Origin: an uncultured virus (IMG/VR IMGVR_UViG_3300025398_000011)
Lineage: Duplodnaviria; Heunggongvirae; Uroviricota; Caudoviricetes
DNA length: 64,000 nt
IMG/VR virus record: IMGVR_UViG_3300025398_000011
Reading direction: 5' to 3' (one strand)
Shown: piece by piece, positions 1 to 64,000 of the stretch
Position numbering within the stretch: the first letter of the stretch is position 1
Layout: every line of letters begins with the position of its first letter
Translations under genes and position numbers: made by a program
The notes under the pieces: model-generated
Database searches by the model: none
Told to the model about the DNA's origin: nothing
The model's input: the letters and a program-made list of their open reading frames with translations, nothing else

Positions 1-239
1 ACCGCGCTCATAGCGGTGTTAAGAAGCGAGTTGTAGAGATACATACGCCACGTATCGGACTCGTGCATAGCCTGAGTCATCAGCGCTTGGAATAGAGGCT
101 CATCTAAGCCGTCAGTACCAGCAGGGATTTTGAGCATTTCGGGGGTAATCTCGTCATTATCCTCGAAAGTAGTAGCAACAACTTCTAAGAGTGAGATCGC
201 GGTCACAATCTCGGTAAAGCGGTATTCTTTGTCGTTCAT
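1..239 (-). CDS. Hypothetical early protein (3' end runs off the window)
   Basis: ATG at 239 after GAAAGG SD on the minus strand; open frame MNDKEYRFTEIV... to the window edge; preceded by an ECF-type promoter. Confidence 0.7.
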   Translation of the reverse strand, partial: MNDKEYRFTEIVTAISLLEVVATTFEDNDEITPEMLKIPAGTDGLDEPLFQALMTQAMHESDTWRMYLYNSLLNTAMSA

Positions 240-269
240 TGGGTCACCTTTCGTAGTAGTTATGATTAG

Positions 270-295
270 AACAGATAGTGGGGGGATTTTATTCC
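270..295 (-). promoter_or_regulatory. ECF (SigH/SigR/SigE-type) promoter P1
   Basis: Minus strand GGAAT(295-291)-N18-GTT(272-270); -35 lies inside the hairpin GTGGGGGGA..TCCCCCCAC. Confidence 0.8.
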
Positions 296-311
296 CCCCA
301 CCAGCCCCCGA

Positions 312-788
312 TTAGTCTTCTGAGGCTACTGCTGAGAGCAGGTCGGTGTCGAGGTCATAGACCCAAACATCAGCGTAATCAACGTTATCGCCGTATGAAA
401 CCTCAAACTTGAGTCGGACATTATCAACTTCGAGGTTCTCGAGGACTTCGGCGGTGGCTTCTTCCTCAGATTCAGCCTCGACATTTGGAACTGTGAGGAT
501 TACATTACCCTCATAGCAGACCTCAACTGTAAAGGTGGAAGTGATGTTTTCGATACACGCCCAGCCGTTGTTGATGGCGATGGCGTTGTAGGTTTCCACC
601 GCTTCGTAGCGAGTGAGCGTACCTTCGGAAACTAGACCGCGGAGTGCGGTAATGGTGTTCTTCTGGACATCAGTAGTCCATTGGATACGGCTGAGTTCTA
701 CGCGAGAGTCAGCGAGTGCGAAAGCGTTTGCGCGTGAGATGTGGTCTGTTTGGTCACAGACAACTGGCGCGGTTGTTAGATCGGACAT
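312..788 (-). CDS. Hypothetical acidic early protein
   Basis: 158-aa ORF with AGGAG SD, downstream of promoter P2. Confidence 0.8.
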   Translation of the reverse strand: MSDLTTAPVVCDQTDHISRANAFALADSRVELSRIQWTTDVQKNTITALRGLVSEGTLTRYEAVETYNAIAINNGWACIENITSTFTVEVCYEGNVILTVPNVEAESEEEATAEVLENLEVDNVRLKFEVSYGDNVDYADVWVYDLDTDLLSAVASED

Positions 789-829
789 TGTGTTCTCCTG
801 TCTAGTAGTAGTTTGTCTTACACTCTTAG

Positions 830-855
830 AACACTCTAGAGTAGAGTTTTATTCC
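830..855 (-). promoter_or_regulatory. ECF-type promoter P2
   Basis: GGAAT(855-851)-N18-GTT(832-830) followed by CTAA. Confidence 0.8.
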
Positions 856-860
856 CCCAG

Positions 861-904
861 CCAACTCTCAGGTAACTCTCAGACAACTCTCAGGAAACTC
901 TCAG
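861..904. repeat. Four tandem 11-bp NNAACTCTCAG units (MprA-box-like array A)
   Basis: ccaactctcag gtaactctcag acaactctcag gaaactctcag, immediately upstream of the P2 -35 element. Confidence 0.9.
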
Positions 905-914
905 GAAGTTTGTG

Positions 915-943
915 TTGGATGAATTGTCCAACAATTCATCCAA
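915..943. repeat. Perfect 13-bp inverted repeat with 3-nt loop
   Basis: TTGGATGAATTGT-CCA-ACAATTCATCCAA. Confidence 0.85.
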
Positions 944-987
944 TGCTTTTATGCTTTTATGCTTCTAATTCGGCGGGCGGGCGGGTC

Positions 988-1013
988 AACACAAACATTC
1001 TCTGGTTTATTCC
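988..1013 (-). promoter_or_regulatory. ECF-type promoter P2b
   Basis: GGAAT(1013-1009)-N18-GTT(990-988). Confidence 0.65.
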
Positions 1014-1039
1014 CTGATGACTGGTCATTCTTGGTCATA

Positions 1040-1079
1040 AAAATAACCCCGCCTAAAGGGAATAAAGGCGGGGCTACTT
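1040..1079 (-). terminator. Intrinsic terminator
   Basis: CCCCGCCT..AGGCGGGG stem; A-run on the left reads as a U-tract on the minus strand. Confidence 0.6.
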
Positions 1080-1180
1080 AGCGGGTGGTGACCATACCTT
1101 TCCGCTTTACTGGGGCAATTACGGCTCTTGGCGTGGACAGGCACGCTTGCTACGGATAGCCCCAGAAACTTGGCTGGTCG

Positions 1181-1552
1181 TTATTTAGTTGTGTTACGTT
1201 TGCGGACACTCTTGCGAGCGTGTGTAAGGCGGCTAGATACTGCGCCTCGTGTGATGTTAAGTGCCTCGCCAATCATAGCGTGAGGAACTTTGAGTTTGCG
1301 AGCCTCCACTAAGAGTTCTTCGATCTTAGCGCGTGTAGTTGCAGAGATTACTTCTGCTTCTTTACGCACGCGAATCGACTCTTTGAGTGCTACATCAGCC
1401 TCAGTAAGTTCGCGGAGTAGGTTCTCGATACGAACGCGGGTCTTTGTGTAAGTACCGCGTGTATGCTTAACCGCTACTGGTGCTAGTGTTTCCTCCTCGG
1501 CAATAATCTCCGCGAGTAGGGCTTTCAGCGTTTCTTTATCCATTGTTTTCAC
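1181..1552 (-). CDS. Coiled-coil/HTH DNA-binding protein
   Basis: C-terminal HAMIGEALNITRGAVSSRL is HTH-like; GGGAGG SD. Confidence 0.65.
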   Translation of the reverse strand: MKTMDKETLKALLAEIIAEEETLAPVAVKHTRGTYTKTRVRIENLLRELTEADVALKESIRVRKEAEVISATTRAKIEELLVEARKLKVPHAMIGEALNITRGAVSSRLTHARKSVRKRNTTK

Positions 1553-1568
1553 CTCCCTTCATAGTTAG

Positions 1569-1594
1569 AACACTTAAGACTAGTCATTTATTCC
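1569..1594 (-). promoter_or_regulatory. ECF-type promoter P3
   Basis: GGAAT(1594-1590)-N18-GTT(1571-1569). Confidence 0.8.
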
Positions 1595-1732
1595 GCAAGC
1601 GGAGAGAAATCTTGCCCAATCAAATCGTGGGTTATCGGCTTCGAATACTCTACCGACCGCGTACACGACTTCTTGAGGTGCAGAGGCGCTCTTGAGCGCC
1701 CCTGCCATTGCTACATAATCTTTGCGACTCAT
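1580..1732 (-). CDS. Small conserved phage protein (MSRKDY...DNPRFD..RF..AC type); not in the ORF track
   Basis: Hand translation MSRKDYVAMAGALKSASAPQEVVYAVGRVFEADNPRFDWARFLSACGIND; start overlaps the upstream stop. Confidence 0.75.
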   Translation of the reverse strand: MSRKDYVAMAGALKSASAPQEVVYAVGRVFEADNPRFDWARFLSACGIND

Positions 1733-1899
1733 AAGAACTCGAATGGGTCGCGGTCTTCGAATATATCCATAAACATATCGAAGTCACCTGATTCGAGCGC
1801 GTACGATAGATCGCTAGCCATATTCTGCTCGATACGAGCATTCTGCTGGCAAGTGCCACAGTCGCTAGACTCATCACCTAGGTGGATAGTGTGCGCCAT
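1729..1899 (-). CDS. Small protein with H/CxxC motif
   Basis: ATG at 1899 after GGAGG SD; MAHTIH...CGTC. Confidence 0.7.
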   Translation of the reverse strand: MAHTIHLGDESSDCGTCQQNARIEQNMASDLSYALESGDFDMFMDIFEDRDPFEFL

Positions 1900-2093
1900 T
1901 AGAACACCTCCCCGAACGCTTGCACGATTGTGGAGTAATCGACCCCACCGCGAGTGAGCCACTTATAAATCAGGCTGTGAATATCGTCATTCTCGCGGAT
2001 AGCCTCCACGATTAGGCTGTGCTCAACTAGAAGTGAGCCAGATAGTGCGTTCACGAGATCAACTACTTCTCGATTTTGCTGTACTGTAAGCAT
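1899..2093 (-). CDS. Hypothetical protein
   Basis: ATG at 2093 (MLTVQQN), AAGGGA SD, translationally coupled to the next gene. Confidence 0.7.
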   Translation of the reverse strand: MLTVQQNREVVDLVNALSGSLLVEHSLIVEAIRENDDIHSLIYKWLTRGGVDYSTIVQAFGEVF

Positions 2094-2144
2094 ACTTTCC
2101 CTTTCTGCTTTAGAGTGATCGCCTGTCGATCTTCTCAATAGTAG

Positions 2145-2170
2145 AACAGTTACACCCACCTATTTATTCC
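2145..2170 (-). promoter_or_regulatory. ECF-type promoter P4
   Basis: GGAAT(2170-2166)-N18-GTT(2147-2145). Confidence 0.8.
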
Positions 2171-2174
2171 ATCA

Positions 2175-2207
2175 CCGACTCTCAGATAACTCTCAGGAAT
2201 CTCTTAG
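2175..2207. repeat. Three 11-bp units (MprA-box-like array B)
   Basis: ccgactctcag ataactctcag gaatctcttag. Confidence 0.85.
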
Positions 2208-2233
2208 GGAATAAAAAATAGGGAACGTTTGTT
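2208..2233 (+). promoter_or_regulatory. Rightward ECF-type promoter
   Basis: GGAAT(2208-2212)-N18-GTT(2231-2233) on the plus strand, divergent from P4. Confidence 0.55.
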
Positions 2234-2336
2234 GATTTATGCCCTATTCCCAATGCCACAATGTTTGTGTTGACCCACCTCCCCATTCTCACCTTGGGGA
2301 ATAGATATAGGCGCCCAAGGGGTAGGCGCCTAATCC

Positions 2337-2615
2337 TTATTCGTAGTCGAACGATATCCAAGGCTCTAAGTGATGAGCCTCTACTATTGCGTAGGCTGGG
2401 GCTTGAGGTTCTCCCCGCCAAGTAATCGGTTCAGGTAGATCGATTAGCGCGCCAGAGTCTCCTTCGTTGCACTTCTGGATAGCCTCTATGCAAGGTTCTA
2501 CCATAGACTTTGGTACTGGTGGATAATGATTACTCGTTAGATGAATCCCGATCTGATCATCTAGGGAGAGTTGTAACTCCCCACTAGATAGATCCTCTGC
2601 AAAATTGCGTCCCAT
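2337..2615 (-). CDS. Conserved hypothetical phage protein
   Basis: 92-aa ORF with HLTSNHYPPVP motif and GAAGGG SD. Confidence 0.8.
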   Translation of the reverse strand: MGRNFAEDLSSGELQLSLDDQIGIHLTSNHYPPVPKSMVEPCIEAIQKCNEGDSGALIDLPEPITWRGEPQAPAYAIVEAHHLEPWISFDYE

Positions 2616-2626
2616 TGTGTTCCCTT

Positions 2627-2857
2627 CTAGTTGTTGTCGTTAGGGTCGTACCAACCCTCGTTAGAATTTGATTCTTTGCACTTTGGGCAGATCCACTCGG
2701 CGTACCAAGTGACTTCACCCATAGATATGTATTCGGTAGTAGGGACTTCTCCCACCCAACCGCAAGCGCACTCTAATTCCTGAACGCTTTCAGCCTCGTC
2801 GTAGCCTGCAATTTGAGGCTCGAATCCCGTTACCCCTGGAGGGTAGTTCCCGCTCAT
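2627..2857 (-). CDS. Zinc-ribbon protein
   Basis: CACG...CPKC; NYPPGVTG N-terminus. Confidence 0.75.
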   Translation of the reverse strand: MSGNYPPGVTGFEPQIAGYDEAESVQELECACGWVGEVPTTEYISMGEVTWYAEWICPKCKESNSNEGWYDPNDNN

Positions 2858-3144
2858 ACTGACTCCTCCTCGAAGATAGAGTCGCGCTGAGCGTCATACT
2901 CTGCGAGCGCCTTAGCCTCCTCATACTCACCGATAGCGTTAGATAGCGCGTCAATGATCTGATTAGCCTGAGCCCGCGTTAAGCGTAGGTTCTGGATAGC
3001 GTAGAAAGATACTGAATTGCTCCCAGCCCAGCCACTAGCCTCCACACTTAAATATATGTCGGCGTCTAGTGGGTCTGCTACACGCACTTTAAAATCCTGC
3101 GCGTCAGACACATCATAAGTGTTATTAGTATAAAATCTATCCAT
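2854..3144 (-). CDS. Hypothetical protein
   Basis: 96-aa ORF with AGGGAG SD, downstream of P5. Confidence 0.8.
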   Translation of the reverse strand: MDRFYTNNTYDVSDAQDFKVRVADPLDADIYLSVEASGWAGSNSVSFYAIQNLRLTRAQANQIIDALSNAIGEYEEAKALAEYDAQRDSIFEEESV

Positions 3145-3185
3145 TGTCTTGCTCCCTTGTAGTAGTAGTGGTCTTACACTTATAG

Positions 3186-3211
3186 AACAAATAGACCCCT
3201 CATATTATTCC
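3186..3211 (-). promoter_or_regulatory. ECF-type promoter P5
   Basis: GGAAT(3211-3207)-N18-GTT(3188-3186). Confidence 0.8.
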
Positions 3212-3216
3212 CTCGG

Positions 3217-3238
3217 CTAACTATCAGATAACTCTCAG
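3217..3238. repeat. Two 11-bp units (MprA-box-like array C)
   Basis: ctaactatcag ataactctcag, upstream of P5. Confidence 0.8.
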
Positions 3239-3511
3239 GAATGAAGTGTTACTTGAGGGTTAGACGTTTTGCTCTCTTTTGTCTAATGTCTTTTATAGGG
3301 TTCAATTTATTACGCCTTACCCGAATGCCGTTCATATGTTTGTGTTGGACTATGCCAAACCCACTTGCCTAGCCCTTGACAGGGCTAATAGATAGGGCGC
3401 GGTTTCCCGCGCCTACCTTTTACTTCTTGAAGAATGCTATCGAGAAGCAGATCCCTGCTCCCAATAACATCGCTGTTATTGGGAGGCCGGAAACTAGGGG
3501 ATTTAGGAGGC

Positions 3512-4069
3512 TCATACTAGAGCCTCCTTCATTGACTTACGAGCGCGGGCTAGTCGGCTCATTACTGTGCCGACTTCGATCTTGAGGATTCCCGCGATTT
3601 CCTCATATGAGTAGCCCTCAGCCTTGAGTAGGAGAATCTCGCGGTGAGCCTTTGAGATATTCTGCAAGGCGCTTGCCAATTCTGGAGAGTATCCACCAGA
3701 GAGGCTGGATAGATAGGCATTTTCCGCGCTTGCCTCAGAGAATCGAGAGTCCGACTTCACTTCGCTGTCCTCATCACTGGCGAGGACAGCGTCCTCCATA
3801 GTCGTACCCTGCTCGAGCAATTCCTCAATAGGTGAGAATGAGATGCGATCTTCTGCGCGGTAATCGTTACGGAAAGTGTTACGGAGGATAGTTACTAGCC
3901 ACCCGACAAGATTACCCTCTGAGAATGAATCGCTTGCCTTGATCGCCTTTTCTGCCGTAGTCTGCACTAGGTCATTCGCCTTGTGAGAATCGCGTGTGAG
4001 ATTAAACGCCACCGAGTAGAGAGTGTCGTAATAATCAACTAGTGCCTGACCCATATCCTGCTTGTTCAT
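3512..4069 (-). CDS. ECF RNA polymerase sigma factor, SigH/SigR-like
   Basis: Region 2 LYSVAFNLTRD..KANDLVQTT..KA..SFSEGNLVGWLVTILRNTFRNDYR; region 4 GYSYEEIAGILKIEVGTVMSRLARAR; likely start ATG 4069 (MNKQD). Confidence 0.92.
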   Translation of the reverse strand: MNKQDMGQALVDYYDTLYSVAFNLTRDSHKANDLVQTTAEKAIKASDSFSEGNLVGWLVTILRNTFRNDYRAEDRISFSPIEELLEQGTTMEDAVLASDEDSEVKSDSRFSEASAENAYLSSLSGGYSPELASALQNISKAHREILLLKAEGYSYEEIAGILKIEVGTVMSRLARARKSMKEALV

Positions 4070-4120
4070 ATTTTTTCCCTTGTTATTCGGGCTTGCCCTG
4101 TGCTTGCCCTGTGCCTGTAT

Positions 4121-4146
4121 AACGGACACTACACCCAATTTATTCC
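4121..4146 (-). promoter_or_regulatory. ECF-type promoter P6 in front of the sigma gene
   Basis: GGAAT(4146-4142)-N18-GTT(4123-4121); -10 reads CGTTA. Confidence 0.8.
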
Positions 4147-4230
4147 CTGAGAGTTTCCTGAGAATGGACTATCAGCCGACTCTCAGGAAACTATCAGACA
4201 CCCCCCAGGGTTAACTCAGCCAATTCTCAG
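4147..4230. repeat. MprA-box-like array D: two inverted plus six forward 11-bp-phased units
   Basis: CTGAGA at 4147 and 4158; forward units end in CAG at 4175, 4186, 4197, 4208, 4219 and 4230. Confidence 0.9.
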
Positions 4231-4396
4231 GAACGGCGCCAGATAAAATCCACAGGTATCACATATATGGGGGAGGCAGTAGCCTGCGGTAGTTACGAAT
4301 AGAATAGACGGGGAAGCAGAGTTAGCCGATTTGCGGGGAGTGGCGCGTTGTGTTAAAGAGGTTGCATAGGTTGCAAGGTTGCGCTAAGTTGCGGTA

Positions 4397-4624
4397 ATGA
4401 GAAAGTACCAAAAGATAACGCTAGAGATTGAGATCGTTGGGTTAACAGATAAAGAGATTACCCCTGAGCAGTTGACCAAGCTTGCTAGTCAGACTAGAAA
4501 GGGTCTTAAAGAGGCGCTTTATGGGGCAAAGATAAGTCATGGCGGTATATCGATGAGGACTATTGTCGATGAAGCTTCTTTATCTGAAGTCAATAAGATC
4601 CATAAAGAGCTCACTGGGAAGTAG
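4397..4624 (+). CDS. Hypothetical protein, probably leaderless
   Basis: TTGCAT(4362)-N17-TAAGTT(4385-4390), 6 nt before the ATG; no SD. Confidence 0.7.
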   Translation: MRKYQKITLEIEIVGLTDKEITPEQLTKLASQTRKGLKEALYGAKISHGGISMRTIVDEASLSEVNKIHKELTGK

Positions 4625-4629
4625 CGGTT

Positions 4630-4806
4630 ATGGAATTAGACCAGAATAGAGTCATTGCGAGAATGGGTAAGTGCTTTACTCCTGATTGCGAGGAGGACCC
4701 TGTGTGGTTTGCCTACTCCTGGTGGCGCTATTGTGATGAGCATGTCCCTGAGCGGGCGGCAAATCCCGATAAGACCTATGTCTACATCTGGCATACATTT
4801 GCTTGA
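4630..4806 (+). CDS. Small Cys/His zinc-finger protein (not in the ORF track)
   Basis: MELDQNRVIARMGKCFTPDCEE...YCDEHVP..., 58 aa. Confidence 0.65.
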   Translation: MELDQNRVIARMGKCFTPDCEEDPVWFAYSWWRYCDEHVPERAANPDKTYVYIWHTFA

Positions 4807-4833
4807 CAGCCTTCATCGCGGGAATGCTAGACT
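4803..4833 (+). promoter_or_regulatory. Housekeeping sigma (SigA/HrdB)-type promoter
   Basis: TTGACA(4803) and TGc-TAGACT(4828-4833), 6 nt before ATG 4840 (leaderless). Confidence 0.65.
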
Positions 4834-4839
4834 TCATCC

Positions 4840-4986
4840 ATGACTAGAGATGCAGATATGGACGCCTTCGAGACTATGCTTAGAGCCTCCATTGCGAAGG
4901 ATGTGGCCTCATTCCTACGGGTTCACGAGGTCTATAACGATGAAGAGCTCTTAGAGATCATCTGGAGGAAAAATGGAGAAGTTTGA
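4840..4986 (+). CDS. Small hypothetical protein
   Basis: MTRDADMDAFETMLRASIAK..., 48 aa, overlaps the next ORF. Confidence 0.55.
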   Translation: MTRDADMDAFETMLRASIAKDVASFLRVHEVYNDEELLEIIWRKNGEV

Positions 4987-5059
4987 GAGCTACCTGCCAT
5001 ATCTGCTAGTAGCGACAATCGCCGTTAGTGTTCTCGCGGTCTATATGGTCAACCGATGA
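4973..5059 (+). CDS. Small single-TM protein
   Basis: MEKFESYLPYLLVATIAVSVLAVYMVNR; GGAGG SD; ATGA coupling. Confidence 0.6.
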   Translation: MEKFESYLPYLLVATIAVSVLAVYMVNR

Positions 5060-5163
5060 AGAAGCCTTGTTACTGGTGTCAGGGAACTGGCCTAATGCAA
5101 TCTGATGAAGAGTGCCCTTGTGCTACCAATAGATGTAAGTGTCAGTACTGCAAAGAATGTTAG
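5056..5163 (+). CDS. Cys-rich mini-protein (8 Cys in 35 aa)
   Basis: MKKPCYWCQGTGLMQSDEECPCATNRCKCQYCKEC; ATGA overlap. Confidence 0.6.
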   Translation: MKKPCYWCQGTGLMQSDEECPCATNRCKCQYCKEC

Positions 5164-5336
5164 TCATAACCGCGGCCTTGGTCTGGTATGCAACCAAGAT
5201 CTTCTATACCCACAGCTTTACCATCAAATTAGCTGAGAGCGGCCTACATGAGGTGCAATGCAACCACTGCTCGAAAAAGCTCTTTGTTACCCCTGAGAAT
5301 CTGCGGGTGCCATATTACTGTGTTCAATGTGGTTAG
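5157..5336 (+). CDS. Membrane-anchored zinc-ribbon protein
   Basis: Hydrophobic N-terminus, CNHC...CVQC. Confidence 0.6.
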   Translation: MLVITAALVWYATKIFYTHSFTIKLAESGLHEVQCNHCSKKLFVTPENLRVPYYCVQCG

Positions 5337-5472
5337 TAGCTAGGTGTACTAACCCTTTCTTCTCGGCGTACTTAACGTCGTCGGTGGTGTCGCTGACGTA
5401 CTTATCGCACTCTTCGCAATAAGCTTGCCAAACGGTAGGATCGACATCTACTGCCACAACATCTACAGCCAT
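5287..5472 (-). CDS. Small CxxC/H protein
   Basis: WQAYCEECD...HLATNH; AAAGG SD. Confidence 0.55.
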   Translation of the reverse strand: MAVDVVAVDVDPTVWQAYCEECDKYVSDTTDDVKYAEKKGLVHLATNHIEHSNMAPADSQG

Positions 5473-5514
5473 CTTTAACCTTTTTCTCTAAGTCTTTTAC
5501 GAGAGAATACTAGC

Positions 5515-6024
5515 ATGTCATATGGCGACCTAAGTGAACACGAGCGCTCTAAGCGCGAAATCCGTACCCTTGCTGAAAGCCCTAACGAGGCTCAGTCCTT
5601 CATTGATAGTACAAGGGACTTTGGGGGCGCCTCCATCAACCTTAACTCGATGAAGCTGGCCAAACCAGGCGAGAGTATGCACATTGTTGGCAAAGAAAAG
5701 TCTCAAAGAACCGGCCTACCAGTTGACACCGCATATGCTCCAGGACAGAACACGCTCACACCTCGTCAATTCTCTATGCACCTTAACCGCTTAAAGACTG
5801 AAACCAAAGATAAAAAGGCCATGATGGGTTCTTGGGTCGATAACAGCAGTAAGAAAAGCAGGGCTAAGGGCGTACAAGTTGATCTATCTACAGGTTACGC
5901 CCAAAAGAAACGCGCAGAAGATAAGATGATTGAGCGCGGAGAAGACGCAATCTGGAATATGAAGTCTATGCGCAATGTGCGCAATGAAGCAGTAAGAAAG
6001 CGCCGCGGACTCCCACCGCGTTAA
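5515..6024 (+). CDS. Hypothetical basic protein
   Basis: 169-aa ORF. Confidence 0.75.
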   Translation: MSYGDLSEHERSKREIRTLAESPNEAQSFIDSTRDFGGASINLNSMKLAKPGESMHIVGKEKSQRTGLPVDTAYAPGQNTLTPRQFSMHLNRLKTETKDKKAMMGSWVDNSSKKSRAKGVQVDLSTGYAQKKRAEDKMIERGEDAIWNMKSMRNVRNEAVRKRRGLPPR

Positions 6025-6025
6025 T

Positions 6026-6250
6026 ATGCACTTCTCTACTTGGTTGTGGGAGCAGCTGGATCTTCCAGGGCGCGCAGGTGCTTTTGCCAAGATTTGCTGG
6101 GCGGATGTTAATAACGGCTGTGGAAACCTACGATATAACGGTCACGAGTGGATACGCCACTTTGAAGAGAAGCATAAGGATAAAAAAGAAAAGCTAGCCG
6201 ATATGCTTATACCTGTATACCTAGATTATCTAGAGGAGGTGCGCAAGTGA
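6026..6250 (+). CDS. YozE/SAM-like small protein
   Basis: FSTWLWEQ..PGRAGAFAK pattern resembles YozE. Confidence 0.5.
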   Translation: MHFSTWLWEQLDLPGRAGAFAKICWADVNNGCGNLRYNGHEWIRHFEEKHKDKKEKLADMLIPVYLDYLEEVRK

Positions 6251-6588
6251 ATCGCTCTGAAAGCCAGTGGCAACAGCTAGACATGTTTCGTCCAGCAAAA
6301 AACTTTAAAAATACCAGCAACATCGATGTTGAGTATGAGCACATGACTGACCCCTCTAAAGATAAAAATACTATAAAAAAAGAACACGCTGACTATAAGG
6401 TAGACGCCGCAAAGAAGTCCGGTCTTTATGAGTCTATTAAAAACGACGGAGTTAAAAAGCCAGTTTTTATAGCACATTCAAAGAGGTTTGGTGAGATGGT
6501 ATCTGACGGAGGTCACAGAGTAGCTGCTGCTACAGACATTAATCCAAACATGTTAGTTCCAGTAGAGCATAGTGAGAACGTACCGTGA
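6247..6588 (+). CDS. ParB/Srx-like nuclease-domain protein
   Basis: LYESIKNDGVKKPVFI...SDGGHRVAAA motif. Confidence 0.75.
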   Translation: MNRSESQWQQLDMFRPAKNFKNTSNIDVEYEHMTDPSKDKNTIKKEHADYKVDAAKKSGLYESIKNDGVKKPVFIAHSKRFGEMVSDGGHRVAAATDINPNMLVPVEHSENVP

Positions 6589-6818
6589 AAGATCCAGCAC
6601 TAGGACGCACCCGAGCTGAACGCGCTTTAGGAGAGAATATGCCAGGCAAAAAGAAGTCTAAGAAAGAACTTATGCCTAAGCGCTCCCGCGTTAATGAGTT
6701 TCGAGTAGTACATAATGGACAATATGATGGCCCACGCGCCTCTTACGGCCGCTATAACGTATCTGAACAATCAGCAGATATCCTTAACCGCCAGAAGAGA
6801 AACATGGATATGCGATGA
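6585..6818 (+). CDS. Small basic protein
   Basis: Translationally coupled ORF, K/R-rich. Confidence 0.65.
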   Translation: MKDPALGRTRAERALGENMPGKKKSKKELMPKRSRVNEFRVVHNGQYDGPRASYGRYNVSEQSADILNRQKRNMDMR

Positions 6819-6991
6819 ACGATTACCTAATTAAGTCAGATGTATCTTCTCCAGTGCAGGTTGAATCAAAGCCAACTATGGGCGCTCCCGCACCAGATAA
6901 CACATCTCGCACAACAGAGTTAGAAAAGGGTATGGCCCCACAGACTAACACTCGTCAAAACACCCCAAGCTTTACACTTGGAACTTACTAG
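6815..6991 (+). CDS. Small hypothetical protein (not in the ORF track)
   Basis: MNDYLIKSDVSSPVQVES..., ATGA overlap, 58 aa. Confidence 0.6.
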   Translation: MNDYLIKSDVSSPVQVESKPTMGAPAPDNTSRTTELEKGMAPQTNTRQNTPSFTLGTY

Positions 6992-6999
6992 GAGATAAC

Positions 7000-7227
7000 A
7001 TGTCATTTTTATTACCACTTGCAGAAGTAGCTGGGGAATCAGCCGCAGCAGGCGCAGGAGAAGCTGCAGCAAGTACAGAGTCTGGTGCGGCTGAGCAATC
7101 TCTTACCCGTTCAGGCTCTTTTAACCAAGGTCAGCAAGACCATAACAATGCTGATAAAGAAAAACCTAGAGGAATATCTTTAACAATAGGAAGCTTATTT
7201 GGAAAGTCAGGAGAGACTAATGGCTAA
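7000..7227 (+). CDS. Ala/Gly-rich small protein
   Basis: AGGAG SD, low complexity. Confidence 0.65.
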   Translation: MSFLLPLAEVAGESAAAGAGEAAASTESGAAEQSLTRSGSFNQGQQDHNNADKEKPRGISLTIGSLFGKSGETNG

Positions 7228-7489
7228 ATCACCAGCATGGACTCGTAAAGAGGGTCAAAACTCTAAGGGCGGACTTAACGCTAAGGGTCGCGCATCTGCT
7301 AAAGCAGAAGGTCATAACCTAAAGCCACCTGTTAAGAAAGCAGAAGCTAAAAAATCTCCTAAGTCCGCTGCGCGCCGTAAATCATTCTGCGCACGCATGG
7401 AAGGTATGAAGTCTAAAAACACATCTTCTAAAACCGCTAAAGATCCTAACTCACGGATTAACAAGTCATTGAGAGCGTGGGACTGCTAA
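7220..7489 (+). CDS. Conserved basic phage protein (MAKSPAWTRKEG...RRKSFCARM type)
   Basis: Recognisable widespread phage motif; AGGAG SD. Confidence 0.8.
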   Translation: MAKSPAWTRKEGQNSKGGLNAKGRASAKAEGHNLKPPVKKAEAKKSPKSAARRKSFCARMEGMKSKNTSSKTAKDPNSRINKSLRAWDC

Positions 7490-7662
7490 TGAATAAAGAT
7501 AAAGATCAGTTTAAAGTAGATGGTGAACCACACGTTGTTGATAAGCACGGCAAGAAGTTTAAGGTTCATCACCCAAAGGGTGGCGGAACTTACACACTAG
7601 ATGCTAAGAACCTATCTGAGGCTGAGCAGGCCGTACGAGATTGGCATAAGAACAATGGCTGA
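7489..7662 (+). CDS. Small basic protein
   Basis: TAATG coupling; MNKDKDQF... Confidence 0.65.
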   Translation: MNKDKDQFKVDGEPHVVDKHGKKFKVHHPKGGGTYTLDAKNLSEAEQAVRDWHKNNG

Positions 7663-8170
7663 AACAAAGACTTATTGCGGCACGGATACTGGTTATCAGT
7701 ACCACAAGCGCCGTAAAGAGCCTGCTTGTGAGCCTTGTTTAGAGGCCAGACGTAAAAAGTCAGCCGCCTATTATGCCGCCAATAAAGAGCAATGTACAAA
7801 TACATCTATAGAGTGGCAGCGTAGAAATCGTGATAAAACGGCTGTTTATTACAAAACATATGCCGAGAATCATAGAGACAAAAAGAGAGCAAAAGACCGC
7901 AAACGTAAAGCTATAAAAAAGATGGTGTCAACTGAGCTGTACACAGAAGCTCAAGTATTTGAGACGTACGGCACTAACTGTTACCTTTGTGATATGCCCA
8001 TAGATTTCGGTGCACCTAGCCGCGCTGGAATAGGTAGGTGGCGCTCTGGTTTTCATTTAGACCACTTTATCCCTATCTCTAAGGGTGGCTCTAATACACT
8101 AGAGAATGTAAGGCCAAGCCATGCTTGGTGCAATATGTCTAAAACTAATAAGTTACTACAGGAGGCCTAA
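7655..8170 (+). CDS. HNH endonuclease
   Basis: CYLC..LDHFIPISKGGSNTLENVRPSHAWCN; N-terminal CGT..GY..H..EPAC..C motif. Confidence 0.9.
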   Translation: MAETKTYCGTDTGYQYHKRRKEPACEPCLEARRKKSAAYYAANKEQCTNTSIEWQRRNRDKTAVYYKTYAENHRDKKRAKDRKRKAIKKMVSTELYTEAQVFETYGTNCYLCDMPIDFGAPSRAGIGRWRSGFHLDHFIPISKGGSNTLENVRPSHAWCNMSKTNKLLQEA

Positions 8171-8171
8171 T

Positions 8172-8465
8172 ATGTCAGAAGTTAAGAAGTTTGGGCCATA
8201 CGATGGTAGCAAAGCCAACGGCGGAAGAAAGATTTACGTCTACAAGAAGAAAGTAGATGGTAAGTGGGTAACTACTTCTAAGAATAAAGCCCGCGCTGAT
8301 TACGAATCTACTAATGGCAAGATCAAGTCTAAGAACAAGACTGTTGATCACAAAGATAATAATCACAACAATGACTCTAAAGGTAACTTGCGCCTACTCG
8401 ATAAAGGTAAGAATACTGCTAAAGAGAACAAGCGCCGCGCAGGTAAGAAAGAAAATGAGAAGTGA
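8172..8465 (+). CDS. HNH-like basic protein
   Basis: VDHKDNNHNNDSKGNLRLL. Confidence 0.7.
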   Translation: MSEVKKFGPYDGSKANGGRKIYVYKKKVDGKWVTTSKNKARADYESTNGKIKSKNKTVDHKDNNHNNDSKGNLRLLDKGKNTAKENKRRAGKKENEK

Positions 8466-8719
8466 AATATTCTAAAAAGACTAAGTACCATGAGCAGTAC
8501 CCTGCACTTGGTTTTTGGGGACCAGGCACAGAGACTGTTAATCCGTCTTACTTAACTATTGGCGGCAGTGGTGTTGTAGGTAACTTTGGCGCAGAGTCAC
8601 CTATGTCAGAAGCTAATGAGACTGCCTCACAAGAAGCTGCTGAAGGTGCTAGTATGAATTCTGGAAGCGGTGCTGCGGCAGGAGCAGCTCCCACGGCTGG
8701 TGGAAGCGGTGTTGCGTGA
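8462..8719 (+). CDS. Small Gly/Ala/Ser-rich protein
   Basis: GTGA-coupled ORF. Confidence 0.65.
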   Translation: MKYSKKTKYHEQYPALGFWGPGTETVNPSYLTIGGSGVVGNFGAESPMSEANETASQEAAEGASMNSGSGAAAGAAPTAGGSGVA

Positions 8720-8898
8720 AGCGTTCAGAAGGCCAATGGCCTGAACCAGATTACAGTGATGTTCCTGAAGGTTTTGGGACTTTAACTCCAGAAACTATGG
8801 ATGAGATTGCAGCATCTCGCCGCCCAAAAATGATGCCACTCTCAGATAACGGTCAAGACATTGAGGACGCTAAACGCTCTCGCGGAGAACGCCTGTAA
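8716..8898 (+). CDS. Small hypothetical protein
   Basis: Coupled ORF starting MKRSEGQW. Confidence 0.6.
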   Translation: MKRSEGQWPEPDYSDVPEGFGTLTPETMDEIAASRRPKMMPLSDNGQDIEDAKRSRGERL

Positions 8899-9098
8899 TG
8901 AAGACTATGGTCAACCATAGAGAGTTAACCCTTCAAGACCGTTGTGATACCTGTGGAGCCGCTGCAAAAGTACTGGCGTCATTTCTTCACGGAGAACTCC
9001 TATTCTGCGGGCACCATGCCCGTCAAGCTGGCACCAAGCTGGTGACTACAGCCCTGCAGGTTTATGATCCCGAAGGTGAGTTCAACCTACTGCACTAA
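8898..9098 (+). CDS. Actinobacterial-type small zinc-binding protein
   Basis: LT.QDRCDTCGA.A...LLFCGHH motif. Confidence 0.75.
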   Translation: MKTMVNHRELTLQDRCDTCGAAAKVLASFLHGELLFCGHHARQAGTKLVTTALQVYDPEGEFNLLH

Positions 9099-9107
9099 GG
9101 AGATAGC

Positions 9108-9224
9108 GTGGCAAAACCACAAAGCAATAGCTATCGGTGCAAAATATGTGGCAAAACTTGGGTAGTGCCTTCTTTAGCACGCCATTGTGAACAAAACCAT
9201 TTAGAATCAGAGTATGACAATTAA
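9108..9224 (+). CDS. C2H2-like zinc-finger mini-protein (not in the ORF track)
   Basis: AAGGAG SD, GTG start; YRCKICGKTWVVPSLARHCEQNH. Confidence 0.7.
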   Translation: MAKPQSNSYRCKICGKTWVVPSLARHCEQNHLESEYDN

Positions 9225-9543
9225 AGGCCGATCAGTATCTTCTACGTCTCTTACATTAAAGGGCGCTGCTGCTATCGGCGCCCATGTGTCTTCAAGCCTT
9301 AAAAATGCTAGTAAAAATAACTTAACTAAGCTAAAGACATCTAAAGATAAGACGGCTGATCCTAAAAGTAAAACTAGGGCTAAAGAGCCGCAGACAAAAG
9401 AAAATAAGCCCGCATCTAAGCCAGCAACTAAACCTGCGTACAAGCCGGAACCAAACAAAATTGCAACTAGTGGCAAAGCCTACCAACCAGCACTTCCTGG
9501 AATGCGCAATTTAAAGCAATTTAAGGAACCACGTGGCAAGTAA
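9214..9543 (+). CDS. Lys/Ala/Pro-rich basic protein
   Basis: Histone H1-like composition. Confidence 0.65.
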   Translation: MTIKGRSVSSTSLTLKGAAAIGAHVSSSLKNASKNNLTKLKTSKDKTADPKSKTRAKEPQTKENKPASKPATKPAYKPEPNKIATSGKAYQPALPGMRNLKQFKEPRGK

Positions 9544-9706
9544 GAAAGTTAAGGGCGGGATTACATCCAGCATCTCTTCGTCCATAACTTCATACCCTAG
9601 GTCTTTAAAGGCGCGTCAGTTTAGGGAAAAGCTCACAAGGGTAATGTCACCAGTAGTGCCTGGCAGACCAACTCAAGCTAAGCAGTCAAACCGATGGACA
9701 CCATGA
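9533..9706 (+). CDS. Small basic protein (not in the ORF track)
   Basis: AAGGA SD, GTG start, MASKKVKGG... Confidence 0.55.
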   Translation: MASKKVKGGITSSISSSITSYPRSLKARQFREKLTRVMSPVVPGRPTQAKQSNRWTP

Positions 9707-9864
9707 GCCGTAAAAAAGAGTTTCAACAACCTAAGGCTAAAGAGTCAACTATCAGGGACTCTCGCTTTGGCCTACGCCATCTGTTTTTAAATGAAAACGA
9801 GAAGCCAAGTATTGCTGTCTATGGCACCCCTGGAAAAGGACCTAATGGAGAGCACCAAAACTAA
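9703..9864 (+). CDS. Small basic protein (not in the ORF track)
   Basis: ATGA coupling, MSRKKEFQQ... Confidence 0.55.
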   Translation: MSRKKEFQQPKAKESTIRDSRFGLRHLFLNENEKPSIAVYGTPGKGPNGEHQN

Positions 9865-9909
9865 TTAAATAGGCAGTAAACTGTAACTGTCTCCTCTGAA
9901 AGGGTAAGT

Positions 9910-10419
9910 ATGACCGCCTCGTATCCAGCTTCGGCAAAAGTATTTAACGTCCACCATGACGTAACTGACACCATTTACGCCGCTGACCCAAACACTATTC
10001 AAGACGAAGTTTACGCTATTGAGACCGTGCTTGGCACCACAGCTACAGGAAATAATCCTCTAACATCTTCTTCAGTAAACTCATCAAGCACATGGTCACC
10101 TTCAAGTTACACCTACCCTTCAGTTGGAGATCGCCTTACAAATATTGAAAAAGGCGTTGCCGGTGACAGCCATGCAGGTCTCTATGTTCGTACATCCCCA
10201 ACTTCTACATACCCAAACACAGTTACCCCTTCAGTAGGCACCCTTCAAGGGTTTGTAATTCAAGCAAATGCTTCAGGTCAATCAGTTAACTTACAAGAAT
10301 GGCGTAATTCATCTGGGACTCTTGTGTCTTTTGTAGATCAAAATGGCAACATAAATGGAGTAGCCGCCGGATCTTCTACAGCAGGTATCCAAGATATTTT
10401 TATGCTTATGGGCTGTTAA
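9910..10419 (+). CDS. Putative virion structural protein
   Basis: N-terminal ASYP...N.IQDEV.AIE..LG motif typical of phage fibre/minor proteins; C-terminal DIFMLMG. Confidence 0.65.
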   Translation: MTASYPASAKVFNVHHDVTDTIYAADPNTIQDEVYAIETVLGTTATGNNPLTSSSVNSSSTWSPSSYTYPSVGDRLTNIEKGVAGDSHAGLYVRTSPTSTYPNTVTPSVGTLQGFVIQANASGQSVNLQEWRNSSGTLVSFVDQNGNINGVAAGSSTAGIQDIFMLMGC

Positions 10420-10517
10420 TAGGTTTAATTAAAGCCCGACACACTTAGATTTAGTAGATAAACTTATAACGTCCCAGGCGCATGGGACGTTAAACCCATC
10501 TATAGATTGGAAACATA

Positions 10518-11897
10518 ATGACAGTTATTCGTGACTCGGGCTACAAGCAAGCCCCTTCAGGTAACGTTGCTGTTGATTTTGTCTACGGAAACCTTCCACT
10601 TCAGACAAATGACGACCGCACTGGTACATCACCAGTTACCTACAATGCTACTGGCGGAACAACAGGCTCTGCCGGATCCGACATTGACACTGCTGTAGTA
10701 ACAGCGGCTTCTGGTGACGGAACCACAATTACATACACAGCAGCTAATAACTTCAACGCTGGTCAGCTTGTAACTGTTACTGGGCTTTCAAGCACAGTTG
10801 CTATCACAGGCATCACAGCTTCTGCTGGTGTTGTAACTTATGCAACCTCTAGCACAACAGGTCTTTCAGCCGGTCAGACAATTGTTATTACCGGAGCTTC
10901 TACTAGCGGCTTTAACGGCACCAAGACTATCTTGGCTGTTACAACCAACACAAACTTCACAGTAACTTCAGCTGCTACAGGCTCAACCTCAACAGCTACA
11001 GGTACCTACACATCTGCTTACAATAAGACCTCAGCAACAATTGCTACTGCATCATCTTCAAACTTCACAGTTACAAGCTCTACTCAAGATCGTGCCGTTT
11101 CAGGCGCTACTGGTAAGGCCGCAGTTAACCTAGAAGTTATCCCAGGATTTGGCGCAGACTACGGCTGGGGAACAACAACTGACTATGCTAGCTACACAAT
11201 TGCCGCCGCAGATCTTACAAAGGCAGTTGGACAGGTAACTCTAACAGTCCCTTCTGATAACCACGTTCGTGCTATCAATGGTTGGGATGCTTTCCCACAG
11301 AACACCTCTAACGGCGGCTTCAACCCAGCTACAAAGCTCTATGCAACTGTAACTGCGGTTTCAGCTTCTGGTGGAACTGTTACCTACACAGCTAACAACA
11401 ACTTCCAGTCAGGACAGACTGTAACAATCACAGGCCTCTACAACTATGTAGCTGCTGGTTCAACTCAGCCAATCGCTACTCAGTACTACGCTCCAACTTA
11501 CACAACTGCATCAGCATTTAACTTGTCTGGCGTAACAGTCGCTTCTGCAACTGCTACACAGTTCACAGTTACAAATGCTGCTACAGACTCAGCACTCGCA
11601 GGTGTTGCAGGAAACGCTGTTGTCACAATTGCAGCTGTTACCTCTTCCCAGACAGTTCCTACAGTCACAGGTTTGACTGTTAAAGAGGCTGACCGCCTTC
11701 TAGGAAATGCTGACTTCGATACAGGAACAGTCACCTACACGACTTCTGGAGCAACTCTTGCTAACGCAGGAACTGTTTACAGCCAGTCTATTACAGGTAG
11801 CCAGAGCACAGGAACACCAGTTAACTTGGTGGTCTACAAGCTTGCAACTGGTGAAAATCCAGGAACACAGGACGGCACATTCACCTACGTTTGCTAA
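10518..11897 (+). CDS. Ser/Thr-rich virion protein with repeated beta modules and a C-terminal PASTA-like domain
   Basis: Three VTYT..N.F..GQ.V.ITG repeats; TVPTVTGLTVKEA..LL...GTVYSQS..GTPVNLVV. Confidence 0.75.
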   Translation: MTVIRDSGYKQAPSGNVAVDFVYGNLPLQTNDDRTGTSPVTYNATGGTTGSAGSDIDTAVVTAASGDGTTITYTAANNFNAGQLVTVTGLSSTVAITGITASAGVVTYATSSTTGLSAGQTIVITGASTSGFNGTKTILAVTTNTNFTVTSAATGSTSTATGTYTSAYNKTSATIATASSSNFTVTSSTQDRAVSGATGKAAVNLEVIPGFGADYGWGTTTDYASYTIAAADLTKAVGQVTLTVPSDNHVRAINGWDAFPQNTSNGGFNPATKLYATVTAVSASGGTVTYTANNNFQSGQTVTITGLYNYVAAGSTQPIATQYYAPTYTTASAFNLSGVTVASATATQFTVTNAATDSALAGVAGNAVVTIAAVTSSQTVPTVTGLTVKEADRLLGNADFDTGTVTYTTSGATLANAGTVYSQSITGSQSTGTPVNLVVYKLATGENPGTQDGTFTYVC

Positions 11898-11910
11898 TAA
11901 CGTAAATAAA

Positions 11911-11936
11911 AAAGCCCCCGAGTGATCGGGGGCTTT
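11911..11936. terminator. Bidirectional intrinsic terminator
   Basis: AAAGCCCCCGA-GTGA-TCGGGGGCTTT between convergent genes. Confidence 0.9.
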
Positions 11937-11940
11937 CTTA

Positions 11941-12219
11941 TTATGCCGCTCTACTTCTGGAGGCTCTTATATCCTGTCGTTGCCTCTGAGTTGTGCCTGC
12001 CCAGATACCGACTAGATCTGCATGCTTTAGTGCATACTCTAGACAAGGCTCTTTGAACTCACATGACCTGCATAATTTGCGGGCCACGTTTAAGGTTAGA
12101 CGAGGATCTTTGAACTCGTCTGGAAAGAACAGGTCAGGGTCTGTTTGAGCGCATATCTGCGTACCATCAAACCCTGGGGCTTTAATACCAACCGTGTCCT
12201 TGCCAGAACTTCCAAGCAT
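11941..12219 (-). CDS. whiB: WhiB family transcription factor
   Basis: C..TDPDLFFP...ARKLCRSC....PCLEYA...GIWAGTT.RQR; start codon uncertain. Confidence 0.95.
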   Translation of the reverse strand: MLGSSGKDTVGIKAPGFDGTQICAQTDPDLFFPDEFKDPRLTLNVARKLCRSCEFKEPCLEYALKHADLVGIWAGTTQRQRQDIRASRSRAA

Positions 12220-12697
12220 TGCATGCGTCTCCGTATCTTTTTTCAATGTAATGTAGGCCATATTTAATTTGTAGTTGCGCCACCGCAGTCTTCTTTACAT
12301 TGTAGTTATCCCATGTTGATGGGAGAAACTGAGCAATACCAAAGGCATGCGAGCCCATATTAAGGGCTTTAGGGTTGAAGTGGCTTTCGTGAGACCAAAG
12401 TGAGTTTAAACACTTCCATTCAGTCATGGACTTGCCCGCCGAATACTCCGTTAAGAAGGCAATCGTCTGAGCATCAAAGTACTTAACGTAAGTACTAGCC
12501 AAGGCTTTCTTGGCGTCTGTCCGTGTCGTCTTCACGGTTATGTAGTTAAGGGATACTGTCACTACCCTTTCCTTAGGCTCTGGGGCTGGTAGGGCATTGG
12601 CTGGTGTAAACAACTGTGTCCACACTAGCACTGCTGCTACAAGCAGTCTAGATACCTTTTTTACATCAACTGTGAAGTTGATTCTGATATTAAGCAT
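12182..12697 (-). CDS. Secreted lytic transglycosylase-like (SLT) protein
   Basis: Signal-like N-terminus; WKCL..LW.HES.FNP.A...AFGIAQ...QIKYGL.YI..RYG..C.AW......WY. Confidence 0.88.
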   Translation of the reverse strand: MLNIRINFTVDVKKVSRLLVAAVLVWTQLFTPANALPAPEPKERVVTVSLNYITVKTTRTDAKKALASTYVKYFDAQTIAFLTEYSAGKSMTEWKCLNSLWSHESHFNPKALNMGSHAFGIAQFLPSTWDNYNVKKTAVAQLQIKYGLHYIEKRYGDACNAWKFWQGHGWY

Positions 12698-12889
12698 CGC
12701 TGCTCCTCTCAGTCGGTTGTATTAGCATATAGGCAGCCTTACAACCTATGTCAAGCCAGAAGCGTTAGTTGACGCAGATATTTTTGTATTTCTGTGGAAA
12801 ACTATACAAATCACGCATTTTTGTGGCACTTCTTACGGATAATAACTGCGCTCCTTAACATAACTCCTCTATTGAGAATTGGCTTGACA

Positions 12890-13213
12890 ATGGACATAGC
12901 AACTGTTACAGGCACAGCAGCATCAGTCACCGTTGTTGGAGGTGTTTTTTTGGGCATTGCCCGTTGGATCTTTAAGAACCACACACAAGAGCTAGTTAAA
13001 GAGTACTTAGAGGAGATGAAAGAGAACTCTAAGGAGTTAAAGCCTAATCACGGCAGCTCTCTTAATGACATCGTTAAGCTTCAAGTCTTACCGATCCTTA
13101 AGAAGCTAGACCAGAAGCAAGATGAGATCCGTGAAGATATCACAGAGATCAAGGTTGAGTACGCGCGTCTTGAAGGGCGTTTTAACCAATACGTTGAGGA
13201 GAACAAAGAGTAA
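12890..13213 (+). CDS. Membrane protein (holin/spanin-like)
   Basis: One TM, ELKPNHGSSL.D motif, coiled coil; heads the lysis cassette. Confidence 0.7.
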   Translation: MDIATVTGTAASVTVVGGVFLGIARWIFKNHTQELVKEYLEEMKENSKELKPNHGSSLNDIVKLQVLPILKKLDQKQDEIREDITEIKVEYARLEGRFNQYVEENKE

Positions 13214-13695
13214 TGGCTTATGAACCTCGCCCAGGAGACTACGGGGTAGTTAAGACCACGGGGTTCTTTGGAAAGCTGATCCGCTTAGGAACTATGTCTA
13301 GGTGGAACCACGCCTTTATTTATATCGGGGACGGCATGATCGTACAGGCAAACCCAACTGGGGTTGCTATTGGGAAAGCTACCCAGTACCCGGTAATCGG
13401 CTGGAACCAACACGAAGACCTAACTGATGAACAGCGCGCTCTAATCGTTGAAGCCGCTAAAAAACTTGTTGATCGTCCTTACGGGTTTTTAGATATAGCT
13501 AACCTAGTCCTTCGCATCCTAGGGTTAAAGATGCTTGCTAACACCACTCTCTTAGAAAAGATGGCTGAGCGCTATGGGGTTATCTGCTCTGAACTTGTTG
13601 CTCTTGCATACGATGCCGCAAAGATAGACCTCTGTAACAAGCCAGCAAACATTGTTACTCCAGGAGACTTAGCTGAGAGGTTGATCTACCAGTGA
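13213..13695 (+). CDS. Permuted papain-like NlpC/P60 amidase (YiiX/YebB-like)
   Basis: PGD...WNHAFIY.G...PY...ICSELV. Confidence 0.85.
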   Translation: MAYEPRPGDYGVVKTTGFFGKLIRLGTMSRWNHAFIYIGDGMIVQANPTGVAIGKATQYPVIGWNQHEDLTDEQRALIVEAAKKLVDRPYGFLDIANLVLRILGLKMLANTTLLEKMAERYGVICSELVALAYDAAKIDLCNKPANIVTPGDLAERLIYQ

Positions 13696-14561
13696 CAGCC
13701 GGGGTTGATATCGTCAATGTCGCTCGTACCCAAATTGGGTTTGTAGAAGGCCCTAACAACGAGAATCCTTATGGAACGTGGTACGGAATTCCTAACCAGA
13801 GCTATTGCGCTATGGGTATCAGCTGGTGCTTTGCACAGGCCAACGCATCTCATTTAGTAGCAGCTCAGACACCTAAAGGGTTTTCTTACTGCCCAGACGG
13901 GCTAACTTGGTTCCAGAAGAACAAACAAGTAGTGGACAAATATTCTGCACTTCCAGGCGATATTGTGTTCTTTTCTTGGTCTGGTAACGGGGTAGCAGAC
14001 CATGTAGAGCTTGTGGAAGCCGCTTCTAAAGATGGTCTCACAACTATTGGCTTTAACACTGGCCCGGAGTCCTACACAGGAAATCAGGCTAATGGAGACG
14101 GGTGCTATCGCCGTCATCGTCCTTATCTTTATGTGTTAGCCATTGTCCGCCCAGCTTATGCAAAAAGTTCAGCGCCAGCTAAATCAAATGGAAATAGCAA
14201 GCTTATAGCTACAGGAGTAGCTGGGGCTACAGCGCTTACTGGTGGCGGAGCTGCAGCGCTTCACACATCTAACACTCCAGCGCCTGTCCCTACAACCAAG
14301 CCAACAGTAATTGTTGCGCCACCGTTCCCAGGATCATCTGTGTTTAAAGTGGGTGCTAAAGGCAATGTTGAGTTAGTAGTATCTAAGGCCCTAGCAAATG
14401 CGGGACTTATGCCATCTAACCTAGTGTCTAACGTGCTAACTGAGGAAGAGATTGCGCTTATTCCTGTCTATCAAGGGCTGTATCCAGGCCTTAAAGCTTC
14501 TAAGGGTAAAGGTATTGATTTAGCCACTTACACTTCTATGGTAGCAAAGGCCAATGAATGA
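13692..14561 (+). CDS. Endolysin, CHAP domain
   Basis: YCAMGISWCF...PGDIVFF...DHVELV...TIGFNT. Confidence 0.85.
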   Translation: MTAGVDIVNVARTQIGFVEGPNNENPYGTWYGIPNQSYCAMGISWCFAQANASHLVAAQTPKGFSYCPDGLTWFQKNKQVVDKYSALPGDIVFFSWSGNGVADHVELVEAASKDGLTTIGFNTGPESYTGNQANGDGCYRRHRPYLYVLAIVRPAYAKSSAPAKSNGNSKLIATGVAGATALTGGGAAALHTSNTPAPVPTTKPTVIVAPPFPGSSVFKVGAKGNVELVVSKALANAGLMPSNLVSNVLTEEEIALIPVYQGLYPGLKASKGKGIDLATYTSMVAKANE

Positions 14562-14911
14562 CAAAAAAGAAGAACAAAGGGGTTAGCGCAGTATTCCAAA
14601 GGATGTCTGACTGGGCCTCAATAGCGTTCGGTTCAGCGTGGTTCCTCATATTTCATCTGATCTTTTGGACTATCTGGATGACCTTTGCTGTCTTTGACCC
14701 ATACCCATTTAACCTGCTAACGCTCACTGTCTCCTTAGAGTCCATCCTGCTCTCAGGCTTACTGTTAAACGCAACTAACCGTTCTGGGGACGAAGACAGG
14801 CGTATCATTAGTAAGGACCTTAAATTGGACCAGGAGACTCATAACCATATTGAGGAGCTCCGCAGGCACATGAGAGAAGTATTGGAGCACATTCGTGGGG
14901 ATAAAGCTTAA
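14558..14911 (+). CDS. DUF1003-like membrane protein
   Basis: FGS.WF...W...FDPYPFNLLTL.VSLE.I. Confidence 0.85.
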   Translation: MTKKKNKGVSAVFQRMSDWASIAFGSAWFLIFHLIFWTIWMTFAVFDPYPFNLLTLTVSLESILLSGLLLNATNRSGDEDRRIISKDLKLDQETHNHIEELRRHMREVLEHIRGDKA

Positions 14912-15122
14912 CTTCAGCAGCCCGGTGCATGTGGCTTTTGGTGGATCGGCTGCCCTAGGGACTTGGGCGGCTACCGGATATTCTACTGACCCAAAACACC
15001 TTGTAGCTGTTGCATTGGCGGGCTTTGGGGGTGTAGCATCTCACAGTGAAAGCTCGTCTAAACCTAACGTTCAGGCGGACTCTCACATCATAACGCCGTA
15101 CGCAAATAACATAGAGGAGTAA
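14895..15122 (+). CDS. Small membrane protein (holin-like)
   Basis: Two short hydrophobic segments, in the lysis cassette. Confidence 0.55.
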   Translation: MGIKLNFSSPVHVAFGGSAALGTWAATGYSTDPKHLVAVALAGFGGVASHSESSSKPNVQADSHIITPYANNIEE

Positions 15123-15124
15123 TA

Positions 15125-15304
15125 ATGAACGCAAAGACAAAGGCTCTCTTCGAGCACTATGTCATTTCAACAGTTGTTGCTGGAGTAGCCATCTGGCAGG
15201 GCGGCAACCACCATCTTAAGCAGGTTGCATGGTCTGCTCTAATTGGTGTCTTTGGTCCTGTACTCAAGGGCGCTTACGAGCACTTCCAAACACCTACAAA
15301 GTAA
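15125..15304 (+). CDS. Putative holin (not in the ORF track)
   Basis: GAGGAG SD; MNAKTKALFEHYVISTVVAGVAIW...VAWSALIGVFGPVLK, two TMs. Confidence 0.7.
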   Translation: MNAKTKALFEHYVISTVVAGVAIWQGGNHHLKQVAWSALIGVFGPVLKGAYEHFQTPTK

Positions 15305-15317
15305 GTCTTTACATATT

Positions 15318-15344
15318 AAGGGGGCGCAGTAGCGCCCCCTTTTT
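15318..15344 (+). terminator. Intrinsic terminator
   Basis: AGGGGGCGC..GCGCCCCCT followed by TTTT. Confidence 0.85.
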
Positions 15345-15375
15345 GCTATACTGAAGTACTATTTAGGAGGACTAC

Positions 15376-15606
15376 ATGAAGTGCGATAACTGTTTTAATG
15401 AGGCTGTGTACACTCATTCAGAGACCGGTGTAAGCCCCGCTAACTACTGCGGTAACTGTTTGCCACACTGGTTGCAAGACAGGGCTATTGCAGGGCACTT
15501 CCCTTTAGTCACGCCTGTATCTGAAAAGGCGCCTGTAGAAGAAGCCCCAGTAGAAGATAAGCCTAAGAAGAAAGCAACTGCAAAGAGCACTGCCGTTCAG
15601 GAGTAA
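15376..15606 (+). CDS. Zinc-finger protein
   Basis: CDNC...CGNC; AGGAGG SD. Confidence 0.75.
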   Translation: MKCDNCFNEAVYTHSETGVSPANYCGNCLPHWLQDRAIAGHFPLVTPVSEKAPVEEAPVEDKPKKKATAKSTAVQE

Positions 15607-15609
15607 CTA

Positions 15610-15951
15610 GTGGGCATTGACTACGAGACTTTTGGTGCTTATGGGTCAAGAAGCCGCGAGGTTGACTACGAGTTAGATATGGTAGCTCCACATCTAATTA
15701 CCCGTATAGCCGCGCCTCAAGCCCATCCAGTCCCAGATAAAGTTACCCACGCCTACGGGCCTTTCTCGCCAGAGCTTTTACGAGAGCCAGAGCTAGTAGT
15801 TGTTACACCAGCATTTAATGAAGATGGGTCTGAGTTTCCGCTTGGAGCAACCGCGCAGAACAACTTTAAACCGCCTAGGTATTTAAGGTGCGGAGCGTGT
15901 TTTGCTAGAGTGTTGGAGACAGATACCGCTGACCACGTATGTGAGGAATAA
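15610..15951 (+). CDS. Hypothetical protein with C-terminal zinc finger
   Basis: CGAC...HVC. Confidence 0.7.
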   Translation: MGIDYETFGAYGSRSREVDYELDMVAPHLITRIAAPQAHPVPDKVTHAYGPFSPELLREPELVVVTPAFNEDGSEFPLGATAQNNFKPPRYLRCGACFARVLETDTADHVCEE

Positions 15952-16400
15952 TGGGTAGAAAGAAAGCGCCTTTAGGTAACTGGGATCAGATAGTAGGCCC
16001 AGACCACTCACGGTCTATGGACTTCTCAGTTAAGGCTTATTTAGAAGAAACCACTACTTATGAAGAGTACATTGAAGAGAAGTATCAAGATGTACAAGAT
16101 AAATATGGCGTTGAGTTTGCAAGGCCTGTGGAAACAAGAGCCGCCCCAACTACCAACCCAACACGTCCCAGAGCGCTCCAGCTAGCTTATATGAAGGACA
16201 CAGAAACTCTTTTAATCCAGTTTAGAGATGCCCCCTATATTTGTGAGTATCCTGATGTACCAATAGAGATCTGGCAAGACTTAAAGGTTACAGACTCTAC
16301 TGGAAAGTACCTGCGCAACTCTGGATTAGACCAGGCAGCCTACAAGAAAGTTCCAAAAGCACAGTTCCCCGAAGAAATTAGGGTATTATTCACGCAATGA
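15951..16400 (+). CDS. KTSC-domain protein
   Basis: AY..DTETLLIQFR....EY.DVP..IW..L....STGKY. Confidence 0.75.
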   Translation: MGRKKAPLGNWDQIVGPDHSRSMDFSVKAYLEETTTYEEYIEEKYQDVQDKYGVEFARPVETRAAPTTNPTRPRALQLAYMKDTETLLIQFRDAPYICEYPDVPIEIWQDLKVTDSTGKYLRNSGLDQAAYKKVPKAQFPEEIRVLFTQ

Positions 16401-16696
16401 AATCATACGGACCACTATACGGCGGAAAGCTAAAGTACTGGCATAGACATCTACTACCGGTTATTGAGGTAGGAACAACTCAGGAGACTGACCGCCCTTA
16501 CAGACTAGGTAAGTGCTTAGTATTCCGCTTCCCATTTACTCACCCAGGGTTCTATCTGGGGGTGTGGTTTAAGAAGCCAAACATTGACCTAGATGACGAA
16601 GACTCTATTGACGCGCTACTATTCAGGACTATGCGAGGCCGAAACGCTTGGAAGCCTCAGGACGGACTATTTGATGAAACTTTTTTCTCGGAATAA
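16397..16696 (+). CDS. Hypothetical protein
   Basis: ATGA-coupled ORF. Confidence 0.7.
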   Translation: MKSYGPLYGGKLKYWHRHLLPVIEVGTTQETDRPYRLGKCLVFRFPFTHPGFYLGVWFKKPNIDLDDEDSIDALLFRTMRGRNAWKPQDGLFDETFFSE

Positions 16697-16919
16697 GGTC
16701 TGGGACAAGCCATTCTCTGAGAAGGTCTCTAAGAGAGTAACAAGACTACAAACAGCTGAGATTGAGGGTTGGTTAGACCAATCCATCTATGAGATAGGCC
16801 GTTGCCTCTCTATGTACCAGCGCAGTAGGGACGACATCTACTTAGATGAAGCTTTAAAGGGCGCAGAGGCTCTTCACGCTATGGTGGATCAACTTAGAAA
16901 GCGTACGCCACGCCGCTAA
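16674..16919 (+). CDS. Hypothetical helical protein
   Basis: Likely start ATG 16674 (MKLFSR). Confidence 0.65.
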   Translation: MKLFSRNKVWDKPFSEKVSKRVTRLQTAEIEGWLDQSIYEIGRCLSMYQRSRDDIYLDEALKGAEALHAMVDQLRKRTPRR

Positions 16920-16990
16920 ACCCATTTGTCGACAAATAGACATTTATGCTATTATTGTCTACGCCTCTCTTCCTCTCCCCGTAGATGGCG

Positions 16991-17028
16991 CAAAGAGCCT
17001 GGGTTTAACGACTTAGGCTCTTTGTTTT
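16991..17028 (+). terminator. Terminator-like hairpin in the terminase leader
   Basis: CAAAGAGCCTGGGT..ACTTAGGCTCTTTG followed by TTTT. Confidence 0.7.
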
Positions 17029-17048
17029 AAAATAAACTAAAGGTTTAT

Positions 17049-18632
17049 ATGGACCAACTAATTGATGATGAAGACGACGAGTTCTACCCTGATGAAATAG
17101 AGGGCGATGAACCCGAGATAGAAGACGAAGAGGTTGAGCTTGATGAGCTCTCCCGTGCCTTCGTCAATAAGCTTGTTGACCGCTGCATTCAATTCCAGAC
17201 TGCCCTTGTAGGTCATGAGCTTCACCCTTATCAAATGCCGCTTGCCCGCCGCATTATTGAGTCCGTCATTATTAATGACAGCGAAGAAATCACAGCTTTG
17301 GCAGCTCGTCAGAGCGGTAAGTCAGAGACTATTGCTAACACCATTGCTACCTTGATGGTTTTGCTCCCGCGCCTAGCCAAGATGTACCCAGACCTTCTTG
17401 GTAAGTTTAAAGAGGGCATTATGATCGGTATGTTTGCGCCTGTTGAGGGTCAGGTTGAAACCCTGTTTGGTCGTACAGTAAACCGCCTTACCTCTGAGCG
17501 CGCCCTAGAGATCCTAGGTGATCCTGAGATTGATGACAGCGTAGGCCGTGTGGCAGGCGTTACCCGCCAGATTAAGCTAAAGAACTCTGGCTCATCTCTA
17601 ATGATGATGACCGCTAACCCACGCGCAAAGATTGAATCTAAGTCCTTCCATCTTATTGTTATTGATGAGTGCCAAGAAGCTGATGACTTTGTAGTCTCCA
17701 AGTCAATCGCTCCTATGCTTGCGTACTACGCAGGAACTATGGTTAAAACTGGCACCCCAACTACCCACAAGAACAATTTCTACAACAGCATCATGCTTAA
17801 CAAGCGTAGGCAAACCAGTAGAACCAAACGCCAGAACCACTTTGAATGGACTTGGCGAGATGTGGTTAAGGTCAACGCTAACTATGAGAAGCACATTAAG
17901 CGTGAGAAGCTGCGCATTGGCGAAGACTCAGATGAATTCCAGATGTCGTACAACTGTAAGTGGCTTCTTGAGCGCGGTATGTTCGTTACCTCAACCACCA
18001 TGGATAAGCTTGGCGATACCTCTATGGAGATCCAGCGCGCCTGGCATAGAACCCCAGTAGTTGTTGGCATTGACCCAGCCCGTAAGATTGACTCTACAGT
18101 AGTAACTGTTGTCTGGGTTGACTGGGATCGCCCAGATGAATTTGGCTACTTTGACCACAGAGTACTTAACTGGTTGGAGTTACAAGGAGATGACTGGGAA
18201 GACCAGTACTTCCAGATCGTAAAGTTCTTAGAGAACTACAACGTTATGTATGTTGGCGTAGACGCTAATGGTGTTGGTGACGCGGTTGCTCAGCGCCTAA
18301 AACTCCTGCTTCCTAGGGCAGAGGTATTTGCTGTAGGTAGTAGTCAGCCTGAGCAATCTAAGCGTTGGAAGCACTTAAAGGCGCTTATGGACCGCGAGCT
18401 CATTAGTTGGCCTGCCCACGCTAAGACAAGAAAGCTTCGTAGTTACCGCCGATTCCGTCAACAGTTAGAGGATCTAGAGACCAAGTTTACTGGCCCTAAC
18501 TTTCTAGCTAAAGCGCCGGACGAAGCCCACGCGCACGATGACTACGCAGACTCGTTGGCTATCGCCTGCTCTTTAACCATCGAAATGACGATGCCACAGA
18601 TTGAAGTTTCATCCAGTCCGTTTTTTAGATAA
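17049..18632 (+). CDS. terL: Terminase large subunit
   Basis: Walker A ARQSGKS, Walker B IVIDE, TGT coupling motif, nuclease GIDPA...HDDYADS. Confidence 0.95.
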   Translation: MDQLIDDEDDEFYPDEIEGDEPEIEDEEVELDELSRAFVNKLVDRCIQFQTALVGHELHPYQMPLARRIIESVIINDSEEITALAARQSGKSETIANTIATLMVLLPRLAKMYPDLLGKFKEGIMIGMFAPVEGQVETLFGRTVNRLTSERALEILGDPEIDDSVGRVAGVTRQIKLKNSGSSLMMMTANPRAKIESKSFHLIVIDECQEADDFVVSKSIAPMLAYYAGTMVKTGTPTTHKNNFYNSIMLNKRRQTSRTKRQNHFEWTWRDVVKVNANYEKHIKREKLRIGEDSDEFQMSYNCKWLLERGMFVTSTTMDKLGDTSMEIQRAWHRTPVVVGIDPARKIDSTVVTVVWVDWDRPDEFGYFDHRVLNWLELQGDDWEDQYFQIVKFLENYNVMYVGVDANGVGDAVAQRLKLLLPRAEVFAVGSSQPEQSKRWKHLKALMDRELISWPAHAKTRKLRSYRRFRQQLEDLETKFTGPNFLAKAPDEAHAHDDYADSLAIACSLTIEMTMPQIEVSSSPFFR

Positions 18633-18706
18633 GACTTTAGGCTGACTGTAGCTACTTTCTGTAGCACACTTTTACTGAGGTCCTCAACCTAATATAGGAG
18701 TAAATA

Positions 18707-19105
18707 ATGGCAATTGCACCAGATCCAAAGTTCCCAGAACGTCCTGGCACTGTCTACGACCGCAAAGTCTCACCAGCAACCCCTGGTCAGCGCGGCCCAC
18801 TTCGTTTTGAAGAAGGCATTGCAACAGACACAGACGTCCCACAGGAATTCACAAAGGGCGCTATGCAGGGATACGTTCCTGCAGCAGGTCGTCCAAACCG
18901 TAATCAGAATGTATTTGAGAAGCTTCCAGAAGAGACAATGCGTGAGCGCGCTCACGTTGGTTCTGCTGCATGGGTAGAAGCTCCAGATCATCTTAAGGAA
19001 TTTGCTGCTGGTGGTTTTGCAGACCACGGTGACAACCGCATTGAGGAAGCATTCCGCAGCGGTGGTCCACAGAAGGCTGGCAATCCTGCAGTCGTCCACG
19101 ACTAA
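18707..19105 (+). CDS. Conserved hypothetical head-module protein
   Basis: AGGAG SD; own promoter and terminator. Confidence 0.8.
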   Translation: MAIAPDPKFPERPGTVYDRKVSPATPGQRGPLRFEEGIATDTDVPQEFTKGAMQGYVPAAGRPNRNQNVFEKLPEETMRERAHVGSAAWVEAPDHLKEFAAGGFADHGDNRIEEAFRSGGPQKAGNPAVVHD

Positions 19106-19169
19106 GAAATAAGTCAATCATCCCTGCCTCATACTTGGGGCAGGGCTGGTTACTATCTAAGGATTATTA

Positions 19170-19478
19170 ATGGCATTAATCGCAGGTAAAGAAGTAAAAA
19201 AGGGTCCTAAGCAGATCCCTGCAAATCAAAAGCTTTGGAACATGCTTACTACTCAAGCGCGCTCTAAGTTCCGCACATACCCTTCTCCTGCAGCTGCTCA
19301 CTGGGTTCACTCCCGCTATGTTCAATTGGGTGGCAAGTTTGTAACATCTGAGAAAGATGTAGATCCACGCTTCCGCGATTACGCTAAAGAAGCGCAGGAT
19401 AAAAAAGAAAAAGAACAAAAGAAGGTAGTAACTAAGCCGGTAGGCCAGAACCTCATTAGAGGCGAACGTTTCCGCTGA
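19170..19478 (+). CDS. Hypothetical basic protein
   Basis: LW...A..KF..YPS.AA..WV...Y...GG motif. Confidence 0.75.
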   Translation: MALIAGKEVKKGPKQIPANQKLWNMLTTQARSKFRTYPSPAAAHWVHSRYVQLGGKFVTSEKDVDPRFRDYAKEAQDKKEKEQKKVVTKPVGQNLIRGERFR

Positions 19479-19541
19479 GTGTCGTTTTGTACATAAGTCG
19501 ACATTTATGTTAGTATTGTCTAAAGTTGAAAGAGGTGAGCA

Positions 19542-21254
19542 GTGAGCGGTATGGATTTCTCTCCACCGAGTTATCGCGCAGCCTCATCTGATTTAACCAT
19601 CTCCATCTCCCCGCTTGGGTTAGTAGAACTAGCGGATGAAGAGTTTGAAGTCCACGGCCCACGCCTAAATCGCTACTCACTTAACTGGGCTATGTATCTT
19701 GGCCACCACTGGTCTTATCGCCGTCAGACAGGCGAGACACAGATGGTTCTTAATTACTATCGCGCATTCAGCGACTTCATCATTAACTTTACCTTTGGTA
19801 AGGGTGTTAACTTCCGCAGCCCTAAAGAGACCGAAGCAATCGTTCCAGACCTGCTAGAGCGCGTCTGGGAAGTGGATAACAACAAGGCCACAGTCCTTTG
19901 GGAAATTGGTCAGCAAGGTACGGTGTCAGGTGATTGCTTTATTAAAGTGGCTTATGAAGAGCCTTATGTGGATCCTGCTGGCCGTAAGCACCCTGGTCGT
20001 GTACGAATTTTGCCTCTTAACTCTAGTTTTGCTTTCCCCGAGTTCCATCCACACGACCGCGAACGCCTTGTCCGTTTTAAGCTTAAGTACCGTTTTTGGG
20101 GTACTAGCTTGGAAGGTACGCGCCAAGTATTCACGTACACAGAAATCCTCACAGATGACATCATCGAGGAATACATCAATGACGAACTCATTGACTCGCG
20201 CCCTAATCCGCTTGGCACAATTCCAGTTATTCATATTCCGAATGTTCGTATTAGTGGTAGCCCTTGGGGTCTCTCTGATTGCAATGACATTATCAATATT
20301 AACCGCGCTTACAATGAGACTGCTACGGATATTGCTGACATTGTTAATTACCACGCGGCTCCCGTCACCGTCATCATCGGTGCTAAAGCTTCTCAGCTTG
20401 AGAAGGGCGCTAACAAAGTATGGGGCGGGCTTCCAAAAGACGCACGAGTAGAGAACCTAGAAGGTGGCGCACAGGGTCTAAAGGGCGCTATGGACTTCCT
20501 AGCAATGATGAAGAAGTCTATGCACGAAATGATTGGTGTTCCTGAGACCGCTCTTGGGCAGGCTCAGCCTATCTCTAACACCTCTGGCGTTGCTCTTTCT
20601 ATTCAGTTCCAGCCATTGATGAACCGTTATCACCAGAAGATCGTTCAGTACGCACACGGTCTTGAGCGCGTTAATGAGCTTATCCTTCTTAACCTTGCCC
20701 TTAAAGAGCCAGAGACATTTACCTGGGACCCTAACTCAAGCACTGTTCCGCTAAAGCCTGGTCAGGTATCTCAGCTTGATATTAATGATCCTATTACTTT
20801 CCGCTCATACGTTCACTTCCCTCAGCCATTGCCTCTTGACAAGCTCATTGCTATCAATGAAGTCCAGTCAATGCTCTCTCTTGGCCTTGAGTCTAAGGAA
20901 GGTGCTTTGCGCATCTTAGGCGAAGAGTTCCCACAAGAAAAGCTCACAGAGATCCGTCAAGAGCTTCAAGACGAAGCTATGGCAGATGGGGCACTCAAGC
21001 TTATCCAGACACAGATCGAGCAGGACATCATGGCTCTTACAGGGTCAATGCCAGCACAAACAGGACCTGGTGGTTCCTCTGCACCAGGCGTTCCAGGCGC
21101 AGAAGCACCTGCAGCCCCAACAGAGCCAGTATTACTAGACGACGCAACTATCGCCGCCCAAATGGGTGACGAGAAGGTACGCACTCGACTAGTAACGGAA
21201 GCCTACGGTACTCAATTGCCACAGCGCAGAGTTCCGGAGGACTACGAAAAATAA
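19542..21254 (+). CDS. Portal protein (SPP1 gp6-like)
   Basis: Size and position between terL and scaffold; G.IPVIHIPN...G.SD and SGVAL motifs. Confidence 0.9.
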   Translation: MSGMDFSPPSYRAASSDLTISISPLGLVELADEEFEVHGPRLNRYSLNWAMYLGHHWSYRRQTGETQMVLNYYRAFSDFIINFTFGKGVNFRSPKETEAIVPDLLERVWEVDNNKATVLWEIGQQGTVSGDCFIKVAYEEPYVDPAGRKHPGRVRILPLNSSFAFPEFHPHDRERLVRFKLKYRFWGTSLEGTRQVFTYTEILTDDIIEEYINDELIDSRPNPLGTIPVIHIPNVRISGSPWGLSDCNDIININRAYNETATDIADIVNYHAAPVTVIIGAKASQLEKGANKVWGGLPKDARVENLEGGAQGLKGAMDFLAMMKKSMHEMIGVPETALGQAQPISNTSGVALSIQFQPLMNRYHQKIVQYAHGLERVNELILLNLALKEPETFTWDPNSSTVPLKPGQVSQLDINDPITFRSYVHFPQPLPLDKLIAINEVQSMLSLGLESKEGALRILGEEFPQEKLTEIRQELQDEAMADGALKLIQTQIEQDIMALTGSMPAQTGPGGSSAPGVPGAEAPAAPTEPVLLDDATIAAQMGDEKVRTRLVTEAYGTQLPQRRVPEDYEK

Positions 21255-21369
21255 AGTAATTTATACAGACAATTAGGACATCTATTGTCAAAATAAATAC
21301 TGTAATACCACGTTAGGTCATTTGTGCCCCCACATCGGAGAACGACCCCTAGGATAAAAGGATAAACGC

Positions 21370-22152
21370 ATGTCAGAAACTGCAGAACAAATGGCTACTG
21401 CTTTTGAAGCAGAAGCAAATACCGCTCCAGTAGTAAATGTGTCGGGCGTTGACGCGCCTACTGTTACCTCTGGAAAGACCGAACCTACTCAGAAGTTTTA
21501 TACCGAAGAGGATCTTGCAAAGGTTCGTTCACAAGAGAAAGAAAAGCTTTACCCAGAGATCGATCGATTGAAGGAAGAAGTTTCACTTCTCAAGAAGGAG
21601 CGGGAAGAAAAAGCAGCTCGCAAGGCAGCAGAGGCGGAAGCCAAAGCAGCTGAAGAAAAGGCTAAGCTTGAAGAGAACTTGGACGCCAAGGACTTTGCAA
21701 AGGCTACAGCTGAAGAGTTGCGAGAGCAGTTGGCACGTGAGCGTCAAGAACGCGAAGCGGCCTTCGCTCTTCTGGAGCAGGAAAGAAAGTTTGCAGAACT
21801 GCAAGCATACCGTCAACAAGCTGTTGAACAGAACCGCGACAATATCATCCCTCAACTCATTGATTACGTCCAGGGCAATACCTTGGAAGAGATCAACGAG
21901 AGCATTGCAGGATTGGTTGAGCGATCTAACAGTATTCTCGAATCTGCACAGTCTGCTATTCAGCAGCAGCGCAGAGATATGCCGGGCGTAAGGGCAACCT
22001 TGCCAGGCGTTGGACCACTGGAAACTAATTCGGAACCACGTCAGTTTACTGCCGCAGATATTGCGTCAATGCCGATGAATGAATACGCAAAAGTCCGCAC
22101 TCAGATCTTGAGCAACCGTGCTCTTGGTAAGACCAGCGGAATATTGGGCTAA
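21370..22152 (+). CDS. Capsid scaffolding protein
   Basis: Coiled-coil, E/K/A-rich, directly upstream of the MCP; I..M.M.EY...R tail. Confidence 0.85.
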   Translation: MSETAEQMATAFEAEANTAPVVNVSGVDAPTVTSGKTEPTQKFYTEEDLAKVRSQEKEKLYPEIDRLKEEVSLLKKEREEKAARKAAEAEAKAAEEKAKLEENLDAKDFAKATAEELREQLARERQEREAAFALLEQERKFAELQAYRQQAVEQNRDNIIPQLIDYVQGNTLEEINESIAGLVERSNSILESAQSAIQQQRRDMPGVRATLPGVGPLETNSEPRQFTAADIASMPMNEYAKVRTQILSNRALGKTSGILG

Positions 22153-22194
22153 CACTTAATCTATTAAAAACTACTATCAAGGAGTCAAAGCCAA

Positions 22195-23268
22195 ATGGCA
22201 TCAGGTATCACAGGTACAGGCAATCTTGCCGCAGCCCCTACAGCGTACTCAGGTACCAACACCCAGCTAACTCAGGCGATTCAGACTATCTGGTCCAAGG
22301 AAATCTTGTTCCAGGCTATGCCTATCCTTCGCTTCGAGCAGTTTGCAGTCAAGAAGACTGAGCTCGGTGTTGCACCTGGTCTACAGATCAACTTCATGCG
22401 TTACAACAACCTCGGATTCGCTTCACCTCTTGTTGAAGGTGTCCGTATGCAGACTAACGCTCTCACAGCACAGCAGTTCTCAATCACTGTAACTGAGCAT
22501 GGTTATGCTCTTGCAGTATCTGAGCTCTTGCTCAATGCTTCATTCGATGACGTAATGGCTTCAGCCTCACGTCTTCTCGGTCGTAACATGGCTATCTACC
22601 TAGATCAGCTCTCACGCGACACACTCTACGCAGCTTCTTCAACCCTTTACGGTGAAGATCGCTCATCAGTCTCATCAGCTGTTAACAACTGGTATGGCTA
22701 TGGAACCTTCGGCACATCACGTGCATCAATGACAGGTGCTTCATACCTCACACCACACGTTATCAAGGACACAGTTGAGACCTTGGCAACAAAGAACATC
22801 CCACGGTTGGGCGAGACTTATGTCTGCTTCGTTCACCCACACCAGAGCCGTACTCTTCGTGACAACCCTGAGTTCATCGAAGTCACTAAGTACGCAGCTC
22901 CAGGTAACTTCATGCTTGGTGAAATCGGTCGTCTCTACGACGTAGTATTCATCGAAACCACTCAGGTCCTCAAGGTCGTTGGTGGAGCAGGTTCTGGATA
23001 CACAACTGATACAGCTGTTGCTAACCCAGTTGTTGTTCCTGGCGGAGGCTACACAACCCCAGCTACCCTCACAGGTAACGGTGCTTCAGATCGTTATGCA
23101 GCTATCATGATCGGTGATAACGCATTTGGTCACGCTATCTCACTCCCAGTCGAACTCCGCGATGGCGGTATCCTCGACTTTGGTCGTGAGCATGCACTTG
23201 CTTGGTACTCAATCTTCGGACTTGGCCTCATCACTGACCAGAGCGTAGTAATTGTAGAAACCAACTAA
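22195..23268 (+). CDS. Major capsid protein (N4-gp56-like family)
   Basis: L.EGV..., EHG..., YVCFVHP.Q...L, GEIGRL..VVF.ET; strongly biased codon usage. Confidence 0.93.
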   Translation: MASGITGTGNLAAAPTAYSGTNTQLTQAIQTIWSKEILFQAMPILRFEQFAVKKTELGVAPGLQINFMRYNNLGFASPLVEGVRMQTNALTAQQFSITVTEHGYALAVSELLLNASFDDVMASASRLLGRNMAIYLDQLSRDTLYAASSTLYGEDRSSVSSAVNNWYGYGTFGTSRASMTGASYLTPHVIKDTVETLATKNIPRLGETYVCFVHPHQSRTLRDNPEFIEVTKYAAPGNFMLGEIGRLYDVVFIETTQVLKVVGGAGSGYTTDTAVANPVVVPGGGYTTPATLTGNGASDRYAAIMIGDNAFGHAISLPVELRDGGILDFGREHALAWYSIFGLGLITDQSVVIVETN

Positions 23269-23287
23269 TTACAACTAAATAGCTTAA

Positions 23288-23316
23288 AGTGGGGGGCTTC
23301 GGCCCCCCACCATTTT
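23288..23316 (+). terminator. Intrinsic terminator
   Basis: GTGGGGGGC-TTCG-GCCCCCCAC followed by CATTTT. Confidence 0.85.
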
Positions 23317-23343
23317 AATCGAGATACTAATTAGGAGAATACA

Positions 23344-23709
23344 ATGGCTAAAACAAAGCCCACTGATGTAACCGGTCGTGTACGCGAGCAGCTTGCAGAG
23401 CAAGCGGCAGCCGATATGAACGATCGTGCAGCTGAAATGTCTATGGCAACAGCTCAAGCCCAGGTCAAACTAGAGACCGAAGTTATTGACGCTACTAAGC
23501 CTTCTCGTCAAACAGTTATTGTTGATGACCCTGTGACTGTCGGAAGTCCAGATGATTCTTCCGTTGAGATTCGTGTCGTTCAAGACCTCGACAACATGAC
23601 TCTCGGTAAGGGCAATAATTACAGCTTTAAAGCTGGCGTTAAGTACAAAGTTACAAAGCAAGTAGCTCAACACCTTAAGGAAAAAGGTTATCTAGCTGGC
23701 GTTATCTAA
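23344..23709 (+). CDS. Hypothetical head-associated protein
   Basis: AGGAG SD; follows the MCP. Confidence 0.75.
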   Translation: MAKTKPTDVTGRVREQLAEQAAADMNDRAAEMSMATAQAQVKLETEVIDATKPSRQTVIVDDPVTVGSPDDSSVEIRVVQDLDNMTLGKGNNYSFKAGVKYKVTKQVAQHLKEKGYLAGVI

Positions 23710-23816
23710 GACATACTTAGCGAAGTGGGCGCCTCTTTCTGAGGCGCTCTTTTCGTTTGAGCAGATTTTTTATAAAAATTCCGACACTATAGTACCTGTA
23801 GCGTGAGGAGTTTTGG

Positions 23817-24902
23817 GTGGCCCTATTATCTGATTTAGTCTCAAGAGTCCGTCTTGAGATCGGTGACCAAGCCTCTCAGTTTAGCTATGCTGCGACTGGC
23901 GATGGCACTACTAAAGCCTTTCCAATTGGCAAGTATCCTGTAGACCCAGCTACCCTTTACATAACCGTTAATGGGACTGCGCAGGCTACCCCCGCTAATT
24001 ACACTCTAGAAGCTAATCTAGGAATCATTCACTTTGTAATTGCCCCTGCGCTAAACGCAACTATTGCCGTATCTGGTCAGAACTATCGCTACTTTACAGA
24101 TGAAGACATCACTACTTTTGTATGCGATGCTGTAACCCAGCACACATATAATCGTGTAGATTCTTACGGCTCACAGGTAACTATCAACTCAATCCCGCCT
24201 GTTGAAGAGTACCCAGTAGCTGTGTTAGCTTCTATTGAGGCTCTATGGGCGCTAGCTACTGACTCAGCTTTTGATATCAACATCACCGCCCCAGATGGTG
24301 TGGTAATCCCACGCGCTCAGCGCTATCAGCAGCTTTCTAATATTATCCAGCAACGCTGGGAACAATACCGCTTGCTATGCTCACAGCTTAACGTTGGCCT
24401 GTGGCGCATTGAGATGGGTACTCTTATCCGTACCTCTAGAACCACTAACAAGTTTGTACCTATCTACATGGGTCAAGAGATTGATGACGCTCGTAAGCCA
24501 GAGCGCGTTTATATACATAATGATCTTACTGGTCGTAATCCGTTCCCTACTTACGCGCAGATCCAAGACCTTATTCTCTACCAGGGTAACTCTTTCCAAG
24601 AAGAGTTTACCTTCCCATTTGATACCACAGGCCTTACTTGGGAATCCCAAATCCGTAGCTACCCTAACTCACCTTCACTTTACGCCACCTTTACAATTAC
24701 TAAGGTATCTACCTCTTCTACGGCAAGCACTATCAGAATCTCATTGACTGTTGAACAGACTTCCTACCTACCACAACGCGCTTTCTGGGACCTTGTAGCT
24801 ACTTCTGCAACAGATCCTAACTATGCAATGACTTATATCAGAGGTCAAGTATTCACCACTACCGGCGTCACTATGGACACCGGTCAGTACGGGAGTTGGT
24901 AA
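23817..24902 (+). CDS. Head-tail adaptor/neck protein
   Basis: VRLEIGD and YFTDEDI motifs; position after the capsid genes. Confidence 0.7.
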   Translation: MALLSDLVSRVRLEIGDQASQFSYAATGDGTTKAFPIGKYPVDPATLYITVNGTAQATPANYTLEANLGIIHFVIAPALNATIAVSGQNYRYFTDEDITTFVCDAVTQHTYNRVDSYGSQVTINSIPPVEEYPVAVLASIEALWALATDSAFDINITAPDGVVIPRAQRYQQLSNIIQQRWEQYRLLCSQLNVGLWRIEMGTLIRTSRTTNKFVPIYMGQEIDDARKPERVYIHNDLTGRNPFPTYAQIQDLILYQGNSFQEEFTFPFDTTGLTWESQIRSYPNSPSLYATFTITKVSTSSTASTIRISLTVEQTSYLPQRAFWDLVATSATDPNYAMTYIRGQVFTTTGVTMDTGQYGSW

Positions 24903-24905
24903 TAG

Positions 24906-27900
24906 ATGAGTTCTTGCGGTTACTGTGGAGGCTACTGGCCTTCTTGTGGTTGCTCTATTCAACCAATTATTGTTACTCCACCTGCGCCAATTGTAGTTAG
25001 CGTTCAAGCGCCTATTGGTGGAGCTAATGGGCTACAAGGTATCCAAGGCCCTCAAGGTATTACTGGATACATTGGTCATGATGGCGCTCAGGGAACACAA
25101 GGCATCCAGGGTGTGCAAGGCACTCAAGGTAATCAAGGCTTCGGTTATGATCAATTACAGGGTGTGCAAGGTCCTCAAGGTGTTCAGGGTGTACAAGGTA
25201 TCCAAGGCATTCAGGGGTACACAGGTCTACAAGGACACTATGGAACTCAAGGTACGCAAGGCACACAAGGACCTCAGGGAACTACAGGTTCTCAGGGTAC
25301 GCAGGGTATCCAAGGAGTACAAGGTACTCAAGGCATTCAAGGTGTTCAAGGATTGTTGGGTACTCAAGGTACCCAAGGTACAACAGGTTCACAAGGAGCA
25401 ACTGGTACTCAGGGATCTCAGGGAACACAAGGTCTACTTGGACTACAAGGTCTACTTGGTCTACAGGGAAACCAAGGAACTACGGGTGTTCAAGGACTAC
25501 AAGGTATCCAGGGTGTCCAAGGGACTCAAGGAACTACGGGTACACAAGGCCTGCAAGGTATTCAAGGACGTTCATTTACAGGCGTAACCTCTGCCACTTC
25601 TACCACAATTGGGACTGGCTCTAAAGTATTTTCAGTAACTAACTCTGGCGCTTATTCTGTTGGTCAGTATGTTGTTGTAACAAACACTGGAACCCCAACT
25701 AACTTTATGTTTGGACAAGTCACTGCTGTAACAACTGATTCCAGTATCACAGTAAACGTAACAGGCGTTGGAGGCTCTGGAACTTTCACTGCTTGGACTT
25801 TTGGAGTAAGTGGTCTACAAGGGGCTCAAGGAACGCAAGGTATCCAAGGCGTCCAAGGAACACAAGGTATACAGGGCAACCAGGGAACTCAAGGGGTCCA
25901 AGGCGTACAAGGCCTTACAGGTGCTCAGGGACTTCAAGGCGTTCAAGGTACACAGGGTAACCAAGGTTTTGGTTATGCGCAGCTTCAGGGCGTTCAAGGG
26001 CCGCAGGGAACCCAAGGTATTCAGGGGGTTCAAGGTAACCAAGGAACTCTTGGCATTCAAGGATTTACTGGTACACAGGGCTTTACTGGGACACAAGGAA
26101 CCACTGGTACCCAAGGCGCCGTCGGTACACAAGGCACCACAGGTACCCAAGGATTTGTTGGATCTCAAGGAACTATTGGATCTCAAGGAAATACTGGCGC
26201 ACAAGGAACTACAGGAGCAACTGGTGCTACTGGTTCTCAAGGAACACAAGGGCTTCAGGGTAATCAGGGCACAACCGGTATTCAAGGCACTACAGGAACC
26301 CAAGGATTTACAGGCACTCAAGGTGTTGTAGGGTCTCAAGGAACTGTTGGAGCGCAAGGCACACAAGGAACGCAAGGCCTTCAAGGGCTACAAGGTTACC
26401 AAGGGCCGCAGGGAACACAAGGCACTCAAGGGAACCAAGGAACCACTGGTTCACAGGGCACTACTGGTACTCAAGGCGCTACTGGTTCTCAAGGAATTCA
26501 GGGTACTCAAGGCGTCCAGGGAACAACTGGATCGCAAGGAACCACTGGAACACAGGGCGCTACTGGCACACAGGGAACACAAGGTGTTCAAGGTGTAACT
26601 GGTCAAGCTGGTTCTCAAAACGCACACGGTGCAGTAAACGCTGTATCCACTGCTACTGGAACAGGTACAAGCACCTACTTCGCTGGAAGTTCTGACACAG
26701 AGGGTGGCACAGGTGTAGGCGCGTATATTGAGGCAAACGCAAATGGCGTAATCCCTACAATTGATGGCGTCACACTCTCTGTAGGTAACCGCGTTCTCTT
26801 TACAGGACGAGCAAACTCAATTGAAAACGGCGTTTACTCTGTTACAAGCGTAGGCTCATCTAGCAGTAAATATCGCTTTACTCGCGCAACTGACTCCGAT
26901 AACCATGTCACGGGGCAAGTTGAAGGCGGAGATTTTGTTTACGTTCTAACTGGAACAACATATGTATCCACTACTTGGGTTCTAACCTCAACAGGGTCTA
27001 ACTCTGACGGAACAATAAAGATTGGCATAGACCCAATCGTGTGGACACAAGCGGGCGGTATTGGAGCACAAGGCTCCACAGGCTCACAAGGTACAACTGG
27101 TATTCAAGGTATTCAAGGATATACAGGAACTACAGGTGCTCAGGGCTCTACTGGTACGACTGGTGCACAAGGCACACAGGGTATTCAGGGCACACAGGGC
27201 AACACAGGATCTACTGGTTTTCAGGGAACAACTGGTATCCAAGGAATTCAGGGTTATACAGGAACTACTGGTGCGCAGGGCTCTACTGGTCAAACAGGAT
27301 CACAAGGTACCACTGGATCACAAGGCACAACAGGCTCACAAGGCACCACCGGTACTCAAGGAGCAACAGGGGCGCAGGGTACTCAAGGTATTCAAGGACT
27401 TATTGGTATTCAAGGTACCCAAGGAACACAGGGAGTTCAGGGTAACCAAGGAGCTCAGGGTAATCAGGGACTTATTGGTCTACAAGGGTTTACAGGAACA
27501 CAAGGAGCCACTGGAACGCAAGGAACGACCGGTGCTACCGGCTCTACTGGTTCTCAAGGTACAACCGGAACTCAAGGCGCTACTGGAGCCCAAGGTACGC
27601 AAGGTATTCAAGGAGTTATCGGCTCTCAAGGAGCTACAGGACTTCAAGGCGTTCAAGGTACCCAAGGTCTACAGGGGCGTGATGGTGGGCAGCTAACTGC
27701 TACCAGCTATACAGTTAATGGAAGATTATCTAGCGATCAAACTGTTACTTCTGGTGCCGATGCGTTAATTAACTTTATTGACGACTTTGATCCTCAAAAC
27801 TGGTGGGATCCAACTGGGCATCAATTTAAGCCAACTATTGCCGGTTACTACCTCATCAACATTGATTCTTGGTGGGCAACTGGTTCGTTGAGCACTGCTC

Positions 27901-30755
27901 AAACCAACACCCAGGTAAGAAAGAATGGCAACACGATTGCCATTTACCAAAACTCTGTATCCACTACTAATGGTTACACTCAGGGCGGGTCTAAGGTTAT
28001 CTACCTTAATGGCTCCACTGACTATCTAGATTTTACGGCTTATACATCTAATACAACTTCCCAGACTCTGCAATATGGCGGCAGCACAAGCGGTAATGGA
28101 ACTTACTTCTCCGCAACCCTCATCACCAGCGGAACTGTTCAAGGAACACAAGGGACTACTGGATCCCAAGGCACAAACGGAACTAATGGAACAAACGGCA
28201 CTCAGGGCCTAACAGGTAGCCAAGGAACAGTTGGCGCTCAAGGTGTTCAAGGATCTACGGGCACCCAAGGAGCAAGCGGTTCTAATGGAACCAATGGATC
28301 TCAAGGTACTCAAGGAACAACGGGTATCCAAGGACTTACTGGTCTTCAGGGCCTTACTGGTTCTCAAGGAACGACTGGTAACCAAGGAACTCTTGGAACC
28401 CAAGGAACACAAGGAGCAGTTGGTCCTCAAGGAACTACTGGCACACAAGGCTCCCAGGGAACACAAGGTCTTCTTGGTAACCAAGGCACAATTGGTGCAC
28501 AGGGTACCGCTGGTTTTGTTGGCTCTAACGGTTCTCAAGGTACCCAGGGTATCCAGGGAACCACTGGCGGAAGCGGTATTGTTAACGTCGGTAACGGGCT
28601 TCAGTATGTATCTGGAACTCAAACCCTTTCACTACAGGCAGTTACAGGCACGGGTTACACAACAGTCCTATCTACAAGCCCAACCCTTACATCGCCAAAT
28701 ATCGGTAACGCCACTGCCGCATCTGTAACTGTAGGAACGCTTACCTATACCCCTGCTAACGCGCTCTTTACTGCTCAGAACTCCACTAACAACTACAACC
28801 AGATCATTATCCAGAATTCATTGGCTGGGACTCAGGCCTCTGCGGACTTAGTTGTTAACAATGACTCTTCTACGGACTCAACCTACTACGGCGACTTTGG
28901 TATTAACAGCTCTGCTTTTAGCGGAACTGGCAGCTTGTCTCTTCCAAATGCCACCTACCTATACTCCTCTAACGGTGAGTTAGTATTAGGAACTATTACC
29001 TCAAACGGTATTCGCTTTGTAACTAACAACAGCACCACAGACGCAATGTCTATCAACTCTGCTGGTTATGTAAACGTTGCCGGTACCCTACAGGCCGGAA
29101 CCATCTCTGGCGGCTCTGCTTCAGCAGCTCAGACCACGATTAAACAGCGCTCTGATACGGCCGCTAACTGGACTTCAGCTAACCCAACTCTGACTGCAGG
29201 TGTCTGGGCATATGAAACTGATACCAAGAAGATAAAGATCGGTGACGGCTCTACCGCTTGGACATCACTTGCCTACTTTACTGGCGTTCAAGGTTTTACT
29301 GGAACTCAGGGAACTATTGGTAGCCAAGGCGTTCAAGGACTTCAGGGCGCAACAGGATCACAAGGCACTATTGGTAATCAGGGTTCAGTTGGACTTCAGG
29401 GCGTTACTGGTATGCAGGGCGCGACTGGAACACAAGGATTTGTTGGAACCCAAGGAACTCTTGGACTTCAAGGCTTCTACGGTATCCAAGGACTTCAGGG
29501 TATCCAAGGCAACATCGGTGTTCAGGGTGTTGTATTCGGTGCTACTGCTCCTGCCAACCAAGGCGTACTTTGGGTAAATACTGTTTTGTCATCTAGTTCG
29601 ATCCAAGGCACTCAAGGTATTCAGGGTGGTGGATTTAACCAAGCGCAGGGTACTCAAGGCTTGCAAGGCACTATTGGTTCTATTGGTATTCAAGGCACTA
29701 CTGGTATTCAAGGGTCGCTTGGACTTCAAGGTACTACTGGTTCTGCTGGATATGGCGTTAATATTCCATCAGGACTTAGCAATAGTTTGTTTGTTGGCGA
29801 TCCGACTCAACTTTCTTTAACTGGCAATTACAACATTGCCATGGGTACAAATATTGGTCGTACTGGTACTAATACTAGTTATCAAAATACTTTTATTGGT
29901 ACTAATATCGCTTCTACTGCTCCAGTGAGTGGGCATGACAATGTAATGATTGGCTTGGCTTCTGCTTTTGGTTTAACTTCAGGATCTAACAATGTTGTTG
30001 TTGGTAATTCTGCGGGTAACGGTTTAACTAGTGGTGGCGCCAATATTTTTGTTGGTAATTATGCTGGGTATCAAGTTTCAACTAGCAGTAACACTATTCA
30101 TATTGGCAGTAGTTCAACTGTTTCAAATGTTTCAAATTCGATTGTATTAGGTCAGCCTTATGTATATAACGCCAATACGGTAGCGATTGACCCTTTTTAC
30201 GCAAATTACCCTCTTATTGGCGGAAACGCTGGTACAGGTACAAATGATTCAACTAGATATGCAACTGTTGGCGATGACAACCACAAGAACCAGCAAATAC
30301 CAGCAGAGCAGTATTATGCTTCTTGGACTCAAGGCTCGATCATAACAACAACTGCCACAAGCCTATTTGGTGTTGCTCCATATACTTTAGCAGGTAATGC
30401 TTATGATTTTGAATACAATATGTATGTTTCTAATTCTGGAACAGGAACTATTACCCTTGGATGGGGTGGAGTTGCTAACGGCTCGTTTATGACCAATGTT
30501 CAGGTTATGTTACAAAATGGTACTGCCATAACTGGTATTACTAACTATAATCAAACTTCGAACAAAGCAATATCAGGCGGCAATACTGCTGCTACTCACA
30601 TGATTACAATTCGCGGATTCTGCCAAGGCGCACAAGGTAGATTCCCTCTTATGGCATCTGTTTCAACTGGTCAGATTCGTTTGCTTCAAGGTTGGTTCCG
30701 TTTTGTAAATAGAACTCAATGGGGCGCACCTCTTACATTCGGAAATATTGCTTAG
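24906..30755 (+). CDS. Giant collagen-like (Gly-X-Gln) fibre protein, 1949 aa
   Basis: Long GXQ tracts interrupted by globular domains: fibre N-terminal-like, C1q-like, Mtd_N-like and adhesin-head-like repeats. Confidence 0.9.
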   Translation: MSSCGYCGGYWPSCGCSIQPIIVTPPAPIVVSVQAPIGGANGLQGIQGPQGITGYIGHDGAQGTQGIQGVQGTQGNQGFGYDQLQGVQGPQGVQGVQGIQGIQGYTGLQGHYGTQGTQGTQGPQGTTGSQGTQGIQGVQGTQGIQGVQGLLGTQGTQGTTGSQGATGTQGSQGTQGLLGLQGLLGLQGNQGTTGVQGLQGIQGVQGTQGTTGTQGLQGIQGRSFTGVTSATSTTIGTGSKVFSVTNSGAYSVGQYVVVTNTGTPTNFMFGQVTAVTTDSSITVNVTGVGGSGTFTAWTFGVSGLQGAQGTQGIQGVQGTQGIQGNQGTQGVQGVQGLTGAQGLQGVQGTQGNQGFGYAQLQGVQGPQGTQGIQGVQGNQGTLGIQGFTGTQGFTGTQGTTGTQGAVGTQGTTGTQGFVGSQGTIGSQGNTGAQGTTGATGATGSQGTQGLQGNQGTTGIQGTTGTQGFTGTQGVVGSQGTVGAQGTQGTQGLQGLQGYQGPQGTQGTQGNQGTTGSQGTTGTQGATGSQGIQGTQGVQGTTGSQGTTGTQGATGTQGTQGVQGVTGQAGSQNAHGAVNAVSTATGTGTSTYFAGSSDTEGGTGVGAYIEANANGVIPTIDGVTLSVGNRVLFTGRANSIENGVYSVTSVGSSSSKYRFTRATDSDNHVTGQVEGGDFVYVLTGTTYVSTTWVLTSTGSNSDGTIKIGIDPIVWTQAGGIGAQGSTGSQGTTGIQGIQGYTGTTGAQGSTGTTGAQGTQGIQGTQGNTGSTGFQGTTGIQGIQGYTGTTGAQGSTGQTGSQGTTGSQGTTGSQGTTGTQGATGAQGTQGIQGLIGIQGTQGTQGVQGNQGAQGNQGLIGLQGFTGTQGATGTQGTTGATGSTGSQGTTGTQGATGAQGTQGIQGVIGSQGATGLQGVQGTQGLQGRDGGQLTATSYTVNGRLSSDQTVTSGADALINFIDDFDPQNWWDPTGHQFKPTIAGYYLINIDSWWATGSLSTAQTNTQVRKNGNTIAIYQNSVSTTNGYTQGGSKVIYLNGSTDYLDFTAYTSNTTSQTLQYGGSTSGNGTYFSATLITSGTVQGTQGTTGSQGTNGTNGTNGTQGLTGSQGTVGAQGVQGSTGTQGASGSNGTNGSQGTQGTTGIQGLTGLQGLTGSQGTTGNQGTLGTQGTQGAVGPQGTTGTQGSQGTQGLLGNQGTIGAQGTAGFVGSNGSQGTQGIQGTTGGSGIVNVGNGLQYVSGTQTLSLQAVTGTGYTTVLSTSPTLTSPNIGNATAASVTVGTLTYTPANALFTAQNSTNNYNQIIIQNSLAGTQASADLVVNNDSSTDSTYYGDFGINSSAFSGTGSLSLPNATYLYSSNGELVLGTITSNGIRFVTNNSTTDAMSINSAGYVNVAGTLQAGTISGGSASAAQTTIKQRSDTAANWTSANPTLTAGVWAYETDTKKIKIGDGSTAWTSLAYFTGVQGFTGTQGTIGSQGVQGLQGATGSQGTIGNQGSVGLQGVTGMQGATGTQGFVGTQGTLGLQGFYGIQGLQGIQGNIGVQGVVFGATAPANQGVLWVNTVLSSSSIQGTQGIQGGGFNQAQGTQGLQGTIGSIGIQGTTGIQGSLGLQGTTGSAGYGVNIPSGLSNSLFVGDPTQLSLTGNYNIAMGTNIGRTGTNTSYQNTFIGTNIASTAPVSGHDNVMIGLASAFGLTSGSNNVVVGNSAGNGLTSGGANIFVGNYAGYQVSTSSNTIHIGSSSTVSNVSNSIVLGQPYVYNANTVAIDPFYANYPLIGGNAGTGTNDSTRYATVGDDNHKNQQIPAEQYYASWTQGSIITTTATSLFGVAPYTLAGNAYDFEYNMYVSNSGTGTITLGWGGVANGSFMTNVQVMLQNGTAITGITNYNQTSNKAISGGNTAATHMITIRGFCQGAQGRFPLMASVSTGQIRLLQGWFRFVNRTQWGAPLTFGNIA

Positions 30756-30764
30756 GAGATCCCC

Positions 30765-32075
30765 ATGTCACAACTTATGTATTACGACACCGCGAGTTCT
30801 TCTTGGAAGCCTGTTGTTGTTGGCGCGCAAGGAGTAACTGGTCCACAAGGACTTCAAGGCATTACAGGTAGTGCTGGAACTTCTGCTTATGCTACTTATT
30901 TCCCTGCTGCTGCATTAGGTCACACCTCAACTGCTAGTGTTTCGATACCTGCTGGCAGTTATTTGTACGAAACCCCCTCGACAAACCCTGCGACTTTTAC
31001 GATTAACGGAAATACTCCTGCTGGCAATTTTGGCAAATTAACTTTGACTTCACCCGCAACGACTATTACTGGAACAACACCAGTCGCTTATCCTGTTGCA
31101 TTTAGAAACACAAATAATAATTATCAGACTGCTGCTTATGGAAACAATATTTATATTGTCGATCAACCGTATTCAACATATTCTTATTCAACTGATGGCG
31201 GTAATACTTGGACTACTACTTTAGATGCAAGTATAGGACAATACGGCAACACTTGGGGATTGGCTTATGGAAACGGCCATTTTGTTAAAACTTGGCAATA
31301 TAATCAAATGGGCTATCAGATCAGTTATTCTAGCGATGGAGTTAATTGGACTGGTGGATCCTTGCCTAATGGCGGTGTAAATGGTTATAACAACGCATTT
31401 GCCAATAATATTATTTATAATTCTGCGACTAACTATTTTGTTGTAGTTGGCGGCTTTTCTAATTATTATAATTATGGCGATCCAATTAACGGCTGGAATT
31501 TGGTTTATGGCGCTCCTTGGAATTCTGTTGGAGCATTGTCCTATCAAAATGGCTACACTTTTGTTTCCGACCTAGCAACTGGTTATGTTTATTATAGTTC
31601 AGATCCAGCAAGTAATTCTTGGACTGCTGCCGCTTTTGGCCCTTTTAATTACAATCAGTTCAGTTCTGTTCAATGGGATGGAACTAATTATTGGGTTGCT
31701 ATTGGTATTGGTAGCGGAAATGCTCAGTTATGGAAATGTTCTAACCTTAGCACTAACACTTGGACTCAAGTTTCTCTTAATTGGACTAACTGCACAGGAG
31801 CCAGTCTTGAAATTGTTGTTTCAGGTAACGAAATTTTAATAATTGAAAATACTCAAGGTAATGCTGCTGCAATTTATTCTTCTGATGGGGGCAGCACTTT
31901 TTCTATAATTTCAACTGGAATTTCATATGCTGGAATTGCAAAAAAACTAAATGGTCACTATGTATATTGTTCACAAGATTACCAAAGTCAGTACCCAGTT
32001 TATTTTTCTTCAACGTTAGCGCCTCAACAGCAGCCTTCTTATGTTAAATTAACCTCTACCTATACAACTTCCTAG
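30765..32075 (+). CDS. Fibre/receptor-binding protein with BNR/Asp-box propeller
   Basis: Short GXQ tract, then repeated YS.DG..W motifs; AT-rich codons. Confidence 0.75.
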   Translation: MSQLMYYDTASSSWKPVVVGAQGVTGPQGLQGITGSAGTSAYATYFPAAALGHTSTASVSIPAGSYLYETPSTNPATFTINGNTPAGNFGKLTLTSPATTITGTTPVAYPVAFRNTNNNYQTAAYGNNIYIVDQPYSTYSYSTDGGNTWTTTLDASIGQYGNTWGLAYGNGHFVKTWQYNQMGYQISYSSDGVNWTGGSLPNGGVNGYNNAFANNIIYNSATNYFVVVGGFSNYYNYGDPINGWNLVYGAPWNSVGALSYQNGYTFVSDLATGYVYYSSDPASNSWTAAAFGPFNYNQFSSVQWDGTNYWVAIGIGSGNAQLWKCSNLSTNTWTQVSLNWTNCTGASLEIVVSGNEILIIENTQGNAAAIYSSDGGSTFSIISTGISYAGIAKKLNGHYVYCSQDYQSQYPVYFSSTLAPQQQPSYVKLTSTYTTS

Positions 32076-32084
32076 GAGATCCCA

Positions 32085-32369
32085 ATGACATTCCCAATTC
32101 AGCAAGGAACGCTTACAGTTGGCACAACCGTTACTGCTTTAATGGTTCAGCCTCAAGGTCGAAATACCACGATCAAAATTCGCAATACCCACGCAACTGC
32201 CAACCTGTATATCGGCAACCCACAGGTATCTGCAAGCGGAGATAATGTCGGCTACCTCATTCCTGCTAATGCTTCTGATTCTGTAACCTACTCGGCTCAA
32301 ACTCCCCTGTTCCTGATTTCGGACACAGAAGGTGTTACAGTTTCCTACTTGACGGCAGCAACTAACTAA
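32085..32369 (+). CDS. Small beta-strand virion protein
   Basis: N....LYIG...V....G pattern shared with 39688-39996. Confidence 0.65.
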   Translation: MTFPIQQGTLTVGTTVTALMVQPQGRNTTIKIRNTHATANLYIGNPQVSASGDNVGYLIPANASDSVTYSAQTPLFLISDTEGVTVSYLTAATN

Positions 32370-32377
32370 GGAAGCAA

Positions 32378-33364
32378 ATGAATCTAGTCCAAAAGGCGGT
32401 TGGACAAGGTGGCAAGTTAGCACCGATAGCAATACCCGATACTTTCGGGGGAATGAACCCATCTGTATTTATAGACAAAGATGGCGATATTCTTGTTAAT
32501 GTCCGAGTAGTTAATTACATTTTGTATCATAGCGAGAACGAGCAACGCTTCCCTTCTAGATGGGGTCCGCTTGCTTATTTGCACCCTGAGAAAGACCAGC
32601 GCCTTGTAACTGAGAACTACCTCTGCAGGCTTAACTCCGATCTAGAGATGACCGACTATGCGCGGGTAGAGATGCTAGATCTTCATACTCCTATATGGGA
32701 GTTCGTTGGTTTGGAGGACGCCCGCTTAGTTCAATGGGAAGGTAAGTACTACCTAATAGGTGTTCGGCGCGACACCACCACCACAGGTGTTGGGCGCATG
32801 GAGTATTCTCATATAGAGATAAACAAAGAGGGCTGGTCTATTAAAGAGACTAAGCGTGTGCGCATTCCTGCCCCTAAAGACGATGGATCTTACTGTGAGA
32901 AGAACTGGTACCCGATATTAGATAGGCCTTACCACTTTATTAAGTGGACTATGCCCACAGAGATGGTTAAAGCCGACCCTGAAGAACCTAAGATTGAACA
33001 GATCTTTGTAAAGGAAACTCCCCCTGCCCCAGCAGATCAGCGCGGAGGCACCCAAGCCATTAAGTGGGGCAATATGTATATTGCCATCACTCATGAGGTC
33101 AATCTATTTAAGAACTATCTACAGCAGAAAGACGGTATCTACCGCCACCGCTTAGTTTTATGGGATGACCAGTTTAACTTTGTAGGGCTCTCTAATGCCT
33201 TCTCTTTCTTGGATGCTCGTATCGAGTTCTGCGTGGGCGCGGCCATTTATAATGGAGACCTACTTATTAGCTTTGGGTTCCAAGATAATGCGGCTTTTGT
33301 TCTACGCACCCCTAAGAAAGTAGTAGAAGACCTAATCCTGGAGGCGCTTATCTATGAAAATTGA
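32378..33364 (+). CDS. Five-bladed beta-propeller glycoside hydrolase/transferase-like protein (GH130/DUF377-like)
   Basis: NPS, GLEDARL, EKNW.P, RGG and IEFC.G motifs. Confidence 0.7.
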   Translation: MNLVQKAVGQGGKLAPIAIPDTFGGMNPSVFIDKDGDILVNVRVVNYILYHSENEQRFPSRWGPLAYLHPEKDQRLVTENYLCRLNSDLEMTDYARVEMLDLHTPIWEFVGLEDARLVQWEGKYYLIGVRRDTTTTGVGRMEYSHIEINKEGWSIKETKRVRIPAPKDDGSYCEKNWYPILDRPYHFIKWTMPTEMVKADPEEPKIEQIFVKETPPAPADQRGGTQAIKWGNMYIAITHEVNLFKNYLQQKDGIYRHRLVLWDDQFNFVGLSNAFSFLDARIEFCVGAAIYNGDLLISFGFQDNAAFVLRTPKKVVEDLILEALIYEN

Positions 33365-33911
33365 GGGCCTAGTAGTCCGTCTATCTAAAGACCCGTTTAA
33401 CCCACTGCTTAACTTTCAGTGTGCCCAAGAGTATGACCGACTAGGACAGACAGCCTCTGCCGTCTCTTTCTACCTAAGGACTGCGGAGTATGGCTATAAG
33501 ACTAACCCAGACTACGCATATGAAGCCTTACTAAGAACCTCTATCTGCTTTGAAGACCAAAACGATAGGCAACATACTGTAAGTAACTGCATCCTTCAAG
33601 CGCTTACCGTTTTACCTGAGAGAGAAGAAGCGTACTTTCTTATGTCTAGGTTCCACGATCGCTCAGGCAACTGGCAAGAGTGCTACACGTGGGCACGCAT
33701 GGGACTGCGCTACTCTACAAATATAAAGAATGAACTGTTGGATTACCCGGGCGGTGTTGGCTTACTCTTTGAAGTAGCTGTTTCTGGTTGGTGGGTAGGA
33801 CGAGCCGAAGAGTCAACAAGCATCTTTAAAGACCTACTTACTAAGGACATACCAGAGAATTACCGCAATGCGATTGTGGATAACTTAAGGAGAACAGGTG
33901 CTTCTATTTGA
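33354..33911 (+). CDS. TPR-like helical protein
   Basis: AQEY..LGQ..SA..FY and P.R.EAYF repeats. Confidence 0.7.
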   Translation: MKIEGLVVRLSKDPFNPLLNFQCAQEYDRLGQTASAVSFYLRTAEYGYKTNPDYAYEALLRTSICFEDQNDRQHTVSNCILQALTVLPEREEAYFLMSRFHDRSGNWQECYTWARMGLRYSTNIKNELLDYPGGVGLLFEVAVSGWWVGRAEESTSIFKDLLTKDIPENYRNAIVDNLRRTGASI

Positions 33912-34560
33912 TATCGGGGCTAACCGAGGAGACGCAACGGTTGCTGGCTTAAATAAAGGGTATAAAGTAATTGCTGTTGAAGCGGCGCCCAGAATTTACA
34001 GGCAGTTGTCGTCTACCTTTATCTATGTCCCCGAGGTAATACCACTTAAAGCCGCTGTAGCAGATGTAGATAATGAGCGCGTAGAGTTCTATGAAGCTGA
34101 GGAGGATGGGCTATCTACTCTTAATAAAGACTGGCTAACTGACAAAACTCTTCCTTATGTGGGCAAGCCTTACCGCACAGTCTCAGCAACCACTGTGACT
34201 ATTGACACTCTTGCAAAAACCTATGGTGAGCCCGACCTAATAAAGGTAGATGTTGAGGGCGCAGAGTGGCTGGTGTTTAAGGGTATGACTAAAAAGTACG
34301 GAACTCTTGCTTTTGAGTGGACAGATGCCACGGTTAAAGAGCACTGTTCTCAGCTAGAGCACCTATCTTCTTTAGGCTACACAGAGGTTGCGCCACAGTT
34401 TATTGTTAATCACCTAGAAGAGCCTACAGAATGGTACCCCATCGCAGACTATCACCTCTGTAAGTGGGTGACGGAGAATAAAGACGCTTGGGAAAACGGC
34501 GGCTGGAAAGAGGCAAACCTACGACCTACAGCGGATGTGGGAATGTGCTGGGTTAGGTAG
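33898..34560 (+). CDS. FkbM family methyltransferase
   Basis: FDIGAN.G, VIAVEA, LIKVDVEGAE. Confidence 0.92.
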   Translation: MLLFDIGANRGDATVAGLNKGYKVIAVEAAPRIYRQLSSTFIYVPEVIPLKAAVADVDNERVEFYEAEEDGLSTLNKDWLTDKTLPYVGKPYRTVSATTVTIDTLAKTYGEPDLIKVDVEGAEWLVFKGMTKKYGTLAFEWTDATVKEHCSQLEHLSSLGYTEVAPQFIVNHLEEPTEWYPIADYHLCKWVTENKDAWENGGWKEANLRPTADVGMCWVR

Positions 34561-34613
34561 GACAAAACGCCCCTTAGTGGGGATAATTTAAGAACTCGTA
34601 TTTAAGGAGCACT

Positions 34614-34949
34614 ATGGCAACCGCCTATAAAGTACTAGGTCAAGTAAACCCAGCAGCTACAACAGAAGCCACTTTATATACCCCAGGCGGTAGTTCGGCC
34701 GTAGCAGTAGTGTCCACTATCGCTATCTGTAACCAGGCTGCATCACCCGCAACCTACCGAATTGCTGTGTGGCCTAATGGAACTTCTTCTTCTTCTGGCG
34801 CCAACTGGCTTGTGTATGGGGCGACAGTAAATGCCAACGACACCACTTTTCTTACTCTAGGAATAACCCTTGAGCATGGTGCAACTATTCGTGTTTATGC
34901 TTCTAGCGCGACTGTTTCATTTAGCGCATTTGGTAGCGAGATCGCTTAA
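34614..34949 (+). CDS. Small virion structural protein
   Basis: MATAYKVLGQ..P......LYT...SFSAFGSEI, a common phage fibre-associated type. Confidence 0.75.
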   Translation: MATAYKVLGQVNPAATTEATLYTPGGSSAVAVVSTIAICNQAASPATYRIAVWPNGTSSSSGANWLVYGATVNANDTTFLTLGITLEHGATIRVYASSATVSFSAFGSEIA

Positions 34950-35023
34950 TGTCCGCTACTAAGGCCAGTAATTCTGGCACTACAGGGTATACCTACGAGG
35001 ATGCGCAAGTTAAAGACAATTAA
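34949..35023 (+). pseudogene. Truncated N-terminal remnant of an FN3-fibre gene
   Basis: TAATG-coupled 24-aa ORF MSATKASNSGTTGYTYEDAQVKDN, resembling the N-terminus of 35036. Confidence 0.4.
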
Positions 35024-35035
35024 GGAGGCTAGTCT

Positions 35036-36715
35036 ATGATTAAAAAAGCTAGCAGACTTAATACGTTAAACAGAAATAAGTACAGAAACGCGGACGCTGG
35101 AAACGTTACTATTCCGGATGTTCCAGACAGACCTACAAACGTAGTTGCTGTAGACGTAGGAACTAACCGCCCATTTAATAATGGAGCGGCTACAGTGTCA
35201 TTTACCCCAGCAGCAACTGGCGGAGCTGCAACCACATTTACTGTTACCTCTAACCCAGGTTCATACACAGGAACGGGTTCATCCAGCCCCGTAACTGTTA
35301 CGGGGTTGCAATCAGGAACTGCGTACACCTATACAGTAGTTGCCTCTAATTCTACTGGTTCGTCCACATCATCAATAGCAAGTCAAGCTACTACGGCTAC
35401 AACAGTACCATCAACACCAACTATTGGCGTAGCATCTTTTAATTCTGGACAGCCTTACGCGTCTACGGCAACAGTATTAGTTTCTTATACAGTCTCCTCA
35501 AGTTCTGGTGGGAAAACTATCACTAGTTACAAAGCAACTTCTTCTTCTAGTGCAGCGGGGTCTGGAACGGCAAACCCGCTTTCTGTATCCGATGTAACTG
35601 GGTCTTCTCAAACTTATACGGTTACCGCTACAAACGTTAACGGCTCTTCAGTGGCCTCTAGCGCATCTAACGCAATCATTCCAGCCACTGTGCCGCAGGC
35701 GCCAACAATAGGCACGGTAACGTCTCCGGACGCTACTCATATTTCTGTGCCGTATACACCGGGCAATACGGGAGGTAATTCCATCACTGGTTATGCTATT
35801 ACCCCAACACCCGCTATATCTCTAACGTTAACCTCTGCGGCAACGGCTAATCCTCTAACTTACTCAGCCTCTTTTGCGGCAAATCAGGGTTATACCTTTA
35901 CGCTTGCGGCAGTAAACGCTCAGGGAACGTCTATTGCATCAACGGGGTCTAACTCAGTGACTCCTTATGTAGTCGTTACTCCGCCCCCACCTCCACCAGC
36001 ACCACCATCACCACCTGGGCCAACTTATTACAATCTTGCTTACCTAGCCGGTCAAGGCGGAGCTATAACAGGAGCAACTTCTCAAACGGTGGTGGTTGGG
36101 GGTAGCGGAACTGCGGTCACGGCAACTGCTTCTTCTGGGTATACGTTCTATAACTGGAGTGACGGCTCTACGGCTAACCCTAGAACCGATACTAACGTGC
36201 AGTCTAATATCATCGTTACTGCCAACTTCTCTCAAAATCCTATACCTGTTATTAGCAGTCTAACTACAAGCGCAACTTCCTCAAGCATAACCGCTAACTG
36301 GTCAAGCTCAACCGGATACTCTTCTTGGTCTATTGGTTCTACCAGTAGCTTGCCACTAGCCACGGGCAATGGAAGCCCAAACACCTATACGTGGACAGGT
36401 TTGGCCTCAAATTTCAGTTATACGGGAACACTTCGCCTATATAACGGGCTTAACCAAACTGGTCAATACGCGGCTCAGTCATTCCAACAAACTACTGCGA
36501 ATGTTACACCTCCACCTCCTCCTCCACCACCTACGCCAACACCTACGCCAACACCTACGCCAACACCTCCTCCTCCACCACCTCCACCACCTCCACCACC
36601 TCCACCACCTCCACCACCTCCACCACCTCCACCACCATGCCCAGACAACTACTCATGTGGCAATGACCCATGTCATTACTGTATCTACAGTGGCGGTAGA
36701 TGCGTAGGGTGCTAA
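35036..36715 (+). CDS. FN3-repeat protein with InlB-B-like repeat, poly-Pro tract and Cys-rich tip
   Basis: P..PT/YT.TV.A.N..G FN3 motifs; GYTF.NWSDG; P8-(TP)n-P24; CPDNYSCGNDPCHYCIYSGGRCVGC. Confidence 0.88.
   Translation: MIKKASRLNTLNRNKYRNADAGNVTIPDVPDRPTNVVAVDVGTNRPFNNGAATVSFTPAATGGAATTFTVTSNPGSYTGTGSSSPVTVTGLQSGTAYTYTVVASNSTGSSTSSIASQATTATTVPSTPTIGVASFNSGQPYASTATVLVSYTVSSSSGGKTITSYKATSSSSAAGSGTANPLSVSDVTGSSQTYTVTATNVNGSSVASSASNAIIPATVPQAPTIGTVTSPDATHISVPYTPGNTGGNSITGYAITPTPAISLTLTSAATANPLTYSASFAANQGYTFTLAAVNAQGTSIASTGSNSVTPYVVVTPPPPPPAPPSPPGPTYYNLAYLAGQGGAITGATSQTVVVGGSGTAVTATASSGYTFYNWSDGSTANPRTDTNVQSNIIVTANFSQNPIPVISSLTTSATSSSITANWSSSTGYSSWSIGSTSSLPLATGNGSPNTYTWTGLASNFSYTGTLRLYNGLNQTGQYAAQSFQQTTANVTPPPPPPPPTPTPTPTPTPTPPPPPPPPPPPPPPPPPPPPPPPPCPDNYSCGNDPCHYCIYSGGRCVGC
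36507..36637 (+). repeat. Poly-Pro/(Thr-Pro) coding repeat
   Basis: CCT-CCA-CCA units; 24 consecutive Pro codons at 36566-36637. Confidence 0.9.
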
Positions 36716-36725
36716 ACTATCAAGC

Positions 36726-36920
36726 ATGACTATACGAAAAATTGTCTTGCTCAACAATGAAAACGTGGTTGTACTTCCGATCACGTTTAACGACGAAAAT
36801 TTATTAGAGCAAGGCTACTTAGCGGGGTACCTCTCAAACCCAAAATTTGTAGAGGTGCCCGCCGACTCTCCTGCCGATATAGGTTGGTCGTTTATTAATG
36901 GAGAGGCAATTAAGATATAA
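36726..36920 (+). CDS. Small fibre-assembly-like protein
   Basis: EVP...ADIGWSF.NG; paralog of 37161. Confidence 0.6.
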   Translation: MTIRKIVLLNNENVVVLPITFNDENLLEQGYLAGYLSNPKFVEVPADSPADIGWSFINGEAIKI

Positions 36921-36922
36921 TA

Positions 36923-37159
36923 ATGAAAGAAAAAAGTGCTTGGCAAATATACAAAGAAAGCCTGGGAGAGACTAGACCTTGGGACTTTTTAAATCCAACT
37001 ACGGAGTACGCTTCTAAAGAAAAAGAAGATTCTAGGTATAATATATGCTTAGACTGCCCGCAGTTAGTGCCGGTAACTAAACAGTGCAAACTGTGCGGCT
37101 GTCTTATGGCCCTTAAAACTAAACTAGAAAAAGCAACTTGTCCGTTAGGTAAGTGGTGA
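36923..37159 (+). CDS. Cys-rich protein (DUF6171-like)
   Basis: R..IC..C......C..CGC....K......CP..KW. Confidence 0.8.
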   Translation: MKEKSAWQIYKESLGETRPWDFLNPTTEYASKEKEDSRYNICLDCPQLVPVTKQCKLCGCLMALKTKLEKATCPLGKW

Positions 37160-37160
37160 G

Positions 37161-37358
37161 ATGTCTTACAAAAAATACCTGTTAGTGGTTGACGAAGATG
37201 TTGTTGGGTCGCTTACCATACCTGGCGTTGAGAAGTTTAAACTTATACAAGAAGCTATTGTATCTGGCATAACTATCATGGAAGTTCCAGTAGACACAGA
37301 AGTAGCTATTGGATGGCAATATGACGGCACAACTTTCTATAGTAAAGAGGATAAGTAA
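37161..37358 (+). CDS. Small fibre-assembly-like protein
   Basis: EVP...VAIGWQYDG..F. Confidence 0.6.
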   Translation: MSYKKYLLVVDEDVVGSLTIPGVEKFKLIQEAIVSGITIMEVPVDTEVAIGWQYDGTTFYSKEDK

Positions 37359-37925
37359 ATGTTTAAAGGTAAACTTGTCGATAACTTTTTGTCCGAGTCG
37401 GAGTGCGCGTTTGTTATTGATACCGTGAATACTAAAGAAGTATGGGAAAGAAATGGTAATGAACACTGGGATAACCGAGCAGTCCACATTCAAAGCATAT
37501 ATACCAACTTTGGAAATGACCTAGGCGATCTTTTAAAGAACAAAACGTTATTAATTAAAAAGTATATTGAAGATGAATACCAGCTTACTCAAGAAGTGTA
37601 CCCGGATATTGTATCCGTTTGCAGGTGGTTTCCTGGAAACTCACAGGCCCCACATGCTGACGATATGAAACCTGCAAATATAGCAGGATTTGAGCACAGA
37701 GTATTTGGCTCAATTATCTATTTAAATACAGAGTTCTCTGGTGGCGTCACTTATTATCCGGATTACGGAATTGAGGTTACCCCAGAGGTAGGTAAGCTAG
37801 CCATTCATCCTGGAGACTCTGAGCACATGCACGGTGTCACAGAAGTTCAAGGCGGAATTCGCTACACAATAGCTTCTTTTTGGACTTACGAACGGAGCAG
37901 AGCCCTTGGCTGGTCCGTATCTTAA
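37359..37925 (+). CDS. 2OG-Fe(II) oxygenase, prolyl 4-hydroxylase-like
   Basis: HAD, IIYLN..F.GG, HGV..V..G.RY. Confidence 0.92.
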   Translation: MFKGKLVDNFLSESECAFVIDTVNTKEVWERNGNEHWDNRAVHIQSIYTNFGNDLGDLLKNKTLLIKKYIEDEYQLTQEVYPDIVSVCRWFPGNSQAPHADDMKPANIAGFEHRVFGSIIYLNTEFSGGVTYYPDYGIEVTPEVGKLAIHPGDSEHMHGVTEVQGGIRYTIASFWTYERSRALGWSVS

Positions 37926-38661
37926 TGATAAAGGTTATGAAGTACCTAACAACACTATTCTTATAGTTCCGCACCCAATTGGGGGAGACGGATTTTATAA
38001 AGAAGTAATCATGCCGCTTAAAGGTGAGCCCAAGAGAGATTGGTTTAGCCCACATTTCTACTACTGTATGCCGTTAAACATTGGCAACCAGTATGGCTTT
38101 GTTATTAAATCTACTAGAGACTTTGACATTGACTGGGCAGGTGGCGAAGAAGATATCACCATTAACTTCTTAGATGACGGCACGGATATAAAGCAAATAA
38201 TTAAAGGCGGGTTTCGACACGGAATATTAACCATTCAAAACCTTTTTGCAATAAAAACACCTCCAGGAATTAACATCATGACCATACAGCCGCCTAACAT
38301 GTTTATACCAGGAACTGTTGCTATGACTGGAGTGATTGAATGCGATCAAATCAGAAGAGATTTTACTTTTAATTTAAAACTTACTGTCCCAAATTACACA
38401 GTTAAAGTTCGTAAGGGGGATGCGCTAGGAGCGTTTATACCTATCCCTAGGTATTTTGTGGATAAGTTTGAGGTCAAACTTATAACAGACCTGTTTGACA
38501 CCGAACTTCACGTCAATGAGGTTGAAGAATCGATCGCTTTAGGTAAAGAACGAACTTCTTATGATCAAAAAAAACCTCACGGTTCTGGCAGAAGATACTT
38601 TAATGGAACCCATACAGATGGCAGTAAGTACCCCAACCACCAAAAACGACTGATACAATAA
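37906..38661 (+). CDS. DUF6065-like protein
   Basis: RDW....YYC.PL.IGNQYG; PPN; GVIE.D; G..L...IP.PR. Confidence 0.75.
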   Translation: MAGPYLNDKGYEVPNNTILIVPHPIGGDGFYKEVIMPLKGEPKRDWFSPHFYYCMPLNIGNQYGFVIKSTRDFDIDWAGGEEDITINFLDDGTDIKQIIKGGFRHGILTIQNLFAIKTPPGINIMTIQPPNMFIPGTVAMTGVIECDQIRRDFTFNLKLTVPNYTVKVRKGDALGAFIPIPRYFVDKFEVKLITDLFDTELHVNEVEESIALGKERTSYDQKKPHGSGRRYFNGTHTDGSKYPNHQKRLIQ

Positions 38662-38684
38662 AATACTTATTTAATTAAAAAGGG

Positions 38685-39134
38685 GTGGATACGGTGACAG
38701 ACGCTCATAAGAATAGGTTAAATCTCACGCTAGCAGTCTCTACCCCAGAGCATGAACCCCGTGAAAACGATCCCCACTACCACCTATTTAATAAGGCTAA
38801 ATCTCGTCTAAAAAAACAAGGGCTATGGAAGTGCGTTATTGATGACGACTTATGCTCAGGGACTCCGGAGCTTCATCACTCCCACATCGAGTTTTCTCAA
38901 GTAAACAATATGGACCTTAAAAAGGTTGAGGCGGCTTTTGGACTTCACTTTGAATCTGACGAAGACTTTCAAGTGTGGATTGAAAGCCCAGGAAACCTGG
39001 AGGTACTTTGCACAGCTCATCACAGGACTTTATATGGCATTCATGCGATCCCGGCCCCTCTTTGGGAGACTTTTCGCTACCGCAAAACTGGCACAGAAGC
39101 CGCCGCGGAACACCTTACAAAAGACAGTAAGTAA
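38685..39134 (+). CDS. HNH-like protein
   Basis: C....C...ELHH..IE...NL.VLC..HH. Confidence 0.55.
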   Translation: MDTVTDAHKNRLNLTLAVSTPEHEPRENDPHYHLFNKAKSRLKKQGLWKCVIDDDLCSGTPELHHSHIEFSQVNNMDLKKVEAAFGLHFESDEDFQVWIESPGNLEVLCTAHHRTLYGIHAIPAPLWETFRYRKTGTEAAAEHLTKDSK

Positions 39135-39148
39135 GGAATAATAAGAGT

Positions 39149-39679
39149 ATGCGTGGATATACACAAGAAGGTCGTTTTGACTCTAACTTTGAGTCTTTAA
39201 CTATTCGAGACGGTATCAATACCGAGCTCCGTAATCCCGTCGGTACTACGGCTCAATGGTGGTTTTTTGACTCTACAAGTACAACTACTGACCCAATATA
39301 TGACGTGGGTGATGGAATAACTACCTCTGGTGGCGGCCGCAAATGGTACGGGCCATACAAGATCCCTGTGGTAAGAGCGGTGATTTCTGCGGGTAGCGCT
39401 AAAACCTCTGAGGCGGGTTTTTACAAGGCTGATGAGCTGCACTTAACTATTAATATTGATGACCTACAGAACATAGACCCAACACTTGAAAGCCAGATTC
39501 AGGCCCTTGGCCAGCAGGATAAAAGCAGAGTTGTCTGGAAAGGTGAAGTATACAGGCCATATTTGGTACAGCAACGCGGTATTATTTCTGAACAGTATAC
39601 GTTGCTGGCTATTGACTGTATTCAGGTTATGCCTGAGGAGATGGTCAATGACCCACAATTTGCTAGCTACGCCAACTAA
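39149..39679 (+). CDS. Putative head closure/neck protein
   Basis: Position; DPIYDVG and E.VNDPQF motifs. Confidence 0.55.
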   Translation: MRGYTQEGRFDSNFESLTIRDGINTELRNPVGTTAQWWFFDSTSTTTDPIYDVGDGITTSGGGRKWYGPYKIPVVRAVISAGSAKTSEAGFYKADELHLTINIDDLQNIDPTLESQIQALGQQDKSRVVWKGEVYRPYLVQQRGIISEQYTLLAIDCIQVMPEEMVNDPQFASYAN

Positions 39680-39687
39680 GGAGACCC

Positions 39688-39996
39688 ATGGCACTCACAC
39701 ACTCGGTTATTACGCTTAATAGCTCAACGGCTACAGCGCTTAACACAGACGCCCTCGTTAACAACTCTATTGAAAAGCGTTTTGTTTGGGATAAGGCAAC
39801 AGTTTTTGTGCAAAATGTTGACCTTGTTGCAACGGTTTACCTTGGAGGTGCTGGCGTAACTTCTTCTTCATACGGACTTACGCTCTTGCCAGGAACCTCA
39901 GCTACTATTGACTCGCTTGGACCAACAGAGACTTTGTATGCTATTTCAAGCGCCTCTTCTTCTAACGTGGCTGTGCTTTTGGTGACAACCGCATGA
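39688..39996 (+). CDS. Small beta-strand virion protein
   Basis: VQN.....VYLGG..V....G...LYA. Confidence 0.65.
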   Translation: MALTHSVITLNSSTATALNTDALVNNSIEKRFVWDKATVFVQNVDLVATVYLGGAGVTSSSYGLTLLPGTSATIDSLGPTETLYAISSASSSNVAVLLVTTA

Positions 39997-40496
39997 GCGT
40001 TAAAGTAAATACCCCGGTAGTGCCGGCCGCCATTCTTTACTACGGCAACTTTGCTTTAAGCACAAGCCAGGCTAGCGGAGGAACTACAGCGGATAACCTT
40101 GTTACTTGGGACACTACCAATATAAGCAAGGGCATGACCCTTAACACATCGGATAAAAGTAAAATTGTTTTTGCAAACCCAGGAACATACAACCTTAACT
40201 TTTTAGGTCAGTTTAACTTCACTGGCGGTACAAGTGATTATCACATCACAACTTGGTTCTCTAAAAACGGCGTTCAAGTTCCAGCCTCTGCTTTTACCTT
40301 TACCACAGCTAGCGCGCAGGGTTCACAGGTTTTAGCCAACATTGAATCCCCTATCTCTGTGCTGCCAAATGACTACATTCAATTTCACTGGTGGTCTGGC
40401 GCATCAGGAATGTCCCTTCTTGCTACAGCGGCAGGAACAAACCCAACTCGTCCAGCGTCTCCCTCCGCTAACCTAACTATCTATAACGTTGGATAA
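39993..40496 (+). CDS. C1q/BclA-C-like beta-sandwich protein
   Basis: I.F..PGTYN..F..QF and WF.KNG patterns. Confidence 0.6.
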   Translation: MSVKVNTPVVPAAILYYGNFALSTSQASGGTTADNLVTWDTTNISKGMTLNTSDKSKIVFANPGTYNLNFLGQFNFTGGTSDYHITTWFSKNGVQVPASAFTFTTASAQGSQVLANIESPISVLPNDYIQFHWWSGASGMSLLATAAGTNPTRPASPSANLTIYNVG

Positions 40497-40627
40497 TGCC
40501 ATTTAAGTCTAAACAACAAGAAAAGTGGATGTGGGCTACCCATCCTCAGATGGCGCGCCAATGGCAGAAGGAAACACCAAAAGGAAAACTACCCGAGAAG
40601 GTAAAGGATAAAAAAGATGGCAAATAA
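40496..40627 (+). CDS. Lys-rich mini-protein (MPFKS..Q type)
   Basis: MPFKSKQQEKWMWATHPQMARQWQKETPKGKLPEKVKDKKDGK; TAATG coupling. Confidence 0.75.
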   Translation: MPFKSKQQEKWMWATHPQMARQWQKETPKGKLPEKVKDKKDGK

Positions 40628-40718
40628 AGAACAAAAAGGAAACGCCAACCAGAAGAAAGAGCCAAAGATGACTCTTAAAGAGAAGCGCGCTGCAAAGCAA
40701 GCAAAGAAGGATAAATAA
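40617..40718 (+). CDS. Lys-rich mini-protein
   Basis: MANKEQKGNANQKKEPKMTLKEKRAAKQAKKDK. Confidence 0.65.
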   Translation: MANKEQKGNANQKKEPKMTLKEKRAAKQAKKDK

Positions 40719-40891
40719 TGGCTAAGGCAAAACTAGGTTCAGGAGCACGTTTTAAGGCTGTAGAGAAAGCCGCCGCTAAAGGTGGAGCAAAAGATCCAGC
40801 CGCAGTTGCCGCTGCAGCAGGCCGTAAGAAGTATGGTCAGAAGAAGATGACCAAGCTTGCTGTTAAGGGTAAGAAAGACGAGAAGAAGTAA
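40718..40891 (+). CDS. Lys/Ala-rich mini-protein
   Basis: MAKAKLGSGARF...GRKKYG; TAATG coupling. Confidence 0.75.
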   Translation: MAKAKLGSGARFKAVEKAAAKGGAKDPAAVAAAAGRKKYGQKKMTKLAVKGKKDEKK

Positions 40892-41061
40892 TGGTTAAAG
40901 AAAAACCTCTTTGGGATAAGAAAGACCCAGACGGTGGTAAGCATAGTAAACTAAGTAAGAGCCAGAAGGCCTCAGCCCGTGCTAAAGCCAAAGCCGCTGG
41001 TCGCCCATACCCAAATGCGGTTGACAACATCGCAGCCGCCCGTAAGAAAAAAGGTAAGTAA
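40891..41061 (+). CDS. Lys/Ala-rich mini-protein
   Basis: MVKEKPLWDKK...AGRPYPNAVDN; TAATG coupling. Confidence 0.75.
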   Translation: MVKEKPLWDKKDPDGGKHSKLSKSQKASARAKAKAAGRPYPNAVDNIAAARKKKGK

Positions 41062-41062
41062 T

Positions 41063-41221
41063 ATGTGCATGACTTGTGGATGCAAGAAGAAAAAGGGTGA
41101 AGCCGGATACGGCAAGGGAAAGAGCATGTCCCCTAAGCAGAAGAAGATTGCTTCAGCTGCTGCCCCAAAAGATAAGATCACTGGAGATGACTTCAAGGCT
41201 CTTAAGAAGAAGGGTAAGTAA
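41063..41221 (+). CDS. Lys-rich mini-protein with MCxxCGC
   Basis: True start likely ATG 41063; MSPKQKKIA..KITG.DF. Confidence 0.75.
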   Translation: MCMTCGCKKKKGEAGYGKGKSMSPKQKKIASAAAPKDKITGDDFKALKKKGK

Positions 41222-41223
41222 TT

Positions 41224-41442
41224 ATGTGCAAAGCATGTGGTTGCGGCTGCTCTAAGCCAAATTGTAAGGGCGCCTGCAAAAAGGCCGATAAGAAGCAGGA
41301 TGCCAAGCTTATGAAGGGCATGTCCCCTAAGCAGAAGGCGGCCTTTGAGAAGGCAGATAAGAAGATGGATAAGAAGAAGCCATCTGCTAAAGAAGATATG
41401 AAGATGGACAAGGCTTTGGCCAAGAAGGTCAAAAAGAAGTAA
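41224..41442 (+). CDS. Lys-rich mini-protein with MCxxCGCGC
   Basis: MCKACGCGCSKPNCKGAC; MSPKQK. Confidence 0.75.
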   Translation: MCKACGCGCSKPNCKGACKKADKKQDAKLMKGMSPKQKAAFEKADKKMDKKKPSAKEDMKMDKALAKKVKKK

Positions 41443-41448
41443 GCACTT

Positions 41449-41470
41449 AGCGCCCGCAAGGGCGCTTTTT
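41449..41470 (+). terminator. Intrinsic terminator
   Basis: AGCGCCC-GCAA-GGGCGCT followed by TTTT. Confidence 0.9.
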
Positions 41471-41546
41471 GCTTTACCCTTATAGTAATCCCGTGCGGGA
41501 TTAGATTCACCCTTGCGAAGTACACTGCCTCCTAAAGGAGATTACC

Positions 41547-41699
41547 ATGTCCGGTAAAAAGATTGATACAGCTTCTAGCACCGAGTTTGCTAAAGCCATT
41601 ATCAGCAATATACCTGAGGCTCGGGAAGACTTACTAAAGCAAATTGGTGACGTCTACTATGAGGCACAGGTATTTAAGAGTGTACTCAAGAAAAAATAA
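41547..41699 (+). CDS. Small hypothetical protein (not in the ORF track)
   Basis: AAGGAG SD; MSGKKIDTASSTEFAKAII... Confidence 0.65.
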   Translation: MSGKKIDTASSTEFAKAIISNIPEAREDLLKQIGDVYYEAQVFKSVLKKK

Positions 41700-42009
41700 C
41701 TTAGACGCTGTAGCGCGCAACATCTCTCAATCTTTGGCTCCTGTATTTACAGAAGATCTTCGTGAGCTAGCGCGACTATCTGGATGGCCTAGCCGTATAA
41801 TTGAAGGCATTTCTGTAGTTGCAAAAGAAGACACAACTTTAATTATTAGTTACCCCACAGATCTTAAAGAAGAGATTGAAGATCTAGAATACGGTCCGGA
41901 GTTTGGGATTGCTAACACCGCAATTCGGGCGTTCTTATACCGCTGCCACACAAAGCTTCAAAGCGCTCTATACACAGCTATACCTGGCTTGATTGCAGAG
42001 GTGCTCTAG
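41680..42009 (+). CDS. Putative neck/tail completion protein
   Basis: GWP and DLEYG motifs; likely GTG start at 41680. Confidence 0.6.
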   Translation: MYSRKNNLDAVARNISQSLAPVFTEDLRELARLSGWPSRIIEGISVVAKEDTTLIISYPTDLKEEIEDLEYGPEFGIANTAIRAFLYRCHTKLQSALYTAIPGLIAEVL

Positions 42010-42650
42010 TGGGTAACGGGTTTATTGTAGCCGAAGATCTGGCCCTTAAGACTCTTCTTAGTGGTATTACTGTTTCAGATGATGCTAACTCTAGTCGCCC
42101 AGTAAAAGTATGGTTTGGGTACCCAGATATTGAAATACGTGACCAGAGCTTTCCCTTTATAACTATTGACTTGATAGATATCCTTCAGGCACAAGAGCGC
42201 CAGACATCAGGTTACCTTATTGATAGCGATTACCAAGGAACTATTCCTGAACAATCTGGGTTTGGTTACTCATACAAGATACCTACCGCTTATGATCTTG
42301 TGTACCAGATCACATCTTACTCACGTAACCCGCGCCATGACCGCGCCATTATCTACCAACTACTAAATAAGTTTCCATCAAAGTATGGGTATCTAACAGT
42401 GCCTAATACATTGGGCACAGAGAGCAGCGTTCGTTCTATGTTCCTTGATGGATTTGTAAAAAGAGATGCGGTCCAGTCAGAGACTGGTAATCGTCGTCTT
42501 TTAAGAAACGTACTGTCAGTAAGAGTTGTAAGCGAGATGACACCTGAACAGGTAGCTGCTACCCCTCTTGTTGAATTTGTTGAAGTTAACGCTACTACCT
42601 CGTCCATCCCGTCTCATCTAATACCTGTACCACCAAACGTCCACTCGTAA
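42009..42650 (+). CDS. Tail terminator/sheath-stabiliser-like protein
   Basis: FPFITIDL, P..YDL.YQI; directly before the sheath. Confidence 0.7.
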   Translation: MGNGFIVAEDLALKTLLSGITVSDDANSSRPVKVWFGYPDIEIRDQSFPFITIDLIDILQAQERQTSGYLIDSDYQGTIPEQSGFGYSYKIPTAYDLVYQITSYSRNPRHDRAIIYQLLNKFPSKYGYLTVPNTLGTESSVRSMFLDGFVKRDAVQSETGNRRLLRNVLSVRVVSEMTPEQVAATPLVEFVEVNATTSSIPSHLIPVPPNVHS

Positions 42651-42674
42651 AATAACTAAGGAGATAAACTAATA

Positions 42675-44516
42675 ATGGCAACTTATAATCGCCCTGGGGT
42701 GTACGTTCAAGAGACGTTAAACCCTATTCAATCTGTAGCTGGTGCTTCAACTAACACCGTTGCAGCTTTCCTTGGTGCCAATGACCGCGGTCCTTTGGTC
42801 CCAACTCTAGTAACCTCATGGGGACAGTACACAACACTGTTTGGCTCATGGAACAACACCGCTGTTACAGCTAACCCAAACAACTTGCCTCTTGCTTTGT
42901 ATATGTACTTTGCAAATGGCGGTCAATCTGCGTACGTAACTCGCGTATTTAATGGAACAGCGTCCTCATCTATCGCAACCCGTACATTTTCAGATGGAAC
43001 ATCAGGCACCCCTCAACCTACTTTAAAAGTAAATGTGGTTAACCCAGGAACTTGGGGTAACAGCGTCAATGTAAGCATTGCTTCATCAAATAGTGGTGCT
43101 TCAGCAGCAACAGTAACTGCGGCTTCTGCTTCAGGTGGAATTGTAACTTACACTGCTAATAACACATTTTCAGTAGGACAAGCTGTAAGTATTACTGGAC
43201 TCTCTACTAGCGCGTTTAACCTAACAAACGTAATTATTGCTTCTGCCTCAGGAACACAGTTTACTGTGGCAAATGCTGCTACAGGAACTGCTGTTACAAG
43301 CGCATCTGGCGCAGCTACTGCTCAAAGTAATTACTTTGATGTAACTGTATATCTTAACGGAGTTGCTCCAGCAAATATTGTTGAGTCTTGGCCAGCAATC
43401 TCAATGAATCCTAGCGATCCTCGTTACGCACCTATTGTTGTAAATCCTTCATCTAACTATATTGTTTTGACTGACATGGGTTCTACAGCAACAGGTATTA
43501 CTCGTAACCCTAGTGGTGCAAGTCTTGCATCAGCGCCGCTTCTCAACCAGGCTCTAACTGGTGGTGCAGACGGCTCTGCAGCAGCGCCATCAGCAGCAAC
43601 AGCCTCTGCATATTCAACAGCGCTAAGTCAATATGACACAATTCCACAGTCATTAATCCTTAACATTCCAGGCGCCACAGATACTGCAACAGTAAATGCT
43701 GCTATCACATACGCTACTGGAGCAACCCGACTTAATGACGTCTTTGTTATTATTGACGCATATCCCGCACAAGCTGGGCAGGCACCTCTAACTGATAACT
43801 ACACAGCTCCTGTTTCAGCACAGCTTACGCAGGCCGCTACATACCAAACAACTTCACAGGCTGCCGTTTACTACCCAGCACTTACAATTGCTGATCCAAC
43901 TGTAACTGTGGGTTCTGCAAAAGGTCAGACACTTGTTGTAGGTGCAGGAGCAGCGGTGGCTGGTCTTTATGGAGCTACGGATGCTGCACGCGGAGTATTT
44001 AAAGCTCCCGCCGGCCTACAGGCCCGTATTGCTGGAGCCGTGGCCGTGCCATCTCTAAGCAATGCTAACTTGGATAGCTTGAATAGTTCAGTCCCTCCTG
44101 TTAACGCTATCAAGTACGTTTCAGGTTCCGGCATTGTTGTAATGGGCGCTCGTACCTTAAAGTCTGGTTATGTAGATCGTTATGTGCCAGTACGTCGTTC
44201 GTTAATCTACATTGAGAAGTCACTTCGTGATCTAACTCAATTTGCTATCTTTGAGCCAAATGATCAAAACCTATGGTCGTTGATTACCGCAACAGTCACG
44301 GGCTTCTTGACGTCATTCTGGTCTCAAGGCGGACTTTCTGGAGCAACACCAGAGGCTGCGTTCTTTGTAGTATGCGATAGCACAATTAACACACCAACCA
44401 CAATTGACAACGGGTATGTAAACATCCAAGTTGGTGTTGCCCTGCAGCGCCCAGCTGAATTCGTTGTCCTTAATATCGGCCAGTACAGCGGTGGTACCGT
44501 TGTCACTGTTTCCTAA
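42675..44516 (+). CDS. Contractile tail sheath protein
   Basis: PGVYVQE, RGP, RGVFKAPAG, GARTL, FEPN, RPAEFVV. Confidence 0.95.
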   Translation: MATYNRPGVYVQETLNPIQSVAGASTNTVAAFLGANDRGPLVPTLVTSWGQYTTLFGSWNNTAVTANPNNLPLALYMYFANGGQSAYVTRVFNGTASSSIATRTFSDGTSGTPQPTLKVNVVNPGTWGNSVNVSIASSNSGASAATVTAASASGGIVTYTANNTFSVGQAVSITGLSTSAFNLTNVIIASASGTQFTVANAATGTAVTSASGAATAQSNYFDVTVYLNGVAPANIVESWPAISMNPSDPRYAPIVVNPSSNYIVLTDMGSTATGITRNPSGASLASAPLLNQALTGGADGSAAAPSAATASAYSTALSQYDTIPQSLILNIPGATDTATVNAAITYATGATRLNDVFVIIDAYPAQAGQAPLTDNYTAPVSAQLTQAATYQTTSQAAVYYPALTIADPTVTVGSAKGQTLVVGAGAAVAGLYGATDAARGVFKAPAGLQARIAGAVAVPSLSNANLDSLNSSVPPVNAIKYVSGSGIVVMGARTLKSGYVDRYVPVRRSLIYIEKSLRDLTQFAIFEPNDQNLWSLITATVTGFLTSFWSQGGLSGATPEAAFFVVCDSTINTPTTIDNGYVNIQVGVALQRPAEFVVLNIGQYSGGTVVTVS

Positions 44517-44531
44517 GGAGGAAAGTAAATA

Positions 44532-45230
44532 ATGGCAACTAACCTAAGCACATACAACTCAAGTCTGCCTACAGACCCTTTACGCACGTTTAGGTTTAAG
44601 GCAACCTTTACAGTGGCTGGTAAGGACGGAGTTTTTGACCAGCGTATTGTTAATGCTACAAACCAAACAGCAATGCCTGTTAAAGGCGTTTCTACTGGAT
44701 GGGTAGGTGGTTTTTCAACCATCTCTGGTCTAGCAATCACGACCCAGAACATTCCATACCGGGAAGGTGGGTTTAACACTACTGTCCATCAGATTCCTGG
44801 CATGACCACTTTCCAGCCAATTACCTTCACCCGTGGAGTTATCTTTGGTAACGACCAGGCAATTACATGGATGCGCGGAATGTTTGCAGCGGCTGCTGGA
44901 ACGGGACTTAATCCAGGGGGAACGGGCGCAACTGGTGCGGGCTTCCGTGTTAATATCAAGGTTGAGGTGAACAACCACCCAAACACAAACGTGGCCAGTG
45001 ACTATCCTCAAATGCGTTTTGATATCTATAACGCATGGATTACAAGCCTTAGCTACTCAGACTTTGATGCTACAAATGGAGCATTGATGTTTGAAACAAT
45101 GCAGCTTGTTCATGAAGGAATTAATGTATCCTTCACTGATTCTAGCGGTAACGCTCTAAAGGCACCAACAAGTGCATCTACTGGGACAACCGGTGGAGGC
45201 AGCGGTCGTACCAACTACGTAGTCAGCTAA
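44532..45230 (+). CDS. Tail tube protein (T4 gp19/eCIS-like)
   Basis: DPLR.FRF, YREGG, PG...F..IT..RG, NAW, L.HEG. Confidence 0.92.
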   Translation: MATNLSTYNSSLPTDPLRTFRFKATFTVAGKDGVFDQRIVNATNQTAMPVKGVSTGWVGGFSTISGLAITTQNIPYREGGFNTTVHQIPGMTTFQPITFTRGVIFGNDQAITWMRGMFAAAAGTGLNPGGTGATGAGFRVNIKVEVNNHPNTNVASDYPQMRFDIYNAWITSLSYSDFDATNGALMFETMQLVHEGINVSFTDSSGNALKAPTSASTGTTGGGSGRTNYVVS

Positions 45231-45269
45231 GATACAATTAACGATCTAATATACTTAGGAGAATAAAAC

Positions 45270-46061
45270 GTGGCAGAAGTAATTACAAACCAAGAACTGA
45301 TCAATAAGTTTGCAGAACAGGCTATGAAGGAGCCCGAGCAGGTAGTCACTACTCGGGCCCCTTTAGGGCCAGAAGTAACCCTACCGGGGGGATTTATCGA
45401 CAACAACGAGCTGGTAACTACCGTAGAAGTACGGGAGTTAACTGGGGTAGACGAAGAGGCAATTGCTAAGGCGTCTACTACTGGCAAGGCGCTTAACTTA
45501 CTGCTACAGCGTGGTTTAGTAAAAGTAGGTCGTCGAGAAGCCACAAAAGAAGACTTAGATGAGATGCTATCGGGAGATAGGGATGCGGCTCTTATCGGTA
45601 TCCGTAAGGTTACATTTGGGGAAACAGTTGACTTTAAAGTTACCTGCCAAGGATGTCTTACAGATCAGATTACAACTGTGGACTTAACTGATGATATTCC
45701 TGTTCATCGTTTGGAAGAGCCTATCGGTGACCGCACATGGAACATAGAAACTAAGAAGGGGTATGTAACAGTAACCCTTCCAACAGGAGTAGTTCAGCGT
45801 AAGTTGTTGGAGAACGCAGATAAGACCTCTGCTGAAATCAACACATTACTTCTAACGGAGTGCGTACTTTCTGTAAATGGGGAGCCCTCTATTGGAGCAT
45901 ATACCGTCCTATCGTTAGGTATCGGTGACCGCTCTAAGATTGTTGAGGAGATTTTAGCTAGAAACCCGGGCCCACGCCTTGGGGAGGTGAAGAAGACTTG
46001 CAAGGCATGTGGAGAGAATATAGCCCTCCCACTAAGTCTTGTTGACTTGTTTCGTATATAG
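45270..46061 (+). CDS. Tail/baseplate assembly chaperone
   Basis: VRELTG.DEE, GDRD..L..IR..TFG, two CxxC pairs. Confidence 0.8.
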   Translation: MAEVITNQELINKFAEQAMKEPEQVVTTRAPLGPEVTLPGGFIDNNELVTTVEVRELTGVDEEAIAKASTTGKALNLLLQRGLVKVGRREATKEDLDEMLSGDRDAALIGIRKVTFGETVDFKVTCQGCLTDQITTVDLTDDIPVHRLEEPIGDRTWNIETKKGYVTVTLPTGVVQRKLLENADKTSAEINTLLLTECVLSVNGEPSIGAYTVLSLGIGDRSKIVEEILARNPGPRLGEVKKTCKACGENIALPLSLVDLFRI

Positions 46062-46206
46062 AGACGAAGACTATGAACATTTGCTAGACCAGTATGAGTT
46101 CTTAACTAGAACTTTTACCGGATGGACTCTGGCAGACATAAGCAATATGTCGTTTAGAGAACGTAGAAACTGGATTGAAAGAGCAAAAAGAACTAGGAGA
46201 TATTGA
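46036..46206 (+). CDS. Chaperone extension ORF in the +1 frame
   Basis: Open frame YEHLLDQYEFLTRTFTGWTLADISNMSFRERRNWIERAK; no strong start or SD. Confidence 0.65.
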   Translation, partial: VLLTCFVYRDEDYEHLLDQYEFLTRTFTGWTLADISNMSFRERRNWIERAKRTRRY

Positions 46207-46208
46207 CC

Positions 46209-48368
46209 ATGGACGACAGTAAAGTTGGCCTTGGCCTTGGCGGAGGCGGCAATATCTCCTTGTCTATTACTAACATCAAACAAGACATCTTAGGCCTTAG
46301 CAATGTAATTAGTAATACGCTTCAACCTGCGGTAGACAAACTTGTACGCTCATTAAACTCCGTGAAGCTTCCACAACTAGTGGACTCCAAGGGTAACCCA
46401 ATTACTAGCGCGGGTGCTGGCGGGGGCAACATTGTTGCGCAAAACGGAAAGACAAAAGAAGCTGCCGGTGGCGGGGCTGAAGTGGGGGATGGATCTTTTG
46501 GCAGCTACACCATGGGGTTGCCAAAGGGACCTACCGTAGCGGGTGTAAACAACGCATTTCAAAAATACGTAGCTGTTTCTGGCGCAATTAACTCCGGACT
46601 TCAATCAAGCGGGCTAATGCCAAGCGTCCCTAATGCAGTTATGCAGGACCTTCTTACTGTTCGTTCCGCGTTTTATGGGCAAGGAGGTTATGGAGGTAAC
46701 CTTCAATATCAAGCCGCAAACGTTAAAAACTTACAAAAATCTTTAGCTCATAATGGGCTAGCAACAGATGCTATGGATACATCTAGAGCTTTAGCCATAG
46801 CAAATGACACAGGACTTAGCGGAGCAACTAACTTTAGCCAGGTTATGCAGGGGGCGGCTACTGCTTCTCAGTTTACCCCTGGCCTAGGAATTTCTGGGGC
46901 AACCCAAGCCATTGGAACATCTCTTAATGCTCCAGCAACAGTAAATATGGCGCGTGTTATTGGCATTAACTTGCGTAGTCCTAATGGTTCTCTTCTTCCT
47001 ATGAACCAAGTAGTAGACCAGATTTGGAACTTTTTAAAGCAGCAAAACGGCGGCAAAGGAATGGACAAGCGTTCTATTCAGATCTCTTTAATGCCCGGTA
47101 ACGGTATCTACAATATGTTAAGCGGCCTCTTTAATGGTGACCCAACAATGATTCAGATGACCGCTAATATGTTATTAGCTAAAGCGCAGTTTGGTGGAGA
47201 AGACCTAACTAAGATTACCGGAAAGCAGCTTGTTCAGGCCGGTATTCAATCACAAACTGTTCAAGATATTGGCCATCAGATGGCTAACCAAACTAACCTA
47301 ACTGTTGACCAGTCGGGAGCAATCTCAGGCGGCTATGACGTCTCAACTAAAATGAACAACGCAGTAGACAAGTTTGCAACTTATGTAGATCGACTTACTG
47401 GCGCAGTAGGTTCTGTAAATGCGTTTAATCAAGGAATTCTTGGCGGCCCTATTATGGCTGTGGGAAGCGCAATAAGCAAAATCCTTAGCATATTTGGTCT
47501 TGCGGGAGGCGGCCCTGCTGTAAGCACTGGTCCTGTGGGGGACGGTAAAACTCCTTACATTGTCGGTGAAGTTGGCCCAGAGCTTTTTATCCCTAAAACT
47601 GACGGGATGATTATCCCTAACCATGAGTTGCCTGGACTCAACCGTAAAAATGGTGTGGGCGCGCTTCGTTCTAGCGGAGGAACCCCGCAAGAAATTCAAG
47701 GGTATTTAATGCAAGCGCTAGGTATTAGCGCCGCATCTGCCGCAGGTATTGTTGGAAACTTAGAAGCAGAGTCCGGCTTGAACACAAGAGCCGAGGGCGA
47801 TAGAAACCAAATTACAGGAAAAAATACGTCATTTGGTATTGCACAATGGCATAACGGAAGATGGACAAATGAGAACAAGTATGCTGCTAAAAATAAATTA
47901 GATCCTTGGAGCGTGGCCGCTCAAACAGGGTTCTTGGCACAAGAGTTAAAAGGAAATCCAACTTTACTTGCAACTTTAAGACAAAAAAATATTTCAGAAG
48001 CAAACGCAGCCGCTTACTTTATGACAGAGTTTGAAGTGCCACAAGATCGAAGCCAGAGCGCCGCTCAGCGTAGAGCCAATCTTGGCGCACAAGCTTTAGG
48101 TGGAAACTATAGCTCGGTAGTTACTGCGGGGTTTGACTCAAATAGCACCGGCGGACCTCAAAGTGGCGGTACATATGTTGCACCTACCCCTACTCCTGGG
48201 GCTTCAACTGTTGCAGACATTGCAGTACAGGGCCTTAAAAACCAAGGCGGAGGTATTAATTACGGTGGTCTTACATTCCAGTTTAATGGTATTACTGATA
48301 CCAACGCAATCATTACTCAGGTAAAGTCTCTTATAAACAATCCTACTAAAGTTATAGGAAAAAGTTAA
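46209..48368 (+). CDS. Tape measure protein with tail lysozyme domain
   Basis: GGP..YIVGE.GPELF.P; AAGIVGNL.AESG...GIAQW..GR...FE.P. Confidence 0.85.
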   Translation: MDDSKVGLGLGGGGNISLSITNIKQDILGLSNVISNTLQPAVDKLVRSLNSVKLPQLVDSKGNPITSAGAGGGNIVAQNGKTKEAAGGGAEVGDGSFGSYTMGLPKGPTVAGVNNAFQKYVAVSGAINSGLQSSGLMPSVPNAVMQDLLTVRSAFYGQGGYGGNLQYQAANVKNLQKSLAHNGLATDAMDTSRALAIANDTGLSGATNFSQVMQGAATASQFTPGLGISGATQAIGTSLNAPATVNMARVIGINLRSPNGSLLPMNQVVDQIWNFLKQQNGGKGMDKRSIQISLMPGNGIYNMLSGLFNGDPTMIQMTANMLLAKAQFGGEDLTKITGKQLVQAGIQSQTVQDIGHQMANQTNLTVDQSGAISGGYDVSTKMNNAVDKFATYVDRLTGAVGSVNAFNQGILGGPIMAVGSAISKILSIFGLAGGGPAVSTGPVGDGKTPYIVGEVGPELFIPKTDGMIIPNHELPGLNRKNGVGALRSSGGTPQEIQGYLMQALGISAASAAGIVGNLEAESGLNTRAEGDRNQITGKNTSFGIAQWHNGRWTNENKYAAKNKLDPWSVAAQTGFLAQELKGNPTLLATLRQKNISEANAAAYFMTEFEVPQDRSQSAAQRRANLGAQALGGNYSSVVTAGFDSNSTGGPQSGGTYVAPTPTPGASTVADIAVQGLKNQGGGINYGGLTFQFNGITDTNAIITQVKSLINNPTKVIGKS

Positions 48369-49541
48369 ATGAAAATTGCAACTGGTAGAGGGGCCTCTAC
48401 AAAAGCTGGCGCTGTAGTGAAGTTTAATGGCCCGGTAGTAACAGACCCAAACTCTATTAATGCGTTAACAAACGTAGCTGATTACTTTAACTCATCTAAA
48501 GAGGGGTACGCTTTACCTAAGTGCCAAGTCACTCCTACGCCTAATCTAACACCAGATAAGGCTAAGTTTAATTTACCGCCTCACCTATGGAGCAGACCTG
48601 TTACTCCTCAAACAGTAATGCCAGCTAGTCAGGGGTACAGTCCTCCGGGTAAAAATTGGAGTGCAGATACTGGATATCGCCTTACGCGTATGTGGGGATA
48701 CCAAACAAATACAGCTGTAGGTCTCACCGCCCCAGATGCAACATCGCCTAACTCAACTAACCCATACCCAAATCAAGTTATTGGTGGGGTTAAAGGAGGC
48801 ATGATGGTGCAGCAAACTCCGGCCCCCACAGCCGCACCCGCTGTTACAAACTATGACTACGACTGGGGCTTTCAATTTTTATGGAACCCAACCTCAATTC
48901 AAACAAGTCAACAGCTAAACAACAATGTTACCCCGTCTGCAGCCGATGCTTTTTCTGGGCTTGCTGGCCTGTTTAATGCAATAGAAAGTATTTCTTTTAC
49001 TATTGTATTAGACCGAGTTAATGATTTTGCTTGCGCTGCCGGGCTTAATATCCTAAATAATTTAGGGACCTCACCTACTAGTGGGTCATACTTAGGTTTT
49101 ATACCAAACAACGTATCTACGGCGGATTTAACCGCACTTACTCAATACTATAAAGATGGTGCGGTAAGCATTGCCCGGCCGGACAACCCAGAGTTATTTA
49201 CAGAGCAAATTCAAAATCTTCTTAAGCTAGGAACTATGGCGGACCTTGAGTACATCTACAAAATGGTTAACGGATCAGGCGCCGCTGCTGGCGGTGGGGC
49301 TGACGCAACTTATTGGACCAATGCTTTAGGAAAAAAGACAGCCGACGTAGCATTTTTAAGAGCGACCCCTATAGCCATTCAGTTTGGCCCAAGCATCCAT
49401 AATCTTTCATACGTAGGGTATATAACCAGCCTATCTGTAAACCATACAATGTTTACTCAAGATATGATCCCTTTGCACACCGAAGTCAGTGTAACAATGA
49501 ACGGCTTTTCAAAGACAACTCTTGTATCTGGAGGAATCTAG
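48369..49541 (+). CDS. Baseplate/tube initiator-like protein
   Basis: FQFLWNP.S and GYITSLSV.HTMF...MIP motifs. Confidence 0.7.
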   Translation: MKIATGRGASTKAGAVVKFNGPVVTDPNSINALTNVADYFNSSKEGYALPKCQVTPTPNLTPDKAKFNLPPHLWSRPVTPQTVMPASQGYSPPGKNWSADTGYRLTRMWGYQTNTAVGLTAPDATSPNSTNPYPNQVIGGVKGGMMVQQTPAPTAAPAVTNYDYDWGFQFLWNPTSIQTSQQLNNNVTPSAADAFSGLAGLFNAIESISFTIVLDRVNDFACAAGLNILNNLGTSPTSGSYLGFIPNNVSTADLTALTQYYKDGAVSIARPDNPELFTEQIQNLLKLGTMADLEYIYKMVNGSGAAAGGGADATYWTNALGKKTADVAFLRATPIAIQFGPSIHNLSYVGYITSLSVNHTMFTQDMIPLHTEVSVTMNGFSKTTLVSGGI

Positions 49542-49822
49542 TGGCTATTTACAAAGGATCTAGGTATGAATATGCTACTGTTGATTACGTAGCTAAAACT
49601 CTTAGCGGCCCATCGCACCCAATTGTATTTAACACCATTCAGACGTTTACTTTGCTTAACTATCAAACCTACACCTTTACAGAGGGTGACCGTTTAGACA
49701 GTATCTCAAATAAGTTTTACTCTAACTCTGGGTTCTGGTGGTATATTGTTATGGCTAATCCTGGTATAACAGACTTTACTAACATAGCCCCAGGGACTGT
49801 CCTAAGGATACCTAGTGTTTAA
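49541..49822 (+). CDS. LysM/tail-X-like baseplate protein
   Basis: GDRLD.I...FY.....WW.I..ANP.......G..L.IP. Confidence 0.88.
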   Translation: MAIYKGSRYEYATVDYVAKTLSGPSHPIVFNTIQTFTLLNYQTYTFTEGDRLDSISNKFYSNSGFWWYIVMANPGITDFTNIAPGTVLRIPSV

Positions 49823-51149
49823 TTACATTTATGTGTCTTTTCCTAACAGCTCTTTAGCGCCTAAGCTAGTACTAGAGGCTACGCTTCAACAAAATAAGTA
49901 CGAACATGAAGTTGCAACTATTAAGTTTAGAGATTGGGGGGTTGAGTATGAAGCTATTGAAACGGGTTCGCCTATAACGTTTAAGTTGGGTTCAGGAAAA
50001 AATACAAGAAATTTCTACGGGTATGTTCACCATGTAAACCTTGATAGAGCCCCCGGAAGAAACATAACTGAGGTTGTTGCCGTAAGCGCGTCTATGGTTA
50101 TGAAGAATGAGTCACAGCATGTTTACAAAGGGCTATCTGCTGATGGCATAATCCAACAAATAGCAAAAAAGCACAATTTTGTTGCATTTACTGTACCTCA
50201 TCCACGAATCTACCCGCAGGTGACTCAAGCTGGGCATACAGACTGGGAGATGTGTGTGAGGCTAGCTAAACAGTGCGGTTACTCTTTGCGCACGCAGAAC
50301 ACCGAAATTTATTTTCAACCTATGCTGTATGAGTACACAACACGTAGGTCGGAAGCACCTGTGTACACAATGAACTTACCTACTGACCCTAACGGCTCAA
50401 ATTTATATTCTTTTACCCCAACCATCTCGGAAAATTTAGAGTACGACGGGGATAAAAAAGGCGCCGTTGCTATCGGCGGCGTTGATTACTTGAGTGTCCA
50501 AGCCATGTCTATAACTCAACAGATAAGAGCAAAGAATACCAAGTTAAAGTCTAAGCCCGAGTTTTTTGACCGGTTTGCAACACACGTAGTTGCTACAAAC
50601 TCAACTATTGCTAAGTACGAAGCAGAAGCCGCTGAAAATCGAAACCTATTTCCATATAGGGGTACGGCAGAAGTTTTAGGGAATGCTACTCTTCGCCCCG
50701 ACATGCCAGTGTATTTAAAAGGGGTAGGGGCTCACTACTCTGGATACTGGACTATATTGGGGGTAGAGCACAGAATTATTGAAGAGAGCCGCAACCTTCA
50801 AAAGTACACAACCGTCCTTCATTTAGGAACTGATTCCTTAGGGCAAGCGGTTCAATGGACAGATGGACAAACTATTAAAAACCCTGAGGGCTCTGGCATT
50901 AGATCTTTAATTCCTGGAGTTCGTCAAACATCTACACTGCCAAAGACTAAACTAAAAGCGATTTCCCCCAATATTGGGCCGCAGTCCTCTAACAGTTTTG
51001 GCCTAGCAACCAATAGAGCTAAACCAACTAACTCTTCTCCAGTTTGGGTTACTGACACGCTATCATTAGACCCTATAACTCAGCCGACGGTAAGTAAAAG
51101 CACTTACAGTAACCGTCAATTAAATAAAGTTCCTAGGAGCGTACTGTGA
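49815..51149 (+). CDS. Baseplate hub (gpD/VgrG-N-like)
   Basis: Q...TDW....RLA...G; G...LRP...V...G.G..YSG.W....V.H. Confidence 0.85.
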   Translation: MFNYIYVSFPNSSLAPKLVLEATLQQNKYEHEVATIKFRDWGVEYEAIETGSPITFKLGSGKNTRNFYGYVHHVNLDRAPGRNITEVVAVSASMVMKNESQHVYKGLSADGIIQQIAKKHNFVAFTVPHPRIYPQVTQAGHTDWEMCVRLAKQCGYSLRTQNTEIYFQPMLYEYTTRRSEAPVYTMNLPTDPNGSNLYSFTPTISENLEYDGDKKGAVAIGGVDYLSVQAMSITQQIRAKNTKLKSKPEFFDRFATHVVATNSTIAKYEAEAAENRNLFPYRGTAEVLGNATLRPDMPVYLKGVGAHYSGYWTILGVEHRIIEESRNLQKYTTVLHLGTDSLGQAVQWTDGQTIKNPEGSGIRSLIPGVRQTSTLPKTKLKAISPNIGPQSSNSFGLATNRAKPTNSSPVWVTDTLSLDPITQPTVSKSTYSNRQLNKVPRSVL

Positions 51150-51823
51150 GCTACGACAAAAGATTTTATGGAATTTATGAGGGAGTTTGTACAAACAACC
51201 AGGACCCTGACGGCAAAAATAAAATTAAACTACAAGTACCTCAGATACTAGGGACAGAGGAGACAGACTGGGCTAAGCCATGTACTCCGGTAACTGATAA
51301 CTCCAATCATCCGGACCATAACCCGCACATGGCAATGCAAATTGCAGCCTTGTTGTCTACCCCACAAGTTATCTCTTTAACTAGCGCGGTAACTAGCGGA
51401 GGATCCACTGTATATACATATCCTGCAGCAACCCAACTTGCAAGTGTAAATACTGGGGTGGCTGTTAATGGGGGGATCTACAATATAACTTCTGTAGCAA
51501 CAGTAGTGCCCGGCTCTTCGTACTCTTTTACGTGCCCAGCCACACCATACGCCCCTACAACACTGGCCAACGGAACCAGCTACGCGTATTTGCCTTACCA
51601 ACCAGTGATCCCTCAATCAAATGGGGTATTAACTCACCCCCATACAACCACTGTAAACGCGTCTAACTTATGGAATGACTCTTCGGGGACTGCTTTTAAT
51701 GACGCAACCAGTACGTTTGAGCACACGCCACATCGTCTAGTCCCTAATATTGGGCAAAAAGTTTGGATTATGTTTATCGCTGGTGACCCTAATCACCCAG
51801 TCTGGCTAGGAGTTGAACTATGA
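51146..51823 (+). CDS. Baseplate spike, gp5/gpV OB-fold with a large insertion
   Basis: FYGIY.G....N.DP....IK..VP....WA and P.IGQ.VW..F..GD..HPVW.G. Confidence 0.85.
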   Translation: MSYDKRFYGIYEGVCTNNQDPDGKNKIKLQVPQILGTEETDWAKPCTPVTDNSNHPDHNPHMAMQIAALLSTPQVISLTSAVTSGGSTVYTYPAATQLASVNTGVAVNGGIYNITSVATVVPGSSYSFTCPATPYAPTTLANGTSYAYLPYQPVIPQSNGVLTHPHTTTVNASNLWNDSSGTAFNDATSTFEHTPHRLVPNIGQKVWIMFIAGDPNHPVWLGVEL

Positions 51824-52239
51824 GTATTACGCCAAAGGCTATCTCTTTACCATTTAGATTTGATGTTAATGGGGCAGTCTCAACCACAACAGACGAAAAG
51901 AAAATTATTCAAGACCGAGTGGTTTTAGTTCTTATGACCCTGTTGGGCGAGCGTGTTATGAGGCCTACTTATGGAACAAACGCACGGGCCCTTGTATTTG
52001 AGAACATGTCGGCGGTCCATACGGCTGTAGAACAGTACGTTCAACTAGGCTTCTCTGAGTGGCTCCCTTACCTAAGCCTATTAAAAGTGGACACAAGCTT
52101 AGACTTGGACACTAACTCAATGATAATAACCGTAAATTATAACTATGGCCCATCTACTACCCCAGTAACTGTGTCGATACGCACTGCTATACTTGACCGG
52201 ACTGGAAACATCATTACGGAGGTCCCAAGTGTCTACTAA
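51820..52239 (+). CDS. Baseplate wedge gp25/gpW-like
   Basis: LPF, L.T..GERVMRP.YG. Confidence 0.92.
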   Translation: MSITPKAISLPFRFDVNGAVSTTTDEKKIIQDRVVLVLMTLLGERVMRPTYGTNARALVFENMSAVHTAVEQYVQLGFSEWLPYLSLLKVDTSLDLDTNSMIITVNYNYGPSTTPVTVSIRTAILDRTGNIITEVPSVY

Positions 52240-54058
52240 TTACGTGCCGTCTATTGACTACACCTCCAGGGATTACGCATCTATTTTAACGGATATGACC
52301 AGTCTTATCCCAAATATTGCCCCTTACTGGACTAATAGGGACCCAGCAGACTTCGGCATCGCTCTTCTAGAATTGTTTGCATATATGGGCGATATCATTA
52401 ATTATTACATTGACGTGTCGGCAAACGAAGCGCTAATAAATACAGCTAGTCAGCGATCTACCGTCCTTCAGCTTGCCCAACTTATCGGTTATACGCCTAC
52501 TAATGCTACGGCCTCTACGGTAACAGTTAAATTTACCAACTCTAACACGTCCTCAGTTAATTCTGTAGGCGTTGTTAACGGGGTAGTAACTGTACCGGCG
52601 CTAACTCAAATAGCAACCTCTGCGGTAGCAAACTCAACAACATCTCAAATTATTTTTGAAACTAATAGCCCAATCACTCTTCAACCTGGAACAACAGCCA
52701 CAGTATCGGCTACTCAGGGCTACACAATATCTAATGAGCAGGTAACAACATCCTCAACAGGACAGGCGTACCAAACATATGCTTTGTCCACCCCGTCAGT
52801 AATTAACATCTCAAGCGTGACTATTAATGGCGTTGCTTATCAGCAAGTAAGCTACCTAATTGACTATGCGGGTGATGCTGCCGTTTACGCGGTAACAACT
52901 GACGCTAATAATATTACTTACATTCAATTTGGAGATAATATCTCTGGACGCATACCTCCTACAGGGTCTCCGATCTATGTAACTTACCGTGTTGGCGGAG
53001 GCTCTATTGGAAATGTGGCCTCTAACACAATTAAATACATTACCTACTGGCCTACTCTTTCTCAAATTCCTGTGGGGGTTAGCGTAATCAATGATTCAAC
53101 TGCAGCTACCGGAGGAGCAGATGCCGAATCAACTGATTCTATTCGTATCAACGCGCCCTTGAGTATTCGCTCAGTTAATCGAGCAGTTTCCCTTACTGAT
53201 TACGCTAATTTAGCTATTCAAGTTAATGGCGTAGCAAAAGCAATTGCAAATGCAAACGTGTATTCCGCAGTTACATTATACGTGTGTCCATCGGGAGATC
53301 CGGGGGTTCTTGCCGATAACTACACTCCAAGCACACCCTTTAACAATGTGACCTCAAATATAAACCTTTACTTGACTGACAAGGCTCCAGCTAATACCAC
53401 AGTTGTTTATCAGCCGCCTACGTATGTGGGAGCGTATATAATGGTAAGCCTCACTGTAAACCCACAATACACTCAATCCTCTGTTGTGGCTAACGTTACT
53501 GCCGCTATCAATAGCTTATTTAATATTGATAATGTGGTCTTTAACGACACTATTGCAGTATCAGATGTATACAACGCTATTGCGGCTGTTGAAGGAATTA
53601 GTACTCAGTCGATCCAAATGCTGGTTCGGGCAGACTCTGTACAAGCCTATCAAGTAACAAATGTTGCGTTAACCTCTAACGTAGCAACACTTACCGTAGG
53701 CTCGCATAACTTAACTGTTGGCCAAACTGTTATTGTTAATGGTGTTTCAGGCACAGGGTTAACTATCTTCAACGGAACTTATGTGGTTACGGCAGTAGCC
53801 GCTACAACCTTCTCGTACGCTCTTATTGCAACAAACGTGTCGTCTACTCCCGTTACAGGACCTATTGCTGCGGCACTTACCGTAGGTAATATTGTGTGCG
53901 GAGTAAACGAGCTACCAACTATAAGTGAACTAAGCGCTGCCGGAGCACCTCTTCTAACATCTACTAGCTTATATACCTTCCTTACCAATATCCAAAGTAA
54001 TACCTCTAAAGGTACGGGAACGGTATTTATTAATGCTAGCGGAGGAATTAATAACTAA
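52229..54058 (+). CDS. Baseplate J/gp6-like wedge protein
   Basis: IDYTSRDY, DFG..LLELFAY.GD, FGD...GR.P, GG.D.ES, RAV...DY; likely GTG start at 52229. Confidence 0.92.
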   Translation: MSTNYVPSIDYTSRDYASILTDMTSLIPNIAPYWTNRDPADFGIALLELFAYMGDIINYYIDVSANEALINTASQRSTVLQLAQLIGYTPTNATASTVTVKFTNSNTSSVNSVGVVNGVVTVPALTQIATSAVANSTTSQIIFETNSPITLQPGTTATVSATQGYTISNEQVTTSSTGQAYQTYALSTPSVINISSVTINGVAYQQVSYLIDYAGDAAVYAVTTDANNITYIQFGDNISGRIPPTGSPIYVTYRVGGGSIGNVASNTIKYITYWPTLSQIPVGVSVINDSTAATGGADAESTDSIRINAPLSIRSVNRAVSLTDYANLAIQVNGVAKAIANANVYSAVTLYVCPSGDPGVLADNYTPSTPFNNVTSNINLYLTDKAPANTTVVYQPPTYVGAYIMVSLTVNPQYTQSSVVANVTAAINSLFNIDNVVFNDTIAVSDVYNAIAAVEGISTQSIQMLVRADSVQAYQVTNVALTSNVATLTVGSHNLTVGQTVIVNGVSGTGLTIFNGTYVVTAVAATTFSYALIATNVSSTPVTGPIAAALTVGNIVCGVNELPTISELSAAGAPLLTSTSLYTFLTNIQSNTSKGTGTVFINASGGINN

Positions 54059-54060
54059 CT

Positions 54061-57000
54061 ATGTCTCGCTACGGATTTGATTACTATGCTGAGTCGTACT
54101 ATGGCGCTAATAACCCTTTAAAGTTAAGCGCTCTTCCCTTCACAGCTACACCGGGAGCAGTTATTCCTATTGGTTCCTCTAGTAGCTACAGCAACTATGG
54201 AACAATAACCCTCAACTGGTCTAATCCTAATGGTCTTTGGTCAAACCTGGTCCTTGTAAGAAACGCATACGGGTTCCCAATTAATCCATATGACGGCGTT
54301 CAAATCTACACAGCGTATAACGATGGACATAGCAACTCCCAGTTCATTGATACAAGTCTTCTTCAAGGCGCGTTTTATTATTATTCTATTTTTCTTTTTA
54401 ATACTGTCCAATATACATGGACTAACGCGGGCACTGTTATCGGCTTGTCGGTAAAAGACTTTAATAACTCCTCAAAGATGTACTCCTACCTCCCAGAGAT
54501 TTACAAAATTACTGCTCCGTATACACCAACAACAGACTGGGATAACCCACTACTTAAGCAGTTCTTAAACAACTTTGCGTTCCAACTTGACTGGGATCAG
54601 ACGCTTACTCAGTCTTTAGTAAACCGCTACAACGTGACTACAGTTAGTGGTCAACTTGTACCATCTATGCTTAACCAATTTGGTCAGACCTATGAAGCGG
54701 CAATTGGACTACAACAAAACAGAATTCTTTTGCGTGATAGTGTCGTCTTAACCAAACAACGAGGATCTAAGCAAGGTCTTATTGGTTACTTAGAGGATTT
54801 TACAGGTTGGGCAATACCCAACCCTAATCCTGAAGGAACGTTCTCTTTGGGATCTAATGGGCAGTATTTTTATACCCCTGCTACAACCACAGCTGCCCCT
54901 AATCCCTCTTTAGTTGGGTTAACCACTGGAGTTAACCTTATGTTGGATTATAACGACTCCTCTTTTGAAGAGGGCTTTGGTAGTTGGGGCTCTATTGATG
55001 GGACTGCGGACTACGATCAGCTGGATACTTTTAACATTGCTAGCGTGTCTCTTACATCTAATGTGGTCACACTTAACTTACAGAATACAAACGTTGTTTA
55101 TACTGTAACAAGCGCTTCAATTACAAATAACGTAGCGACAATAACAACGTCGTTCAACCACAATATATTTGCAGGAGTAGACGTAACTGTATCTGGAGTG
55201 GGCTCATACTACAATGGACAACAGACTGTAACCTCAGTAACAGCAAATACTATTTCTTTTTTGGTATCAACAGCCAACGTCGCTCTCACTTCTGTGACAG
55301 GATCTGTAGTGCAGTTTGCTCACGTTTACGATGTAGGAAACTCGATTATAGTTTCCGGTCTTCCGTACCCCATTTTAAATAGCGGCACCACGCCGGTACA
55401 GGTAACAGCTATTACAGCTACTAGCTTAAGTTTTGTGCTTACCGCGTCAAATATTCCTTTAAGTACTGGGTACAACTCTTCTACCAATTCTTACGGAACA
55501 GTTGGCCCGTACCCTTCGCCAGCGGTATTCGATGTGTATGGGACTCTTAATGGGACCTATTCAACCTTGTGGCCCAATAAAAGCTCTGGCATATTTGCTT
55601 TATATAATACTTCTGCAAGTCAACAAACAATCAGTGCGTACTGTGGGGACTCAGCGCCAGTAACTAAAGGGATACCTGTTACTGCTAACAGCTATTACAC
55701 CTGGAGCTTTTACTCTGCAAAAGGGTACGCAGGAACAGCTAGAAACATAACCCCAATTATTAAGTGGTTTACCCGTACCGGAGCGTACATTAGCTCTTCT
55801 TCAGGAACTGCTGTGTCAGACAATACAGTTACTTTTTCAAGTAGCTACCGCCCGTATGTAACTGAAAAAGCTCCGGCAAACGCGTACTATGCTTGCCCGG
55901 GACTTTCTGTAACCAACGCCGGTGGTAGCGCAAGTAATGAACACCACTTTATTGACGCATGTCAATTTGAACTGAGCTCTTTAGGGGCAACCCCAAGTGT
56001 ATTTGACGAGGCAAGAAACCTACATATTACGTTTAAAGCAACCCGCATTAATGAACTGCTTAATCCTCATTTTGCCTTTACATCTAACTGGTACCCAACT
56101 AACGCAGCAACCGCACTTGTATCTTCTGCTACTCCGTCGCTCTCACTATTGCCGGAGCCCTCTCAGACTAGCTATTTAATTACTAATACCTCCATATCAT
56201 CTGGCGTAGTAACTGTTACATTAAGTGAACCACACACCCTTCAAGTTGGAGGAACTGTATATATTGCTTCTGTATCTGGTACAGGAGTTACGTCCGCTAA
56301 CTATCTTGGCTATAGAACTATTACAGGCGTGGTTCTTCCTTCAAATGGAACAACATATACAGGCTTTACATTCTCCGTATCTAGCAGTATTAACCAGGCT
56401 TCCGTGGTATCTGCTGGATCTGCATATAACGCAGGACACCAATTGCAAGTCACTGCTTCGGGAACATCTGCGGCGCTATCGTCTTGGGACGGGTCTACTA
56501 CTTCGCAACAGACTCCGATCTACTACCCAAATAACTCTTACACATGGAGTATCTACGCCCAAGCAATGACAGCCGCAGAGTCTATACAAGCGTCCATTAC
56601 TTGGTACGACACATCTCATACTATTATAAGTACTGCTACTGGAACCCCTGTCTCTGCGCCGGTTGGGTCTTGGGTTCAACCATATGTAACGGCAACTGCG
56701 CCCTCTAATGCAGCATACGCAACAGTAAAGGTTGCATGGACAACAACATCAGATAACAAAGTTTACTTTGACATGGCTCTTTTTGAGAAGTCGGGCGTAC
56801 TACAAACTTACTTTGACGGCTCTGGGGGGCCCGGATTTAACACCGACTTTAGCTGGGAGGGTGGCAACCTAAACGCTGGCCGCAGCCACTTCTATAAAAA
56901 CTTCTATAACACCAGGGCGCGTCTAGTTCAAGGGGTGGTTCATGGGGCTTTATTGTCTGGACAGACGGCCGCTGTCTACTTTGCACAACCCCAGACTTGA
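54061..57000 (+). CDS. Baseplate gpI/gp7-like protein with carbohydrate-binding-like modules
   Basis: YLPEIY, RGS..GL......TG; NL...DSSFE and AP.NA.YA repeats; YFDG. Confidence 0.75.
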   Translation: MSRYGFDYYAESYYGANNPLKLSALPFTATPGAVIPIGSSSSYSNYGTITLNWSNPNGLWSNLVLVRNAYGFPINPYDGVQIYTAYNDGHSNSQFIDTSLLQGAFYYYSIFLFNTVQYTWTNAGTVIGLSVKDFNNSSKMYSYLPEIYKITAPYTPTTDWDNPLLKQFLNNFAFQLDWDQTLTQSLVNRYNVTTVSGQLVPSMLNQFGQTYEAAIGLQQNRILLRDSVVLTKQRGSKQGLIGYLEDFTGWAIPNPNPEGTFSLGSNGQYFYTPATTTAAPNPSLVGLTTGVNLMLDYNDSSFEEGFGSWGSIDGTADYDQLDTFNIASVSLTSNVVTLNLQNTNVVYTVTSASITNNVATITTSFNHNIFAGVDVTVSGVGSYYNGQQTVTSVTANTISFLVSTANVALTSVTGSVVQFAHVYDVGNSIIVSGLPYPILNSGTTPVQVTAITATSLSFVLTASNIPLSTGYNSSTNSYGTVGPYPSPAVFDVYGTLNGTYSTLWPNKSSGIFALYNTSASQQTISAYCGDSAPVTKGIPVTANSYYTWSFYSAKGYAGTARNITPIIKWFTRTGAYISSSSGTAVSDNTVTFSSSYRPYVTEKAPANAYYACPGLSVTNAGGSASNEHHFIDACQFELSSLGATPSVFDEARNLHITFKATRINELLNPHFAFTSNWYPTNAATALVSSATPSLSLLPEPSQTSYLITNTSISSGVVTVTLSEPHTLQVGGTVYIASVSGTGVTSANYLGYRTITGVVLPSNGTTYTGFTFSVSSSINQASVVSAGSAYNAGHQLQVTASGTSAALSSWDGSTTSQQTPIYYPNNSYTWSIYAQAMTAAESIQASITWYDTSHTIISTATGTPVSAPVGSWVQPYVTATAPSNAAYATVKVAWTTTSDNKVYFDMALFEKSGVLQTYFDGSGGPGFNTDFSWEGGNLNAGRSHFYKNFYNTRARLVQGVVHGALLSGQTAAVYFAQPQT

Positions 57001-57036
57001 TGTGCTAGCGTAGGCGCCCTCAGTTAGGGGGTCCCT

Positions 57037-57693
57037 ATGGACAAGTACTACTTAGTGATCGCGGGAACTGGAGAGACCAGCCGCGCAAATGTAGAAGCAC
57101 TCATTGAAGATTATATTTATGGCCACGGACAAGACGTTACCTTTGTTCTTCCGTATGAGAAGCGCCCAAGTCAAGGACAGATCTTTGCCGCGCAGTTAGC
57201 CAAGGACAAGAGCAAAGACATACTGCTCTTCTGTAAAGAAGACGCCAACTACGAAGGCATCCCTTCATCTTCAGTAAGCCACTCAGACCGACCACTGGAT
57301 ACGGCCTGCGCCAAATTAAAAGACACCAACATCGTGGCCTTTGTTCTAGTAGACGATGAAGACCCAAGCATCAACGAGACCCTCAGCGTGTTCTCTGAGT
57401 ACAAGGTGCCCACCTTTGATCTGACCGAGGGCTTGATGCCGATCAAGTTCAACCCAGGAGCGGTCGAGGTAAAGACTGAAGTAGCCATCCCTGAGGCGGA
57501 AGAGATGTCCGAGCCAGAGGAAGAGGCTGAGGATGACCTCGATGACTTTGAGGATCTAGATGACCTTGAGGACGAGGAGCTAGCCGAGGACTTTTACCTT
57601 GGAGTTCAGGCTTTAGCTAAAATGATCGCTCGGGAGGTTGCGGCCGAGCTTTTAAAGGCCACAGAAACGCCCAAGAAGGGGTCTAGGAAGTGA
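57037..57693 (+). CDS. Rossmann/SLOG-like protein with acidic tail
   Basis: N-terminal LVIAGTG; D/E-rich C-terminus. Confidence 0.5.
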   Translation: MDKYYLVIAGTGETSRANVEALIEDYIYGHGQDVTFVLPYEKRPSQGQIFAAQLAKDKSKDILLFCKEDANYEGIPSSSVSHSDRPLDTACAKLKDTNIVAFVLVDDEDPSINETLSVFSEYKVPTFDLTEGLMPIKFNPGAVEVKTEVAIPEAEEMSEPEEEAEDDLDDFEDLDDLEDEELAEDFYLGVQALAKMIAREVAAELLKATETPKKGSRK

Positions 57694-58520
57694 TATCAGC
57701 CCGCGCCCTAGGGGTCTACCTGTATTTACAGACTACAGAGGCCACAATAAGCGCTGAGAGCCTTTCTAAAGTTTTTTCCGAGGGTCGGGAAGCCATAGGC
57801 ACGGCCTTGGCTGAACTCAAGGGGTACAACATGATCTCCTCCACCAAGGAGCGGATTGGCAACAGGATCATCACGGTCAACCGACTTGTGGCACCGGATC
57901 TCTGGGCCCCAGAAACCCGTCGTCTGATACTGCAGAATAAGCTGTATAGCAATTTAATACTAAATAATAATACATTTATAAGTAACAAAATAGGGTTTGG
58001 CGAAGCCAAACGGGGAGAAGAAGCGATGAATGATGAATGGCACTCATTAGGTCAAATAGATCAAGACCCCGAGGAGATGGCCGAACTCAAGCGCCGTGAG
58101 AAGGAACGCCGTGACCGCGAGTACCGCGAGACTCGCAATGCCAAGGCTGAGAAGCGGATGGCTTCCCATATCAACCGCGCCCCAGAAGACTGGTCAATAG
58201 ATAACGCTGTCTTTGAGTTTGCCAGCCGCATGGTTCGGTGGGACATAACTCCGTGGGAAGGTTCACGCTCAGTCTTTAAGACGGCATACGCAAAGGCGCG
58301 CAGAGAGTACGGAACCAATGGCGTTATAGAAGCCAAGATGATGGAGATCTTCTTCGGTCAACTTGACCATGAGAAGAAGGTTAAGGACTCTGATATGGTC
58401 TGGCGATTATTCTTGAAGAACTTCGGCAGTCTGCACATTGCTGCTCAACAGAGCACAAGCGCTCCTGAAGAAGTAACCAAGGCTAAAGACGTATCTAAGC
58501 AACAGTTGGAGAGGTTTTAA
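57690..58520 (+). CDS. HTH replication initiator-like protein
   Basis: ARALGVY.YL...EGREAI..AL.EL; directly upstream of the DnaC-like loader. Confidence 0.75.
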   Translation: MISARALGVYLYLQTTEATISAESLSKVFSEGREAIGTALAELKGYNMISSTKERIGNRIITVNRLVAPDLWAPETRRLILQNKLYSNLILNNNTFISNKIGFGEAKRGEEAMNDEWHSLGQIDQDPEEMAELKRREKERRDREYRETRNAKAEKRMASHINRAPEDWSIDNAVFEFASRMVRWDITPWEGSRSVFKTAYAKARREYGTNGVIEAKMMEIFFGQLDHEKKVKDSDMVWRLFLKNFGSLHIAAQQSTSAPEEVTKAKDVSKQQLERF

Positions 58521-59203
58521 TGTTTAAGTTAGACGACTTAAAGATACGGCGCAAGGCTTGGGTCAAAGCCGCAAACATAAATCCAAACCGACTTGGCTGG
58601 TTGCTAGATGATTGCACTGTTATTCATTCAGATGATCGTAAGAAGATTGACGTCTGGATGGATGCGCTAGAGCGCGGAGAAGTTGTCCGCTCTGCTGGGA
58701 ACTCTAGATGCGGTAAAGGTTTACTGCTTTGGGGTGAGCCCGGTCACGGTAAAACTACTTTGGCTCTATCCATTATCCAAGAGATCATGACACGTTTCCC
58801 TATCGAAGCCTTTGATGTTAAAGAGGGTCGTGTACTTATTCGTCCTTGCTACTTCATTACTTTCAACGACATACTTAACCTTAAAGGTCAGTTAATGGAT
58901 GAAGCAGATGACGAAACTCAAATTTTATATCAAGGTATCTTGGGTGACTGCCCAAACGATTCATACAACATACGTGTACTGATCATTGATGATCTTGGTA
59001 AAGAGCACGCTTCTTTATCTGGTTGGCAGAAAAGTATGTTGCATCATGTGTTGCGCACACGATTCAACAATGGATTGCCTACTATTGTTACCACGAACAT
59101 TTCGTTAGACAACTGGGGCTATGTATACGGGGATGCTACGGAGAGTTTTGCTCACGAGTCATTCTTGTACTTACCCATTGAGACTTCGGATCTAAGAAAG
59201 TGA
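58520..59203 (+). CDS. DnaC/IstB-like helicase loader ATPase
   Basis: GEPGHGKT, LIIDDLGKE, R...LPTIVTTN. Confidence 0.92.
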   Translation: MFKLDDLKIRRKAWVKAANINPNRLGWLLDDCTVIHSDDRKKIDVWMDALERGEVVRSAGNSRCGKGLLLWGEPGHGKTTLALSIIQEIMTRFPIEAFDVKEGRVLIRPCYFITFNDILNLKGQLMDEADDETQILYQGILGDCPNDSYNIRVLIIDDLGKEHASLSGWQKSMLHHVLRTRFNNGLPTIVTTNISLDNWGYVYGDATESFAHESFLYLPIETSDLRK

Positions 59204-59505
59204 GCCGTGCAATGACTACCAAGCTTATCCAGGTGTTTCTGAGTCAGACTCAGACCCCTGGGCCAGGTATCTATGAGGTATCAGGCGATGAGACTGGGAC
59301 GCTTTATTGCACTTGCCCGGGCTTTAAAGGCCGTAGTACCTGCAAGCACTCACGCTTTGTTAAGTCTCGCATTGATAGCAACAACGGCACCTACCCACTT
59401 GAGATCTCAAGCCGCGCCACTGAAGAGGACGCCGCTAAAGCCAAGAAGTCAAGCAAAGACTTCAGAGAGTTTGTTATCAAGTACGGAAGGATTGAGGTCT
59501 ACTAA
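59200..59505 (+). CDS. SWIM zinc-finger protein
   Basis: CTCPGF....CKH. Confidence 0.85.
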   Translation: MSRAMTTKLIQVFLSQTQTPGPGIYEVSGDETGTLYCTCPGFKGRSTCKHSRFVKSRIDSNNGTYPLEISSRATEEDAAKAKKSSKDFREFVIKYGRIEVY

Positions 59506-59913
59506 ATGCGGAACGGGGACATCAGCAATGAGCTCCCCAAGCGAATACTCGTTACAACAGACGCGTTTTCAATTGTGGAATCAAGCATCACTAAACGGTT
59601 TAAAGTAATACCAAAGGTAAATAAAGAGCTGAAGATACGTAAAGATATCCTCAGCCGCTTCTACCTGTTCACCTCTCGTCAAGGGGTTACTCTTGAACTA
59701 ATCTCTTATGCAATTGACGATGCTGGTCTTGAAGAACTAATGCTTACGCTAGATGCCATGGGTACTAATCCATTTCGTTACTCAAGAGCGTATGAGTCTA
59801 TTGATGAGGTTGTAAAAGACTTACCTTATAGACCAGAAGTTATTGGTGTTATTGATCTGCCAAAAAATCTGCTACGTTACGGGCACTGGGGAATGGACTT
59901 TAACTATCTATGA
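59506..59913 (+). CDS. Hypothetical replication-module protein
   Basis: MRNGDISN; LPYRPE motif. Confidence 0.7.
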   Translation: MRNGDISNELPKRILVTTDAFSIVESSITKRFKVIPKVNKELKIRKDILSRFYLFTSRQGVTLELISYAIDDAGLEELMLTLDAMGTNPFRYSRAYESIDEVVKDLPYRPEVIGVIDLPKNLLRYGHWGMDFNYL

Positions 59914-61142
59914 ATAACGAATCGTACCTACTAAGCAAGGTCATTACTGATAAGCGCATTGGCTATGTATTAGAGCGCGGTATTAGCGATGAGTGGTTCT
60001 CAGACACTACAGATAAGAACATCTATAAGTTCTTACAACACCATTACACGGAGTATCAAGAGGCTCCCAGCCTAGAAGTTATTCAAGCCAACTTCCGTAA
60101 CTATGAGCCAATTGAAGTAGAAGATTCTATTGACTACTTCATTGACAAGTTAGTAGAAGGCCGCCGTAAGTCTTTAATCATTAACACCATGATTGACGCT
60201 AGTCAGGCGCTTGAGTCTAAGAAGCCCGAGTCTCACGAAGATGCCCTCATTAAGTTGCAACAAGGCTTTGCTCTTCTAGAGCAGACTGGCCTAGGTTCTA
60301 CAACTGATCTTGAGATTAGACATGCTGCTAAGTCAGCTATGGAAGAGTACGTGAACCGTAAGAACAGCCCTGGATTGTTAGGGTTACCCACAGGATTTCC
60401 TACTATGGACGCCTCTACTTCAGGACTACAACCAGGCCAACTAGTAGTTATCGTTGCGCCGCCTAAGACAGGTAAGTCAACGCTTGCCCTACAGATTGCT
60501 ATTAACTGTCACCTCAATGGTCACAAGCCTATGTTCATGTCCTTTGAGATGAGCAACAACGAACAGAAGACTCGTTACTACGCTATGCGCGCTCGCATCT
60601 CCCACAGGCGCCTTATGACAGGAACACTTACTCTTGAAGAAGAGCAGCGCTATGAGCGTATTGTTAACAGCATCCAGACTATGAATGATGACTTCTGGTT
60701 TACAGACTCCTCTAGCGGTCTGACCGTTAGCGCAGTAACTAGCAAGATCCAAGGTAAGAACCCTGACATTGTTTTTATTGATGGTACATACCTTATGTTT
60801 GATGAGGTGACTGGTGAGTCCAATACTCCACAGGCTATTACTCAGATTACTCGTAACCTCAAACGCCTTGCTATGAAGATTAACAAGCCTATTGTTATAT
60901 CTACTCAAGCGCTCTCATGGAAGATGAAGAAGGGTCAGGTTAGCGCCGACTCTATTGGCTACTCATCTTCCTTCCATCAAGACGCTGACGTTATCTTTGG
61001 TCTTCAGCGTGAAGACGAGAACGTAGATGACACTCGTCTGCTTCGTGTTATTGCTAGCCGTAATTCAGGTCTTAGTGAGGTATCCCTTATGTGGGACTGG
61101 AACACTGGCGCCTTTAGAGAGATGGACAATAACGACCTATGA
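59910..61142 (+). CDS. dnaB: Replicative helicase, DnaB-like
   Basis: PTGF, APPKTGKS, SFEM, VFIDG, QDAD. Confidence 0.95.
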   Translation: MNNESYLLSKVITDKRIGYVLERGISDEWFSDTTDKNIYKFLQHHYTEYQEAPSLEVIQANFRNYEPIEVEDSIDYFIDKLVEGRRKSLIINTMIDASQALESKKPESHEDALIKLQQGFALLEQTGLGSTTDLEIRHAAKSAMEEYVNRKNSPGLLGLPTGFPTMDASTSGLQPGQLVVIVAPPKTGKSTLALQIAINCHLNGHKPMFMSFEMSNNEQKTRYYAMRARISHRRLMTGTLTLEEEQRYERIVNSIQTMNDDFWFTDSSSGLTVSAVTSKIQGKNPDIVFIDGTYLMFDEVTGESNTPQAITQITRNLKRLAMKINKPIVISTQALSWKMKKGQVSADSIGYSSSFHQDADVIFGLQREDENVDDTRLLRVIASRNSGLSEVSLMWDWNTGAFREMDNNDL

Positions 61143-62065
61143 CCGTTGAAGAGATGGAAGAGACACTTGCTGATCTTGGAATCAAGGTCATTGGCACACG
61201 AGGTTGGGAAGTTCAGGGAGAGTGCCCAGCCCACGAGGAGCGAACAGGTCACCCTGATCGCAATCCTTCTTGGTATATCAATGCTGACTCTGGCGCGCAC
61301 ATCTGTTTTTCTTGCGGATTTAAGGGCAACCTATACTCACTGGTTGCTTACGTTCGTGGGGTGCCACTAGACCAAGCAACCGACTGGGCAAATACCAACC
61401 TCAACTTGGTAGCGCGTCTTATGCGCTTAACTGAACCAGAGAAGAAACAAGAAGAAGAGACAATAAGAGTTACTGAGTCAATGCTTGGAGCTTTTGTAAA
61501 CGTACCTGATGAGGCTTTGGTTGCTCGAGGCCTTACACGTGAGGCAGCTAACCTGTATGGAATTAGATGGGATCGCCACCGCGGTAACTGGATCATTCCT
61601 GTACGCCACGTTTACGGCACACTACTAGGCTGGCAAGAGAAAGGGTTTAGTACCCGTTACTTTAACAACCACCCAAAGGGTATGAAAAAGGGCAAAGCAC
61701 TCTTTGGTTATCAACAGTATAAATCGGGTGACATGATTGTTGTTGAGTCCCCATTAGACGTTGTACGCTTGGCTTCAATAGGCATTACTGGTGGTGTTGC
61801 GACCTTTGGCTGCGCCATTACCATTGAACAGCTAAGCGCTATACGAGGAGCAGACCGGATTATCTTTGCTTTAGATAACGATGAGGCTGGAAGAGTGGCT
61901 TCTAGAGACATGATCACTCGTTGCAGAGAACTAAAGGCTGAGGCGTGGTTCTTTAACTATAAGGACATTGATGTAAAAGACGTGGGGGCTATGAGCCGCT
62001 CAGAAGTGGTACTAGGATTACAGAACGCACAGCACATGATTCGTGGAGAGAGGGCTATTGCATGA
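61139..62065 (+). CDS. dnaG: DNA primase (zinc finger + TOPRIM)
   Basis: CPAH...CFSCG; VVES..D; LDNDEAG. Confidence 0.92.
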   Translation: MTVEEMEETLADLGIKVIGTRGWEVQGECPAHEERTGHPDRNPSWYINADSGAHICFSCGFKGNLYSLVAYVRGVPLDQATDWANTNLNLVARLMRLTEPEKKQEEETIRVTESMLGAFVNVPDEALVARGLTREAANLYGIRWDRHRGNWIIPVRHVYGTLLGWQEKGFSTRYFNNHPKGMKKGKALFGYQQYKSGDMIVVESPLDVVRLASIGITGGVATFGCAITIEQLSAIRGADRIIFALDNDEAGRVASRDMITRCRELKAEAWFFNYKDIDVKDVGAMSRSEVVLGLQNAQHMIRGERAIA

Positions 62066-62595
62066 TCATTGGTCTTACAGGATTTGCTAGAAGTGGTAAG
62101 GACTCAGTGGCTAAAGTTCTTGTTGAACATTATGGTTTTACACGCGTAGCCTTTGCAGACAAGATAAGAGACCTACTGGTTGAGATGGATCCTATTCTTG
62201 AGAATGGTCATCACTTAAGTTCTATGCTTGAAGACTATGGCTGGGAGCTTACTAAAGCAAAGCCTGAGGTTAGAAGGTTATTACAATCGCTGGGCGTAGG
62301 CGCTCGTAAGATCTTTGGCGACAACCACTGGATTGTAGAAGCCACAAAGAATTTAGATAGAACCGCTAACTATGTTATTACTGACGTGAGGTTTATAAAT
62401 GAAGCCACGTGGGTGAAGGATGTGTTTGGTGGACAGATCTGGCGGGTAGAACGTCCAGGTGTGAGCGCTATTAACAACCACGTCTCTGAGTCTGAAATGT
62501 CGACATTTGAAGTAGATCAGACTTTTATTAATGAAGGCTCTCTTGAAGACCTTGAAGCGATGATTAAAGCTCGTATGGTAGGTTTGCTTGTATGA
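62062..62595 (+). CDS. Deoxynucleoside monophosphate kinase
   Basis: GLTGFARSGKD, FAD, R.LLQ.LG, ITDVRF.NE, H.SE. Confidence 0.92.
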   Translation: MIIGLTGFARSGKDSVAKVLVEHYGFTRVAFADKIRDLLVEMDPILENGHHLSSMLEDYGWELTKAKPEVRRLLQSLGVGARKIFGDNHWIVEATKNLDRTANYVITDVRFINEATWVKDVFGGQIWRVERPGVSAINNHVSESEMSTFEVDQTFINEGSLEDLEAMIKARMVGLLV

Positions 62596-64000
62596 CTTTT
62601 ACAGGGACGCTTCTCCCTTATCAACCTGAGGCAGTAGATCGCATGTGCGACCGCTCTAGCATGTTGGTTGCCTATGACCTCGGGCTGGGTAAAACTGTCA
62701 TCACCATAGCCGCCATAGAACGCCTTATGGATGAGCGGAAAATTGATGAGCCAGGCCTTATCATTTGTTTATCCTCACTTAAATACCAGTGGGCTAATCA
62801 GATTGAGAAGTTTACAGATGGCACTTCAAGAGCTTTGGTCATTGATGGAACCCCGGCTAAAAGAGCAGCGCAATACGAAGAGGCTTATGATTGGCGTAAC
62901 TCTGGGGTTGATTACATTGTTCTTAACTATGAACAGGTGGTCAACGACTGGAAGTTCGTCGAAAGACTCCCTAGAGGATTTGTAGTATTAGACGAAGCAA
63001 CGGCTATTAAGTCGTTTAAGTCTAAGCGCTCTAAGCAGGTTAAGAAGCTAATCCAAACCCCTTATCGCTTCGCTCTTACAGGTACACCTATTGAGAACGG
63101 CAAGCCAGAAGAGCTTTATAGCATCATGCAGTTTGTTGATCCAACAGTTCTGGGTCGCTTTGATATCTTTGACTCAGCTTTTATTGTCCGCAATAGCTGG
63201 GGTGGGGTTGATTACTACCGCAACCTTTCCACTCTTCATACCAAGATGAAAGAAGCGTCTGTCCGTAAGGCTCAGAAAGACCCAGACGTTGCGCCGTTCT
63301 TGCCAGAGACTATTCATCAAGACCCTATCAAGATTACCTTTGATCGTAAGACAAGCAAACTTTACTCAAAGATTGTTAATGATCTACTGACCGACCTAGA
63401 AGATGCTCAGACACTTTTTGGCGCATCCTTTAACGTCTTTTCTCATTACGGGCTTGAATCCCAGCGCGGCGGTCCAGAGGATGAGATGCGTGGAAAGATC
63501 ATGTCTAAGATCGGCTGTTTAAAGATGCTCTGCTCACACCCAACCTTATTGCTAACTAGCTCTAAAAAGTTTGAGTTGATGAACGGCGAAGGCTCAGCTT
63601 ACGCCAATGAGCTGGTTAACAATGGCGCTCTTGATGGCATAGCCAGTTCTCCTAAGCTTGAATACCTAACGCAGTACGTCAAAGACTTTCTTGAGCAGAA
63701 TGACGATAACAAGGTAGTCATCTTTGCCACATACGTAGACATGCTAGACATGATTGCTGAGGCGATTGGTTTAGATCAATGCCGCCTCTACTCAGGCAAG
63801 TTAGATGCTAAGACTAAAGAAGATAATAAGATAGCGTTCAATACCGACCCATCCATCAGAGTCCTTATATCTAGCGATGCTGGCGGTTACGGGGTAGACC
63901 TACCTGCAGCAAACCTGCTAATCAACTATGACCTACCTTGGAGTTCTGGAACGGCCGTCCAACGCAATGGTCGTATCAAGCGCGCCTCTAGTCTGTGGCC
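62592..64000 (+). CDS. SNF2-family helicase (3' end runs off the window)
   Basis: ATG 62592; LPYQ, DLGLGKT, LDEA, LTGTPIEN, NYDLPW, QRNGRI. Confidence 0.92.
   Translation, partial: MTFTGTLLPYQPEAVDRMCDRSSMLVAYDLGLGKTVITIAAIERLMDERKIDEPGLIICLSSLKYQWANQIEKFTDGTSRALVIDGTPAKRAAQYEEAYDWRNSGVDYIVLNYEQVVNDWKFVERLPRGFVVLDEATAIKSFKSKRSKQVKKLIQTPYRFALTGTPIENGKPEELYSIMQFVDPTVLGRFDIFDSAFIVRNSWGGVDYYRNLSTLHTKMKEASVRKAQKDPDVAPFLPETIHQDPIKITFDRKTSKLYSKIVNDLLTDLEDAQTLFGASFNVFSHYGLESQRGGPEDEMRGKIMSKIGCLKMLCSHPTLLLTSSKKFELMNGEGSAYANELVNNGALDGIASSPKLEYLTQYVKDFLEQNDDNKVVIFATYVDMLDMIAEAIGLDQCRLYSGKLDAKTKEDNKIAFNTDPSIRVLISSDAGGYGVDLPAANLLINYDLPWSSGTAVQRNGRIKRASSLW

Follow-up and report, generated by a model that had tools for sequence, protein, structure and literature searches.

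Direct repeats phased at 11 bp are the binding architecture of the OmpR/PhoB family of regulators, and the MprA box of M. tuberculosis is reportedly TCTCAG-N5-TCTCAG. Sites for host regulators are present in some phage genomes, such as the Spo0A boxes of phi29 and the Pho boxes and NtcA sites of cyanophages, but to our knowledge long phased arrays do not occur together with an ECF sigma factor of the phage in any of these cases. According to extracts of PMC4832192, PhoP of M. tuberculosis bound as a tandem dimer to boxes of 7 bp that were strictly 4 bp apart, and three or four repeats were bound more tightly. Phosphorylated MprA was described in extracts of PMC10027907 as activating promoter P2 of sigE, which was read by polymerase with an ECF sigma factor. 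For the MprA of C. glutamicum, a different and loose motif, TKTTAAGAAM, was reported (PMC12113857).

The window analyzed here, a 64,000-nt stretch of DNA from an uncultured virus, contained four arrays of the unit CTGAGAG(TT)NN on the minus strand, with a period of exactly 11 bp (861-904, 2175-2207, 3217-3238, and 4165-4197). Tandem Repeats Finder revealed period-11 tandem repeats at 863-907 (4.1 copies), 2178-2208 (2.8), 3218-3238 (1.9), and 4167-4197 (2.8). The strict heptamer CTGA[GT]AG started on the minus strand at plus-strand coordinates 871, 882, 893, and 904; 2185 and 2196; 3227 and 3238; and 4175, 4186, and 4197, and on the plus strand of the array region at 4147. The window contained 26 heptamers, compared with a mean of 17.1 in 300 first-order Markov simulations, and all same-strand spacings of 40 bp or less were 11, 22, or 33 bp. 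Seven same-strand pairs were exactly 11 bp apart, compared with none in 300 of 300 simulations, and no phased pair was found outside 861-4230 within the 64 kb. Both the four exact 11-bp arrays and their absence from the rest of the window, as claimed in the first-pass annotation, were thus confirmed.

Array A (861..904, minus strand) consisted of four 11-bp units, CTGAGAGTTNN, and its proximal heptamer started 16 bp from the -35 element. Array B (2175..2207, minus strand) was flanked by two divergent -35 elements, with 15 bp to the -35; its 11-bp period agreed with the three units proposed earlier, but the third, distal unit was degenerate (CTAAGAG). Array C (3217..3238, minus strand) had two units, CTGAGAG and CTGATAG, at an offset of 16 bp. 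Six units had been counted at 4165-4230, of which three strong direct units were retained (4165-4197); together with a degenerate CTGGGGG (4198-4208) they formed array D (4165..4208, minus strand), and the two would-be units distal to it (4209-4230) showed no conservation in G002/L006, a relative of 87.6 kb. Two inverted units (4147..4164, plus strand), reading TTCTCAGGAAACTCTCAG toward the sigma gene, directly abutted GGAATAA, and the same layout was seen at 2208 on the plus strand. The proposed adjacency of the arrays to GGAAT -35 elements was real: at three promoters, the C of the proximal heptamer and the G of GGAATAA were 15-16 bp apart, and at the sigma promoter the inverted units abutted GGAATAA.

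Eight GGAATA-N17-GTT sites were found in the window, compared with 0.47 expected, and all were located within 295-4146. They fitted the SigH/SigR-type ECF consensus GGAAT-N18-19-GTT, which was tabulated as GGAATA-N17-GTT (PMC10012870). Of the six gene promoters in the leftward module, four had arrays, all on the minus strand: those of gene 312-788 (827..855, GGAATAA-N15-TGTTCTA, equal to GGAATA-N17-GTT), of operon 1899-2093/1729-1902/1580-1732 (2142..2170), of operon 2854-3144/2627-2857/2337-2615 (3183..3211), and of the phage sigma gene (4118..4146, GGAATAA-N15-CGTTATA, a variant retained in the relatives L274 and L378). The other two, also SigH/SigR-type and on the minus strand, had no array, and their orthologues were without arrays in every relative seen; these were the promoters of gene 3-239 (267..295; array-less also in L338) and of gene 1181-1552 (1566..1594; array-less also in L006, L267, L269, L293, and L298). 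A further site, GGAATAA-N15-TGTTGAC (985..1013, minus strand), lay upstream of array A. The divergent promoter-like site at 2208..2236 on the plus strand (GGAATAA-N15-TGTTGAT), in a block identical in L006, abutted array B in the TCTCAG orientation and would produce a short antisense RNA across the intergenic region. The boxes of promoters 855, 2170, and 3211 were oriented with CTGAGAG toward the gene, and TCTCAG pointed toward the -35 only in the two inverted units of the sigma promoter and at the 2208 plus-strand site.

In C. glutamicum, GGAAT with T at -31 was the SigH-specific promoter form, and SigE required GGAAC (PMC10012870). All eight sites of the window had GGAAT and T at -31 instead of the GGAAC and C at -31 of SigE, so that the array-bearing phage promoters were, judged by their motifs, SigH/SigR-type and not SigE-type. 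They differed from the actinobacterial SigH/SigR system in being phage-borne and accompanied by a sigma factor of the phage itself. This protein (3512..4069, minus strand, 185 aa) matched Pfam Sigma70_r2 (1.8e-13) and r4_2 (2.9e-12), and its best NCBIfam match was SigH_actino (TIGR02947) at 97.1 bits, which, with a curated cut-off of 251.55, did not make it a member by score. The loop between MprA and sigE cited in the first-pass annotation is an analogy rather than a match because the promoters had the SigH-specific form and the best family of the phage sigma was SigH_actino.

The coupling of the arrays to the -35 elements was analyzed in 41 distinct GGAATAA-type promoters from the window, L006, and metagenome relatives. 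Two to six phased units were present at 27 of the 41, a share that is biased upward because two boxes were a requirement in the retrieval of the metagenome relatives; conservation in related phages, a check proposed in the first-pass annotation, was thereby found to extend to diverged metagenome relatives. The pair of the window and G002 was uninformative on the boxes specifically, since whole regulatory blocks were 97-99% identical. The proximal box lay 15 bp (n=10), 16 (10), 17 (2), 19 (1), 26 (2), or 29 (2) from the -35, so that the offset was 15-17 bp at 22 of the 27 array-bearing promoters, with no conservation of the intervening sequence. Could the boxes mainly serve to soak up the phosphorylated regulator, at least 14 of them per genome copy, and so blunt the host stress response? 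This role, already raised in the earlier annotation and compatible with promoter control, is suggested by the number of boxes (12 strong units in 3.4 kb, and up to 9-10 at a single locus in other phages), but a pure decoy needs no fixed offset, and titration as the main function appeared quite improbable.

A matrix built from 89 units of the 27 promoters showed 1.5-2.0 bits at each of positions 1-7 (CTGAGAG), approximately 0.9 bits at positions 8-9 (TT), and approximately 0.1 bits at positions 10-11. The array unit was therefore composed of a box of 7 bp and a spacer of 4 bp. Direct boxes of 6-7 bp at a period of 10-11 bp are the rule for the OmpR/PhoB family (extracts of PMC4832192), and these tandem copies, with their 7-bp boxes, 11-bp period, and constant placement with respect to promoter elements, had the architecture proposed earlier. 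The TT(T) tracts in 11-bp phase upstream of the -35 elements could instead act without any protein, by bending the DNA or as UP-like elements that raise promoter strength. Such a role is very improbable, given that the information peaked in CTGAGAG and not in the T tract, and that the heptamer recurred with GC-rich spacers beside regulator genes in high-GC genomes.

The same boxes were not confined to this phage. A scan of IMG/VR with the three-unit pattern yielded 22 loci, of which one was a plain tandem repeat and four belonged to the family of this phage, and more than 100 metagenome stretches carried the box. Among the IMG/VR loci were those of four phages of roughly 35-42 kb (G003-G006), which had arrays at one intergenic locus apiece. 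A WhiB-family gene in the window (11941..12261, minus strand; Pfam Whib, 5.4e-16) indicated an actinobacterial host, and WhiB genes were also present in the unrelated array-bearing phages. No paper describing such regulator-box arrays in phages was found in a literature search.

A DNA-binding protein of the phage might read the arrays without a host regulator. Phage repressors and activators often act on repeated sites beside promoters, and the leftward module encodes eight small proteins without a family in Pfam or PHROGs, as well as a 123-aa protein with a sigma region-4-like HTH (1181..1552, minus strand; Pfam Sigma70_r4, 5.7e-5, 23 bits, just below the cut-off). However, G003-G006 had no early or DNA-binding protein in common with the window at blastp E < 1e-4 and nevertheless carried arrays of the same 9-mer. 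The 123-aa protein, an unlikely candidate for the binder, had no homologue in any of five other array-bearing phage records; no OmpR-type DNA-binding domain (Trans_reg_C) scored above the cut-off in the five records G002-G006, and Pfam found no further DNA-binding domains in the window ORFs. Since the same boxes also adjoin two-component operons in bacterial chromosomes, reading by the HTH protein or by a small early protein is unlikely.

In bacterial genomes, the box was found beside OmpR-family two-component operons far more often than expected by chance. The two-unit pattern had 27 matches in 401 sampled actinobacterial genomes, compared with five for the reversed control, and for seven of the 27 an OmpR-family regulator gene was 23-107 bp away. 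One Nocardia genome had the perfect two-unit box at two loci, both of which were two-component operons. Among 120 genome loci with three units, 42 had non-identical spacers and 78 were plain tandem repeats; an OmpR-type or SARP gene was within 400 bp at 7/42 of the former and 3/78 of the latter. Two synteny-checked loci (L388 and L262+L389) had the order regulator, kinase, HtrA-type protease, and MoCF-domain gene, which we take to be mprA-mprB-pepD-moaB2, and carried CTGAGAG-N4-CTGAGAG approximately 22-26 bp before the regulator gene. Boxes like those of the phage preceded mprA itself: nine of the 18 orthologues with identities of 70% or more had TCTCAG-N5-TCTCAG with 0-2 mismatches, always in a single orientation and 20-35 nt before the gene, where our own calculation gave a chance expectation of about 0.01 per locus. 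Of the 61 genomes of the class that were sampled, only 29 had MprA-like genes (E <= 1e-75). In G448, a low-GC actinobacterial genome of 1.5 Mb, no close MprA orthologue was found (best identity 47%), and the box was not enriched (14 matches compared with 16 in the control).

The resemblance to MprA boxes claimed in the first-pass annotation held for the sequence but not for the orientation. The phage and mprA loci had in common the direct TCTCAG half-site at an 11-bp period, and sigE P2, a promoter under phosphorylated MprA, is likewise ECF-sigma-dependent according to extracts of PMC10027907. However, the phage had two to four units (up to six) and the mprA loci two, and the boxes at three phage promoters were opposite to those at the mprA loci. 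Moreover, the box also flanked PhoP-like, CopR-like, and SARP genes, implying a specificity class wider than MprA, which itself was not singled out.

The reader of the arrays could be a host winged-helix regulator of another type, from the PhoP (Rv0757) clade or a SARP, that responds to a signal such as phosphate or pH and not to envelope stress. Eight box-adjacent regulators were PhoP-like, one of which (L120) scored 285 bits against M. tuberculosis PhoP, with PrrA next at 190 bits, and three SARP genes abutted CTGAGAG arrays. The PhoP sites of M. tuberculosis (TCACAGC-N4-TCACAGC; PDB 5ed4), as given in extracts of PMC4832192, likewise consist of 7-bp boxes with a 4-bp spacer in tandem, head to tail, and their first six letters are one letter from TCTCAG, although the phage box differs at positions 3 and 7. 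On the other hand, residues that contact the bases in M. tuberculosis PhoP differed in the box-adjacent PhoP-like proteins (N212 is R in L120, for instance), and the helix NxxEVYVGYLR was common to most regulators whose own genes have boxes. A regulator of the PhoP or SARP type is considered to have a low probability.

The arrays are best explained, with a probability of roughly 60%, as tandem sites for a host OmpR/PhoB-family regulator of MprA-type specificity that would control the SigH/SigR-type phage promoters. This reading is supported by the arrays themselves with their phasing and constant offset, by their retention in diverged relatives and occurrence in unrelated phages, by the absence of any common or OmpR-type protein among the phages compared, and by the linkage of the same boxes to bacterial two-component operons. 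Against it stand the opposite box orientation at three promoters, the loose motif reported for the MprA of C. glutamicum, the wider specificity class, the limited occurrence of MprA-like genes in the sampled genomes, and the results for G448. From these data we infer binding by a host regulator, activation as its effect, and a putative regulator and signal. The half-site of the regulator would be TCTCAG (CTGAGAG on the opposite strand), with the specificity seen before actinobacterial mprA genes. In a head-to-tail row along one face of the helix, two to four molecules would each occupy a 7-bp box with its 4-bp spacer, keeping a constant distance upstream of the -35 of the GGAATA-N17-GTT promoters. 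There they would modulate, most likely activate, RNA polymerase carrying either a host SigH-like sigma or the SigH-like sigma of the phage. The four array-bearing gene promoters among the six of the leftward module, including that of the phage sigma, would then depend on the phosphorylation of a host two-component system. Because the same boxes precede bacterial two-component genes such as mprA, the phage probably ties these genes to the signaling state of its host. As with the Spo0A boxes of phi29 and the Pho boxes and NtcA sites of cyanophages, phage transcription would be tied to a host regulator through the sites of that regulator, but the regulator family or the layout differs from those cases.

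More tentatively, long phased arrays of MprA-type boxes may be carried by many unrelated actinobacteriophages, and perhaps also by phages of other phyla, as sensors of the envelope-stress two-component system of the host. In this phage, damage during infection would lead to phosphorylation of the regulator, which would turn on the SigH-type promoters, including that of the phage sigma, and positive feedback would lock in the response; this extension is doubtful.

Only a few cases of phages reading a host regulator are known to us, and the control of phage transcription in actinobacteria is poorly known. The presence of one box in several unrelated groups of uncultured phages suggests that the coupling of phage expression to a host two-component signal may be common. 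The boxes provide a sequence handle with which such phages, and the regulon of the host, could be sought in metagenomes. A concrete circuit of tandem regulator sites, SigH-type promoters, and an ECF sigma of the phage becomes testable; if the arrays indeed sense envelope stress, it would amount to a developmental switch that is gated by stress and assembled from host components.

The arrays upstream of the early promoters had a strict period. Tandem Repeats Finder called period-11 arrays at 863-907, 2178-2208, 3218-3238 and 4167-4197, and the repeat unit read CTGAGAGTTNN on the minus strand. The strict heptamer CTGA[GT]AG occurred 26 times in the window against a mean of 17.1 in 300 Markov simulations, and seven same-strand pairs were spaced at exactly 11 bp versus none in the 300 simulations. 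All same-strand heptamer spacings of up to 40 bp were 11, 22 or 33 bp, and the phased pairs in the window were confined to 861-4230. Both the exact 11-bp period and the restriction to the early region, proposed in the first-pass annotation, were thereby borne out. Of the six units it had counted at 4165-4230, three were strong and one was degenerate, but the two distal ones corresponded to unrelated sequence in L006, the matching locus of an 87.6-kb relative (G002). A profile built from 89 units was most informative at positions 1-7 (1.5-2.0 bits), less so at positions 8-9 (about 0.9) and almost uninformative at positions 10-11 (about 0.1). No match to the arrays was found by blastn among 50,697 isolated phage records, a result to which the low-complexity filter may contribute.

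The early promoters followed the pattern GGAATAA-N15-(T/C)GTT(C/A)TA, with six minus-strand sites (first G at 295, 855, 1594, 2170, 3211 and 4146), each 30-60 bp ahead of a start codon. Written as GGAATA-N17-GTT, the pattern had eight matches in the window where 0.47 would be expected, and all eight fell between 295 and 4146; two of them, at 1013 (-) and 2208 (+), were additional to the six. This form is given for SigH-specific promoters of Corynebacterium glutamicum, whereas SigE recognises GGAAC only, likewise in M. tuberculosis, according to PMC10012870. The sigma gene (3512-4069) encoded ECF regions 2 and 4, and its best NCBIfam match was SigH_actino (97 bits, below the family cut-off). 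Given the promoter form, the SigE requirement for GGAAC and this match, the phage promoters are, judged by sequence, of the SigH/SigR type and not of the SigE type. Since the sigma gene itself lies behind a GGAATAA promoter, we infer that the first round of transcription uses a host sigma of the SigH/SigR kind or read-through. Minus-strand terminator-like hairpins at 3413-3396 and 2332-2308 separated the transcription units. The leader of the sigma gene contained 2.2 copies of an 11-bp repeat, GCTTGCCCTGT, at 4091-4114, which L006 retained with minor differences. A short ORF of 31 codons (3421-3516, minus strand), encoding a hydrophobic peptide, began at the sigma stop codon with an ATGA overlap, and the peptide is conceivably a small membrane protein coupled to the sigma factor as its partner.

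The arrays were held at a nearly constant distance from these promoters. Measured from the first G of GGAATAA, the C of the proximal heptamer was 16 bp away at promoter 855, 15 bp at promoter 2170 and 16 bp at promoter 3211. The -35 element of the sigma promoter was abutted by two inverted units (TTCTCAGGAAACTCTCAG running directly into GGAATAA), and three direct units were located further upstream. An IMG/VR fragment (G001) was 100% identical to the window over 2206-5000, and in the close relative G002 the sigma protein was 87% identical to that of the window. Identity between the window and L006 was 97-99% across whole regulatory blocks versus 84.9% in the sigma gene, which indicates constraint on, or recent exchange of, whole blocks and not the boxes alone. 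For more diverged relatives, metagenomes were scanned for two units (128 stretches, 125 loci read), and pooling these loci with the window and L006 yielded 41 distinct GGAATAA-type promoters. Two to six phased units were present at 27 of the 41, none at 13, and a distant unit at one. The array offset was 15 bp at ten promoters, 16 at ten, 17 at two, 19 at one, 26 at two and 29 at two. Fetching the metagenome loci through their boxes biases the share of array-bearing promoters but leaves the tight offset unaffected. In every relative, the promoters orthologous to 295 and 1594 lacked arrays, and this too is unaffected by box-based fetching. Conservation in related phages, which the first-pass annotation had suggested examining, was thus found for both arrays and offset. 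Array B was located between divergent -35 elements at 2164-2170 (-) and 2208-2214 (+) and may serve both promoters. About 190 bp from the terminator to array C (3145-3340) contained no ORF and were 98-100% identical to L006; together with the promoter-like site at 2208 (+) in the adjacent spacer, this hints at small non-coding transcripts.

In two IMG/VR loci from another phage group (L061 and L073), two or three DnaA-box-like TGTGGATAA repeats directly adjoined the arrays. Given these repeats, replication iterons or a packaging site were considered, and this reading was rejected for the present phage because its arrays lie at four distinct promoters with a constant offset.

Counterparts of the box were found at bacterial regulatory genes. 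When 401 genomes sampled across the phylum were searched for CTGAGAGTTNNCTGAGAG with at most one mismatch, 27 matches were obtained versus 5 for the reversed control, and an OmpR-family regulator gene lay 23-107 bp away in 7 of the 27. A three-unit scan with one genome per species gave at least 120 loci. Among the matches listed, the spacers were identical in 78, which were plain tandem repeats, and differed in 42; an OmpR-family or SARP gene lay within 400 bp at 7 of these 42 versus 3 of these 78. Further three-unit loci adjoined histidine kinases, and one Nocardia genome had perfect two-unit boxes at two loci, both of them two-component operons. The box-adjacent regulators included a PhoP-like kind (L120 scored 285 bits to M. 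tuberculosis PhoP, followed by PrrA at 190), a CopR-like type in Streptomyces, SARPs, and a further group with the recognition helix FPTSGNALEVYVGYLRRK; none had an NCBIfam equivalog above the cut-off. The helix NxxEVYVGYLR was common to most of the regulators whose own genes had boxes, whereas the PhoP-like ones had xxVETYISYLR. Ahead of a regulator gene, two metagenome contigs (L281 and L353) showed a direct pair and then an inverted one, a layout reminiscent of that at the sigma promoter. On a 108-kb metagenome contig (L309/L310, locus GC 0.34), the same boxes stood about 40 bp ahead of GGAATAAA, and given this low-GC contig the element may be wider than one host lineage.

The FPTSGNALEVYVGYLRRK group had the gene order regulator, kinase, HtrA-type protease and MoCF-domain gene, which we take to be that of mprA-mprB-pepD-moaB2 of M. 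tuberculosis. Thirty loci matching its regulator in 61 sampled genomes formed an mprA-like set. A literature search did not find the published MprA box sequence, and comparative genomics of the mprA loci was used instead. TCTCAG-N5-TCTCAG with at most two mismatches was present at 9 of the 18 loci of at least 70% identity, in a single orientation and 20-35 nt ahead of the gene; two further loci of the 18 had it in the same place with three mismatches, and none of the 12 more distant loci had it at two mismatches or fewer. This comparison supports the MprA box as given in the first-pass annotation. A conserved GGCA(C/G)ACTG was also seen between the boxes and the start codon in L390-L407 (mprA-like loci). 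MprA is reported, by the title of one study, to bind the phoP regulatory region, so the boxes at phoP-like genes may be MprA sites. Several observations speak against a host regulator of this specificity at the phage arrays. The boxes at mprA loci were oriented opposite to the phage boxes at three promoters, and the motif reported for MprA of C. glutamicum is loose and differs from the phage box (PMC12113857). In one low-GC 1.5-Mb actinobacterial genome, no close MprA orthologue was found and the boxes were not enriched.

Directly beyond array A, a hairpin with a 16-bp stem (GGATGAATTGT...ACAATTCATCC, 912-946) was followed by a plus-strand T-run; it may act as a plus-strand terminator or as an operator bound by a dimeric protein. 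The possibility that the arrays are transcribed into a plus-strand RNA ending at this hairpin was set aside because the -35 offset and the bacterial counterparts indicate that the arrays function as DNA. Another conserved motif, GTTTGTGTTG (read as CAACACAAAC on the promoter strand), lay 0-110 bp upstream of the arrays, with five exact copies in the window at 908-917 (+), 987-996 (-), 2263-2272 (+), 3338-3347 (+) and 10946-10955 (-). It was also present in L061, L073, L267, L274, L285, L305, L331 and L334, several of which are unrelated array-bearing phages, and at 985-1013 the motif contributed the -10 element (TGTTGAC) to an additional GGAATAA-type site. A separate repeat family occupied the divergent region at 4359-4397, where four GTTGC(A/G) repeats spaced by 9-10 bp extended up to the translation start of the first plus-strand gene (4397).

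The window covers part of an uncultured myovirus genome. Pfam searches found a large terminase, an SPP1-type portal, tail sheath, tube and baseplate proteins, a DnaB-type helicase, a primase and an SNF2 helicase. Its GC content was 46%, no tRNA genes were found in it, and all genes at 1-4100 were on the minus strand. No isolated phage was close: the 8-kb left end matched known phages over 1-2% of its length, and the terminase was 53% identical to that of Streptomyces phage BRock and 42% to that of Bacillus phage BCD7, the nearest isolated phages. A WhiB-family protein was encoded at 11941-12261 (-) (Pfam 5.4e-16), a family found, to our knowledge, solely in actinobacteria and their phages; it had matches in 110 of the 401 actinobacterial genomes, every one at 34-47% identity. 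A 459-aa protein (10518-11897) had a C-terminal PASTA domain (6.6e-6), which is typical of Gram-positive cell-wall sensors, and a 1949-aa ORF (24906-30755) rich in 9-bp-period, collagen-like Gly-X-Y repeats probably encodes a tail fibre.

Besides the sigma factor and WhiB, the recognisable DNA-binding proteins of the window comprised only a 123-aa protein whose helix-turn-helix resembles sigma region 4 (23 bits, slightly below the cut-off). An IMG/VR scan for three units gave 22 loci; one was a plain AT-rich tandem repeat, four belonged to the family of this phage, and the rest to several other phage groups. Four full records were read (G003-G006, 35-42 kb, estimated completeness 85-100%), and each had its arrays at a single intergenic locus between terminase-like and amidoligase/amidotransferase genes. 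Proteins in common with the window were limited to a lysin, HNH proteins, a capsid protein, a WhiB in G006 and a few more, with none from its 1-4400 module. In five array-bearing phage records, neither a homologue of the 123-aa protein nor an OmpR-type DNA-binding domain above the cut-off was found. A box common to phages without a common protein points to a host factor as the putative binder.

M. tuberculosis PhoP binds as a tandem dimer to 7-bp boxes with a strict 4-bp spacer, and more tightly to repeats of three and four boxes (PMC4832192). The phage arrays matched this site rule exactly, and for this reason they are read as most likely being assembly sites of a putative host OmpR-family regulator. 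Activation by the bound regulator appears more likely than hindrance because the boxes lie upstream of the -35 element without overlap and because phosphorylated MprA turns on the ECF-dependent promoter sigE P2 (PMC10027907). The envelope-damage trigger and the decoy role put forward for the arrays at the outset are speculation. In principle, phages that carry sites for host regulators have precedents in phi29 with Spo0A and in cyanophage Pho boxes. The parts of the literature available contained no paper on such arrays at phage promoters, and the one phage paper found to mention MprA concerned predicted protein contacts. In the proposed mechanism, a host OmpR-family regulator specific for TCTCAG would assemble, as two to four molecules, upstream of the -35 element and help or hinder a polymerase carrying a SigH-type sigma, and the two array-less GGAATAA-type promoters would depend on the sigma factor alone.
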